The position numbers and the translations under genes were made by a program. 51,018 bases of DNA. It comes from Candidatus Shapirobacteria bacterium. GTDB lineage: Bacteria; Patescibacteriota; Microgenomatia; UBA12405. How positions within the stretch are numbered: position 1 is the stretch's first letter; each line of letters opens with the position of its first letter. Under the pieces are notes generated by a model. It was not told the DNA's origin. It was given only the letters and a program-made list of their open reading frames with translations, and made no database searches. The stretch is from the NCBI GenBank assembly GCA_017991615.1, contig JAGOQF010000001.1, positions 1 to 51,018 on the forward strand, read 5' to 3'. This document shows, piece by piece, positions 1 through 51,018 of the stretch.

Positions 1-200
1 CCAGTGGTGAATCAGCCTCTCAGCTAGTTATCAATGGTTCTATTTATGGTTTAAACAGTGTTGTCTTAAACCGAAGTTTTAATCCTAAGAAGTCCAACAA
101 CACAACTCCAGCAGTTGAAGTCAGATATAACCCCTCATTAATCTTTAAATTACCTGCCAAGATGATTCAAAATATTACTAGGTGGAGATTACTGCAGTGA
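1..200 (+). CDS. 3' end of an upstream hypothetical protein in the pilus locus (5'-truncated by window)
   Basis: Open frame from nt 3 to TGA at 198-200 (…LVINGSIYGLNSVVLNRS…PAVEVRYNPSLIFKLP…RWRLLQ*); not in the ORF track because it has no start codon. Confidence 0.6.
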   Translation, partial: SGESASQLVINGSIYGLNSVVLNRSFNPKKSNNTTPAVEVRYNPSLIFKLPAKMIQNITRWRLLQ

Positions 201-229
201 AAAGTTTATTAAGTTATAAAGTAGAAAGA

Positions 230-973
230 ATGAATAAAAAAACAAAAAATATAAAACAACAAGGACAAGTAGCGTTGATGGTGATATTGGCTTCGGCTTT
301 GATTTTGACTTTGGGATTGTCAGCTTCCCGTCAGGCCACAGTGGAAACTAAAATCGATACCGATCAAGAAATGTTAAAAAAAGCTTTTAATGCGGCTGAA
401 TCTGGAATCGAACATTACTTTGGCACTGGCAGTACCAAATACACTGGAGATGAACTCCAAGGTTCAGCCAATTTAAATGTTAAAAACTTTGGTGACAGTC
501 AAAAACTATCATTCAACAGTGTGACTCTACCAGGAGATACAGAATACTTTTGGTTAGTTGACAGACAGATAAACGGATCTTTGGGAAGCAACTATTACAG
601 TACTAGTAATCCTTCAATTTCAATTTGTGATCTGGACAAGAAAACCGGTACTTACAAAATCAGTTACTTTTACCTATCAGGTTCAACCTATACTAGATCA
701 AATCAAGTAGTGACAACTGATTCTACTGGTTGTATTGATGGTGGTTTTAATCTGTTAGCCGGTAATTCTTTGTTACTAACTGTAACTCCCATCGGTTGGG
801 CTTCAAAGATTCAACTAGGTGGCTCAACCAACTTCCCAATTCAAGGTGAAGAAATCAGTTCGACAGGAATGGTCTCAGGAGTTAATAATACTGTCACCAT
901 CTTAAATCGTTATGAGGTACCAGGTTTTATGCTGGAAGCAATAACTTCAGGTGGAAAGGTGACGAATAACTAG
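230..973 (+). CDS. PilX-like minor pilin / pilus assembly protein
   Basis: Start moved to ATG 230 (MNKKTK…). Basic leader, then QGQVALMVIL hydrophobic helix and AFNAAESGIE, resembling the PilX N-terminal/class III signal; directly upstream of pilM. Confidence 0.7.
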   Translation: MNKKTKNIKQQGQVALMVILASALILTLGLSASRQATVETKIDTDQEMLKKAFNAAESGIEHYFGTGSTKYTGDELQGSANLNVKNFGDSQKLSFNSVTLPGDTEYFWLVDRQINGSLGSNYYSTSNPSISICDLDKKTGTYKISYFYLSGSTYTRSNQVVTTDSTGCIDGGFNLLAGNSLLLTVTPIGWASKIQLGGSTNFPIQGEEISSTGMVSGVNNTVTILNRYEVPGFMLEAITSGGKVTNN

Positions 974-986
974 TTATACTGGATGT

Positions 987-2018
987 ATGAGTAATGTTGT
1001 AGGTTTAGATATTGGTCAAAACGGGATTAAGGCGGTTTCAATTGACAAGGATGTTGCTGGAAAATTGTCATTAGATTTGATTGGGGAGGTTAAATCACCT
1101 CAAACGGATAGCAGTAGTGACGGTTCTAAGAATAAGTATTTTGAAGCGTTGTCACAGTCTTTAAAAACATTAATTTCGGATTTGAAAATAAAAGGTAAAC
1201 AGGTGGTGGTTAATTTACCTGAAAATGAGGTTGTGAGTCGTTTGGTTAGACTGCCACCGCTTAAAGATTCAGAGATTATAGATGCTTTGAGGTTTGAAGC
1301 GGAAACATTTGTCCCCTACCCTCTTGAGAAAGTATCAATTGATTATGAGGTGGTAGAAAAAGATGATGCTGGCAGAATTACAGTTTTTGTGATTGCGGCT
1401 AAAAATGATTTGATTAATGAATATATAAAAATATTTAAGTCATTGGGGATGGAGCTGATAGCAATAGAATCATCGTCGGTGGCGTATAGACGAATGATCC
1501 GTTCTGGGGTAATTTCTGTTGAGAGAGTGGTGGTTTTGGATATAGGTGAAAAATATTCTGATATTTTGAATATAAACAAAGGAAATGTTTATTTTTCGAG
1601 ATCATTGCCGGTGGGGGGTGAATCGATTACCCGAGCAGTATCATTAGGATTGGGTCTGGATATGCCATCAGCCGAAGAGTACAAAAAAGCTTATGGGATT
1701 AAAGCAGAAGAATTGGAAGGGAAAATTAGAACGGTAGCTTTGCCGGTATTTAACAGTATTGCTGATGAGGTCAGGAAGGCAATGACTTTGTTTAGTGAGG
1801 ATACGGGTAAAACAGTTGAATTGTTGGTTTTGGTTGGTGGTGGAGCAGTTTTGCCAGGGATGGCTGAAGAATTGACTAAAGTATTGGGAATTGAGGTTCA
1901 GGTGGCGCAACCTTTTGCTAATATTGAGACAAGCAAGGTTCAAGCGCCGTTTAATTTGGCGACTGAAGGGTCGCGGTTTAGTTTGGCAGTTGGATTGTCT
2001 TTAAGGGGGTTGATATGA
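987..2018 (+). CDS. pilM: Type IV pilus assembly ATPase-like protein PilM
   Basis: Actin-like motifs VGLDIG, VLDIGE and LVGGGA; FEAETFVPYPL; followed by pilN/pilO-like genes. Confidence 0.92.
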   Translation: MSNVVGLDIGQNGIKAVSIDKDVAGKLSLDLIGEVKSPQTDSSSDGSKNKYFEALSQSLKTLISDLKIKGKQVVVNLPENEVVSRLVRLPPLKDSEIIDALRFEAETFVPYPLEKVSIDYEVVEKDDAGRITVFVIAAKNDLINEYIKIFKSLGMELIAIESSSVAYRRMIRSGVISVERVVVLDIGEKYSDILNINKGNVYFSRSLPVGGESITRAVSLGLGLDMPSAEEYKKAYGIKAEELEGKIRTVALPVFNSIADEVRKAMTLFSEDTGKTVELLVLVGGGAVLPGMAEELTKVLGIEVQVAQPFANIETSKVQAPFNLATEGSRFSLAVGLSLRGLI

Positions 2019-2557
2019 GTGATTTAAATTTATTACCTTCGGAGGCAAAATTTCAGGCAGAAAAGATAAAAATTAAGGGGATGATTAATAATTTTTTGTG
2101 GATTTTTGGGGGATTTTGGTTTTTGTTGTTGGTGGGGGTGGTGGTAGTGAGTTTAGTAATGCAATTAAGTTTGAAGGGGTTGACTAAGGAATATGAAAAA
2201 AATCAGAATGAGTATCAAGCTTTGGCGGGAAGTATGGCGACAAATCAGAAAGTCAAGTATCAGGCTAAGGTGGTAAGCAAGGTTTTGGTGGATAGATTTG
2301 AGTATGGTAAATCAATGGAAATGATTAAGAACTTGTTTTCTCAGGACATAGTTATTTCTAATTTGGAAATTGGAGAGAGGAAGGTATTTACAATTTTTGG
2401 CACGGTTGTTGATGGTAGTAAATTGTCAGAAGTTGAACAAAAAGTGATAGATATCAATTATGATTTGATTGAGGGATTTAGTTCGGCCAAAATGACCGGT
2501 TTAAGTTATGATCCGATTAAAAATTGGCAATTTCAGGTGGAGGTAAAGCTAAAATGA
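2015..2557 (+). CDS. PilN-like pilus assembly protein
   Basis: Starts with DLNLLP motif, one TM helix and a coiled coil; overlaps the pilM stop. Confidence 0.7.
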   Translation: MSDLNLLPSEAKFQAEKIKIKGMINNFLWIFGGFWFLLLVGVVVVSLVMQLSLKGLTKEYEKNQNEYQALAGSMATNQKVKYQAKVVSKVLVDRFEYGKSMEMIKNLFSQDIVISNLEIGERKVFTIFGTVVDGSKLSEVEQKVIDINYDLIEGFSSAKMTGLSYDPIKNWQFQVEVKLK

Positions 2558-3321
2558 GTCAAGATTTTTTTAAAATGCCAGACAGAATATTTGGAATTGA
2601 CAGTAGTTTGGTAAAGATGTTTTTGGTACCACTAGGAGTGGTGGTGGCTTTTATTATCAGTTTAGGTCTGGTAATTTTACCTAGAGTTGATAGTATCAAA
2701 CAATCGGTGGTATCTGTTGGCAAAACTAAAGCTCAAATTAAGTCGGTGGCGGAAAAGAAGGCTTATTTGTTGTCGATTGATCAAGATGAATTGGCGAGAA
2801 ATGCGGCTCGGTTGTCGGCGGCAGTGCTGCCTGAAAAAAACTCTTATGTTTTGGTAGGTGTTTTGAGAGCGATTGCTGATAAATATGGTTATCAGGTTAA
2901 CAGTTTCTTGATCAACCCTGTTGGTATAAAAGGTGAAACAAAAGATTCTTTGACGGTATCAAACAAAGATGTGGCTATAAAATTACCGATCAATATAGTT
3001 TTGGCCGGACCTGAAGATAAAAATTTAGAGTTGATTAAAAGTATTGAAAATAGTTTACCGATATTGTTTATCGATAGTATGAAAACGACATCTAAATTGG
3101 GGATAACAGAAATGGAGATGGTTATTTCTTCGTATTATGTGCCAGATAAAGTTGAATATGTTTCAGGGAATTTGTCGTTGACGGATTTGCAGCCGACTAA
3201 AGAAGAGACGGAGTTGTTAACCAGAATTAGTGAGTTTGAAAACAATTTTAATTTGGGAGAAGTTGGGACAGAAAATGAAGAATTTATAGAGTATAACCGA
3301 GATAATCCGTTTACTCTCTGA
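2554..3321 (+). CDS. PilO-like pilus assembly protein
   Basis: ATG 2554 overlaps the pilN stop (ATGA); single TM plus coiled coil; position in pilMNO order. Confidence 0.6.
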   Translation: MSQDFFKMPDRIFGIDSSLVKMFLVPLGVVVAFIISLGLVILPRVDSIKQSVVSVGKTKAQIKSVAEKKAYLLSIDQDELARNAARLSAAVLPEKNSYVLVGVLRAIADKYGYQVNSFLINPVGIKGETKDSLTVSNKDVAIKLPINIVLAGPEDKNLELIKSIENSLPILFIDSMKTTSKLGITEMEMVISSYYVPDKVEYVSGNLSLTDLQPTKEETELLTRISEFENNFNLGEVGTENEEFIEYNRDNPFTL

Positions 3322-3544
3322 TTTTGACGAAAAATTTTTCTTCGGGAAAAGCCAAAAAGAGAATGTTTCTGATTGACTTGATTATTTTGCCTTCTTTACC
3401 GATTATTTTCCCAATAATTTCTGGAGGGGCAACAATTTCTAAGATTTTGGTTCCGTTTTGATCAATTTCTTCAACGGTAACGTTGTCTTGTTTTTGGGTG
3501 ATTGATTTTAGGATATATTCTAGGGTTTTTTTGATGGTAGTCAT
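3311..3544 (-). CDS. khpA: KH-domain RNA-binding protein (KhpA-like)
   Basis: 77 aa with GKIIGKEGK KH motif; directly downstream of rpsP as is usual. Confidence 0.85.
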   Translation of the reverse strand: MTTIKKTLEYILKSITQKQDNVTVEEIDQNGTKILEIVAPPEIIGKIIGKEGKIIKSIRNILFLAFPEEKFFVKIRE

Positions 3545-3556
3545 AGTACAAATAAA

Positions 3557-3922
3557 TTATTCTGTTTTAACTTCAGTTTCGGTTTGAGTTTCTTCCGATG
3601 GAGATTCAGAAGTCTTTTGGGGAGAGTCTTCTGATTTGGTTTCTGGTTTAGATTTAACTGGTTTAACTTTAGATTTCTTTTTGATTTTTTTGGGGTATTT
3701 ATCGGGGTTAAGGAGTTTGTCGACACCCTCAGTTAGTTGAGCACCTTTTTTTTGCCAGTCGGTAAGTTTGTCTTTGTTTATATTTAAGGTTTTGGTTTGA
3801 GGAGTGTAAAAACCTAAATCATCAATACATTTACCATCAGATTTACTTCGTTGTTCGGCAACAACAATTCGATAGGTAATTTGATGTTTTTTACCTCGAG
3901 GCAAAAGTTTAATTTTTATCAT
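3557..3922 (-). CDS. rpsP: 30S ribosomal protein S16 with low-complexity C-terminal tail
   Basis: MIKIKL…G.K…YRIVVAEQRSKSDGK.IDDLGFY.P signature. Confidence 0.95.
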   Translation of the reverse strand: MIKIKLLPRGKKHQITYRIVVAEQRSKSDGKCIDDLGFYTPQTKTLNINKDKLTDWQKKGAQLTEGVDKLLNPDKYPKKIKKKSKVKPVKSKPETKSEDSPQKTSESPSEETQTETEVKTE

Positions 3923-3932
3923 AATGTTAGGA

Positions 3933-4619
3933 TTATACTAAATTATTTAAAATTTTGGTAGCTTCAATCGAGGCGGCTTCTTCAGCTTTTTGTTTGGAGT
4001 TGCCTTGACCTTTGGCGATAAGCTGGTTGTCTAGGAAAACACCAACACTAAAAACTTTTTGGTGATCCGGGCCTGATTCTGACAGGGTTTTGTATTTTGG
4101 AGTGATGCCTTTTTTAGCTTGGGCAATTTCTTGAAAAACACTTTTGGGGTCTTTGTAGATTTTTTTTGAAGATAATTTGGTAATGCTAGTCTCAAGAAAT
4201 TTGTCTAAGAATTTAAAAGCTGGGGATAATCCCCCATCAAGATAAATGGCGCCGGTGACGGCTTCAAAGGTGTCGGCTAAAATAGATTGATTGTGGCGGC
4301 CTTGATGACTTTCTTCGCCCCGGGATAAAAAGATAAATTTACCCAGATTAAATTTTTCTGAAACTTTGGCCAGATTTTGAGTGCAAACAATTAAAGCTCG
4401 GAGGTTGGTTAACTTGCCTTCGTCAAATTGATTAAATCGATTGAAAAGTCTGTCGGAGACCCAAAGTTCCAAGACGGCATCGCCTAGGAATTCATAAGTT
4501 TCATTGGATTGATTGAATTTTGATTGTTCATTGAGAAAAGACCGATGAACTAAAGCTTGCTGAAGTTTTGATTTGTCGGTGAATGTGTAGCCGATGAGTT
4601 GTTGAAGTTGATTAATCAT
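3933..4619 (-). CDS. rnc: Ribonuclease III
   Basis: NETYEFLGDAVL signature and C-terminal dsRBD (DPKS.FQE…GPDHQKVF…SKQKAEEAAS); real start is ATG 4619, the rest of the tracked ORF is nusB in another frame. Confidence 0.95.
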   Translation of the reverse strand: MINQLQQLIGYTFTDKSKLQQALVHRSFLNEQSKFNQSNETYEFLGDAVLELWVSDRLFNRFNQFDEGKLTNLRALIVCTQNLAKVSEKFNLGKFIFLSRGEESHQGRHNQSILADTFEAVTGAIYLDGGLSPAFKFLDKFLETSITKLSSKKIYKDPKSVFQEIAQAKKGITPKYKTLSESGPDHQKVFSVGVFLDNQLIAKGQGNSKQKAEEAASIEATKILNNLV

Positions 4620-4977
4620 AGGATGATTTCTTTTTGAGAGCGCCGCCAATGACTCCGTTGACAAAACTGGAGCTAGTATTAGTGCCGTATTCTTTGGCAA
4701 TTTCAATGGCTTCGTCGATGATAACTTTTTCAGGGTTTTGTTTGAGATAAAATAGTTCCCAGAGAGCATAACGGAGGATATTGAGATCAACTTTGTTGAT
4801 TTTGTCGATAGGCCATTTGGGAGCATTTTCTTGGATAATAGTGTCGATTTTGGGGATGGCTTTGATGATATCTTTGGTCTCGGGGGTGGTAGGGCCTGAT
4901 CCTCCCAAACTCCAAGCAAACAAGGCTTGGATGTTGGCAATTCGTTTTAGATGGCGGGGGTCAAATTTGTTTTTCAC
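4612..4977 (-). CDS. nusB: Transcription antitermination factor NusB
   Basis: W..DKINKVDLNILR.ALWEL…VIIDEAIEIAKEYG…FVNGVIG. Confidence 0.9.
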   Translation of the reverse strand: MKNKFDPRHLKRIANIQALFAWSLGGSGPTTPETKDIIKAIPKIDTIIQENAPKWPIDKINKVDLNILRYALWELFYLKQNPEKVIIDEAIEIAKEYGTNTSSSFVNGVIGGALKKKSSYD

Positions 4978-5126
4978 TGTTTACAGTTGGGACACTGAAA
5001 ACCAGCCATTTTAGGTTGGCCACAATTTTTACAAGTGATAGGTTTAATTAGTTTTGGGCCTTTGTCGGCGGCGCGACGACGTCCTTGTCGACGGCTGGAA
5101 GGCCAATGTTTTGGTAATGCTGTCAT
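4974..5126 (-). CDS. rpmF: 50S ribosomal protein L32 (Zn-ribbon type), 50 aa
   Basis: Translated by hand: MTALPKHWPSSRRQGRRRAADKGPKLIKPITCKNCGQPKMAGFQCPNCKQ*; the stop overlaps the nusB GTG start. Confidence 0.85.
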   Translation of the reverse strand: MTALPKHWPSSRRQGRRRAADKGPKLIKPITCKNCGQPKMAGFQCPNCKQ

Positions 5127-5165
5127 GGGAGTATTTTATCAGAAAAAAAGACAAAATAGGAAGGG

Positions 5166-5519
5166 TTAGTGGGAATAATTACTGAAATGAATTTCACACC
5201 AACTGTGTGGAGATGGAGCAAAGCAACTTAGAGTAATAGTTTTACCAGATTTGGCTAAGTGACAACTGTATCCTAGTTTATCGAATTTAGATTTAATTTG
5301 GTTAATTTTAAAAGATGGAAGATAAAAATGGAGGGAACTGTCGTAAATTTTGGTTTTGGTTTCTTTTATGGCAATAATTTCGGTTTTGTTGGGGAGGATA
5401 TAAATTTGAAATTTAGGACTTTTATCTTCTAATTTTTTAATACCCAAGACTTTTGACAAGATATTATCAGAAAATTTAGTGTCAGGAATTGACCAAAAGA
5501 TTTTAGAGATTTTTATCAT
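5166..5519 (-). CDS. Hypothetical protein, possibly degenerate VOC/glyoxalase fold
   Basis: Pattern ISKIFWSIPD…SKVLG / SLHFYL…KLGY / FAPSPHSWCEI resembles the paired VOC modules. Confidence 0.4.
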   Translation of the reverse strand: MIKISKIFWSIPDTKFSDNILSKVLGIKKLEDKSPKFQIYILPNKTEIIAIKETKTKIYDSSLHFYLPSFKINQIKSKFDKLGYSCHLAKSGKTITLSCFAPSPHSWCEIHFSNYSH

Positions 5520-5640
5520 GTGTATTATTATTTTAATTTTAATGTATAAATTTAATTTAGAAAATATAATCAGCTAATGAAATTGGTTGGACAAATTTTA
5601 CAGGTTAATATTGTCTTTGTTTGATTTGGGTTAATGGTTT

Positions 5641-5958
5641 TTATTTTAAATATTTGTTGTAAATATTTAAAATGTTGTTTTTAGCATTAGTTGATTGAAG
5701 TTTTTTTTGGTTACAAACAATAATATCGTGGACGGCTTGAAATAAGTTTTTATCAATTGGTTTGGTAAAGGCAACTTCGTTGAAAAGATATTGAGCTAAA
5801 GAATAGATAAAATCTAGAGATCTTTGATTGTTAAAATATTTTTCAATTTCTGTTTTTAAAACTTGTTTGGTTATTTGGGGAGGAATATCGCTGTTTGGTA
5901 ATCTAAATTTTTCCAATTTTTGATCAATGAGGTTTTTTAAGATAGTTTGGGAATTCAT
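5641..5958 (-). CDS. Hypothetical protein (105 aa)
   Basis: Non-overlapping ORF filling the gap downstream of recG; no recognisable motif. Confidence 0.5.
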   Translation of the reverse strand: MNSQTILKNLIDQKLEKFRLPNSDIPPQITKQVLKTEIEKYFNNQRSLDFIYSLAQYLFNEVAFTKPIDKNLFQAVHDIIVCNQKKLQSTNAKNNILNIYNKYLK

Positions 5959-5979
5959 ATTTACAAGGTAGATAAGAGG

Positions 5980-7983
5980 TTAATTACTAACGATATGATT
6001 TTCTTTTTGAGAGTTAGTGATAAGTGAGTTGAGATCAAAATTTTTATTAGTGATTAGTTTGGAGACGATTTTTTGTCCCAAGGAGATGAGTTGAGTGTCG
6101 GAAAAATTGGCTAATTTAAGGGAGGGGAAGCCGTGTTGGGCAATAGAAAAAGCTTCGCCAGGACCGCGGATTTTAAGATCGTATTCAGCAATTTTTAGGC
6201 CGTTATTGTTTTTGGCAAGGAAGTTAAGACGCTGAGTGGCTTTGTCGGCAGTAGATTCGGTAAAAAGGTAACAAAAACTTTGAATTTGTCCCCTACCCAC
6301 TCGGCCACGAAGTTGATGGAGTTGAGACAAGCCAAAACGGTCGGCTGATTGGATGACAGTAATAGTGGCATTGGGAATATCAACACCGACTTCGATGATG
6401 GGAGTGGTGACTAAAATATTGGTTTTGTTTTGTTGAAAATCGGAGATAATTTGGTGACGTTGGTCTGATTTCATTTTGCCATGAAGTAGGGCAAGTTTTA
6501 GATTGGGAAATAGTTTGGTTAAGCGATTAAATTCGTCAACGGCCGATTTGACGCTAGTCATGGTTTCAGAAGTTTCAATAAAAGGACAAACAATAAATGC
6601 TTGACAGCCGGTGGTTAGAATTTGGTTTTTGATCCAATGATAACAGTCGTTGACTTTTGGTGGCGGGACAACAAAGGTTTTAATAGGAAGACGGTATTTG
6701 GGTAGTGAATCGATGGTGGAAATATCCAAATTACCCAAAAGGGTTAGAGCTATAGTTCTGGGGATGGGAGTGGCAGTCATAGTTAGGCAATGAGGTAGAT
6801 TGAGATGGTTACCAAGAAATGATCTTTGTTTAACACCGAATTTGTGTTGTTCATCAATGATAAGCAGACCTAAGTTTGTTTCAATTTTTTTCTTTTGATA
6901 AATGGCGGCGTGGGTGGCGATAATAATTGAATTTTTAGGGATTTTTTTGGTTTTAAATTTGTGGGAAGCGGTGAGTAAATAAAGAGGAATTTTTCTGTTT
7001 TTAAGAAACTTTTTGAAAGTATCAAAATGTTGCTGGGCTAGAATTTCGGTGGGGGCAATAAAAAGGGATAGGGATTGATTGAGATGAGACAGATAACAGG
7101 CAAGTAAGGCAATGATGGTTTTGCCAGAGCCAACATCGCCTTGAATGAGCCGATTGGTAACCTTATGGGGGTTGGTAAGATCGGATTTAACTTCAGTCCA
7201 AACTTTTTGTTGAGATTTGGTAAGTTTAAAGGGTAGACTGTCAATTAAGCGGTTAATTTTTTGATCAGTTGAGGGAGTGATATTGAAAATTATTTTGGGT
7301 TTTTTGGTCAGCCAGGATTTTTTGGTGAGATATGATTTGGCTTGAAGGGAAATGATTTCGTTTAATTTAAGACGGTATTGAGATCTTTGTAATAAAAATT
7401 TATTGGTTGGGGAGTGAATTTGATTTAAAGAGGTGTTAAGGTCTAGGAGTTGGTGTTCATTAAGGATAGATTTGGGGAGAGTTTCGGAAATGTTTTGGGT
7501 TAGTTTGGGGAGAAAGTTTTGAATGGTTTTGCGAAACCAAGCAGAATTTAGACCGCTAGTTTCAGGGTAAATACCGATAATTTTGCCGGTGTGGTGTTGG
7601 CCGGAAATAGGAGAGATGAGAGTTTTTTTGTTTTGGAACAGAGAAATAGTGCCAGCAAAACTATAAGTCTCCCCTACCTTGAAATTTTTGGATAGATATG
7701 GTTGATTAAACCAGAGAAGATTTATTTGACCACTATTGTCAGCAACAACAGCTTTTTGGAGATTTTTGTGATATTTAGTAAAAATATTTTGAAAATTGAG
7801 TAATTTACCAGTGATAGTGACAGCGGTATTTTCGGTGGCGGCAGAAATTTTGGTAGTATGGGAAAAATCGACATAACGATGAGGGTAATGATAGAGCAGG
7901 TCTTGGGGAGAAAAAATATTAAGTTTGTTGAGTTTTTCGATAGTTTTAGGACCGATACCGGGAATCTGACTCAAGTTGTCCAT
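5980..7983 (-). CDS. recG: ATP-dependent DNA helicase RecG
   Basis: LIQGDVGSGKT, APTEILAQQH, IIDEQHKFGVKQR, MTATPIPRT, FGLSQLHQLRGRVGRG, DLKIRGPGE. Confidence 0.95.
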   Translation of the reverse strand: MDNLSQIPGIGPKTIEKLNKLNIFSPQDLLYHYPHRYVDFSHTTKISAATENTAVTITGKLLNFQNIFTKYHKNLQKAVVADNSGQINLLWFNQPYLSKNFKVGETYSFAGTISLFQNKKTLISPISGQHHTGKIIGIYPETSGLNSAWFRKTIQNFLPKLTQNISETLPKSILNEHQLLDLNTSLNQIHSPTNKFLLQRSQYRLKLNEIISLQAKSYLTKKSWLTKKPKIIFNITPSTDQKINRLIDSLPFKLTKSQQKVWTEVKSDLTNPHKVTNRLIQGDVGSGKTIIALLACYLSHLNQSLSLFIAPTEILAQQHFDTFKKFLKNRKIPLYLLTASHKFKTKKIPKNSIIIATHAAIYQKKKIETNLGLLIIDEQHKFGVKQRSFLGNHLNLPHCLTMTATPIPRTIALTLLGNLDISTIDSLPKYRLPIKTFVVPPPKVNDCYHWIKNQILTTGCQAFIVCPFIETSETMTSVKSAVDEFNRLTKLFPNLKLALLHGKMKSDQRHQIISDFQQNKTNILVTTPIIEVGVDIPNATITVIQSADRFGLSQLHQLRGRVGRGQIQSFCYLFTESTADKATQRLNFLAKNNNGLKIAEYDLKIRGPGEAFSIAQHGFPSLKLANFSDTQLISLGQKIVSKLITNKNFDLNSLITNSQKENHIVSN

Positions 7984-8007
7984 AGGATGATAATACCAGA
8001 TTTGAAG

Positions 8008-9258
8008 TTATGATTCGGGTTTAGTTGGGGTCATGGTGGCGGTTATAGTATTTTCTGGATTAATTAAGTCTCGGGAAACAGACATAAAATCGTCGAGGGT
8101 AATTTTGTTGGCAATATTGACTAAATCTTGAGGGAGATAAATTTTGTGATGGTGGAAAAGTTGGCGGCTAAGATTTTGAGAAATTTTGCCAGGAGAATCA
8201 TCACTCATAAGAGTTCGGTAATTCATATATTGTCGAATTTGGTTAAATTTTTTGGTAGTGATTCCTTGTTGAATGAATTTTTTGATTTCGAATTGAATAG
8301 TATCAATAATTTGATTTAAATTTTTGTTTTCTGATGAAGCCCAGATTTCAAAAAAGTTTATGTCTTGACTGTGACTAAAACTGCTGTTGATGTGGTAGAC
8401 AAGTCCTAATTTTTGTCGGATTTTTTGAACCAAAATAGAATTGGTGTTCCCGGCGATAATAGAAGAGGTAATTCCTAAACAGACTTTATCACTAAATGAT
8501 AGTTTTTTCTTTTTGACCCATGAAATTGTAAGATATGATTGATCGATTTTATCGTGATAGTTTAGAGTTTTTTGTTTGATTTTAGGTATAGAAGTTTGAG
8601 GAAGTTTGGGAGAAAAATTGTTAGTTTGGCGTTGAAGTATGGGGGTAATTTTGTTTTTTATTTCTGTTGGATTAAAGTTACCAACAAAAGAAATAATTAG
8701 ATTTTGAGGCTGGAAGTATCGAGAATGCAGGGTTTGTAGATCTGATTGAGATAATTGAGCGATAAATTCTGGTTGACCTATGGAATGTCGATTGAGGAAA
8801 TTATTTTCTCCTAAAATTAAGTCGTTAAATTTCTTGTAAAAACGATTGTAGGGTTTGTCCCAAAATTGAAAATACTCTTGGGTGATAACAGAAATTTCTT
8901 TTTTAAATTGACTGGGATCAAGTAAAGGGTGAAAAATAAGTTGGTCAATAATTTCTAATCCTTGGTTTAATTTAAAATCCGGTAAGTTGAGCCAAAAAGA
9001 CATGTTGGAGCCGCTGGTGCTGCCATTGAGATTAATTCCGTGCTCTTGCTTAAAGTTTTCTAAGTGTCTATTGGTTGGATATTTGGTTGAACCTTCGAAA
9101 ATTAGGTGTTCTAGATAGTGAAAAGCTCCCCACTGAGGGCCGGTTTCGTACCAGGATCCAGCCTTAATAGTGATATTAATGTGAATTGAAGGGAATTGTT
9201 TGATAGGGTACAAAATTACTTTAGCTTTGTTGATGTCGAGAATGGTGGGTCTAATCAT
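8008..9258 (-). CDS. M16 (pitrilysin/insulinase-like) zinc peptidase
   Basis: Inverted zincin HYLEH motif in GAFHYLEHLIFEGS; IRQKLGLVY in the C-terminal half. Confidence 0.9.
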   Translation of the reverse strand: MIRPTILDINKAKVILYPIKQFPSIHINITIKAGSWYETGPQWGAFHYLEHLIFEGSTKYPTNRHLENFKQEHGINLNGSTSGSNMSFWLNLPDFKLNQGLEIIDQLIFHPLLDPSQFKKEISVITQEYFQFWDKPYNRFYKKFNDLILGENNFLNRHSIGQPEFIAQLSQSDLQTLHSRYFQPQNLIISFVGNFNPTEIKNKITPILQRQTNNFSPKLPQTSIPKIKQKTLNYHDKIDQSYLTISWVKKKKLSFSDKVCLGITSSIIAGNTNSILVQKIRQKLGLVYHINSSFSHSQDINFFEIWASSENKNLNQIIDTIQFEIKKFIQQGITTKKFNQIRQYMNYRTLMSDDSPGKISQNLSRQLFHHHKIYLPQDLVNIANKITLDDFMSVSRDLINPENTITATMTPTKPES

Positions 9259-9300
9259 AAGAGGTTAGTGGTCAAGCTGTCATTATGTTATCATAATTTT

Positions 9301-9408
9301 ATGAAACTGAAGAAAAAGACAGTGACGAAAATAGTGTTGGTGATATCGTTGGTAGTACTGTTACTTTCAGGGATGGTTCCGTTTTTATTGGTTTTAATGG
9401 GTCGATAA
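9301..9408 (+). CDS. Small single-TM protein (35 aa)
   Basis: MKLKKKTVTKIVLVISLVVLLLSGMVPFLLVLMGR; TATCAT -10-like box 6 nt upstream of the ATG; 4 nt before the PBP gene. Confidence 0.5.
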   Translation: MKLKKKTVTKIVLVISLVVLLLSGMVPFLLVLMGR

Positions 9409-9412
9409 ATAA

Positions 9413-12058
9413 ATGACGGTTTCAAGAAATTGGAGGTTAAAGTTGTCTCGGTTTTTTGGTCGGTTTAGGTTGGGAAAAAAAACAAATCTGAAGAATAAAC
9501 TTAAGAGTAAGAAATTTTGGCTGAATTTTTTTAGAGTGATGTTGGTAATGATGGTGTTGGGAGTGTTGTTGGTTTTATTTTTGTTTGTGTGGTATTCCAA
9601 AGACTTACCTTCACCAACAAGGGTAGTCAGGCGTGATGGATATTCAAGTAAGGTTTATGATCGAAATAATAAAGTGCTTTATGACATTTATGATGATGCT
9701 AAACGCGATCCTGTAAATTTTAGCGATATTCCGGACTATTTGAAGCAGGCTACTGTTGCGGTTGAGGACAAGGATTTTTATAAGCACAAAGGTTTTGATC
9801 CGTTGACACCGTTTAGGATTATCAAAAATGCGTTTTATTTTCGAAAAGTAACCGGTGGTTCAACTTTAACTCAGCAATTGACGAGAAATGTGTTGTTATC
9901 AACAGACAGGACAATACAGCGAAAGATTAAAGAATTGATTTTATCGATTCAGATTGAGTCTAAATATAGTAAGGATGAGATTTTGGCTATGTATTTGAAC
10001 GAAGCGCCATATGGTGGAGCTTCTTGGGGAGTAGGGCCGGCGGCAGAACAGTATTTTGGTAAGCCAGTAAAAGAGTTAAATTTGGCGGAGTCGGCGATTT
10101 TAGCAGGAATGCCTCAATTGCCGAGTGTTTATTCACCTTATTCAAAAACACCGACAGCTTATATTGATAGGACTAACCATGTGTTAAAAAGAATGGTGGA
10201 GGATGGTTATATCAGTCAGACATTGGCAGATGAAACCATGGAACAGGTAAGAGATTATAAATTTAGTGGTAAGAATTCAACAATTAAAGCGCCCCATTTT
10301 GTGTTTTGGATACAGGAGATATTGGCAAAAAAATATGGGGAGCAAGTGGTGGAAAATGGAGGTTTAAAAATTATTACAACATTGGATTTGGATTTACAAA
10401 ATGAGGCGCAAAAAATCGTGGCTGAAGAAATTGACAAGACTGATGAGATAGGAATTAGTAATGGGGCGGCGTTGGTAATGGATCCGACTAATGGTCAGGT
10501 GTTGGCAATGGTGGGGTCAAGGGATTATTTTTCGGAAAAGACGGATGGAAATTTTAATGTGGTGACTCAGGCTTTGCGTCAGCCGGGATCATCAATCAAA
10601 CCGATTACTTATTTGGGAGCAATCAAGAAAGGGTGGACAGCGGCAACTATGATTATGGATACGCCGGTGGTATTTCCTGGTTCTGGAGGTCAGCCTAATT
10701 ATATTCCTAAGAATTACAATGGCAAATTTAACGGGCCGATGAGTTTAAGAAATGCGTTGGGAAATTCAATAAATACAACTGCGGTTAAAACTTTAGCTTT
10801 TGTGGGAGTTAAGGAGATGTTGGCGCTGTCATATGATATGGGTTTATCAACTTTGGAACCAACAAAGGAAAATTTATCTAGGTTTGGTTTGGCGGTGACT
10901 TTGGGTGGAGCTGAGGTTAGGATGATCGACTTAGCTTCGGCTTATACAGCATTTGCTAATTCTGGTGAGCGAATGGAGGCGGTAGGAATTTTGAGGGTTG
11001 AAGATAAAGATGGTCGGATATTGGAGGAATATAAACCGGCAAACGGAAAGAAGGTAATGACACCTCAAGAGGCATTTATAATTTCAAATATTTTGTCTGA
11101 TAATTCGGCGCGGCAAATGACTTTTGGATCGGTGAATTCGTTGATAATTCCTGGTTATCAGGTGGCGGCTAAAACAGGAACGACTAATGATAAAAAAGAT
11201 AATTGGACAATAGGTTGGACACCCAATTTGTTGACGGCGGTTTGGGTGGGAAATAATAATTATGAGTCGATGGGAAGATTAGTTTCTGGAGTTTCGGGGG
11301 CGGCACCAATATGGAAAAGAATTATGACTTATGAATTACCAAAGAGACAGAAGGTAGACTTTCCGGTGCCGGATAAAATAGTTTCGGTAAGTGTGGATAA
11401 GGTTTCTGGTTATCCAGCTCATGATGGTTTTGAGAGCAAAAATGAATATTTTATTGATGGGACCCAGCCAACAGTATCTGATCCGATTCATGTGAAACTT
11501 AAGGTGTGCAAGGGACAATTTGGTTTAGCCACCCCAGATGATGTTGCCAGTAATAATTATGAAGAAAAAGAATTTTTTTCTTTTAAGGAAGATGATTTGG
11601 TGTCAACTGATGGTAAAAATAGATGGCAGGAAGGGATTGATAGTTGGATTAGTCAGCAACCAGACAAAGATAAATATAGCCCACCGATGGATTATTGCCG
11701 TCAAGGGGGGATGGTGAACGTGGGAATTGACAGCCCGGCTCACGAGTCAACGGTGGAAAGCACGTTTGATGTCAGGATTACAACTAATTCACTGTTAAAG
11801 ATTACAGAAGTCAAATTATGGGTGGATGGTTATGAGAAAAAAACTTGGACAGAAAGACCGTTTGAGATGAAATTAACATTACCTGATGGGCCTCATGTTA
11901 TCAAGGTAAAAGCAACCGATAGGGATGGTAATAGTCAGGAAAGGGAGGCTAGAATTGGTGTTAATACCCCATGGAATGAAGTCCCGACTCCGACAATTTC
12001 AAAACCATCACCGACGGTTTTGCCAACAGTAACCTTAGCACCGACAAAAAATCTGTAG
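9413..12058 (+). CDS. Class A penicillin-binding protein (transglycosylase + transpeptidase) with C-terminal Ig-like and Pro/Thr-rich tail
   Basis: EDKDFY.H.G, GGSTLTQQL, RKIKE (GT51); QPGSSIKP (SxxK), SIN, KTGT. Confidence 0.93.
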   Translation: MTVSRNWRLKLSRFFGRFRLGKKTNLKNKLKSKKFWLNFFRVMLVMMVLGVLLVLFLFVWYSKDLPSPTRVVRRDGYSSKVYDRNNKVLYDIYDDAKRDPVNFSDIPDYLKQATVAVEDKDFYKHKGFDPLTPFRIIKNAFYFRKVTGGSTLTQQLTRNVLLSTDRTIQRKIKELILSIQIESKYSKDEILAMYLNEAPYGGASWGVGPAAEQYFGKPVKELNLAESAILAGMPQLPSVYSPYSKTPTAYIDRTNHVLKRMVEDGYISQTLADETMEQVRDYKFSGKNSTIKAPHFVFWIQEILAKKYGEQVVENGGLKIITTLDLDLQNEAQKIVAEEIDKTDEIGISNGAALVMDPTNGQVLAMVGSRDYFSEKTDGNFNVVTQALRQPGSSIKPITYLGAIKKGWTAATMIMDTPVVFPGSGGQPNYIPKNYNGKFNGPMSLRNALGNSINTTAVKTLAFVGVKEMLALSYDMGLSTLEPTKENLSRFGLAVTLGGAEVRMIDLASAYTAFANSGERMEAVGILRVEDKDGRILEEYKPANGKKVMTPQEAFIISNILSDNSARQMTFGSVNSLIIPGYQVAAKTGTTNDKKDNWTIGWTPNLLTAVWVGNNNYESMGRLVSGVSGAAPIWKRIMTYELPKRQKVDFPVPDKIVSVSVDKVSGYPAHDGFESKNEYFIDGTQPTVSDPIHVKLKVCKGQFGLATPDDVASNNYEEKEFFSFKEDDLVSTDGKNRWQEGIDSWISQQPDKDKYSPPMDYCRQGGMVNVGIDSPAHESTVESTFDVRITTNSLLKITEVKLWVDGYEKKTWTERPFEMKLTLPDGPHVIKVKATDRDGNSQEREARIGVNTPWNEVPTPTISKPSPTVLPTVTLAPTKNL

Positions 12059-12155
12059 TTTTTACCCAAAGATAGGGTTTTTATGATTTTATATTGTTAT
12101 TAGCAGTCTTTGAGTTTGATTGCTAATGTATCAAAAGAACTCAATCGGTATAAAA

Positions 12156-13961
12156 CTATTTCAAATTGAAGGCTTTGAGGTGAATGTTTTTGGCAGTCTT
12201 ATCGTCCAAATTAAAATATGAGGCTTGAAAAGTATAACGATATTTATTGGTTTTAGGATCTTGATAAATATCGGTAATAATTAATTCCCATAAAAATTCT
12301 TCACCAATAATTTGGGTATATTTTTTAATTAAATCTAAAGGATCATTTTTTTGATCTAAAACTACATTGGCATCGAGAGTTATAATTTGAGTTTTTAATT
12401 CGATAGCAGGGGTTTGATCTGATAATTGAGGTTGATAGGTAGTTGGTTTGGGTAGATCATCTAAGATAATTTCGGCAAAATTATCTTTTTGGTTTTGGGG
12501 AGATAAATTTAGTTTGGCAAGATCGGATTTGAGTTGTGTAGGATTGGGGTGGTAAAGCGCGAGAGCGGTTTTTTCAATATAATTGTTATCAATTTGAAAA
12601 TAAATTTTGTTAATTTCGAAAAATTGAGGTTGGGGAAGTTTAAAACGATTGTATTGATCGAGTTGGTTTTGAAGGGAAGGAATTAAAGATTGGCGAAGAT
12701 AAACAACTTCAGTGTTAATACTATTTTGAGTTTTAACTACGGTTTGGGGATCGAGTGGAGATGAAACTAGAGGCCAGGTGAGAACTTCATCATAACTGAG
12801 TTGGATTAGTTGATCTTTAAGAGAGTCGATTAGATAAACCATGGAGGGAGTAATGTTATCGACTTCTTTTTTGGCTAGGGGTTTGTCGGTAGGGATTTTG
12901 TCATAACCCCAAAAGCGAATAGCTTCGTTGGCAAGAGATTGGGGATTTATGAGATCTTTTCTGATTGAAGGCGGACTGTAGATTGTAGATTTGGAATCGT
13001 AGGCAGAAGGATTGAGTTGGTTTAGGCAGTTGAGGGTAAAATCGATAGGAACGTTGATGCCAGAAATTTGACTGGGAAGATTTAGATCGAATTTAATTTT
13101 TGGAGGAATTTCGACTTGAAGGTAGTGGTCAAAAACTTGAGAAGCAATTTTGGCGGAAGAATGTTTCAAAATTAAGTTAATTAAAAAATTGAAGGCTTGA
13201 GGGATGGTGTTGGAGTCGAGATTTTTTTCAAGACGGGTGGAGGCTTCAGTGGTGGTTTTAAGAAAACGACTGTTTTGACGAACAGTGGTGGGATTATAAA
13301 CAGCCATTTCAATAATGATGTCGGTGGTATCTAAATCAATAGCGCAGGCTTCTCCACCCCAAAAACTTAGACTTAGAGCTTTGTCGGGATTGTTAATCAT
13401 TAAAATATCGGAGTTTAGTTTGAGAATGGAGCCGTCGAGACTGGTAAATTGATCATATTTGGGGTTGATTTCCCAAATTAAATTTTCGCCAGATTTTTTT
13501 ATGTCGAAAGCATGGTTGGGAATGCCATACATAAACATGGCATAGTTGGTTAAATCGACAATTAGATTAACAGGGTTGGTGCCGTGGAGTTTAATGAAGG
13601 TTTGAAGCCAATCGGGTGAAATTTGATTATTGACGCTAGTAAGTTTTATGGCCATAACTCTTTTAACTTTGTCAGTGGTGATAGTAATGGGAAGTTGAGG
13701 CAAGGAAGAATTGGTGGGTAGGTTTTGAGCTAGGTTGACAAGAGGGAGGTTGTAAAGAATAGATAAATCGCGAGCAAGACCGTAATAACCTAAACAATCA
13801 CCACGGTTAACTTTAATATCAAGATCAAAGATAATTTCGTTGTCGATTTCTTCAAAATAATTGGTGAAGTGACCAATCATAGTTAAATCATCGCGAAGTT
13901 GTTGGGGTTTAACTTTAAGGTCGGGTAAGAATTTTTGGAGATGAGAGTAAATTAGTTTCAT
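12156..13961 (-). CDS. pheT: Phenylalanine-tRNA ligase beta subunit (short form)
   Basis: NRGDCLGYYGLAR, VDLTNY.M..YG.P.HAFD, T.EAS.R.EK, LRQSLIPSL; overlaps pheS. Confidence 0.9.
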   Translation of the reverse strand: MKLIYSHLQKFLPDLKVKPQQLRDDLTMIGHFTNYFEEIDNEIIFDLDIKVNRGDCLGYYGLARDLSILYNLPLVNLAQNLPTNSSLPQLPITITTDKVKRVMAIKLTSVNNQISPDWLQTFIKLHGTNPVNLIVDLTNYAMFMYGIPNHAFDIKKSGENLIWEINPKYDQFTSLDGSILKLNSDILMINNPDKALSLSFWGGEACAIDLDTTDIIIEMAVYNPTTVRQNSRFLKTTTEASTRLEKNLDSNTIPQAFNFLINLILKHSSAKIASQVFDHYLQVEIPPKIKFDLNLPSQISGINVPIDFTLNCLNQLNPSAYDSKSTIYSPPSIRKDLINPQSLANEAIRFWGYDKIPTDKPLAKKEVDNITPSMVYLIDSLKDQLIQLSYDEVLTWPLVSSPLDPQTVVKTQNSINTEVVYLRQSLIPSLQNQLDQYNRFKLPQPQFFEINKIYFQIDNNYIEKTALALYHPNPTQLKSDLAKLNLSPQNQKDNFAEIILDDLPKPTTYQPQLSDQTPAIELKTQIITLDANVVLDQKNDPLDLIKKYTQIIGEEFLWELIITDIYQDPKTNKYRYTFQASYFNLDDKTAKNIHLKAFNLK

Positions 13962-14971
13962 AATTGATTGGGTTTATAGGCTAAGTTACCACCCATGAGG
14001 GTGCGGATATCGCTAATTTTGTTTTGAGCCATAGTCCAACGATCGAGACCCATGCCAAAAGCAAATCCAGTCCAAATTTCAGGGTCGATACCGGCCATTT
14101 GGAGAACCTGAGGGTGAATCATACCACTACCACCCATTTCAATCCAGCCAGCGTATTTGCATAAAGGGCAACCTTGACCGTGACAATTGAAACATTGCAT
14201 ATCGGGACCAACTCCGGGTTCGACTTCGGGATAATATTTGGCACGATAACGAACAACCACTTTTGAACCATAGAGAGTTTTGAACATCAAATCCATGGTG
14301 CCAATCAAGTCTTTGACGGTAAGACCTTTATCAACCACTACAGCTTGATATTGATGAAAAACGAAATGGTTGGAGCGATTGACTTTTTCGTTGCGATAAA
14401 CGGCTCCAGGGAAAGCAGCGCGAATGGGTAAATTTTTGGATTGCTCTGATAATAAATAAGATTCGATGGTTGAAGTTTGAGTGCGAAGTAAGTATTCCGG
14501 TTCTTTGATATAAATACTGTCTTGCATATCACGAGCAGGGTGATCTATGGGGACGTTGAGACGAGTAAAATTGTATTCGTCGGCAACAATTTCTGGGCTG
14601 GTATAAACGGAAAATCCGAGAGATTTAAACAGGGCATTTAATTGACGTTCGGTTTGAGTGATGGGGTGAAGGTGGCCGATTTTTTTGAGAGCAAACAAAG
14701 GCAGGTTAGTTTTTTGAACAGTTGATTTAGAGTCTGAATGGATATTTTTTTGGTTAAGAAGGGTTTCCAACTCTGATTTGAGTTGGTTTAAGTCGGCGCC
14801 GTATTGTTTTTTTTGGTCTGGGGAAATGTCTTTGATTTTGGCGAAAAGTTGATTAAAGAGACCGCGACGACCAAAAAGTTCAATCCGAAGATTTTCTAAA
14901 TCCTGAGGGTTGGTTAATTGAGATATTTTTTGAGAATAGTTTTGTTTGATGGATGCTAAGTTTTGATCCAT
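13958..14971 (-). CDS. pheS: Phenylalanine-tRNA ligase alpha subunit
   Basis: GHLHPI, HPARDMQDS, LLRTQTS, YYPEVEPG, GFAFGMGLDR. Confidence 0.95.
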   Translation of the reverse strand: MDQNLASIKQNYSQKISQLTNPQDLENLRIELFGRRGLFNQLFAKIKDISPDQKKQYGADLNQLKSELETLLNQKNIHSDSKSTVQKTNLPLFALKKIGHLHPITQTERQLNALFKSLGFSVYTSPEIVADEYNFTRLNVPIDHPARDMQDSIYIKEPEYLLRTQTSTIESYLLSEQSKNLPIRAAFPGAVYRNEKVNRSNHFVFHQYQAVVVDKGLTVKDLIGTMDLMFKTLYGSKVVVRYRAKYYPEVEPGVGPDMQCFNCHGQGCPLCKYAGWIEMGGSGMIHPQVLQMAGIDPEIWTGFAFGMGLDRWTMAQNKISDIRTLMGGNLAYKPNQL

Positions 14972-14988
14972 AGATGACTTTATTTTAA

Positions 14989-15015
14989 CAAAAAACCCCG
15001 CTTTGGCGGGGGTTT
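14989..15015 (-). terminator. Intrinsic terminator after rplT
   Basis: Minus strand reads CCCCGC-caaa-GCGGGG followed by T6. Confidence 0.75.
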
Positions 15016-15036
15016 GATTGAAACAGTTAAATAGGT

Positions 15037-15378
15037 TTATTTAGCCGATTCAACCACGGCCTTAAATGCTTCAGGGTGGTTAACAGCTAAATCGGCTAGG
15101 ATTTTGCGATCGATGATAATATTTCGGTTTTTGAGCATTTTAATGAAGGCAGAATAGCGAATTTCAAAAGGTTTGAGAGCGGCATTGATGCGGACAATCC
15201 AGAGTTGGCGCAAGTCGCGTTTTTTGAGACGGCGACCGATAAAGGCGTAATCGCCGGCATGCATGACAGCCTCGTGGGCAACTTTGTAACGTTTATGTCG
15301 GGTCATCCAAAAGCCTTTGGCGGCTTTGAGAACCTTTTTGTGGGCAGCTCTTCTGACTGTTCCAGTTTTAACTCTCAT
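15037..15378 (-). CDS. rplT: 50S ribosomal protein L20
   Basis: MRVKTG..RR..HKKVLK.AKGF…KRDLRQLWIVRINAA…DRKILADLA. Confidence 0.97.
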   Translation of the reverse strand: MRVKTGTVRRAAHKKVLKAAKGFWMTRHKRYKVAHEAVMHAGDYAFIGRRLKKRDLRQLWIVRINAALKPFEIRYSAFIKMLKNRNIIIDRKILADLAVNHPEAFKAVVESAK

Positions 15379-15436
15379 AATTGTTTGTAAAGTTTAAAGT
15401 TATAAAGTTTATCAAGTTAGTTGGCAAAAATAAAGG

Positions 15437-15646
15437 TTAAAGGTGACCTAGAAGTTTTTTAACTCTAATAGCCAAAGCACCTTCAACAACTTGTTTACCT
15501 TTGAGGCGGCGAAGTTGCTTTTTACTCTTTTTGCGTCGTAGGTGACGATTAAAAGAGGACATACGAAGAACTTTGCCGGTTTTGGTAACTTCAAATCGGT
15601 TGGAAACTGATTTTTTGATTCTTAGTTTTTTAGGTGTTTTCTTCAT
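15437..15646 (-). CDS. rpmI: 50S ribosomal protein L35
   Basis: KKSVSNRFEVTKTGKV…RHLRRKKSKKQLRRL; lies between infC and rplT; ATG 15646 taken as start. Confidence 0.92.
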   Translation of the reverse strand: MKKTPKKLRIKKSVSNRFEVTKTGKVLRMSSFNRHLRRKKSKKQLRRLKGKQVVEGALAIRVKKLLGHL

Positions 15647-16199
15647 GAGTGGGAGCAACCTTCTTTTTTGAAGGAGTAAAAGTAATCATTAATCTTTTGC
15701 CAATTAGTTTAGCTTCGCCTTCGGCGACGGCAAAATCCTGGAGATCAGATTTAAATTTGGCTACCAGGTTGTGTCCAAATTGCTGTTGAGTCATCTGACG
15801 ACCTTGGAATTTTATACTTAATTTGATTTTATTTCCAGTAGCTAAAAATTTTTTAGCTTTATCAACTCGGACTTGATAGTCACTTTTCCCTATAAACGGT
15901 GTCATTTGGATTTCTTTGAGCTCGCCGCCTTTGATTCCCTTTTTTTCAGATTGAAGTTTTTTAGCTTCTTGATATTTGAATTTAGAAAAACTGATGAGTT
16001 TGATAACCGGAGGGACAGCTTTACCGTTGATTTCAATTAAATCTAAACCTGATTCTTGAGACATAGATCTGGCTTCGGAGATAGACATAACCCCAATTTG
16101 TTTGCCGTGTTCGTCTAAAAGTCGGATTTGGGGCGCGGTGATATGTTGATTAATTTTATAAAATTTATTGTTGGTATTTCTGTTTCTGAAACTACTCAA
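15630..16199 (-). CDS. infC: Translation initiation factor IF-3
   Basis: INQHI.APQIRL.DE.G.QIG, PPV.KLI, K.K.SIKFQGRQ; non-ATG (TTG) start. Confidence 0.95.
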   Translation of the reverse strand: MSSFRNRNTNNKFYKINQHITAPQIRLLDEHGKQIGVMSISEARSMSQESGLDLIEINGKAVPPVIKLISFSKFKYQEAKKLQSEKKGIKGGELKEIQMTPFIGKSDYQVRVDKAKKFLATGNKIKLSIKFQGRQMTQQQFGHNLVAKFKSDLQDFAVAEGEAKLIGKRLMITFTPSKKKVAPTHEENT

Positions 16200-16224
16200 G
16201 GTATTAATAATTTGTAACTATTGG

Positions 16225-18003
16225 TTATTTTATCAAATTTAAGGCTTTATTTGTGATTTGATCTTTGATTTGGGAAATAAAATCAGTTAGTTTCATAGTA
16301 CCCAAATCTTGACCATCACGTTGACGAACGGAAATGGTTTGGTTTTCGATTTCGCGAGCGCCGACGATGATTAAATAAGGAATTTTTTCGCTAGTAGCGG
16401 TGCGGATTTTGTTTTGCATGGTTTCAGATTTATCGTCAATTTCAACCCGGATATGATTTTCTTTTAGTTTGGTTTCAATTTGTTGGGCATATTTTAATTG
16501 ATTGTCGGTGATAGGGATAATTTTGACTTGCATTGGTGATAACCACAAAGGAAAAGCTCCAGCATAATGTTCAATAAGAGTGCCAACGAATCTTTCCATT
16601 GAACCTAATAGGGTGCGGTGAATCATGATAGGAGTATGTTCTTGACCGTCTTGACCTATATATTTCATATCGAAGCGCATAGGTAGATTCATGTCAAGTT
16701 GAATAGTGGTCCCTTGCCATTCACGACCCATGGCGTCAACTGCTTTTAAATCAATGGCGGGTCCATAAAATTTAGCCCCACCGATATCTTTTTGGAATTT
16801 AATTTTTCTATTGGTTAAAACTTCTTCAAGAGTTTTTTCGGCTAGATTCCAAACTTTTTGGTCACCTACATATTTATTAGTATTAGTTGAACCACGAATA
16901 GAGAGATAAACATTTAATTGGTTATATCCAAAAGTTTTGTTCATTGATAAGGCAAAATCTAAGATGTTATTGATTTCTTCAACAAACTGATCTTCTCGAC
17001 AAATTATATGAGCATCATCTTGGGTAAAACCGCGAACTCGTAACATACCATGCAAAACTCCAGACTCTTCGTATCTATAGACAGAACCTAATTCGCACCA
17101 ACGGAGAGGTAGTTCTCGATAACTTCTGGGTCGGGATTTATAAATTTGAATATGGAAGGGACAGCTCATGGGTTTTACATAATATTCATTGTTCTCGTTG
17201 TTACTTTTTTGTTTCATTAACATGGGTGGGTACATACTGTCTTGGTAAAAACCTAGATGTCCTGATGTTTCCCATAAGTTTGACATACCTATATGTGGGG
17301 TGAAAACATATTGGTAGCCTTGTTTACGGTGTTCAGAACGCCAATAGTTTTCGATTTCTTCTCTAATAATAGATAATTTTGGATGCCATAAAATAAGACC
17401 TGGACCTATTGATTCGCTAATACTAAACAAATCAAGTTCATTGCCAAGTTTACGGTGATCTCTTTTTTTAGCTTCTTCAATTTGCCATAAATAATGATCC
17501 AATTCTTTTTTATTTTCAAAGGCGGTGCCATAAATGCGGGTGAGCATTTTGTTGTTTTCATCACCATGCCAATAGGCGCCAGCGACAGACAAAAGTTTAA
17601 AAGCTTTGACTTGACTGGTATAACGGACATGGGGACCGGCACAAAGATCAACAAACTCATCCCCGGTTTGATAAATACTAATAACCTCTCCCCTATTTTT
17701 AATAGAATTGAGCCATTCCATTTTGTAAGGGTTATCTTTAAAAATTTTTTTAGCTTCATCAAGAGAGATTTCTTTTTTGATAATCGGTAAATTTTCTTTA
17801 ACAATTTTAGTCATTTCAGCCTCGATTTTAGGGAAGTCGGTTTCGTTTATCTTAAAATCACCGGTGGGTTCGAAATCAAAATAGAAACCGTCGTCGGTGG
17901 CCGGACCCATAGCCATTAAAAATTGGTTAGGATAAAGACGCTCCATAGCCTGGGTTAAAATATGCTCAGCGGAATGGCGCAGAGATTGAAGTTTAGAATT
18001 CAT
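16225..18003 (-). CDS. thrS: Threonine-tRNA ligase (no N-terminal TGS domain)
   Basis: LRHSAEH, DLCAGPH, KRDHRKLG, KPMSCPFH, RVRGFTQDDAHI, IHRTLLGSMERF. Confidence 0.97.
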   Translation of the reverse strand: MNSKLQSLRHSAEHILTQAMERLYPNQFLMAMGPATDDGFYFDFEPTGDFKINETDFPKIEAEMTKIVKENLPIIKKEISLDEAKKIFKDNPYKMEWLNSIKNRGEVISIYQTGDEFVDLCAGPHVRYTSQVKAFKLLSVAGAYWHGDENNKMLTRIYGTAFENKKELDHYLWQIEEAKKRDHRKLGNELDLFSISESIGPGLILWHPKLSIIREEIENYWRSEHRKQGYQYVFTPHIGMSNLWETSGHLGFYQDSMYPPMLMKQKSNNENNEYYVKPMSCPFHIQIYKSRPRSYRELPLRWCELGSVYRYEESGVLHGMLRVRGFTQDDAHIICREDQFVEEINNILDFALSMNKTFGYNQLNVYLSIRGSTNTNKYVGDQKVWNLAEKTLEEVLTNRKIKFQKDIGGAKFYGPAIDLKAVDAMGREWQGTTIQLDMNLPMRFDMKYIGQDGQEHTPIMIHRTLLGSMERFVGTLIEHYAGAFPLWLSPMQVKIIPITDNQLKYAQQIETKLKENHIRVEIDDKSETMQNKIRTATSEKIPYLIIVGAREIENQTISVRQRDGQDLGTMKLTDFISQIKDQITNKALNLIK

Positions 18004-18064
18004 GGCTTATTTTATCAGAAACAGCCTAAGTTTTTGCAAACAAAAATTTGTAAAATAGTAATTA

Positions 18065-19501
18065 GTGAAAATATTTAAGAAAAGTAATATTTTTAATTTA
18101 TTGGTGGTTTTGATAATAATTTTAGGGTTGGGTTTGAGGTTGAAAAATTTTAATGTTTTATCGGTAGATGGTCATTCGATGAGACAAACAGATACGGAGT
18201 GTGTGGCTTATTTTTTATACAACGGTAAGGCTAATTTTTTTAAACCAAAAAGTTGTTTGATGAGACCGGTATCAAATACTCAGGGGTACTTTTTTTTGGA
18301 AATGCCGTTTTATGAGAGTTTGATAGCGACAGGTTATAAAATTTTTGGTTCGGAAATTTGGGTGGCCAGAGGGGTCAATTTGATTTTGTATATGGTGGGG
18401 GCAATGGCGTTGTGGAAGTTTTTGAGTTTGTGGATAGATAAAAAAACTAGTTTGTTGGGACTGTTGATTTATAGTTTGATGCCGGGGAGTATATTTTTTG
18501 TTGGTCATGCAATTCATCCTGATGTGATGGCAGTAAGCCTGATTTGGGTGGCGTTGTATCTGATTTTAAAGTACAGTCAGAACAACAAATCAAGATTTTT
18601 GGTTGGCAGTGGATTGGTAATGGGAGTTAGTGTAGCCAGCAGGCCGTTTGGATTGATTGTAATGCCGCTTTTAATGTATTTTTTATGGAAAAAGAAAAGC
18701 TGGTGGCAGGATTATTTGACAATAGTGATATTGTCGGTTGGGTTTTATGGATGGTGGCGATGGTGGACTTATTTTTTGAATTTGGATATGAGTTGGGAAA
18801 ATTGGGTGTTGCACGGGCGGGAAAAATTGTTTGATTTGGGAATACTAAAAAATTTGATTTGGAAAAATATGGTGGGAGAAGTGATGGGAAAGACAGCCAG
18901 CGGTTTGGCGGTAATAGGGTTTTTGGTAAGTTTGGTGAGAAAAGACGAAAAAATAGTGCCCTTGGGGTTGTGGACACTAGGGGTAGTGGTTTATTGGTTG
19001 ATAGCGCCAAATGGAAATTTAACTCATCAATATTATGCTGATGTTTATATACCATTGGTGGTGGTTTTGGCAGCAATAGGATTGAATTTTATTTTTGAAA
19101 AAAATAAAATCTTGGGGATATTGATACTGCCGATATTGATATGGAATGGAATAAAGGTAAGTAGTTATTTTTTTATGCCTTATATTGAAGCTGATAAAGA
19201 TATTAAAATTGCTCAAGAAATTAAAGAGGAAATTGGAGAGGACAAAAAAATAATTTATTTGAATCGAGTTAATTCGGTGCCATTATCATTGTCGCATCGG
19301 CAGGGGTGGATATTGGGTGAATGGCCGACAGATGTAGCCGGACACATTTGGGCATTTATGGAAATGAGAAATTTTGAGTTTGATTACATTGTCGAGCCGA
19401 AGCATAAAACGGATTTAAAAGTGGAAGATTGGGAGATAATCAAACAAAATTACCCGTTGGTGAAGGAAGGGAAAAATATAAATATATTTGAGAGAAGATA
19501 A
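18065..19501 (+). CDS. Multi-TM GT-C glycosyltransferase (ArnT/PMT, family 39/83-like)
   Basis: N-terminal loop MRQTDT, EMPFY, HPDVMA and about 12 hydrophobic helices. Confidence 0.75.
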   Translation: MKIFKKSNIFNLLVVLIIILGLGLRLKNFNVLSVDGHSMRQTDTECVAYFLYNGKANFFKPKSCLMRPVSNTQGYFFLEMPFYESLIATGYKIFGSEIWVARGVNLILYMVGAMALWKFLSLWIDKKTSLLGLLIYSLMPGSIFFVGHAIHPDVMAVSLIWVALYLILKYSQNNKSRFLVGSGLVMGVSVASRPFGLIVMPLLMYFLWKKKSWWQDYLTIVILSVGFYGWWRWWTYFLNLDMSWENWVLHGREKLFDLGILKNLIWKNMVGEVMGKTASGLAVIGFLVSLVRKDEKIVPLGLWTLGVVVYWLIAPNGNLTHQYYADVYIPLVVVLAAIGLNFIFEKNKILGILILPILIWNGIKVSSYFFMPYIEADKDIKIAQEIKEEIGEDKKIIYLNRVNSVPLSLSHRQGWILGEWPTDVAGHIWAFMEMRNFEFDYIVEPKHKTDLKVEDWEIIKQNYPLVKEGKNINIFERR

Positions 19502-19525
19502 TTGTGAGTCTAAGAGGACTCGAAC
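19502..19525 (-). repeat. att-like copy of the tRNA-Val(GAC) 3' end
   Basis: TTGTGAGTCTAAGAGGACTCGAAC matches 21956-21979 at 23 of 24 nt. Confidence 0.9.
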
Positions 19526-19586
19526 TTTTGTTTGCTGGCAGGTAGGTTTACTTTTTGATATTATGGATGTATATTTTGCTATATTG

Positions 19587-19694
19587 TGATATAATTTTGC
19601 GGAAGATAAGCCGTAAGCGGTTTAGAACTTTAAAAAATATATTTTTAATTGTCTGACTTAGGATAAATAAAAAACGGGAATAAAATAAGGAGGT
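19587..19694 (+). promoter_or_regulatory. Extended -10 promoter and Shine-Dalgarno of the islet radical SAM gene
   Basis: TG-a-TATAAT at 19587-19595; AAGGAGGT at 19687-19694, 7 nt before ATG 19702. Confidence 0.65.
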
Positions 19695-19701
19695 AGTCGA
19701 G

Positions 19702-21060
19702 ATGAGGATTCTTTTGGTGGATCCACCATTTCAAAGGTTTGTTGGGTTTTACAGGTTTTACTTTCCATTAGGATTGACTTATTTAGCGGCTGTTTTACAA
19801 AATGAAGGACACGAAGTTTTAATTTACGATGCAGAGCATGATTCTAAATGTATTAGTTTATCAACAAAAGATTTATCTCTTCAACACAATTTATACAAGA
19901 ATGCCTTAGAAGATGATTCTAACAGTATTTGGTTGGAGTATAAAAATATACTTAAACAATTTGATCCAGATATTGTTGGAATATCGGTTTTATCGGTTAA
20001 GCTTAAATCTGCTATCAAGATTGCACAAATAACTAAAAGTTATAAAGATTCTATATATATTGTTGCTGGTGGAGAACATGTTACTGCTAGGCCGAACGAT
20101 GTTTTGGATAACTTTTTTGATTTTGTTGTATGTGGTGAAGGAGAGTCTGGTATCTTGGATGTAGTAGAACAGGTTAAGAATAAAAAAATTGTAGAAAGAG
20201 TTTTAAAACCTGTTCTTATACAAGATTTAGATATGATACCGATGCCTTTGATAGATTCTCTTTTGGATGTTAAATCTTATAGACCAATTGATCTTGGCCT
20301 CATGATGACAGCAAGAGGTTGTCCATACAATTGTACATTTTGTGGACTTTCTCCAATATGGGGTCATCGTGTGCGATCTCATTCCCTTAAGAGAATAATT
20401 TCGGAGATAAAGTTAAGAATATTAAATTATAATGTAGATTATTTTTCGTTTAGAAATGGAACTTTTACCGTGAATCGAAATTGGGTTATTGATTTTTGTA
20501 ATGAATTAATAGCTAATTCGATTAATATACAATGGGAATGTTTGACAAGGGTCAATGTGATTGATGAAGAACTTATAGAAAAAATGATTAAAGCTGGTTG
20601 TGTGACTATAAGGATAGGTGTTGAGTCTGGTAGTCCAAAGATCCTTGAGTATATGGGAAAAGATATTACTTTAGATCAAGTTAGAAAGGCTGCTAGAATA
20701 CTAAATAATTCTGGGATATTCTGGTCAGCATATTTTATGCTTGGAGTTCCTCAAGAGACATTAGATACCATGGATGAAACTTTTAGGTTTATGAAGGAAA
20801 TTAATCCTCCTTTTGTTACATTGTCAAAATTTACTCCCCTGCCGGGAACTGAAATGTATGACGATGTTGTAAGATTAGGTCTTCTTAATCCAGATACGAC
20901 TGATTGGCTTTGGGGGGCAAATCAGTCAATTGATGAAGTATCTTTTGTTAAATACATGAGTCAGGATGAATTTTCTGATAAAATGTATGAAATTGCTCAG
21001 TATATTCAGAAGTATAATAAAGCCCATTTAATGAAAGATGCTAGAATGAAAAAAGATTAA
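19702..21060 (+). CDS. Cobalamin(B12)-binding radical SAM protein
   Basis: N-terminal PLGLTYLAAVL…PDIVGIS…IVAGGEH B12-binding domain; ARGCPYNCTFC CxxxCxxC; GVESGS, PLPGTE. Confidence 0.92.
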   Translation: MRILLVDPPFQRFVGFYRFYFPLGLTYLAAVLQNEGHEVLIYDAEHDSKCISLSTKDLSLQHNLYKNALEDDSNSIWLEYKNILKQFDPDIVGISVLSVKLKSAIKIAQITKSYKDSIYIVAGGEHVTARPNDVLDNFFDFVVCGEGESGILDVVEQVKNKKIVERVLKPVLIQDLDMIPMPLIDSLLDVKSYRPIDLGLMMTARGCPYNCTFCGLSPIWGHRVRSHSLKRIISEIKLRILNYNVDYFSFRNGTFTVNRNWVIDFCNELIANSINIQWECLTRVNVIDEELIEKMIKAGCVTIRIGVESGSPKILEYMGKDITLDQVRKAARILNNSGIFWSAYFMLGVPQETLDTMDETFRFMKEINPPFVTLSKFTPLPGTEMYDDVVRLGLLNPDTTDWLWGANQSIDEVSFVKYMSQDEFSDKMYEIAQYIQKYNKAHLMKDARMKKD

Positions 21061-21082
21061 TTAAAAATATTTAATTTCCATG

Positions 21083-21125
21083 GGGGAAAATGTATTGTTT
21101 TATACAATTATTTTTCCCCTTTTTT
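21083..21125 (+). terminator. Terminator-like hairpin between the two islet genes
   Basis: GGGGAAAA…TTTTCCCC outer stem with TGTAT/ATACA inner stem, followed by T6. Confidence 0.5.
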
Positions 21126-21145
21126 ATGTTATAAATAAGGGATGT

Positions 21146-21961
21146 ATGTCTGGTAAAAAGAGATCTATTCTTTTGTTGGGGTCGCAAGGTTTTCTAGGAA
21201 AAAGGATATTAGAATTGTATTTTAAAGACAAAAATGATTTATGGATTTCATCGAGGTCGAAAATAGATAACGCAGTTTTTAAATCGGTTGTGTTAGATTT
21301 AAACGATAAAAAAGGTGTGTGTAAAAAGGTTAATTTTGTGAAACCAGAGATAATAATTCATTGTGCGAGACTTAATCCTTATGATGATGATCCTGAAAAA
21401 ACCAAGGAAATTATAAATAATTTGGTTAAATTAGCTAATGAAAACTCAATTAAATTAATTTATATATCAAGTGATGCGGTTTTTGATGGAAAGAAAGGTT
21501 TTTATACAGAAACAGATATACCTAATCCGTTAACTGATTATGGTAAATCTAAGATGGCAGCGGAAAAAGCAATAAGGGAAAAGTGTAATAATTTTATAAT
21601 TATTAGAACGGCGAATATATATGGTAAAAGTGGAGGTAGTTATGATAAGAGAACTATTTCTTTAATGGATGAAGTGAAGTTGAATAAAGTTGCTTACAGA
21701 TTTAGCAATGTTTATAGATCATTTACCTTTGTTGATAGATTAGCAACCGCTTGTTTAGAATTAGCTGAGAGTGATTTTAAAGGAATTATAAACATAGCTG
21801 GGCCCAGAAGAAGTTTTTTTAAATTTAATAGAGATATTACTAAGATGATTGGACTTGATTTAAAGGTTGTCAAGAAAACAATTTTTGATGGAAACAATCC
21901 TTTATTGGCATTAGATACATCTTTAGATACCACTTTGGCTAGTAAATTAAAGTATTTGTGA
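21146..21961 (+). CDS. RmlD-like (dTDP-4-dehydrorhamnose reductase-like) extended SDR
   Basis: GSQGFLG, YISSDAVFDG..G.Y.E.D.PNPL..YGKSK..AE; ATG 21146 preceded by AAGGGA; the stop overlaps the tRNA-Val 3' end. Confidence 0.85.
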   Translation: MSGKKRSILLLGSQGFLGKRILELYFKDKNDLWISSRSKIDNAVFKSVVLDLNDKKGVCKKVNFVKPEIIIHCARLNPYDDDPEKTKEIINNLVKLANENSIKLIYISSDAVFDGKKGFYTETDIPNPLTDYGKSKMAAEKAIREKCNNFIIIRTANIYGKSGGSYDKRTISLMDEVKLNKVAYRFSNVYRSFTFVDRLATACLELAESDFKGIINIAGPRRSFFKFNRDITKMIGLDLKVVKKTIFDGNNPLLALDTSLDTTLASKLKYL

Positions 21962-22032
21962 GTCTAAGAGGATTCGAACCTCTGACCTCTTCGATGTCAA
22001 CGAAGCGCTCTAACCAACTGAGCTATAGACTC
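21959..22032 (-). tRNA. tRNA-Val(GAC)
   Basis: Cloverleaf on the minus strand: GAGTCTA/TAGACTC acceptor, CTTCG-TT GAC AT-CGAAG anticodon arm, TTCGAAT T-loop. Confidence 0.96.
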
Positions 22033-22054
22033 TTTGATAGTCAAAATTATATCA

Positions 22055-22627
22055 TTAGTTAGCAGACCGGGAAACACTGTGTTCACCGCTGAGAAGATAT
22101 TGTTCTCCCCCACCCTTTTTGTTTCTGACTGTACTCCAAAAAGCATTTTTACGGCTTTTTTTACGGTTGAAATTTTCTAACCAAAGGCAAGATTGATCAA
22201 TATTTTTTCGGAAGTTAATGATGAGATTTTTGATACGAGTCAGGAAATTGACTTGATATTGACTGACTTCGGCAATATTTTGGTTGGCAGTTTGAATAAT
22301 TTCGGTCTCGAGATTGTCGGTGCTGTGAATAAGATTTTTTATTTCTTGGCGGAGTTCTTCGATGGCAACATTAGTTTCTTGAAGTCGTTGGTTGACAAAA
22401 AGTGATTGTTCTTGAGAGAGCGGTTTAGTAAGAAATTCACGATTCCAATTGATTTGAGAAGGTTTGGTTTCAGCAGAACCAAAACGAATACTTTGACCGG
22501 GAAAAAGAGTGCCGGATTTTTTTGGGGTGACATGATTGTCGGGGAAATCTTTGAGAATTTCGCTGGTATTTTTAGAAGAAATAGTTTTATTTTTAGGATC
22601 GCGCTTAGACCCAAAACCACCTGCCAT
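22055..22627 (-). CDS. CPR-type hypothetical coiled-coil protein (DUF5660-like)
   Basis: C-terminal …WL…RKK…FW…GGGEQYLLSGEHSV; adjacent to tig; family name recalled, not searched. Confidence 0.5.
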   Translation of the reverse strand: MAGGFGSKRDPKNKTISSKNTSEILKDFPDNHVTPKKSGTLFPGQSIRFGSAETKPSQINWNREFLTKPLSQEQSLFVNQRLQETNVAIEELRQEIKNLIHSTDNLETEIIQTANQNIAEVSQYQVNFLTRIKNLIINFRKNIDQSCLWLENFNRKKSRKNAFWSTVRNKKGGGEQYLLSGEHSVSRSAN

Positions 22628-22646
22628 ATGAGTCTATTTTAACAAA

Positions 22647-23456
22647 TTATTGCTTTTTTAGAAATTCAAGAACTTTTTGTTGAGTGAGAAGATAATAGAG
22701 CATATTAGTGTTTTGAGACAGAGCTGGGTTTTTGGTAAGTAAATCTTTGGTGTCAGCTTCGGTGACTTCGATTTTATTGTCTTTAGCGATTTGAGTGATG
22801 GCTAGATTGATAGTCCATTCTTGAATAATTCGTTTTTTAAGTTCAGATTGATAATCTTCGAGGGTTTGTTTACGGGATTCTAGATATTGTTGAACGGTAA
22901 TCCCGGCTTGATTGGCTTGATCAATCAGGTGAGACAGATGATGTTGAAGATCTGATTGGATGAGTATTTCGGGTAAATCAAGTTTAGAATGTTTGACCAA
23001 AGTTTGAAGGATTTTATCCAGTCTGGCATTGTCATCCGACAGGGTTTTGTCTTTGTTTATAGATTTAATCTCTTTGAGATAATTTGGATCGAGATTAATT
23101 TCAGGCATTTCACTACCGGTAATTTCTATTTGCCAATCGTGTTCTAAATCGGGATTTTTATTTTTAAACTTTACTTGAGGTTGAATAATGGGTTTGAGTT
23201 GATGATCTTTGACAGCATCGGAATAGCGGTGAGAAATTAGATGACTGGCAACTTCTTCAAAAATTTTTTGAGGAGAAACCTGTGACTCGACGACACTTAA
23301 CGGAGCTTTACCTTTGCGGAAGCCTTTGGTTTCAAAATTGGCTTGAATTGATTTTAGAGTTTGCTGATATTCTTTTTGGATATCAGCCACTTTAATATTT
23401 AGGTTAAGAACGAATGATTTGTCCTTAAGTTTTTGAATTGAAGAGTTTGGTGTCAT
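22647..23456 (-). CDS. tig: Trigger factor, short form without the FKBP/PPIase domain
   Basis: GFRKGKAP ribosome-binding motif; 269 aa, N domain joined directly to the C domain. Confidence 0.85.
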   Translation of the reverse strand: MTPNSSIQKLKDKSFVLNLNIKVADIQKEYQQTLKSIQANFETKGFRKGKAPLSVVESQVSPQKIFEEVASHLISHRYSDAVKDHQLKPIIQPQVKFKNKNPDLEHDWQIEITGSEMPEINLDPNYLKEIKSINKDKTLSDDNARLDKILQTLVKHSKLDLPEILIQSDLQHHLSHLIDQANQAGITVQQYLESRKQTLEDYQSELKKRIIQEWTINLAITQIAKDNKIEVTEADTKDLLTKNPALSQNTNMLYYLLTQQKVLEFLKKQ

Positions 23457-23480
23457 AAGTGTGCTTATGATACCATAGAA

Positions 23481-24101
23481 ATGAGTATGGAAAGGTTAAT
23501 AAACCGGTTTAAAAAGGTGACAGTTTCGATGTTGGTGATGGTTTTTGGAGTGGTGATATTTTTTTGGGAATTGAACTATTTGGGACAGGTAAGTGAAAAA
23601 AAAGACGTTTCTAAAGTTTTGGGTGAGAGTAAGGTGTTAGACTTAACTATTGTAGGGTTGGAGGATAATGTTGATCAGATTAAAGTGAGAGAAACTATTG
23701 CTTCTGAAGATGCCAGACCAGTGATTATCAGAAAATATTTGGAAAAATATAAATCGCCTTTAGCTCCTTACTCTGATTTGATTTATCAAATTTCAAATGA
23801 TTACGGGTTTGAGTATTATTGGATAGTGGCCATAGCTCAGCAAGAGTCTAATTTGTGTAAAAAAATTCCTGAAGGGTCTCATAATTGTTGGGGATATGGA
23901 ATTCACAAAAGAGGAACTTTAAAATTTGAAAATTATGAGTTAGCTATAAAAAGTTATGCCAATTATTTAAAACGAGAGTATTTTGATAAAGGTTTAAATA
24001 CTCCGGAGTTGATTATGAAAAAGTATTGTCCAGGTTCTAACGGTTCTTGGGCAAAAGGGGTTTGGCAATTTATAAACGAGATGGAAAATGGTGATTTTTG
24101 A
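23481..24101 (+). CDS. Membrane-anchored lysozyme-fold / glucosaminidase-like protein
   Basis: N-terminal TM; VAIAQQESNL…NCWGYG…YCP…W pattern. Confidence 0.55.
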   Translation: MSMERLINRFKKVTVSMLVMVFGVVIFFWELNYLGQVSEKKDVSKVLGESKVLDLTIVGLEDNVDQIKVRETIASEDARPVIIRKYLEKYKSPLAPYSDLIYQISNDYGFEYYWIVAIAQQESNLCKKIPEGSHNCWGYGIHKRGTLKFENYELAIKSYANYLKREYFDKGLNTPELIMKKYCPGSNGSWAKGVWQFINEMENGDF

Positions 24102-24120
24102 TGTGTATTTAAGATGTATC

Positions 24121-24149
24121 TTGACATGTATATAATATTTTGATATACT
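24121..24149 (+). promoter_or_regulatory. Near-consensus sigma70 promoter upstream of efp
   Basis: TTGACA (24121-24126), 17-nt spacer, TATACT (24144-24149). Confidence 0.75.
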
Positions 24150-24223
24150 ACATATTAGATCCTGGGGTGGCTCCTCTAAAAAGCATGCTCTGGGATTTTT
24201 TTTGTGCTAAAATTCAATTTATT

Positions 24224-24787
24224 ATGGCAGTAATATCAACATCTCAGTTTAAACGAGGAATTTATATTATTTTTCAGAATGAACCCCATATGATTATGGA
24301 CACTTCATTTGTGTCGCCGGGAAAAGGTTCGGCATTTTACAGGACTAAACTAAAGAATCTCTATACAGGGAGAATAATAGAATATACTTATAAGTCGGGA
24401 GAGAAAGTTGAAGAAGTGTTGGTAGAAACTCATGAAGCGGAGTATTCTTATTTTGACGGTTCGAACTATGTGTTTATCGAACCGAGAACTTTTGAACAAT
24501 ACATGGTGCCGGTAGAAATTGTGGGAGAGGATAGGGTATATTTGAAGGAAGGGTTGCTTTACAGAATAAAATTTTATGAAGAAACTCCGGTGGGAATTAG
24601 TTTACCAAAGACAATTGCTTATACGGTGGTTGAGGCTGAAAATTCGGTAAAGGGAGATACAGCGACTAATGCTACAAAACTGGCGGTGTTGGATACTGGA
24701 TTAAAGGTGCAAGTGCCATTGTTTATTAAAACTGGTGAGGAAATTTTGGTGAGCACAGAAACGGGAGCTTATTTATCACGGAAGTAA
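24224..24787 (+). CDS. efp: Elongation factor P
   Basis: SPGKGSAF loop, GDTA..ATK.A.L.TG..VQVPLFIK.GE; real start is ATG 24224. Confidence 0.96.
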   Translation: MAVISTSQFKRGIYIIFQNEPHMIMDTSFVSPGKGSAFYRTKLKNLYTGRIIEYTYKSGEKVEEVLVETHEAEYSYFDGSNYVFIEPRTFEQYMVPVEIVGEDRVYLKEGLLYRIKFYEETPVGISLPKTIAYTVVEAENSVKGDTATNATKLAVLDTGLKVQVPLFIKTGEEILVSTETGAYLSRK

Positions 24788-24820
24788 GATATTTGCTAAA
24801 ATACGAGGTGAGTTGATAAT

Positions 24821-24893
24821 GGGTTTGTAGCTCAGTTGGTAGAGCGGTCGCCTCTTAAGCGATTGGTCGCGGGTTCGAGTCCCGCCGGACCCA
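24821..24893 (+). tRNA. tRNA-Lys(CTT)
   Basis: GTCGC-CT CTT AA-GCGAT anticodon arm; TTCGAGT T-loop. Confidence 0.95.
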
Positions 24894-24898
24894 CATAT

Positions 24899-24972
24899 GT
24901 CCCCATAGCTCAGTTGGATAGAGCGTCTCCCTTCTAAGGAGAAGGTCGCAGGTCCGATCCCTGCTGGGGATA
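24899..24972 (+). tRNA. tRNA-Arg(TCT)
   Basis: TCTCC-CT TCT AA-GGAGA anticodon arm; atypical T-loop TCCGATC. Confidence 0.9.
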
Positions 24973-24988
24973 CTTAGAGGTAATTTGA

Positions 24989-25060
24989 GCGCCTATAGCT
25001 CAATGGATAGAGTACTAGTCTTCGGAACTAGTGATGGGGGTTCGATTCCCTCTAGGCGTA
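24989..25060 (+). tRNA. tRNA-Arg(TCG)
   Basis: CTAGT-CT TCG GA-ACTAG anticodon arm. Confidence 0.93.
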
Positions 25061-25110
25061 CTGATTTAATATAGATATTTTAAAATAACCAAAGTTCGTT
25101 AAAATAAATT

Positions 25111-25180
25111 GTTGACCCCTGAGATCTGGGGCCTCGGTATTACATTAAGTAGTGCTGGGCACCAGATTTGAGGGGTTAAT
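25111..25180 (+). ncRNA. Putative 70-nt long-hairpin ncRNA of unknown family
   Basis: About 30 base pairs including 6 G-U, with 2 mismatches, 1 bulge and an ATTAA loop; TAAAAT at 25100-25105 just upstream. Confidence 0.5.
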
Positions 25181-25184
25181 TTTG

Positions 25185-25266
25185 GCCGCAGTGTTGAAAT
25201 TGGTAGACAAGCACGGCTTAGGACCGTGTGGGGTAACCCATGGAGGTTCGAGTCCTCTCTGCGGCA
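25185..25266 (+). tRNA. tRNA-Leu(TAG)
   Basis: CACGG-CT TAG GA-CCGTG anticodon arm; long variable arm. Confidence 0.95.
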
Positions 25267-25289
25267 CTTTGTTTTTATTTAGAGTAATA

Positions 25290-25613
25290 ATGAAAAGTAA
25301 AAACGTAAAGTTAGTTGTTTTTGTACCACTTACTCACGTTGATGTAGTACGTCAGGCGCTTGGAGAAGTCGGAGCGGGGAAAATTGGCAATTATGATTTT
25401 TGTTCTTTCTCTTCTCGTGGTGTTGGTCGATTCCGTGGAAATGAAAAGACAAATCCTACTATTGGTGAAACCGGTAAATATGAAGCAGTAGAAGAAGAAA
25501 AGATCGAAGTGGTTGTATCGAGAAAGATTTTAAAAGAAGTTGTTAAAAAAGTAAAAAGTGTTCATCCTTATGAAGAAGTTGCTTTTGATATTTATCCTTT
25601 AGAGGATTTGTAA
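25290..25613 (+). CDS. YqfO/NIF3 insertion-domain-like small protein
   Basis: KLVVFVP…GAGKIGNYDFCSF…G.FR…E.KIEV…HPYEEVAFDIYPL; real start is ATG 25290. Confidence 0.85.
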   Translation: MKSKNVKLVVFVPLTHVDVVRQALGEVGAGKIGNYDFCSFSSRGVGRFRGNEKTNPTIGETGKYEAVEEEKIEVVVSRKILKEVVKKVKSVHPYEEVAFDIYPLEDL

Positions 25614-25691
25614 TTCTTATATTAAGAGTTAATTTGGTTTTTCTAATCAGTTCAGTGTTAAGGATCGAATGTTGGTATATAATATTGATAT

Positions 25692-26810
25692 ATGAAGAAA
25701 ATAAAGATTTTGGTATTTTTGGCAGCAGTGTTAATTGGTTTAAGGTTAGTATCAACCGTGAAGGCAGAATCGAAGCTAGAAAGTTTGATGGTGGCTGGGG
25801 AAAATGTCAATACGGTAGGAAAGTTAGAGGGGACTTCGTTTCAGGCTGGGAAAAATATAAAAATAAATGCTGTAATTGACGGGATATTGTTCACTGCTGG
25901 AGAAAATGTATCTTTGGGTGGTGAAAGTGATTATTTGTTTGCTGCTGGTAGAACAGTCAGTCTGGAAGGTGAGGTGGTTAAAGATGCTTTTATGGCTGGA
26001 GCGAATGTTAGTTTGGAAAATGTGGTATTGGGAAGAGATGTTTATTTGGCTGGGGAAAATGTATCTTTGTCAGGAGATTTTGGGAGAAATGTATATGTTG
26101 GTGGTTCGGTAGTATCACTAGATGGAAATTATAAAGGTGATGTAGTGATTGAGGCTGGTAAGATTAAAATTCTTGATGGAGCTAAAATTGCTGGTAAATT
26201 GAAATATAATGATACAGCAGAGGTAGAGTTGTCAGATAAGGCGGTGATTGGGAACAAAGAGACTTTTAAAGGGGGTGTGGTTGATGATAATAAAGAAAAT
26301 ATTCGGGAAGTGGGTTTTAGGTCTGTTTTGTTTAGACTGATTAATGGTTTAGTTTTGGGTTGGTTAATGATTTGGTTGATGCCGTATGTATTTGAAAAAT
26401 TGGTTAAGAAAAATAAACCGCTAACTTTTAAGTTAGTAACTAAAAGGTTTTTTTGGGGTTTATTATGGTTGATAGGTTTGCCGTTTATTTTTGGACTGTC
26501 TTTGATAACTATGGTGGGAATGAGGACTGGATTAGCAATAATATTTATTTATGGATTGGTAATTAGCTTATCGGGAATATTAGTAGGTTATTTGATTGGA
26601 TGGAAGTTAAATTTGGTGGATCGTGAAAGAGTGGTTGATAAATATGCTAATTTTGGGATTGGTTATACAATTTTGACTTTAATTAGAAATATTCCAGGAT
26701 TTGGTTGGGTGGTGTCGTTTTTGATGGTGGTGGTGGGTGTAGGTTTAGGGTTTAATTTAATGATTGATCGTCGAAAAAGAATGACCTCGGTAATAAAATC
26801 AGAAAAATAG
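25692..26810 (+). CDS. Exported beta-helix (polymer-forming cytoskeletal-like repeat) protein with C-terminal multi-TM domain
   Basis: Signal peptide, repeated AGENVSL.G.V..D motifs, about 5 TM helices at the C-terminus. Confidence 0.7.
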   Translation: MKKIKILVFLAAVLIGLRLVSTVKAESKLESLMVAGENVNTVGKLEGTSFQAGKNIKINAVIDGILFTAGENVSLGGESDYLFAAGRTVSLEGEVVKDAFMAGANVSLENVVLGRDVYLAGENVSLSGDFGRNVYVGGSVVSLDGNYKGDVVIEAGKIKILDGAKIAGKLKYNDTAEVELSDKAVIGNKETFKGGVVDDNKENIREVGFRSVLFRLINGLVLGWLMIWLMPYVFEKLVKKNKPLTFKLVTKRFFWGLLWLIGLPFIFGLSLITMVGMRTGLAIIFIYGLVISLSGILVGYLIGWKLNLVDRERVVDKYANFGIGYTILTLIRNIPGFGWVVSFLMVVVGVGLGFNLMIDRRKRMTSVIKSEK

Positions 26811-26811
26811 T

Positions 26812-28191
26812 TTACTTTTTATGAAATAAATTTTTGATTTTGGACCAAAGATCGATTTTGGGATGGTAAAAGGTGGAATTTTCAGAAAAAAGGTTGATTT
26901 CGGTTTTAGGTAGGCCTTCCCATGAAAGGTAAATTTTTTTGGAGGCAGAAGGGTTTATTTTAAATTTGAAAGGAAAAATTTTGATTTGATCAGGATAGAT
27001 TCTGTCTGAAGGACTGGTGCAGATTTGATCAATTTCAATGGAGTCTGAAGCTGTCGGTTGGAGGCAAAAGTTAGTTTCTCCCCAAACTGATTGACCGATA
27101 TTTTTGAGGCTGATTTGAGCAGAATATTCGTGATTAGCAAAAATAAGGAAAGGAATTTGACTTTTGTAGAGTTCATATTTAGTAATTTGTTCGGGAGAAT
27201 TGGTTAATTTGGGAGTATTAACTACTTTTTGATATTCGGGATAAAGTTGTTCGTTTTGATCTAACCAAGAAAAGTGATCAAACGGGGGTTGGGGATAGTT
27301 GTAAATAAAAGGGGTGACAGCGGCAATTCTTTTGTCTGCTGACCAAATTTGATAAGCGTCAAGTAAAAATTGGGAAGTGGTTTTGGTAGTGTAAAAATTA
27401 TTTTTTTGACTAATCCCCTCTCGGTGAGGCCAACCGGTTTCGGTGATAAAAATGGGAAGATCTTTTTTGACTCCTAGTTTTTTGAGAGTTTCTATCTCCC
27501 ATTGGTAGCCAAGGATACTATGTTGGCCGGTATGGTAAGGTTTGCCAATAAAACCATGATTAGGATAGGAGTGAGATGCAAGGCCGTCGAGATAGTCAAA
27601 AAATTCTGGTTTATAATCATAAATTTGTTGGTAAAAAGATTTGGCGGAGAGATATTTGGGTAAAGCGTTGGGGGCGGCCAGGTCGAGAGCACCGTTGAGG
27701 ATAAAAAAATTAGGATTGAGAGATTTGAATTTATTAATGGCATAGAGACTAATGTCAACGTAGTTTTTGACATCGACCTGGCCGCCCCATTCTTGACCAT
27801 GATTGATTTCATTAAATAAGGAGATATATTGAGTTTTGATTGGCCAGTTGAGAGAGTGAAGAAAATTAGCCAAGTTATCAATGTCAGAAAAAGTGGGAGT
27901 TTTCCAATTACCGTTGTCAGAATAGGTGGCTAATCTGATAATAGGGATAAGGTGGTATCGGCGACAGTTGTCAAAGAAATCTTGCCAGGTGCGGTAGTCA
28001 AGTTGGTCGGTGCGAATAACAATGGTAACCCAACCCCAGTCCCCACCATTACTGTTAATAATGTCTTTGGCGGAGATGAGATCTTGTGTTTGGGTTAGAT
28101 GGAGGCCAAAGATATTTGGGGATGCTAAAATAGATTTATTAAAAATAACCCCAAAAAATAGAAATAAAATTAAAAAGAGAATTTTTTTCAA
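26812..28191 (-). CDS. Exported clan GH-A glycoside hydrolase (GH5/GH39-like) with C-terminal Ig-like domain
   Basis: Signal peptide; FNEIN acid/base motif, SHSYP, and FITETGW nucleophile motif. Confidence 0.7.
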   Translation of the reverse strand: MKKILFLILFLFFGVIFNKSILASPNIFGLHLTQTQDLISAKDIINSNGGDWGWVTIVIRTDQLDYRTWQDFFDNCRRYHLIPIIRLATYSDNGNWKTPTFSDIDNLANFLHSLNWPIKTQYISLFNEINHGQEWGGQVDVKNYVDISLYAINKFKSLNPNFFILNGALDLAAPNALPKYLSAKSFYQQIYDYKPEFFDYLDGLASHSYPNHGFIGKPYHTGQHSILGYQWEIETLKKLGVKKDLPIFITETGWPHREGISQKNNFYTTKTTSQFLLDAYQIWSADKRIAAVTPFIYNYPQPPFDHFSWLDQNEQLYPEYQKVVNTPKLTNSPEQITKYELYKSQIPFLIFANHEYSAQISLKNIGQSVWGETNFCLQPTASDSIEIDQICTSPSDRIYPDQIKIFPFKFKINPSASKKIYLSWEGLPKTEINLFSENSTFYHPKIDLWSKIKNLFHKK

Positions 28192-28210
28192 AGTAAGTTA
28201 ATTTTAACAA

Positions 28211-29311
28211 ATGACTAAGGAAGAAATTATTAAAATGCAGATATCTCGGATTGAAAAGGAAATTCGAGACACTCCATATCATAAAGCAACAGAACATCAT
28301 CATGGTATTTTGCGAGCAAAATTGGCTAAGCTTAAAGACGATTTAGATGGGTCGAGCAGTAAGGGTGGTGGCGGAGGGGTGGGATATGCAATTAAACATT
28401 CAGGTGATGCTTCGATAGTATTGGTGGGTTTGCCGAGTGTGGGTAAATCGACACTGTTAAACAGGGTAACGAATGCGGAATCAAAAGTAGGAAATTATGA
28501 CTTTACAACTTTGGGAGTGGTGCCGGGGATGATGGAATACAAAGGGGTTAAAATCCAAATTTTAGATTTACCGGGGATTATTGAGGGGGCGGCTGGCAAT
28601 AAAGGTTTTGGTAAAAAGGTGTTGTCGGTGATTAGAGCCTCTGATTTAGTGGTATTAATGACTGATGTGGACAGATTGGACTGGTTTAAAAAAGTGGAGC
28701 AAGAGTTATATAACTCAGGGATTAGGTTAAACACTAATCCTCCCAAAATAATAGTTCATAAGACTCACAAAGGAGCTTTGCAAATAGTTGATCCTTACTA
28801 TTCGTTTGATAAAAAAACTGTGGTTGATGTGGCTAAGGAAATGGGATTGTCAAATGCGATTATTCAATTTGGTCATAAAATTGAAAGTGTGGATAGATTG
28901 ATTGATGGTTTAAGTAAGACAAGGAAATATATGGCGGCAGTAAAAGTGGTTACTAAAATAGATATGATATCGGACAAAAAACAGTTAAATAAAATAAAAA
29001 GTGATGAAGTGGTGTTGATGAGTGCTGACAAAGGAATAGGGATTGATGAATTTAAAGAAAAGGTTTGGTTGGGGTTGGGACTGGTGCGGGTGTTTTTAAA
29101 AAAAGAGAGAAATGCCCAAGCTGATAAAGACAATCCGTTGATAATGAAAAACAGTTCAAGTTTGGATGATGTTTTGAAGCGAATATCAAGCCAGATGAGA
29201 GATGATGTTAGTCGGGCATATATTTGGGGTAAAAAGGCAAAGTTTCCTGGCCAAGAAGTGTCATTTAAGTTTACAGTGTTTGATGAAATGGAAGTTTATT
29301 TTGGGCGATGA
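28211..29311 (+). CDS. DRG/RBG1-type Obg-family GTPase with TGS domain
   Basis: EKEIRDT.YHKATEHH.G.LRAKLAKL N-terminus; GLPSVGKST, YDFTTL, DLPGIIEGA, TKID; C-terminal TGS-like region. Confidence 0.88.
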   Translation: MTKEEIIKMQISRIEKEIRDTPYHKATEHHHGILRAKLAKLKDDLDGSSSKGGGGGVGYAIKHSGDASIVLVGLPSVGKSTLLNRVTNAESKVGNYDFTTLGVVPGMMEYKGVKIQILDLPGIIEGAAGNKGFGKKVLSVIRASDLVVLMTDVDRLDWFKKVEQELYNSGIRLNTNPPKIIVHKTHKGALQIVDPYYSFDKKTVVDVAKEMGLSNAIIQFGHKIESVDRLIDGLSKTRKYMAAVKVVTKIDMISDKKQLNKIKSDEVVLMSADKGIGIDEFKEKVWLGLGLVRVFLKKERNAQADKDNPLIMKNSSSLDDVLKRISSQMRDDVSRAYIWGKKAKFPGQEVSFKFTVFDEMEVYFGR

Positions 29312-29322
29312 TATACTGAGTT

Positions 29323-29583
29323 ATGGATTCAAAGGACTTAAAACAAATGTCACAAGTGGTTGGGGTGGGAGTTGCGGAAAGATTAGATAAGTTTGAGACA
29401 AAATTAGAGAAAAAATTATTTAATTGGAAATCTGAAATTTTTAATTTAGTTGATGGTTTAGCTAAGGAAATTAGAGATACAAGAGAATTTAGAGATATTT
29501 CTAGTCATCGGATTAGCACTAACACTAGGAGGATTGAAATTTTGGAGAAGAAAGTTTTCGGATCTGTAAAGAGCGATACTTAA
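29323..29583 (+). CDS. Hypothetical coiled-coil protein
   Basis: 86-aa ORF with TATACT 5 nt upstream of the ATG. Confidence 0.5.
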   Translation: MDSKDLKQMSQVVGVGVAERLDKFETKLEKKLFNWKSEIFNLVDGLAKEIRDTREFRDISSHRISTNTRRIEILEKKVFGSVKSDT

Positions 29584-30577
29584 GGGTTTCTTTTGAAATT
29601 TTGGATGAATTTTCGAACAGAATCCTGGCTTTGGTGCCAGGGCGGGGAGAAAAAATAAAAGTATGAATTTTAGAAAAGCCAATTTGATGGCAAAGTTTAA
29701 GGGTTTGATTAAAATCGGCTTGAGTCTCACCGGGGAAACCAACGATAATATCGGTACCTAATTTTAGATCATTGATCGTAGATTGTAGATCGTAGATTTT
29801 TTTTATAATATCTTTTTTAGTATAGGGGCGGTTCATTAATTTTAAAATTTTGTCAGAACCAGATTGGATGGGGATATGAATAAATTTAGATAATCTATCA
29901 GGATAGTTTTGATAAAGTTTAATTAGATTTTTATCAATACAATTTATAGGAATAGAACCAAAACTGATTAATTTTATTGAAGTTTTGTTTAATATTTCCT
30001 GTATTAGGGAATTAAATTTATATTGATATTGTTCAATATTTACTCCGGTAATAATTATTTCTTGATAACCGTCTTTGATAGCTTGATTAACAGTGTTAAC
30101 TGCTTGATTGATAGGGAGAGAATAAAGATAATTTCGTTTAAAAGGAACGATACAATATGAACAATATTGGGTACAACCAGATTGAATTTTTAGAAGGAAT
30201 CTTTTGGTGCGGCTGAATTTGTCTTTGATTTGGCGGGTGTAGAGAGAGTTGAGTTGGCGTAAAAGTTTTTCTTTGTCTTGATTAGTAAAAAAATAAACGT
30301 TTTTGAGTTGGTTTATTTTGGTGAAATCAGCGCAACCAGTGGCATAAATTTTAGCTTTGGGATATTTGACAGAGAGAGACTTAATTTTGTTTAATGACTC
30401 TTTTTCACCCTTTTTGGTGATAGAACAAGTATTGACTAAAATAATATTGACGGGAGTGGTGGGAGTGGCGGGAAGAAATCTTTGATTAATTAAAATTTGA
30501 GACCATTGATTAGTTTCAGCAGCATTGACACGACAACCAAAATTGAAGGTAAGAAAGGTTTTTTTTGCCAAAGACAT
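29525..30577 (-). CDS. MiaB/MtaB-family methylthiotransferase lacking the TRAM domain
   Basis: UPF0004 domain (FGCRVNAAE, NTCSIT), GCTQYCSYC, HIPIQSGSD, TDIIVGFPGET; the protein ends just after FSPRPGT. Confidence 0.85.
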   Translation of the reverse strand: MSLAKKTFLTFNFGCRVNAAETNQWSQILINQRFLPATPTTPVNIILVNTCSITKKGEKESLNKIKSLSVKYPKAKIYATGCADFTKINQLKNVYFFTNQDKEKLLRQLNSLYTRQIKDKFSRTKRFLLKIQSGCTQYCSYCIVPFKRNYLYSLPINQAVNTVNQAIKDGYQEIIITGVNIEQYQYKFNSLIQEILNKTSIKLISFGSIPINCIDKNLIKLYQNYPDRLSKFIHIPIQSGSDKILKLMNRPYTKKDIIKKIYDLQSTINDLKLGTDIIVGFPGETQADFNQTLKLCHQIGFSKIHTFIFSPRPGTKARILFENSSKISKETLKYRSLQIRKLSSPKFQSS

Positions 30578-30599
30578 GAGAAATTATAGCAAACGAAGT

Positions 30600-31475
30600 T
30601 TAAGATTTTGATTGAGGGTTATTTTTGATAAAGTCTTTAATGTAGTCGATAACATCAATGGTGGTAGTCCAACCTAATTGTTGGGCTTTGTCAGGAATAT
30701 TGCCAGATTCGGTGCGACCGGGATAACCATCGATATATTCAACAGGACTGCCGAAAGCTTGAGCAATCTCAATGACGGAATGGGCTTTGGGATTGTTGAG
30801 AGCATAGCCGTCGCCTTGACCCTTTTGGGCCACTAAAATCATACCGGCGGCTAAATCTTTAACATAAGTAAAATTTCTTTTTTGAGTACCTGGTTTGATA
30901 ATAGTGAGTTGACGATGGTTAAGGTAATCCTGTTGGAATTTGGCGATCAAAGTAGCATATTTACCGACTCCATTTTCGCGCGGTCCGAAAGCATTGTAGA
31001 AATAACAAATGGCATACGGTAGATGATACCATTGGCCGTAATTATTAATTAAATCGACATTATTGGCTTTGGTAAAAGAGTAAGGGTTGGTGTGACGCTC
31101 TTGACCTTCAGAGGCAAATTTGGTGCTAGAAGCGGCATAAACCAATTTACCGACTTGGCGGTGGCGGCAAAATTCAACTACAGCAAAAGTGCCAACAGTA
31201 TTCAGATCATAAACTATTTCGGGTTCGTCCAGAGATGGAGCAACTCGAGCATATTCGCCTAAGTGAAAGACAATGTCGGGGGTTTCGGGAATTAATTTGT
31301 CAATATCTTTGGTATGACCTCGGCGATAGTCAACTCCCGGAAAGTGATTGTTGGGACTGCCGGTAAAATAATTATCCAGGGATATGATTTTATTATTGGT
31401 ATCGGTTAATAACTGTTCAATAAGGTGGGAACCAATATGTCCGGCGCCGCCGGTGACGAGGATTATTTTTGTCAT
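30600..31475 (-). CDS. NAD-dependent epimerase/dehydratase
   Basis: VTGGAGHIG, LDNYFTG, YSFTK (YxxxK), FYNAFGP, QKRNFTYVKD. Confidence 0.88.
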   Translation of the reverse strand: MTKIILVTGGAGHIGSHLIEQLLTDTNNKIISLDNYFTGSPNNHFPGVDYRRGHTKDIDKLIPETPDIVFHLGEYARVAPSLDEPEIVYDLNTVGTFAVVEFCRHRQVGKLVYAASSTKFASEGQERHTNPYSFTKANNVDLINNYGQWYHLPYAICYFYNAFGPRENGVGKYATLIAKFQQDYLNHRQLTIIKPGTQKRNFTYVKDLAAGMILVAQKGQGDGYALNNPKAHSVIEIAQAFGSPVEYIDGYPGRTESGNIPDKAQQLGWTTTIDVIDYIKDFIKNNPQSKS

Positions 31476-31482
31476 AAATTTT

Positions 31483-32577
<1,095 letters not shown>

Positions 32578-32640
32578 TTAGATTATAGCATTGGCTGAAA
32601 CTATAAAAAAAATTGGTATCTTGTTATAATAATGAACGTT

Positions 32641-32725
32641 GCCGCAGTGGTGAAACTGGTATACACGCAAGACTTAAAATCTTGTGCTCTCAACAAGCGT
32701 GTGGGTTCGATTCCCGCCTGCGGCA
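32641..32725 (+). tRNA. tRNA-Leu(TAA)
   Basis: CAAGA-CT TAA AA-TCTTG anticodon arm; long variable arm. Confidence 0.95.
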
Positions 32726-32767
32726 CTGGATGATATTTAGTATTAAACAAATATAATCCTACTTTAA

Positions 32768-32840
32768 AATTTACGGGGATTGGCGCCCGCCTGCAAAAGC
32801 TACCGCCTTAGGCGGTTGTTGGCAGGCAATTGGCTAGCGT
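32768..32840 (+). repeat. Duplicated 5' fragment of tRNA-Pro interrupted by a 41-nt nested palindrome
   Basis: AATTTACGGGGATTGGCGC + insert 32787-32827 + AATTGGCTAGCGT; the flanks are identical to 32856-32887. Confidence 0.85.
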
Positions 32841-32861
32841 TCAATCCTAATTAACAATTTA

Positions 32862-32935
32862 CGGGGATTGGCGCAATTGGCTAGCGTGCATGGTTTGGGA
32901 CCATGAGGTTGCAGGTTCGAATCCTGTATCCCCGA
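32862..32935 (+). tRNA. tRNA-Pro(TGG)
   Basis: CATGG-TT TGG GA-CCATG anticodon arm. Confidence 0.96.
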
Positions 32936-32938
32936 CTA

Positions 32939-32991
32939 ATACAGGATGAGAAGTTTATCCGCCGTCTGGCGGAAATCCTGTATCCCCGACT
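32939..32991 (+). repeat. Hairpin carrying a duplicated tRNA-Pro 3' end
   Basis: AATCCTGTATCCCCGACT at 32974-32991 equals 32920-32937; ATACAGGAT/ATCCTGTAT outer stem, TCCGCC-gtct-GGCGGA inner stem. Confidence 0.85.
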
Positions 32992-33009
32992 TTGGTAAAA
33001 TAGATTAAC

Positions 33010-33080
33010 GCGGGATTAGTTAATCGGTATAACTTCACTTTTCCAAAGTGAAATGATGGGTTCGACTCCCATATCCCGCT
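33010..33080 (+). tRNA. tRNA-Gly(TCC)
   Basis: TCACT-TT TCC AA-AGTGA anticodon arm; U discriminator. Confidence 0.93.
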
Positions 33081-33107
33081 CAGAGGTTAATTTTTAAAAT
33101 AAAAAAT

Positions 33108-33443
33108 ATGAAGGCGGTAATTAAATTATTATTAGGTGGTTTGGCGGTTTTGATTTCGGCTTATATAATTCCAGGGATTTTGGTGCCGGATTTTGGGGTG
33201 GCAATTGTGGTGTCGGTGGTATTGTCGATTGTAAATTTTTTGATTAAGCCATTCTTGCTAGTATTGACTTTACCAGTAAATGTGATGACTTTAGGTTTGT
33301 TTACATTGATAATAAATGCGTTGATGATCGAGATAGTAGCAATGATAGTGCCGGGTTTTGGGGTAGAAAATTTTTTGGTGGCAATATTGTTTGGAATAGT
33401 TTTATCGTTAATGAACGGGTTTTTGTCTAAATTGGCAGAATAG
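33108..33443 (+). CDS. YvlD / 4-TM 'phage holin family' membrane protein
   Basis: IKPFLLVLTLPVNVMTLGLFTLIINA signature. Confidence 0.88.
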   Translation: MKAVIKLLLGGLAVLISAYIIPGILVPDFGVAIVVSVVLSIVNFLIKPFLLVLTLPVNVMTLGLFTLIINALMIEIVAMIVPGFGVENFLVAILFGIVLSLMNGFLSKLAE

Positions 33444-33464
33444 TTTTGAGTTGGATTTCTTGGG

Positions 33465-33536
33465 TGATAAAATATGTGATTGGTCGTGGTGTTGAAATTG
33501 GTAGACAAGCACCGTTCAGGGCGGTGTCCCGTCAAA
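33465..33536 (+). repeat. att-like copy of the tRNA-Leu(CAG) -10 region and 5' two-thirds
   Basis: 71 of 72 nt identical to 36396-36467. Confidence 0.93.
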
Positions 33537-33574
33537 CGGGGTTTATTTTGGTTAATATTTTTTATGATTGAGTC

Positions 33575-34762
33575 TTATCTTGTTATAGGTAAAGTTTGTG
33601 TATTGTTTGTATCCCATTCGATTTCAGTTATTTTTATGTTATCAGTGACGTTTGCCCAATTGTGACCTCCTATGTATTCTACAGATTCAGAGATAACTGG
33701 AAAACGTAATTTATTTCTTAAGAATACTAACGATTGGGTGTTGATTTTACCTGAAATTTTAATAAGATCTGATTTAAGTGTGATTTGTTCTTGGAAAATT
33801 CCAACATGAGAACAAGCTTTAACCACTTCTTCTATACTTGGTATTCTATAATGTGTTTTACATAGTTCTCTTTGATTACAATTACTTTCTTTACACATTC
33901 GACCAGCAAATACTCCGGCTCTATCTGGTTGGTGTAAGCTTTTTGATACGGAGCATGGGGTGTTTCCAAAAAATACTGGGTATTCACAAAATTCATTTTT
34001 AATGATTTCATGTAATCTTTGCCTTACTCCTTTAGGCCAAACTTCACCGAGAGATGAAAAGTCAAAATCGTAATTGTTTAATTCTGGCCAGAGTTTTGAT
34101 ATATGATTTCTAATTCCGTCATTAAGTCGTAAACCATTAACAACAGAACAGTTAGCATATTTGCTGACATGATTAAGTATATTTCTAAACTGTTCGTTTT
34201 TAGAATTTAAAGGGGTAAATGGTCTCCAGTAATGGACAACTGGAACGTTATATTTATGTAGGCGGACAAAATTTTCTCTTTGTTGTTCTTCAATTACTGT
34301 TGGTTCGAAATCGGTACCTGCTAAACCGGAGTAGCTTACATAAAATATAACATCTTGTGGAATATTTTTTGAAAGTTTTATGAAGCTATCTGGAATTTGT
34401 CGTTTAGTTATAAAAATAAGTGGATTTTTATAATTACTTTCCCCATATAAGGCTATAAGTTTACTATAATATTCAATATTAGTTTTAGTAGAGAATGCAT
34501 CGGTTTGACTTCCAAAGTGAACAGGTATATTTTCTTGGTATGTTGGAGCTAGTTTTAATTGTTCTAATATGATTTCTGGAGGGTTTATTTCTTTTGGTTG
34601 TGTAGGTGTTAGATTGTCAAGCTTAAAAAAACAGTATTGACAGTTTATAGGGCAACCTTCGACACCTTTAGTTTCTCCAAGCCATGTTTGAAATTGAGTA
34701 AAAATTTCTCTATTAAATTTTTTTGGGTTGATACCTTGACCTCTTAAAATTTCTTTATTCAT
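33575..34762 (-). CDS. Radical SAM protein (SPL/Rv2578c-like core) with extra C-terminal Cys cluster
   Basis: GCPINCQYC; FGSQTDAF, FITK, YWRPF; NTPCSV…MCKESNCNQRELC; ATG 34762 overlaps the MazG stop. Confidence 0.82.
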   Translation of the reverse strand: MNKEILRGQGINPKKFNREIFTQFQTWLGETKGVEGCPINCQYCFFKLDNLTPTQPKEINPPEIILEQLKLAPTYQENIPVHFGSQTDAFSTKTNIEYYSKLIALYGESNYKNPLIFITKRQIPDSFIKLSKNIPQDVIFYVSYSGLAGTDFEPTVIEEQQRENFVRLHKYNVPVVHYWRPFTPLNSKNEQFRNILNHVSKYANCSVVNGLRLNDGIRNHISKLWPELNNYDFDFSSLGEVWPKGVRQRLHEIIKNEFCEYPVFFGNTPCSVSKSLHQPDRAGVFAGRMCKESNCNQRELCKTHYRIPSIEEVVKACSHVGIFQEQITLKSDLIKISGKINTQSLVFLRNKLRFPVISESVEYIGGHNWANVTDNIKITEIEWDTNNTQTLPITR

Positions 34763-35081
34763 TAAATTTTTTAAGCTTTTTTTTGAGATCAATACTCATT
34801 TCTTGTAAAGCTTGAGGAATATTTACTTTATATTTTTCAGATAAGACAACAATTGCCCAAAAACAGTCTGCAATTTCATGACGTAATGCTTTTTCTAGAT
34901 CTTTATTGACTGATCTAAAACCTTCTTTTGCCAATATTAAGCGAGCAAGATCGCCAATATCTGTCATTAAACCGATTAATAATTCTTCATTGCCCCATTT
35001 TTTACCAACGCTTTTTTGTTCAAAATTTTCTAAAAGTGTTCTGGTTTCCATTACTATATTAACAATGTCAGAATACTTCAC
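34755..35081 (-). CDS. MazG-like all-alpha NTP pyrophosphohydrolase
   Basis: GLMTDIGDLARL…EG.R…LRHEIADCFWAIVVLSEKY; GTG 35081 overlaps the NUDIX TGA, with AGGAGG upstream. Confidence 0.82.
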   Translation of the reverse strand: MKYSDIVNIVMETRTLLENFEQKSVGKKWGNEELLIGLMTDIGDLARLILAKEGFRSVNKDLEKALRHEIADCFWAIVVLSEKYKVNIPQALQEMSIDLKKKLKKFNE

Positions 35082-35617
35082 ATTTCCTCCTTTAGCCACA
35101 TTAAGAATGTTTGAGTAAATTTATCTGGATTAATGTTTGCACTCTTTTTTATTTCGTTAATTGGTTTCCAAAAAAGAGACGTAATTTTAGGACTAATTGG
35201 TTTAAGATGTTTTTTATAAAAATATGCTTGATATAATGAAACGAATTCTCTGTTGTAAAGGTTTGGATCATATTTATAACGTTTGATAATTTTTTTTGGA
35301 CCAGAAATATGTTTGATATTTAATTCATTAATATCTAGACCAAGTTCTTCTTTCAAACCTCTAGAAAGGGCTTTAATATCACTTTCTTCATCTTCTATAA
35401 TAAGTTGTGTTGCTAATGTTTGATCGAATAGTCCTTTAGCAATATCCACCTGATCAGATCTTTTTTGAACTAATAAGAGGTTTTTATGGATTAGATTTAA
35501 TTGGACTGCTCGATGCCAATCACCATTTTTGTGTACAATATGTCTTTCCTTTATTCCAATTTTATTTCCATTTTCGTCATAGATATAAAATAACTGATTG
35601 TTATTTATTTGTTTCAT
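35078..35617 (-). CDS. NUDIX hydrolase (IPP-isomerase/YfcD-like)
   Basis: YDENG..IG…VHK.GDWHRAV…LLVQKRS…RGLKEELG…NREFV. Confidence 0.85.
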   Translation of the reverse strand: MKQINNNQLFYIYDENGNKIGIKERHIVHKNGDWHRAVQLNLIHKNLLLVQKRSDQVDIAKGLFDQTLATQLIIEDEESDIKALSRGLKEELGLDINELNIKHISGPKKIIKRYKYDPNLYNREFVSLYQAYFYKKHLKPISPKITSLFWKPINEIKKSANINPDKFTQTFLMWLKEEM

Positions 35618-36332
35618 CTATCACTTTCTTAAAGTTTAATTTAAGGTCAAGAAGTCTAGCTGGGGTGCCAAAATCAATAACTGGTCCAGTTAAGAAATAG
35701 GCATTCAAAATCGATTTTTCACCTCTCATTATACGTGTTTTGTTTACTTTTTCAATTCTAGTTAGCACATCAAAATAGAAATTTTCACCTTCGCCTTGGG
35801 AAGGTGGTTTGCTGCTAAATTTTTTTAATAACTCAGTGTCAACAATTGTTACTGGTGCGCGAATGATACTTTTATCACTTCTTCCAATTATTGCATTGTT
35901 TGGGGTTATATCCATGCCCCTGTAGTTATCCATACCAGGGTAAGAATATTTTGTTACTGCCCAAGTAATTGTTCCAGGTTCGTGTTTAGCAATCATGTCA
36001 GGTAAATCTTTGTAAGGAAAAACACAATCTACTGCTATAGCTAAAACAGTTCCACCAGGTTGTTTAATGGCTTCTACTATTCCACCTGGTTTTTGCCAAA
36101 TCATACGATGATTTGTTAGTTCTAATAGATTCTTGTATTGGTAGTAGTAGTTATCAGCAGACCATGTTGCTGTCAAACCGATTTTTTGGAGTTGTTCAAG
36201 TATATAGTCAAAAGCTGTGTATTGGTGTTGTAGTTCAACAAAACATTTTGGTTGGTTGCATCCAGTGATACTTTCAAGTCTTTTTCCGATACCTCCAGCT
36301 AACATGAGTGTTTCAATTTCTCTTTCTTTCAT
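35601..36332 (-). CDS. Nucleotidyltransferase (sugar-phosphate NTP transferase fold)
   Basis: LAGGIGKRL…PK N-terminal motif; C-terminal IDFGTP. Confidence 0.8.
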   Translation of the reverse strand: MKEREIETLMLAGGIGKRLESITGCNQPKCFVELQHQYTAFDYILEQLQKIGLTATWSADNYYYQYKNLLELTNHRMIWQKPGGIVEAIKQPGGTVLAIAVDCVFPYKDLPDMIAKHEPGTITWAVTKYSYPGMDNYRGMDITPNNAIIGRSDKSIIRAPVTIVDTELLKKFSSKPPSQGEGENFYFDVLTRIEKVNKTRIMRGEKSILNAYFLTGPVIDFGTPARLLDLKLNFKKVIDETNK

Positions 36333-36413
36333 TAATCGGTTTTATTGTATCATTTAATTTTAATTAGACAAGTGTTTGGAGACAGATTTTTTGAATGATA
36401 AAATATGTGATTG

Positions 36414-36497
36414 GCCGTGGTGTTGAAATTGGTAGACAAGCACCGTTCAGGGCGGTGTCCCGTCAAAGGGGTGGAGGTTCAAATCCTCTCCACGGCA
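36414..36497 (+). tRNA. tRNA-Leu(CAG)
   Basis: CACCG-TT CAG GG-CGGTG anticodon arm; long variable arm. Confidence 0.95.
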
Positions 36498-36555
36498 CTG
36501 CGGACTTGGATGGTAGAAAAAAGGTTTCGATTTAGTATAATATAAATCACGAGGC

Positions 36556-36628
36556 GCCGAAGTAGCCAAGATGGTCACGGCACTGGTCTGAAAAACCTGG
36601 GATGTCAGTTCGAGTCTGACCTTCGGCA
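36556..36628 (+). tRNA. tRNA-Phe(GAA)
   Basis: GCCGAAG/CTTCGGC acceptor; CT GAA AA loop; one T-T mismatch in the anticodon stem. Confidence 0.88.
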
Positions 36629-36683
36629 CTTATACTAGGTCTTAGGTTATAGATCGTAGATCTAGTAAAATATAGTAAAGTAT

Positions 36684-36756
36684 GCGGGAATAGCTCAATT
36701 GGTGGAGCGTCTCCTTGCCAAGGAGAAGGCCGCGGGTTCGAGTCCCGTTTCCCGCT
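36684..36756 (+). tRNA. tRNA-Gly(GCC)
   Basis: TCTCC-TT GCC AA-GGAGA anticodon arm. Confidence 0.95.
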
Positions 36757-36789
36757 CATTTCGTTTTGTAACCGGACTTTCTAAAATTC

Positions 36790-36863
36790 GGGTTTGTAGC
36801 TCAATTGGTTAGAGCGCTCGGTTTACATCCGAAAGGTTAGAGGTTCAAGTCCTCTCAGACCCA
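36790..36863 (+). tRNA. tRNA-Val(TAC)
   Basis: TCGG-TT TAC AT-CCGA anticodon arm; TTCAAGT T-loop. Confidence 0.93.
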
Positions 36864-36904
36864 CTTTTTAAATTCGTAACTATTTGGTAGAGGTAGAAGA
36901 GATA

Positions 36905-38302
36905 TTATGAATTTTTTTCTAATATTTCTACAATTCCTTTTTCTGCATTGACTCTAATAAGATCATCATTCTTAATTAATTTAGTGGCGTTTTCTGTGGC
37001 GACTATACAGGGTATATTTAATTCTCGACTTATAATGGCGGCATGTGAAGTGATACCTCCTATGTCTGTGACGATGGCTGTAGCTTTTTTCATAGCTATA
37101 ACATAGCTAGGTTGGGTTTTTTCGGCCACTAAGATGTACCCTTTTTTGAAGTTATTTAAGTCTTTTTGATTTTTGACTATTTTAGCTTTTCCTTCGACTA
37201 GACCTGTATATGCTACTCTTCCGGTGATTTTTGTATTTTTATGTTTCGCTTTATTACGGATAATATTTTTTTTAAGTAGTTTAAATTCATTTGGGGTTAA
37301 CCATTTAACCTTAGCACTACCTTTGTAGGGAAAAATTAATTTTGGTTGATTAATTCTGTTGGAATATTTTTGGGGAGGTTTATTATTTTTGTCTAAATTT
37401 TCAATTTCTTTTAAAGTTAAATTTTCAAATATTTGTTCATGATATTGGTTTTTAAACTTATTTTTTAAATATTCTTGAAAGTAAAAATCTAATTCAACTT
37501 GTAAATCGGCGGCAATATTGTCATTTATGTTTATTTTGATAAAGTATTTTAATAATGGTTTGATTTTGTTGGGGATTTTAACTTTACTTTTTTGGGTATT
37601 TTTTAATTCTTTGAGTTGTTGTAAAAAATCTGATTCTGTCCATTTTTGTCTGCTTTTTTCTCCGGTATTTATCCAGCCATATTTATGGCTGTGTTCTTTA
37701 AGTAATTGTTTGAGATTTGGGTTTAATTTTGTTTGACTACTAAAGAATTTTTCGAAGGTAGATTTGTTTTGAAGATATAATTTAGTTAGTTTTTTATTGC
37801 TTTCATTTAATGCTGTTACAGTTCTTGATTTATCTATAATATAAGAACTTATAGAGTTGGTTGGGATTTTAGTTTCTTGACCAATTGTCTCTACTAAATC
37901 GGAGATAAGGGGATCAAAAACAGTTGATACTGATGCCATTAAGAGTGATAAATCTCTTTGTGTAATTTCATATTTTTTGTAATCAAAATAGTGAGAATTA
38001 TTTTTTATATTTTTAAGTAAATTTTTTGCTGTTGACAATATTGCTTCTTGATTTTTGATGACTTTTTTAATTTTTGCGTGGTTGTTTAAGAGGTTTTTAA
38101 ATCTTTCTAATAAATTGTCATTTAATTTTGTGTTTAAAAATTCATCATTTAAAACTGGTTGAAAATATTTTATAGGTATAGGGTAATTGCCAAAAGCCAT
38201 AACTTCTACAAATATTTGGCTTATATATAAATCAAATTCCCAAATAGATCCTTGTCTCCATTTTTGTTCTTTTGATAGGTCAATTATTTTGTTGATTTTC
38301 AT
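36905..38302 (-). CDS. Protein with C-terminal PEP-utilising phospho-His swivel domain and unrecognised N-terminal region
   Basis: ITGRVAYTG.VEGKAK…ILVAEKT.P…GGITSHAAIISRELNIPCIV. Confidence 0.8.
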   Translation of the reverse strand: MKINKIIDLSKEQKWRQGSIWEFDLYISQIFVEVMAFGNYPIPIKYFQPVLNDEFLNTKLNDNLLERFKNLLNNHAKIKKVIKNQEAILSTAKNLLKNIKNNSHYFDYKKYEITQRDLSLLMASVSTVFDPLISDLVETIGQETKIPTNSISSYIIDKSRTVTALNESNKKLTKLYLQNKSTFEKFFSSQTKLNPNLKQLLKEHSHKYGWINTGEKSRQKWTESDFLQQLKELKNTQKSKVKIPNKIKPLLKYFIKININDNIAADLQVELDFYFQEYLKNKFKNQYHEQIFENLTLKEIENLDKNNKPPQKYSNRINQPKLIFPYKGSAKVKWLTPNEFKLLKKNIIRNKAKHKNTKITGRVAYTGLVEGKAKIVKNQKDLNNFKKGYILVAEKTQPSYVIAMKKATAIVTDIGGITSHAAIISRELNIPCIVATENATKLIKNDDLIRVNAEKGIVEILEKNS

Positions 38303-38433
38303 GAAAAAATTTGTATTTGTTTATTTTGAATTATTATATATTATATAAGATATATTTTGTTATTTTGTCATTTTGTCATAGAGTGAGCTTATTTGGAATA
38401 AATATTGTATAATTAGGTAGTTCTTTGAAGTTT

Positions 38434-38515
38434 GCCGAAGTGGTGAAATTGGTATACACGTACGCTTGAGGTGCGTATGTCGCAAGACGTGGGGGTTCAA
38501 GTCCCTCCTTCGGCA
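38434..38515 (+). tRNA. tRNA-Leu(GAG)
   Basis: TACGC-TT GAG GT-GCGTA anticodon arm; long variable arm. Confidence 0.95.
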
Positions 38516-38519
38516 CTAT

Positions 38520-38590
38520 TGCCCTGTCGTCTAATGGTAGGACATCAGCCTTTGGAGCTGAGTATTGTGGTTCGAATCCATGCAGGGCAA
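38520..38590 (+). tRNA. tRNA-Gln(TTG)
   Basis: TGCCCTG/CAGGGCA acceptor; TCAGC-CT TTG GA-GCTGA anticodon arm. Confidence 0.95.
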
Positions 38591-38615
38591 CACAAATTTA
38601 TATGAAATTCTTTTT

Positions 38616-39092
38616 ATGAAAAGTAAACAAGGAGATCTTGATTTTTTGAAAATAGCGGTTGGGCAAGCAAAATTATCCATTGATAGAGGTGGATTCCCGG
38701 CTGGTTCTGTAATTGTTAAAAATAATGAAGTTATTGCCAAAGGTATGAGTTTAGGTTCTCTATTGAATGACCCAATTGGTCATGCAGAAACTTCATCAAT
38801 TAGAAAGGCTTGTAAAAAACTTAAAACCACAGATTTGGATGGAGCAACGCTTTATGCTTCGCTTGAACCTTGTTTAATGTGTTTTTGTGTTTCAAACTGG
38901 TCAAATATTTCAAGAATTGTATTTGGTTGTCGAAAATCGGAGGATATGGTACAAAAATTGTTTTATGAAGGTACAAATGATTTAAAAACTATAAATAATC
39001 GAAACAGTCATAAAATTGAAACGGTTTTTATACCAAATTTCGAAGAGGAGGTGTTGGAATTAATTAAAATGTGGGAGAAAAAATTTTTGTAA
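38616..39092 (+). CDS. Zn-dependent nucleoside/nucleobase deaminase (TadA/guanine deaminase-like)
   Basis: GHAE…LYASLEPCLMC; real start is ATG 38616 (the tracked start lies inside tRNA-Gln). Confidence 0.88.
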   Translation: MKSKQGDLDFLKIAVGQAKLSIDRGGFPAGSVIVKNNEVIAKGMSLGSLLNDPIGHAETSSIRKACKKLKTTDLDGATLYASLEPCLMCFCVSNWSNISRIVFGCRKSEDMVQKLFYEGTNDLKTINNRNSHKIETVFIPNFEEEVLELIKMWEKKFL

Positions 39093-42000
39093 TAAAAATA
39101 GTGGTAATTGGTTTTTATCTTTCTTCTCTTTTTCGTCGATAAATTAGGAAAAGTAGAATAATTACAACAGGAATAATCAACCAAGGAGAGAAATTGAATT
39201 TTTGTTTTTTTAATGATGATATCTAAACGATGAATTTTAATCTCTGGATTGTCTGAGAGATTGATGTTCTGTTCACCCTGGTAATTATTGTAACTAATAA
39301 TGACTTTATGATCTCCGGGTTCAACTTGATTAAATTCAGCAATACCTTCACTGTTGGTCCAAGCTTCTTGAACTTTGGAATGAATGATAACCTTGGCGTT
39401 TTGAATAGGATTGTTTTTAGTATCAACAACTTTGACTTGAACTTTGAGATTAGAGTCTGATACTGATGGAGATTCATCTTTATCTTCTGCTGAATGACAA
39501 TTAATTTTAAGAGTCCAACCAGGTTTAATAAAATTATTTTTTATGGAAGGATATTCATCAGAGTTTTGATCAATAATTTTTTGAAATTGATTACCACTAC
39601 CTAGAAATTGTCTGGCAATTGACCAGAGAGTGTCACCTGATTTAGTGACATAGATTTGACAATCTGATAATGGAGTTTCTAGAGAATCATCATTAATTGT
39701 AGTCATATCCAGAGAAATAGTTTCTAGTTGATTGAAACCAAGAAGAGAATGGGTGGTAGCAGAAATCTCATTAGACCAATCACCAGTGGCACAACCATTG
39801 GCAGCTTTAATACGGAAGTAATAAGTGGTATTGGGAGATAAGTGATTAACTAAATAACTCATGGAATCTGAAGAGTTAACTCCAAGATTTTGAGAACCAT
39901 AGGGATAGGAACCAGATTTAGTGCCATATTGAAGAATGTATTTTTCTACCGGTTTATCAGCTGGACGGAAAGACAAGAGGATACTGTGAGCATTTTTGCT
40001 AATAGCACTGTAGATAACAGGTGGAGTCTTACCTGGAGCTTGATGGTGACATTCTGAAGAACTAGAAGAATCTGAAGTGGAGGTGGAGTCGGAAGAATTA
40101 GAAATGCTTTCTGCTTGTCGAGATAAATTTTGGATGACAGTAGTGGTGTTGAGGTGGTCTGATTGAGTCAGGATAACTACAGGTGATTTATCGACGATAT
40201 CAGACAGATTAAAGCTTTGACTCCATCTATCATTGACACAGCTAGGATTTTCTTTAATAGAGACGATAGTAATGCTGATCGGATCTAATTCTAGATGAGA
40301 GGAACAAGTTCCACTGAGAGTGTAATTAGATTGATTGTTGGTAGTGATGAGGGGTGGTGTATCCAAGGTGAGGATTGGAGCTTGAGTATCAGCTTGTAAT
40401 CCAAAGGCGCGTTCGGTGATGTTACCATAGGTATCTAGTTGAGAAGCAATGACATTGATATTGGTGAGGTGAGGATATGAGAGATTGGTGATGGTTTTTT
40501 TCCAAGTATTATCAGCTTGGCATTCAGTGGTGAAGGTAGAAACAGGATTAATATCATCATTCCACTTGAGAGTAATAGTGGTAGGTTCGGTGGAGGTGCA
40601 GGTGCCAGTGAGAGTGTAGGTGCTTTGGTTGGCACTAGTTAGGTTTTTAGGAACGTTGAAAGTTAGATTGGGGCCGGTGGTTTTTTTGAATAAAGTTTTG
40701 GTGGCAGTGTTAGTATTGTTAGCAATATCGGTTTGGGTGATTTCTACAGCAATATCTCCATCTGAATAGGTAGAGAGATCGGCTAATAAAGTCCATTCAC
40801 CAGTGGCACTGCAAGTGGTAATGTATGGTTGTGTGTTTATGGTAATGGTGGGATTATTATCATCGGCAGTGCAGGTACCAGATAGAGCATAATTAATTTG
40901 GTTATGACTATTAATGACTGCAGGATTATCTTCTATGGTGACTGTGGGTGGGGTCTTGTCGACAACAAAATTTTCTTCTTTTGTAGAAGAATTTCTAGCT
41001 TTATCTTTGGCCTCGATGACTAACTTACCTGAGCTGGTGATAGTTAGAGTACAGTTGACTATGGATTTTTGACTGTCGTCTGTATCGCAGACTATTTGAT
41101 TATTTTTTATACCAGCTGTTGTGTCTTGATGTATTGAAATATCATTTGCAAAAAGATCAACATTATCAGTAATGGTAACGGTGACATCAATATCTTCATT
41201 TTTGATTTTAGTAGGTGCAGAGATGACTATTTTTGGATATTCTCTATCATAAAAATATTTTTGTAGATTTTCTCCTCTTTGGTTGCCTGTTTCGGTAGCA
41301 TAAACTTGAAGCATACCTGTTTTTTGGATACCTGATATCTCACAGGTGACAGGAGAATTGTATGGTGGTCCCTCAACTATATTGTCGTTTTGGTCTTTAC
41401 ATTGAGTAATTGATGCTCCTGTACTAGATTCGCCGGTGAGTCCAATACCAATAACTTGTTTACTTGGATCGGATGTAGTAATTTTTACAGTAGTGTCGTT
41501 GATGGGCTCATTACTAATGATAGTGGGAGCATTTATTTCAATTATTGGCGGAAAGATAATTCTTCGAGAGGTAGTGTTACCGGTAGTATCATATGCTTTA
41601 ATTTCTACCATATGGGGAGTTTCATCAGGGTCTAAATTAAGTGGATGACTTTGAAGATCAAGATTGGGATTATCAGGGATTGTGACGGAGGTACCAACAC
41701 CTAATTCATTTTTGAAGTAAATTTGATATTTATCTACCCCGGTAGGGTCATCAGCCTTAAAAAGAATGGTTGGGTTATTTACACCTGATGCTCCAATGTT
41801 AATATTGGCTATGGTAAAGGTGGGACCTAATGTATCTATGATATATCCAGTTTCTTCAGCGGTAGAAGAATAACCAGCTTTATCAGTGGCTTTGAGAACT
41901 AAGGTGCCAGAAGTGGTAACATCGAGTGTACATTCTATTTCTAGGTGAGTTTCGGGAGTAGGATTTTCATAACTATTTTCATACGGGAAACCGGTTGATG

Positions 42001-43711
42001 AAGTGTTTTTAATGGCGATACATGTCATGTGTTCTATGTCAGCAGCAGCGACACTTGATGCATCCAATTCAACAGTATTGATGGAGTATCTGTCACTAAC
42101 TCGAAATTTTATTTCTACGGGGCCTTTGGAAACTTTGTCTCCCGGTGAGGTAATTTGAATTACTGGGCCAACATCATCAATGTCTTTGACGGTAATGATA
42201 AAGATTTGTTCTGAATAAAGTCCGGTTGGGTCGGTGGCTCGTATCCTGATAGTATATTTGTTCCTATCATTTGGATCAGCTGAGCCTTGAGGATTTTCAA
42301 AGTCAGGTGCTTGAGAGAAAGCTAAAAGGCCGCTAGTGGTATCGAGAGCAAATTTGAGATTGTCTCCATCGCCTTCACCGGAGACAAAGGTATAAACAAC
42401 GGCATCACTTTCATCAGTTGATGAAATAGTGCCTACTTCGGTGGTATTTTCGTAAATTTCTGTTTCAGATAAAGTTAGGTCTCGTGGTGGACAATTTGAC
42501 CCAGCGTCGGTAATTGTCCAGCTGTTTGGTGAATTGGTCAAGGTGTTGTGAGCTGTTTTGGCGGCGCAATAGTTGATGCCAGCTGCACCAAAAGTAACGT
42601 TTGATTTTATAACAGGCTGTCCAGCCCAACTATTTAATAGAGCATCATAATGTTCGGTGTTTAGACCGGAGTTACTTAGCATGTTATTAGCATTATTGAG
42701 AGATGAAATATTAAAATTACTAATATCCTGATTAAATGAACTAGTACCCAAAAACATTCCTGTCATATTGTTTACACTGCTAGTATTCCAGTTAAGGGCA
42801 CCACTACTTTCTCCTGGTTCTTTGCCATTATTAAACTTGGTGGCATCCCAAAACATATAATTCGTTCGGAGCACACTAGAAGTGTTCCAACCCCCTATGG
42901 GTTGATTAAAAACTTTGGTACGAGCAAACATATATGTCATATCCGTAACTTTTTCAGTATTCCACTTGCTAATATCTTGATTGAAGGCTTCGGTTACATA
43001 GAACGTAGCACTCATGTTTGTAACATTTCCAGTATTCCAATTTTCTATTGGTTGATTAAAGGCTTTAGCACTTCTAAACATGCCAGACATATTTTCCACA
43101 TTGTCAGTTTTCCAATTTCCAATTGGAGCATTAAATTTAGGACTATTTAAGAACATATTTGACATATCAGTCACATTGATAGTATTCCAAGTATTCATAT
43201 ATTCATTACCAGTAAAGTTAGCCAAACCACTGAAAGCACCAGACATATTAGTGACGGCTGATAAATTGGGGGCATCAGAAGCAGTTAGTTGCATATTTCT
43301 CATGCCGTAAAAAGCTGATTCAAAACTGGACCACTTAATATGACCCCATTGTTTGATTTCTAAGAGTTTAGCTTTTTCCTCAGTAGTTAAGCCGGGAGCA
43401 TAGAAGGCTAAAGGAGACCCTGATCTGATACAGACATTAAAAGTGCCAGTGGTTTGATAATCATGGGTGTGTTTAGCCTCATCAATTGGTACATAATTAC
43501 CATCACATCTCCAGGAAACCAGATAATAAGCGGCACCGGTAGCTTTTTGAAAATTCAAGGTAATAGTAGTTGATCCATCTCCATTAATATTGGTTTGCCA
43601 TTGGGTGACGAAGTCTTGAGAGTCGTAGGCGTGGGCGGGGTGGAAAAAATTGCTGATAAAAAATAAGGCCACAAGACCAAAGCTAATGAAAATACTTTTT
43701 AGTTTGGTCAT
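39008..43711 (-). CDS. Giant multidomain surface adhesin (DUF285/BspA-like repeats, cadherin-like, Ig-like repeats, FN3, LysM, carboxypeptidase-regulatory-like); C-terminal anchor out of frame, corrected end 39115
   Basis: Signal peptide; W(N/K)T.NV..M..MF repeats; APDFENP…YTIRIRATD; YTLSGTC repeats; YYFRIKAANGC; GDTLWSIA…IKPGWTLKI; TM helix plus RRKR in the adjacent frame after the A7 tract. Confidence 0.85.
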   Translation of the reverse strand: MTKLKSIFISFGLVALFFISNFFHPAHAYDSQDFVTQWQTNINGDGSTTITLNFQKATGAAYYLVSWRCDGNYVPIDEAKHTHDYQTTGTFNVCIRSGSPLAFYAPGLTTEEKAKLLEIKQWGHIKWSSFESAFYGMRNMQLTASDAPNLSAVTNMSGAFSGLANFTGNEYMNTWNTINVTDMSNMFLNSPKFNAPIGNWKTDNVENMSGMFRSAKAFNQPIENWNTGNVTNMSATFYVTEAFNQDISKWNTEKVTDMTYMFARTKVFNQPIGGWNTSSVLRTNYMFWDATKFNNGKEPGESSGALNWNTSSVNNMTGMFLGTSSFNQDISNFNISSLNNANNMLSNSGLNTEHYDALLNSWAGQPVIKSNVTFGAAGINYCAAKTAHNTLTNSPNSWTITDAGSNCPPRDLTLSETEIYENTTEVGTISSTDESDAVVYTFVSGEGDGDNLKFALDTTSGLLAFSQAPDFENPQGSADPNDRNKYTIRIRATDPTGLYSEQIFIITVKDIDDVGPVIQITSPGDKVSKGPVEIKFRVSDRYSINTVELDASSVAAADIEHMTCIAIKNTSSTGFPYENSYENPTPETHLEIECTLDVTTSGTLVLKATDKAGYSSTAEETGYIIDTLGPTFTIANINIGASGVNNPTILFKADDPTGVDKYQIYFKNELGVGTSVTIPDNPNLDLQSHPLNLDPDETPHMVEIKAYDTTGNTTSRRIIFPPIIEINAPTIISNEPINDTTVKITTSDPSKQVIGIGLTGESSTGASITQCKDQNDNIVEGPPYNSPVTCEISGIQKTGMLQVYATETGNQRGENLQKYFYDREYPKIVISAPTKIKNEDIDVTVTITDNVDLFANDISIHQDTTAGIKNNQIVCDTDDSQKSIVNCTLTITSSGKLVIEAKDKARNSSTKEENFVVDKTPPTVTIEDNPAVINSHNQINYALSGTCTADDNNPTITINTQPYITTCSATGEWTLLADLSTYSDGDIAVEITQTDIANNTNTATKTLFKKTTGPNLTFNVPKNLTSANQSTYTLTGTCTSTEPTTITLKWNDDINPVSTFTTECQADNTWKKTITNLSYPHLTNINVIASQLDTYGNITERAFGLQADTQAPILTLDTPPLITTNNQSNYTLSGTCSSHLELDPISITIVSIKENPSCVNDRWSQSFNLSDIVDKSPVVILTQSDHLNTTTVIQNLSRQAESISNSSDSTSTSDSSSSSECHHQAPGKTPPVIYSAISKNAHSILLSFRPADKPVEKYILQYGTKSGSYPYGSQNLGVNSSDSMSYLVNHLSPNTTYYFRIKAANGCATGDWSNEISATTHSLLGFNQLETISLDMTTINDDSLETPLSDCQIYVTKSGDTLWSIARQFLGSGNQFQKIIDQNSDEYPSIKNNFIKPGWTLKINCHSAEDKDESPSVSDSNLKVQVKVVDTKNNPIQNAKVIIHSKVQEAWTNSEGIAEFNQVEPGDHKVIISYNNYQGEQNINLSDNPEIKIHRLDIIIKKTKIQFLSLVDYSCCNYSTFPNLSTKKRRKIKTNYHYFYYKNFFSHILINSNTSSSKFGIKTVSIL

Positions 43712-43803
43712 AGATATAAAAATTATATAGAAAATATAAATTAAGTACAGTAGTTACTGTGTTTATTCGATTAAAAATAAGTACTGATTGTAGGAAAAGT
43801 AAA

Positions 43804-43986
43804 TTATTTTGTTTGAGAGGAGTCGGTGGCAGGAATAGGAGTGGGTAGAATCAGGGTTTTACTTTCTAGTTTATGAAGAACGTCTTTATCGATACTTTGG
43901 TATGACAATAAGCCGGCGATGGCAAGAAGAAAAAATAGAGTAAAAAGTAGGATTAAGCCGATTTTGTCAGGTTTAGTTTTATTCAT
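43804..43986 (-). CDS. Small single-TM hypothetical protein (60 aa)
   Basis: Hydrophobic helix and PTP-rich tail; 5 nt downstream of the SBP gene. Confidence 0.5.
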   Translation of the reverse strand: MNKTKPDKIGLILLFTLFFLLAIAGLLSYQSIDKDVLHKLESKTLILPTPIPATDSSQTK

Positions 43987-43991
43987 AATAT

Positions 43992-45326
43992 TTATTTAAT
44001 TCTGGTAACAGTATAAGTGGTGGGATAATAAAGGAAAATAGCGGGAACTTCCTCCAGTAAATAGGTTTGAAAATCTTGGTAAATTTTTTTTCTTTCAATT
44101 TGATCGTTAGTTTGTCTTCCCTCCTCCAGGAGCTTATCAATACGAGGGTTATTGAGTTTGGTGATATTAGTGTTGGTTTGGGTGGAGTGCCAAAATAAAT
44201 ATTGATCCGGATCTTTAGTAATGGCTCCATAGGTGAGAATGGTATCGTAGTCATCAAAATTAGGTTGATTTTCGATAGTGATAGAAACAGGAATTTCTAA
44301 GATATTTTGCCAGGAGGTTTTAATCTCTTCCGCTAGTGGCAATAGTTGACGATCATTAACACTAAGATTAAGATGATCAATTTTTTCGTTTTTAAGAAGC
44401 TCTTTGGCGCGGGTTTTGTTGAGATTGTATTCTTTGATATTGGAATAATAAGCCCAAGAATTGGGGGAAATTGGTCCGAGAGCTCGTTCGTTTTTGTCGC
44501 CTTTGGGAGTGGCATAAGCCAGGGCTTGTCTAAGTTGGCGGTTGCCAAGTTTTTGAGTATTGATAAATACGGCGACGTATTTTTCGGTAGTTTCAATTTG
44601 TTTAGTAATATTGGTTTTATGCCATTCAGTAAACTCGGGTGGAAGAGAATTAATTTTAATTTCATTGACGTTACCGATTTTGTAAGCATGGATAACATCG
44701 GCTTGATTAAAATAAAATCGGTATTCGATTGAACGAACATCTTTTTGGTGTCGAGGTTTAAGGCGGAGAGTTTTGATATACCCTTCTTGATAAGTGACAT
44801 TGGAAACACTGTAATCTCCCAGTCCGTCAAAATTTTTTTTGATGAGAGGTTCGGTTAAAAGTGACATGATTGGAGTAAACTCGGTTTCAGAACTGATTTT
44901 AATAACGGTAGGAGATAAGGGGGTAATAGAAATTCCAGGAATTTGGTAATTGATATCGTAGGCGGTGAATTTTTTGCCATTAGACCAGGTAATATCGTCT
45001 TTAAGGGTAAAAATATAGTCTTTGTTGTCGTTTTGGATGTCTAAAGATTCAACTAGAGGAGAAATAATCGGTTTTTGATTTTGGGATAAAACTGATAATC
45101 CGAGACTGATTTTTTGAGCAATATCATCAGGAAGATTGTCAATGGTGTATCTGCCTTCTAGTCCGATATAACGGGGATGCCAAATGGGGAGATTATAAAA
45201 TTCAGTTATTTTTTTATGAAAGATAATGACCAGGGTGACGGCTAAAAATATGGCGATAAAAGCAAAGGTATGCTTTTTGAAATAAAGCCATAGTAGTTCC
45301 AGTTTGAATTGAATTTTAGTAAACAA
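43992..45326 (-). CDS. Family 5 ABC-transporter substrate-binding protein (membrane-anchored)
   Basis: YIFTLKDDITWSNGKKFTAYDI, LRQAL.YA, DPDQY.FWHS, IDKLLEEGR…R..IY..FQ….EEVPAIFLY. Confidence 0.85.
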   Translation of the reverse strand: MFTKIQFKLELLWLYFKKHTFAFIAIFLAVTLVIIFHKKITEFYNLPIWHPRYIGLEGRYTIDNLPDDIAQKISLGLSVLSQNQKPIISPLVESLDIQNDNKDYIFTLKDDITWSNGKKFTAYDINYQIPGISITPLSPTVIKISSETEFTPIMSLLTEPLIKKNFDGLGDYSVSNVTYQEGYIKTLRLKPRHQKDVRSIEYRFYFNQADVIHAYKIGNVNEIKINSLPPEFTEWHKTNITKQIETTEKYVAVFINTQKLGNRQLRQALAYATPKGDKNERALGPISPNSWAYYSNIKEYNLNKTRAKELLKNEKIDHLNLSVNDRQLLPLAEEIKTSWQNILEIPVSITIENQPNFDDYDTILTYGAITKDPDQYLFWHSTQTNTNITKLNNPRIDKLLEEGRQTNDQIERKKIYQDFQTYLLEEVPAIFLYYPTTYTVTRIK

Positions 45327-45328
45327 AG

Positions 45329-45538
45329 TTAGATGAGGGTTTGAACTATGGAAGAAACAATAAAAAGAACAATGATAAAAATTGTCAGATTAAACATAAC
45401 TTTTTCCCAACCGCGTTTTTCAGGGACATTGTTTATTAGATTAGATCTGGATTCAGTTTCACCACTTGATTGGAGAAAGATTAAAACGGAGAGGGTGAGT
45501 GAAAGAATTATTTGAATAATAATGAGGAAAGTTTTCAT
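45329..45538 (-). CDS. secG: Preprotein translocase subunit SecG
   Basis: Two TMs, IFLQS…EKRGWEK.MF..TI. Confidence 0.8.
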   Translation of the reverse strand: MKTFLIIIQIILSLTLSVLIFLQSSGETESRSNLINNVPEKRGWEKVMFNLTIFIIVLFIVSSIVQTLI

Positions 45539-45951
45539 TTTTTGGGTTTTTTGGTAATGATTAAATTAAAAATGTAAAAAATTAAACTGATAGTGGCTGA
45601 AGTAACCAAATAATTCCAAAACGAAGAAAAGCTTAATGGTGGAATATTAATACCTAAAAAATTTGTGGCTGGAGAATTAATATTTTTGACATAAAAATCA
45701 GCGAAAAGAAATGAGGCTAGATATAGACCTAAAGTGTTAATGACGGCTCGAAACAAGCCTAAGGTAAGGAGATTTATAGGAAAAAGAACAAGCTTAATAA
45801 TGGGTTTGAGAAATATTTCAAAAATAGCCAGAATAATGGCAACTTTGATAATTGTCCAGGGAATGGATTGAAATTCCAGATTTGACCAAATTAGATTGGC
45901 AGTAACGAGGGAAAAGGTAAAAAGTAGGGTTGATCGGAGAATTTTTTTCAT
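45535..45951 (-). CDS. Second YvlD / 'phage holin family' membrane protein
   Basis: LKPIIKLVLFPINLLTLGLF..VIN; ATG 45951 overlaps the upstream stop. Confidence 0.82.
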   Translation of the reverse strand: MKKILRSTLLFTFSLVTANLIWSNLEFQSIPWTIIKVAIILAIFEIFLKPIIKLVLFPINLLTLGLFRAVINTLGLYLASFLFADFYVKNINSPATNFLGINIPPLSFSSFWNYLVTSATISLIFYIFNLIITKKPKK

Positions 45952-47732
45952 TTTTTGGTTTGATGACTTTTTAATATTATACCAACAAAGCCAATTAAGG
46001 TAGCGGTAGCAGCAATTAGAATAATCAAATGAAACCAATATTGGTGATTATTGATTTTAAAATCAGCAGTGCCAGAATCGTGTTTGAGATTAACTTTTAA
46101 GATATAGTTTTGAGGCAGAATTGATTTGAAATAAGGAATGTTGGTAAGGTTGATATTGACTGATGACAGTGGTGGAATGACAGATATGGTTTGATTGATA
46201 TCTAATTGTTTGATAGCTAGGGTTAAATTTGAAATAGAATGGTAATTGGGATTGGTAATAGTCAATTGAAGCGGTTGATAAAATTTTGACGAAGAATTTA
46301 TTTTGAGGGGAATTTGATTGGTGCTTAGTTCTTCTTTGGCGAATTCAACAATGACGGTTTTAGTATCATGGTTGTTTTTATAGGCGCCGGGAGGTAGAGG
46401 TTGGCGGCTGTTGAGGCCATGAAAGACGAAAGCAAAATGGTTAGGGTCAAGATCGTTAAAATAATCAATTCCATTGGTGGTTTTGCCCCAAGTGGGGTCA
46501 ATTGATATCCAGGCTTGTTTGTTATGGTCATAATATTGTGGCCAGGCGTGAAGAATATCAGTATTAAGATTGATAGGTTTGATTTTTATATTATTACTGT
46601 AAGCAAATCCTTGGACTTCCCGGGCGGGAATACCTTTGATTCTGGCAAGGGTGATAAACAGGTCGGTAAATTCAGTGCAAAGTGAAGAGTTTGGGTTTGT
46701 TAAAGATTGAGAGGCTCCTTGACGAAGAGAGGTGTCAATATCAGTAGTTTGGTAGTTGAGATGATTAATAACGTAGTGATAAATATCTTTTGGAGTTTGG
46801 AGTTTAGTGGCAACATCGATAAGAGCGGGATCGTTTGTTTCCCAATAGATATTTGATTTTAGATAATCATTTGTGGAGATGGTGGCACGATTAAGATTTG
46901 AGTGGAGTATTTTAGCTTGACCATTGACACTAATATCAATTTCTTGACCAGTGGTTAATTGGTAGCCGGCAAGATAATTGCCGTCAGCGTCAATGGTAAT
47001 GTTGAGAGGTTGGGGTTCAATGGAGCGGTAAATAATTTTTTGACTGTCGGTTTCTGGCGGGAGAGCGATAGTGAAAATATCGGTTTTATTGGTAGAATTG
47101 TGGAGAAAATATTTGAATTTAAAATCAAAAAGTTGATAGTCGCCAAAAGTTATTAAAATTTTTTGTTTTTTGACATCTTGGAAGTAAATTTCAGTTTGAT
47201 TATTGAGAGCAACGACATGATGTGGAGGGACTGAAGTAAAAGAAATATTACCGAAAGTTGCGGGAACGGTGATATAAATATCTGATTTTTGGATATGGTG
47301 ATTGGTTTGGTTTTCAGGAAGAACTATTTCCCAAGTAGTCCCCTTTTGGGAGGCAAGATTGGAGAGTGAATAATTAAGATTAAACTTAGTAATTTGATTT
47401 TTACCAATGTTGGGTTCATTAAAGACTAGAGAAATTTTGGTGGTATCATTTTGTTGATCAATGTTTTTGACGATATTACCACCAAGATCGGTACTGATGA
47501 TATTGGTGATATTTGAAGAGGATAAGGAAACTTCGTATTCTTTAGGATAGATTTGAGAAAAATTATTGACAATGTCTGTTTGTTGAGAGACCAAGGCTTT
47601 GCCAGATAAATCGATTTGATATTTGGTTACTTGAGTTATATTGAATTCATCGGCAGAAAAGGCATTTATTGGAAAAGTGAGAGCCAATAAAATCACAATG
47701 ATAAGAGTCATAAAGATATTTAATATTATCAT
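45948..47732 (-). CDS. Membrane-anchored transglutaminase-like domain protein
   Basis: LCTEFTDLFITLARIKGIPAREVQG, HAW, W..IDPTW catalytic triad; signal peptide and C-terminal TM (start could be ATG 47711). Confidence 0.88.
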   Translation of the reverse strand: MIILNIFMTLIIVILLALTFPINAFSADEFNITQVTKYQIDLSGKALVSQQTDIVNNFSQIYPKEYEVSLSSSNITNIISTDLGGNIVKNIDQQNDTTKISLVFNEPNIGKNQITKFNLNYSLSNLASQKGTTWEIVLPENQTNHHIQKSDIYITVPATFGNISFTSVPPHHVVALNNQTEIYFQDVKKQKILITFGDYQLFDFKFKYFLHNSTNKTDIFTIALPPETDSQKIIYRSIEPQPLNITIDADGNYLAGYQLTTGQEIDISVNGQAKILHSNLNRATISTNDYLKSNIYWETNDPALIDVATKLQTPKDIYHYVINHLNYQTTDIDTSLRQGASQSLTNPNSSLCTEFTDLFITLARIKGIPAREVQGFAYSNNIKIKPINLNTDILHAWPQYYDHNKQAWISIDPTWGKTTNGIDYFNDLDPNHFAFVFHGLNSRQPLPPGAYKNNHDTKTVIVEFAKEELSTNQIPLKINSSSKFYQPLQLTITNPNYHSISNLTLAIKQLDINQTISVIPPLSSVNINLTNIPYFKSILPQNYILKVNLKHDSGTADFKINNHQYWFHLIILIAATATLIGFVGIILKSHQTKK

Positions 47733-47743
47733 AATTTGATTGA

Positions 47744-47771
47744 TTGACTTCGGGTATTATTCGTGTAATAT
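47744..47771 (+). promoter_or_regulatory. lexA promoter (apparently leaderless) with candidate operator
   Basis: TTGACT 47744-47749, TAATAT 47766-47771, ATG 6 nt later; TTCGG-N6-TTCGT direct repeat lies in the spacer. Confidence 0.55.
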
Positions 47772-47777
47772 TGGTTT

Positions 47778-48398
47778 ATGGCAACAGTATTGTATAAGCG
47801 GCAAAAACAAATTTTGGACTATATCGAAAAAAATATATCTGATTTGGGTTATGCGCCAACATTGACGGAGATTGCCCAACATTTAGGTTTATCTTCTTTA
47901 TCAACCGTTCACGAACATTTGTCGGTTTTGGAAAAGAAAGGATTAATCAGAAGGTATCGAGGGGCGGTTAGGGGGATAGAATTGCTTAAAAAAGAAACTG
48001 AAGAAAAGGTTGATGGATTGATTGAATTGCCTGTGTTAGGATTTATCGCTTGTGGTGAACCGATTGAACCTTATACTGATCCGAATGCGACTTTGGCGGT
48101 AAATTCGTCTTTGATTCGGCCGGGTGATAAATCATTTGTGTTGCAAGCTAAAGGTGATTCAATGATTGATGACGGTATTTTAAACGGTGATTATGTGGTG
48201 GTTAAAGAGCAGAGAAACGCTTATGATGGTGATATTGTAGTGGCGGTACTTAAAAATGGATTTGCAACTTTAAAAAGATTTTACAAGGAAGCAACTCGAA
48301 TTAGATTGCAACCGGCTAATTCAACGATGTCACCGATTTATGTGACAGATGTTGAAATTAGAGGTAAGGTGGTAGCAATTATTCGACAGTTTCATTGA
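47778..48398 (+). CDS. lexA: SOS repressor LexA
   Basis: Winged HTH (PTL.EIA..LGL.S.STVHEHL..LEKKGLI), IACG cleavage site, GDSM Ser and ATLKRF Lys. Confidence 0.96.
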   Translation: MATVLYKRQKQILDYIEKNISDLGYAPTLTEIAQHLGLSSLSTVHEHLSVLEKKGLIRRYRGAVRGIELLKKETEEKVDGLIELPVLGFIACGEPIEPYTDPNATLAVNSSLIRPGDKSFVLQAKGDSMIDDGILNGDYVVVKEQRNAYDGDIVVAVLKNGFATLKRFYKEATRIRLQPANSTMSPIYVTDVEIRGKVVAIIRQFH

Positions 48399-48865
48399 TA
48401 AGTATGGTAATAAGGGCAACAAATTGTTTTTTGTTAAGAGGTAATAGTGTTTGTTTGGGGATGAAAAAACGAGGTTTTGGAATTGGTTTATGGAATGGAA
48501 CTGGTGGAAAAATTATCAAAGGAGAATCAGTGGAAGAGACAGCTAAAAGAGAAGCTATGGAAGAGTTTGGTGTGGAAATAAAAACATCGGATTTGTCAAG
48601 TTTAGGAAAGATAGATTTTATTTTTAAGGATGGTTCAACTCATAAAGTTTATATTTTTGTATGTAAAAAATGGGAGGGAGAACCGAGTGAAAGTGAGGAA
48701 ATGAAGCCAAAATGGTTTTCTATAGATAATTTACCTTGGGATAATATGTGGTCGGATGATGAATTTTGGTTACCAAAAATTCTTGAAGGTAAAAGTATTG
48801 AAGGTAGGTTTTATTTTAATGATGATGGTAAAACTATAGAAAAATTTGATATAAAGGATTTGTAA
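48395..48865 (+). CDS. NUDIX 8-oxo-dGTP diphosphatase (MTH1-like)
   Basis: KKRGFG.G.WNG.GGK…GES.EETAKREAMEEFG; ESEEM.PKWF…MW.DD.FWLP (start could be ATG 48404). Confidence 0.88.
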   Translation: MISMVIRATNCFLLRGNSVCLGMKKRGFGIGLWNGTGGKIIKGESVEETAKREAMEEFGVEIKTSDLSSLGKIDFIFKDGSTHKVYIFVCKKWEGEPSESEEMKPKWFSIDNLPWDNMWSDDEFWLPKILEGKSIEGRFYFNDDGKTIEKFDIKDL

Positions 48866-48866
48866 A

Positions 48867-49532
48867 ATGTTGTATATAATTTCGACACCAATTGGAAATT
48901 TAGGAGATATAACGGTTCGAGCTAAGGAAGTTTTGGAAAGAGTGGAGTATTTGTTGTGTGAGGATACTAGAAACACAGGATTGATGTTGTTGAATTTGGG
49001 AATAAAAAATAAACCGAAATTAATTTCTTTTTATGATGAAGTTGAGGAACAAAAGATTCCGGAAGTTGTAAAGCTTTTGAAGGCAAATAAAGAGATTGGT
49101 TTGGTGACTGATGCGGGGACACCAGTAATATCGGATCCAGGATATAAATTGGTTGGAAAATGTCAAAAGTTGGGTTGTAAATATACTTCGATTCCTGGTC
49201 CAAGCGCGGTTATAAATGCGTTAGTGTTGTCAGGACTGTCAGCAGGTCGGTTTATGTTTTTGGGATTTTTACCTAAAAAATCAGGTGAGAGGAAAAAAAT
49301 TTTGGAAAAATATAAAAATTTTGAAGGGGCAAAGATTATTTATGAATCCCCTTTTAGGGTAACTAGGTTAGTTGAGGAAATAAAAACGGTAGCAGGAGAT
49401 GAAGTGAAGGTGGTTGTTTGTCGGGAGATGACTAAAAAATTTGAAGAAATAATTTTAGGAAACTCGGCTGAAGTTTTAGAAAAATTGAAGATTAAAAAGT
49501 TTAAAGGTGAGGTAGTAGTTATTTTCGAGTAA
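48867..49532 (+). CDS. rsmI: 16S rRNA (cytidine1402-2'-O)-methyltransferase
   Basis: LYIISTPIGNLGDIT.RA, EDTR, TDAGTPVISDPG, YESPFR, REMTKKFEE, KGEVV. Confidence 0.95.
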   Translation: MLYIISTPIGNLGDITVRAKEVLERVEYLLCEDTRNTGLMLLNLGIKNKPKLISFYDEVEEQKIPEVVKLLKANKEIGLVTDAGTPVISDPGYKLVGKCQKLGCKYTSIPGPSAVINALVLSGLSAGRFMFLGFLPKKSGERKKILEKYKNFEGAKIIYESPFRVTRLVEEIKTVAGDEVKVVVCREMTKKFEEIILGNSAEVLEKLKIKKFKGEVVVIFE

Positions 49533-51018
49533 CTTTTTTCTTTTCGGCAGCGGCGACAATTTCTCTGGTGGCGTCGATAGCATCGGGACTAACCGAGATA
49601 CTGGTAGCTCCCCATTTGACTAATTTTTCAACTAGTTCAGGATGGTTGCTGGGGGCTTGGCCACAGATAGAACAACTGATACCACGTTTTTTAGATTTGG
49701 TGACCAGTCGCTTGAGAGACCAGAGAACGGCTGGATCCATTTCGTTGAAGCTGGGAGCGACTTCGTTGTTGTCACGGTCGAGACCGAGAGTAAGCATGGT
49801 AAGATCATTGCTGCCGATAGAGATACCATCGATACCGACGTCAATAAATTTGTCCAAAAGAATGACATTGCTGGGGATTTCCGCCATCATATAGAATTTG
49901 AACGAAGGTGATCTTAAAAGACCGTTTTGGGCGACAATTTTTTTGACTTCAACTAACTCGTGTGGAGTTCTGACGAAAGGAATCATTAACCAAAGATTTT
50001 TGTAGCCATATTTGTTGCGAACCATTTTAATAGCTTCAAGTTCCATAGTAAAAACATCTTGAGATTGGATATATCGGGAAGCACCGCGAAAACCCATTAA
50101 GGGATTTGGTTCTTCTGGTTCGTAAAGTTTACCCCACTTGAGATAACGATATTCGTTGGTTTTAAAATCAGTGGCGCGATAAATTACTGGTCGGGGGTTG
50201 AAATTTTTACAAAATTGGAGTAGGTTTTTGGCAAGTTTATTGATAAACTTTTTTTGTTGATTTTTGGCAATAATATATTTGGGGTGGATACCAATGTTAG
50301 CCATCATAAATTCAGCTCTTAGTAAGCCGATACCATCGACATTCCGTTTGGATAAAGTTTTAGCCAATTCGGGTTCGCCAAGGTTGACGTAAACTTTAGT
50401 GGCAGTCTTGAAGGTTGGAGTTGGTTTGGTAGTGGGAGTGGAAATTTTTTGATCGGCAATAAGATTACCTTTCCAGATTTGTCCAGTGGTGCCGTTGATA
50501 GTAACAATATCCCCTTCTTTAAGGTCTTTGGTGGCGGTTTTGGTGCCAACAACACAGGGAACACTTAATTCTCGGCTGACAATGGCGGCATGAGAAGTTT
50601 GGCCACCTTTTTCGGTAATAATACCGTTGACTTTTTTCATAGCCGGGACAAAATCGGGGGTGGTCATAGTGGTGACCAAAATTTGGCCTTTTTGAGCTCG
50701 AGTAATTTCCTTGGGATTTTTGATAATGACAACAACTCCAGAACCTAAACCTGGACTGGCAGGATCGCCTGTTAAAATTGGGTCTTGGGTAAAATTGATT
50801 TGAGATGGTTGAGGTTGGTTAGTGTTGAGAGTAGTAATGGGTCGGGTTTGGACGATATAAAGTTTACCTCTATCAATAGCAAATTCAATGTCTTGAGGTT
50901 TGGCATAGTGATTGTGAAGTTTCTGACCAATTTTGGCAATTTTAATAGCCATAGAATCGTCAATTTTTTTGCGGTTGATTTTGGTTTTGGGAACGTTAGT
51001 TTCTTTAGTTTCGTTTTT
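49519..51018 (-). CDS. ppsA: Phosphoenolpyruvate synthase, 3' part (frame stays open to the window end)
   Basis: QDIEFA…Q.RPIT, GGQTSHAAIVSREL, EEPNPLMGFRGASRY, SIGSNDLT, SICGQAPS; 22 more in-frame codons upstream of the tracked start. Confidence 0.95.
   Translation of the reverse strand, partial: KNETKETNVPKTKINRKKIDDSMAIKIAKIGQKLHNHYAKPQDIEFAIDRGKLYIVQTRPITTLNTNQPQPSQINFTQDPILTGDPASPGLGSGVVVIIKNPKEITRAQKGQILVTTMTTPDFVPAMKKVNGIITEKGGQTSHAAIVSRELSVPCVVGTKTATKDLKEGDIVTINGTTGQIWKGNLIADQKISTPTTKPTPTFKTATKVYVNLGEPELAKTLSKRNVDGIGLLRAEFMMANIGIHPKYIIAKNQQKKFINKLAKNLLQFCKNFNPRPVIYRATDFKTNEYRYLKWGKLYEPEEPNPLMGFRGASRYIQSQDVFTMELEAIKMVRNKYGYKNLWLMIPFVRTPHELVEVKKIVAQNGLLRSPSFKFYMMAEIPSNVILLDKFIDVGIDGISIGSNDLTMLTLGLDRDNNEVAPSFNEMDPAVLWSLKRLVTKSKKRGISCSICGQAPSNHPELVEKLVKWGATSISVSPDAIDATREIVAAAEKKKVTRK

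Follow-up and report, generated by a model that had tools for sequence, protein, structure and literature searches.

A 70-nt hairpin embedded in a tRNA cluster of a Candidatus Shapirobacteria bacterium is a new structured RNA of the tRNA-operon spacer kind, absent from Rfam and confined to a single genus, and its structure is under selection as RNA. The preferred reading, which is given about an even chance, is that the hairpin constitutes a structured, accessory module of a polycistronic tRNA transcript, from which it would be excised before a dsRNA-specific protein cleaves or binds it. The features on which the argument draws are listed below; the window denotes the whole analyzed stretch of 51,018 nucleotides.

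3933..4940, minus strand: RNase III gene rnc; residues 123-330 of the open frame comprise a nuclease domain and a dsRNA-binding motif
24140-24787: efp, directly ahead of the tRNA cluster
24773..24802, plus strand: promoter-like site (TTATCA, 18 nt, TG-TAAAAT), before the whole tRNA cluster and just past efp
24821-24894, plus strand: tRNA-Lys(CTT), upstream gene of the cluster
24899-24973, plus strand: tRNA-Arg(TCT), upstream gene of the cluster
24989-25061, plus strand: tRNA-Arg(TCG), nearest gene 5′ of the hairpin
25062..25110, plus strand: AT-rich spacer (14% G+C) with TAAAAT at 25100-25105
25111..25180, plus strand: hairpin of 30 bp with 6 G-U pairs, two 1x1 mismatches, a bulged U, and a 5-nt loop, according to RNAfold and covariance models
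25181..25184, plus strand: 4-nt linker from the stem to the first base of tRNA-Leu(TAG), predicted to stay attached to the hairpin as its 3′ tail once RNase P has cut
25185..25267, plus strand: tRNA-Leu(TAG), constant 3′ neighbor of the hairpin

Fold and covariation of the hairpin

RNAfold pairs positions 25111-25180 end to end. The 30 pairs—13 C-G/G-C, 11 A-U/U-A, and 6 G-U/U-G—reproduce exactly the fold of about 30 bp with six wobbles, two mismatches, and one bulge that an initial annotation of this DNA had described. Both mismatches are 1x1 (G25121/G25170 and G25130/A25161), U25134 forms the bulge, and the loop spans 25144-25148. The minimum free energy amounts to -46.4 kcal/mol, compared with -19.9 +/- 3.0 for 200 dinucleotide shuffles (z -8.9), none of which is as stable, and with just -24.4 for the complementary strand. 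When the organism's own 677-kb assembly (G000) is scanned in 16-nt steps, the hairpin ranks first in stability among 41188 segments of 80 nt (mean -11.85, sd 4.9), the scan covering the plus strand of contigs C1-C18. The second most stable segment, a perfect palindrome of about 29 bp with a free energy of -44.8 kcal/mol, is found outside the window at G000 C1:7329-7408. The G+C content is 50% in the hairpin, 14% in the preceding 49-nt spacer, and 36% in the window, which agrees with the earlier description of a GC-rich element within AT-rich surroundings. Joint folding with both flanking tRNAs leaves the hairpin as an independent domain between two cloverleaves.

Comparison among relatives provides the evidence for selection on this structure. 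In the alignment of hairpins from 20 genomes, standard pairs occupy 96.0% of the 551 pair cells and double changes affect 13 of the 29 pairs, a value reached by none of 500 shuffles, although such shuffle statistics treat related sequences as independent and thereby overstate the support. Sliding the partners by 1-3 columns lowers pairing to 28-47%. The 35 distinct sequences available from genomes and metagenome variants are paired in 96.4% of 1015 cells and share 29 conserved pairs, 13 of which again carry compensatory double changes; G-U combinations occupy 182 cells (18% of the pair cells) as against 15 for A-C. Scores of the covariance models are likewise strand-specific, reaching 65-90 bits on the plus strand versus 30-52 bits on the minus strand. 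It follows from the excess of G-U over A-C and from the gap in scores that the constraint acts on the RNA of the tRNA strand and not on a DNA palindrome. Together with the compensatory changes, these values bear out the initial proposal of selection on a plus-strand RNA.

Constraint is unevenly distributed along the hairpin. The basal stem undergoes free compensatory change, the AU-rich loop of 4-6 nt exists in 15 versions among the 35 sequences, and the tail is variable. Two inner boxes are all but invariant; in one, 5′ AUCUGG pairs with CCAG, and in the other CGGUAU pairs with ACUGG. Beyond the 20 genomes found by model alone, this invariance is inflated by scans that required the boxes. Three wobbles are close to fixation, namely G26-U47 (34 of 35 sequences), U8-G63 (33 of 35), and U30-G43 (31 of 35).

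Distribution, genomic setting, and history

A BLAST search of 104 genomes of the family recovers six clear relatives beyond the window, all of them from its own genus; the remaining matches, many and 14-22 nt long, are noise. Two covariance models, the first built from seven sequences and the second from twenty, detect one significant copy of the hairpin in 20 of the 38 species genomes of the genus and none in 66 genomes representing 28 sister genera. The hairpin of the window obtains 78-89 bits with these models. Second-best matches in the 20 hairpin-bearing genomes have E values of 0.05 or worse, and BLAST within the organism's own genome also yields a single copy. A search for homologues by BLAST and covariance models had been recommended by the initial annotation; homologues carrying compensatory changes do exist, all within the genus.

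Larger collections were scanned with a pattern that required the invariant boxes. Among genomes sampled at one per prokaryote species, 44 matches were obtained, 31 of which are chance occurrences, while 13 fit the model. These 13 duplicate scores of the genus search and add no further lineage; they are labeled Candidatus Shapirobacteria (three), Candidatus Parcubacteria (two), and "uncultured Gammaproteobacteria" (eight), the last being taken as a loose label. The metagenome scan returned 64 matches, comprising 39 chance occurrences and 25 true loci, and contributed 16 new distinct variants. No hairpin match was found in the phage collection. Upstream of tRNA-Leu(TAG) in 13 genomes of other genera, the spacer is short or unrelated and holds no hairpin (20 stretches were taken, of which seven precede tRNA-Leu(CAG) and were left uncounted).

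The position of the hairpin relative to the tRNA genes is highly constant on its 3′ side. A tRNA-Leu(TAG) sequence, either the gene or a disrupted 5′ copy, follows directly in all 20 genomes of the genus. The gene proper begins 0-2 nt past the 71-nt model in 15 of them; in G101 the 5′ part of tRNA-Leu is followed by a run of N; and in the other four a disrupted partial tRNA-Leu 5′ copy intervenes, and the real gene follows after another 63-80 nt. In 22 of the 25 metagenome loci, tRNA-Leu(TAG) is located 6 nt or less downstream. The linker between stem and tRNA-Leu measures 2-5 nt in relatives and is not conserved in sequence. On the 5′ side, the stem starts 1-8 nt past tRNA-Lys(CTT) in 12 of the 20 genomes and follows a 3′ fragment of tRNA-Lys in three others, the usual order in relatives being Arg-Arg-Lys-hairpin-Leu. 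The AT-rich spacer with its TAAAAT box is found in two of the 20 genomes, G000, to which the window belongs, and G101, the closest of its relatives to carry a hairpin; a metagenome variant almost identical to them shows a similar gap, of 30 nt, behind tRNA-Lys.

The tRNA clusters contain further irregularities. Several genera have a similar disrupted 5′ copy of tRNA-Leu in front of tRNA-Leu(TAG). GC-rich palindromes of 14-40 nt occur in other tRNA spacers (window positions 32727-32861 and 32937-33009; G000 C12:7005-7167; L003, L004, and L007), where they sit in the D-arm, anticodon, or T region of partial tRNA-Leu or tRNA-Lys copies. These palindromes look like a small mobile family or like scars of tRNA-targeting elements. 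Short ORF remnants located between tRNA-Lys and the hairpin in G089 and G073 resemble, by eye, the C-terminus of a small GIY-YIG-type nuclease. Four ORFs of 106-459 aa near the cluster in the window (23481-24101, 25293-25613, 25692-26810, and 26812-28191) have no Pfam match at E<=0.001.

No model match is obtained in 18 of the 38 genomes of the genus. In ten of these, 3-28 nt separate tRNA-Lys or tRNA-Arg from tRNA-Leu(TAG), with an unrelated 85 nt in one case; in five, the contig ends inside tRNA-Leu, and in three, tRNA-Leu(TAG) itself has no match. Given these last eight genomes, the true ratio is about 20 of 30 assessable genomes. The contigs of G077, G087, G093, G095, and G100 end at approximately base 29 of tRNA-Leu(TAG), which could be explained by a repeated partial 5′ copy of tRNA-Leu that interrupts assembly there. 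A quick maximum-likelihood tree of one 366-aa GTPase from 37 genomes, to be taken as a rough guide only, places hairpin-bearing genomes in both of its deepest clades, implies at least five changes between presence and absence, and groups the hairpin variants as it groups the proteins. Identity in this conserved GTPase ranges from 72 to 89% across the genus. The simplest reading is a single ancient gain in the ancestor of the genus, followed by vertical inheritance and several later deletions. Since sister species do without it, the hairpin is accessory and not needed for tRNA processing.

Dispensability, with at least four or five losses, would also be expected if the hairpin were an inert, self-insulating spacer, that is, a palindromic insertion that occurred once between tRNA-Lys and tRNA-Leu, whose arms are kept paired to spare the neighboring pre-tRNAs mispairing with the 70 additional bases, and which has neither a partner nor a function. 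The free variation of loop and tails, the folding of the hairpin apart from the tRNAs, and the tendency of tRNA clusters in this family to gather other palindromic inserts and partial tRNA copies are all compatible with this explanation. However, insulation alone would permit G-U pairs to be replaced by G-C or A-U, yet the wobbles are kept and the two boxes do not vary, an argument somewhat weakened by the box-requiring search. An inert spacer is therefore regarded as possible but unlikely.

A second explanation sees in the hairpin the relic of a mobile palindromic DNA of the MITE or REP-like type, preserved by DNA-level processes such as template switching. Correia elements of Neisseria and elements of the REP and MITE types are palindromic repeats that are co-transcribed and cut by RNase III; they resemble the hairpin in being palindromic intergenic inserts whose presence varies among relatives, in this case at one site within one genus. 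Empty sites keep TTAA-like remnants that, read by eye, match the stem ends, and small palindromes as well as nuclease-like ORF remnants are present in the same clusters. The stem ends are TTAA-like and themselves palindromic, and a target-site duplication would be indistinguishable from the stem. In contrast to the repeats named above, the hairpin is syntenic, vertically inherited, and single-copy, with no second significant match in any of the 20 genomes. The phage collection gives no match, and its variants track the species tree. Moreover, repair would perfect a palindrome, whereas the G-U cells seen here are mismatches at the DNA level and are strand-specific. A mobile relic is accordingly judged a rather poor candidate, less probable than an inert spacer.

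Transcription and RNA identity

Where the stem begins 1-8 nt after tRNA-Lys, as in 12 of the 20 species, no room is left for a promoter of its own. A promoter consensus scan called one site at 24773-24802 and none at the hairpin or in its spacer; a similar box, read by eye, stands ahead of the cluster in relatives. The compact spacing and the sole promoter call before the cluster therefore point to co-transcription with the tRNAs as the general state. It is this arrangement between co-oriented tRNA genes, with no space for a separate promoter or terminator, that characterizes a tRNA-operon spacer RNA.

The initial annotation had instead placed a transcription start at the base of the stem, directed by the TAAAAT box that ends 5 nt upstream of it. 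The hairpin would then be an independent small RNA gene, with 25100-25105 as its own promoter. Box and spacing are indeed present in the window and common to G101. Against this proposal, the spacer is missing in 18 of the 20 hairpin-bearing genomes of the genus, no promoter is called at the box, and no terminator separates the hairpin from tRNA-Leu. The proposed start is thus not upheld as a general feature, and an independent gene appears improbable.

In RNA libraries of two studies, single contigs extend across the hairpin and tRNAs (X16, 24835-25234; X15, 24400-25184); these contigs carry neither strand nor RNA ends, their depth is like that of neighboring protein genes, and carry-over of DNA may have contributed to them. 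Cover is interrupted in X17 over 25063-25215, in X18 after 25165, and in X15 between the end of record 1 at 25184 and the start of the next at 25222. The interruptions are read as assembly breaks in conserved tRNA sequence rather than as RNA ends.

An intrinsic terminator or attenuator limiting read-through into tRNA-Leu(TAG) would find some support in the TTTT that follows the stem in the window and in the AUUU tail of 9 of the 35 variants. The other tails are C-rich or mixed, however, and a terminator scan is empty both at the hairpin and between stem and tRNA-Leu, in line with the initial annotation, which had denied the element terminator character. In addition, tRNA-Leu begins 4 nt further on without a promoter of its own, and contig X16 bridges the stem into this gene. 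Termination is thus a most improbable role.

Searches for known RNA families leave the hairpin unassigned. At the gathering score, Rfam recognizes 13 tRNAs in the whole window and nothing at the hairpin; at E<=10, the hairpin region shows chance-level rows only (a CRISPR repeat model beside the stem at E 3.2 and a plant miRNA model at E 5.2). The cmscan comparison suggested at the outset hence identifies no known family, and the exclusions made there by inspection are sustained by specific models. ARAGORN and RF00005 recognize just the four flanking tRNAs, in agreement with the statement that the element is not tRNA-like. The 6S RNA model RF00013 is unmatched, and the 70-nt, bubble-free hairpin is indeed too short when set against a rod of about 180 nt with a central bubble. 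As had also been noted, the helix-8 motif of SRP RNA is lacking: the loop is variable and AU-rich, and RF00169 does not match. In G000 as a whole, ARAGORN lists 44 tRNAs, no tmRNA, no tRNA-Asn, and one tRNA with a CAT anticodon; the missing RNA genes may reflect assembly gaps or insert-bearing genes overlooked by the finders. No description of the hairpin was found in literature on tRNA-spacer hairpins and SRP in these phyla, which is no proof that it is unpublished.

The small SRP RNA (RF00169) deserves separate mention as a hairpin of similar size. SRP RNA is defined by a conserved helix-8 apical loop and by internal loops that bind the M domain of Ffh. A minimal, divergent SRP (4.5S) RNA could be suspected from the length of about 70 nt and from the fact that RF00169 is missing in this genome and exceeds its cut-off in none of the 104 family genomes. 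Yet neither RF00169 at E<=10 nor RF01854 matches anywhere in the organism's own genome; PF02978 is absent from it, and the DTAGR motif occurs in none of its reading frames. PF00448 was detected in 0 of 104 family, 0 of 81 class, and 0 of 61 phylum genomes sampled, with positive controls scoring in 14 of 14 cases. The hairpin is not SRP RNA because the lineage is without Ffh and FtsY; its loop, moreover, varies and is not a GNRA loop, and half of the genus lacks the element. This identity is rejected and retains virtually no probability. In agreement with this absence, one report describes SRP subunits as missing in many CPR bacteria (PMC8080830). The lack of SRP54-type GTPases and SRP RNA in the lineage is probably known already.

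Proposed processing within the tRNA transcript

As the initial annotation had pointed out, the window also encodes RNase III; its gene on the minus strand (3933-4940) specifies PF14622 and dsrm domains. The open frame comprises 335 aa compared with 227-271 aa in relatives, and its domains begin at residue 123; the real start codon is probably internal. PF14622 is present in 36 of the 38 genomes of the genus, including 19 of the 20 with the hairpin, and was not found in hairpin-bearing G083 (93% complete). RNase III thus occurs in genomes both with and without the hairpin. The RNase P protein RnpA is present in the organism's own genome. RNase P RNA is detected in 35 of the 38 genomes as a short match of about 250-300 nt, mostly under the Rfam cut-off; no match was obtained in the assembly that contains the window, probably owing to a gap there. 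RNase Z was sought with TIGR02651 alone, the best match scoring 21.6 bits against a cut-off of 293. Read by eye, the tRNA genes of the window do not encode CCA.

If the hairpin is a module of the tRNA transcript, its processing can be envisaged as follows. Transcription would start at the promoter after efp and proceed through tRNA-Lys, the two tRNA-Arg genes, the hairpin, and tRNA-Leu(TAG). RNase P would cut between 25184 and 25185, at the 5′ end of tRNA-Leu, and the upstream fragment would then terminate in the hairpin. 3′-end maturation of the preceding tRNA—by whichever enzyme takes this part, no RNase Z being recognized—would then free a nearly fully double-stranded hairpin of about 75 nt. 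The 30-bp stem would be a natural substrate for RNase III, the nuclease encoded in the same window. RNase III requires about 20 bp or more of dsRNA; the stem offers 30 bp in the window and 29 conserved pairs across relatives. RNase III or another dsRNA-binding protein might recognize the stem, and a specific partner is suggested by the two invariant boxes and by the fixation of several G-U wobbles. The hairpin may be an uncharacterized ncRNA or an RNase III processing signal, the two options named by the initial annotation.

A more far-reaching scheme, a bacterial analog of tRNA-punctuated precursor hairpins in which RNase P and 3′ trimming release the dsRNA of about 75 nt, RNase III cuts it at the invariant boxes to give short duplexes or half-stems, and these products themselves are functional, is considered decidedly improbable. 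Candidate roles under this scheme could be the titration of RNase III or another dsRNA-binding protein, or an action on the host cell, these bacteria being episymbiotic and living on a host cell.

Several known systems share features with the hairpin read as a transcript module. The tRNA cluster of phage T4 contains the species 1 and 2 RNAs, stable non-tRNAs of unknown function. They are likewise embedded in, and processed from, the transcript of a tRNA cluster; they differ in having other folds and no sequence relation to the hairpin, for which the phage collection likewise gave no counterpart. The 3′ external transcribed spacer of E. coli glyW-cysT-leuZ reportedly acts as an sRNA sponge (bioRxiv 10.1101/2021.04.25.441314; PMC8166272). 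Both this spacer and the hairpin represent transcribed tRNA-operon spacers that arise, or would arise, as by-products of tRNA end-processing. Known spacer RNAs employ single-stranded seeds together with Hfq, whereas the hairpin is paired throughout and has a variable loop; an antisense action is unlikely for this reason. In murine gammaherpesvirus 68, tRNA-linked pre-miRNA hairpins are said to be released by tRNase Z (PMC4838037; PMC6667617). Here, too, a tRNA is directly joined to a long hairpin, the ends of which are set by tRNA-processing enzymes. The viral system differs in being eukaryotic and transcribed by Pol III, in carrying its hairpin 3′ of a tRNA-like unit, and in relying on Dicer and Argonaute; no machinery of this type is known from these bacteria.

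The processing stems cut by RNase III in rRNA operon spacers offer a parallel to the predicted cleavage. Both they and the hairpin extend over about three helical turns with few mismatches, belong to a stable-RNA operon, and occur where the enzyme is encoded. Unlike such stems, the hairpin is self-contained, brackets no mature RNA, and is not required, and its cleavage is a prediction. In S. aureus, transcripts of rRNA and tRNA operons as well as long hairpins are recovered together with purified RNase III (PMC3386247). Two studies in E. coli, cited in PMC3082872, reportedly describe, to judge by their titles, tRNA-adjacent hairpins as a hindrance to processing by RNase P.

The hairpin thus represents a covariation-supported structured RNA that has been kept in a tRNA operon while a genus diverged, even if some species have lost it. 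The genomes of candidate-phyla bacteria are very small, and not many non-coding RNAs are known from these organisms. If the hairpin is excised and specifically bound or cut, tRNA processing would be used here to make another RNA, and the hairpin would also provide a handle on the specificity of RNase III in a lineage not yet cultivable on its own. As a self-paired spacer and nothing more, it would constitute a tidy case in which compensatory changes accumulate without serving a function. In both cases the hairpin is of narrow reach, being limited to one genus.
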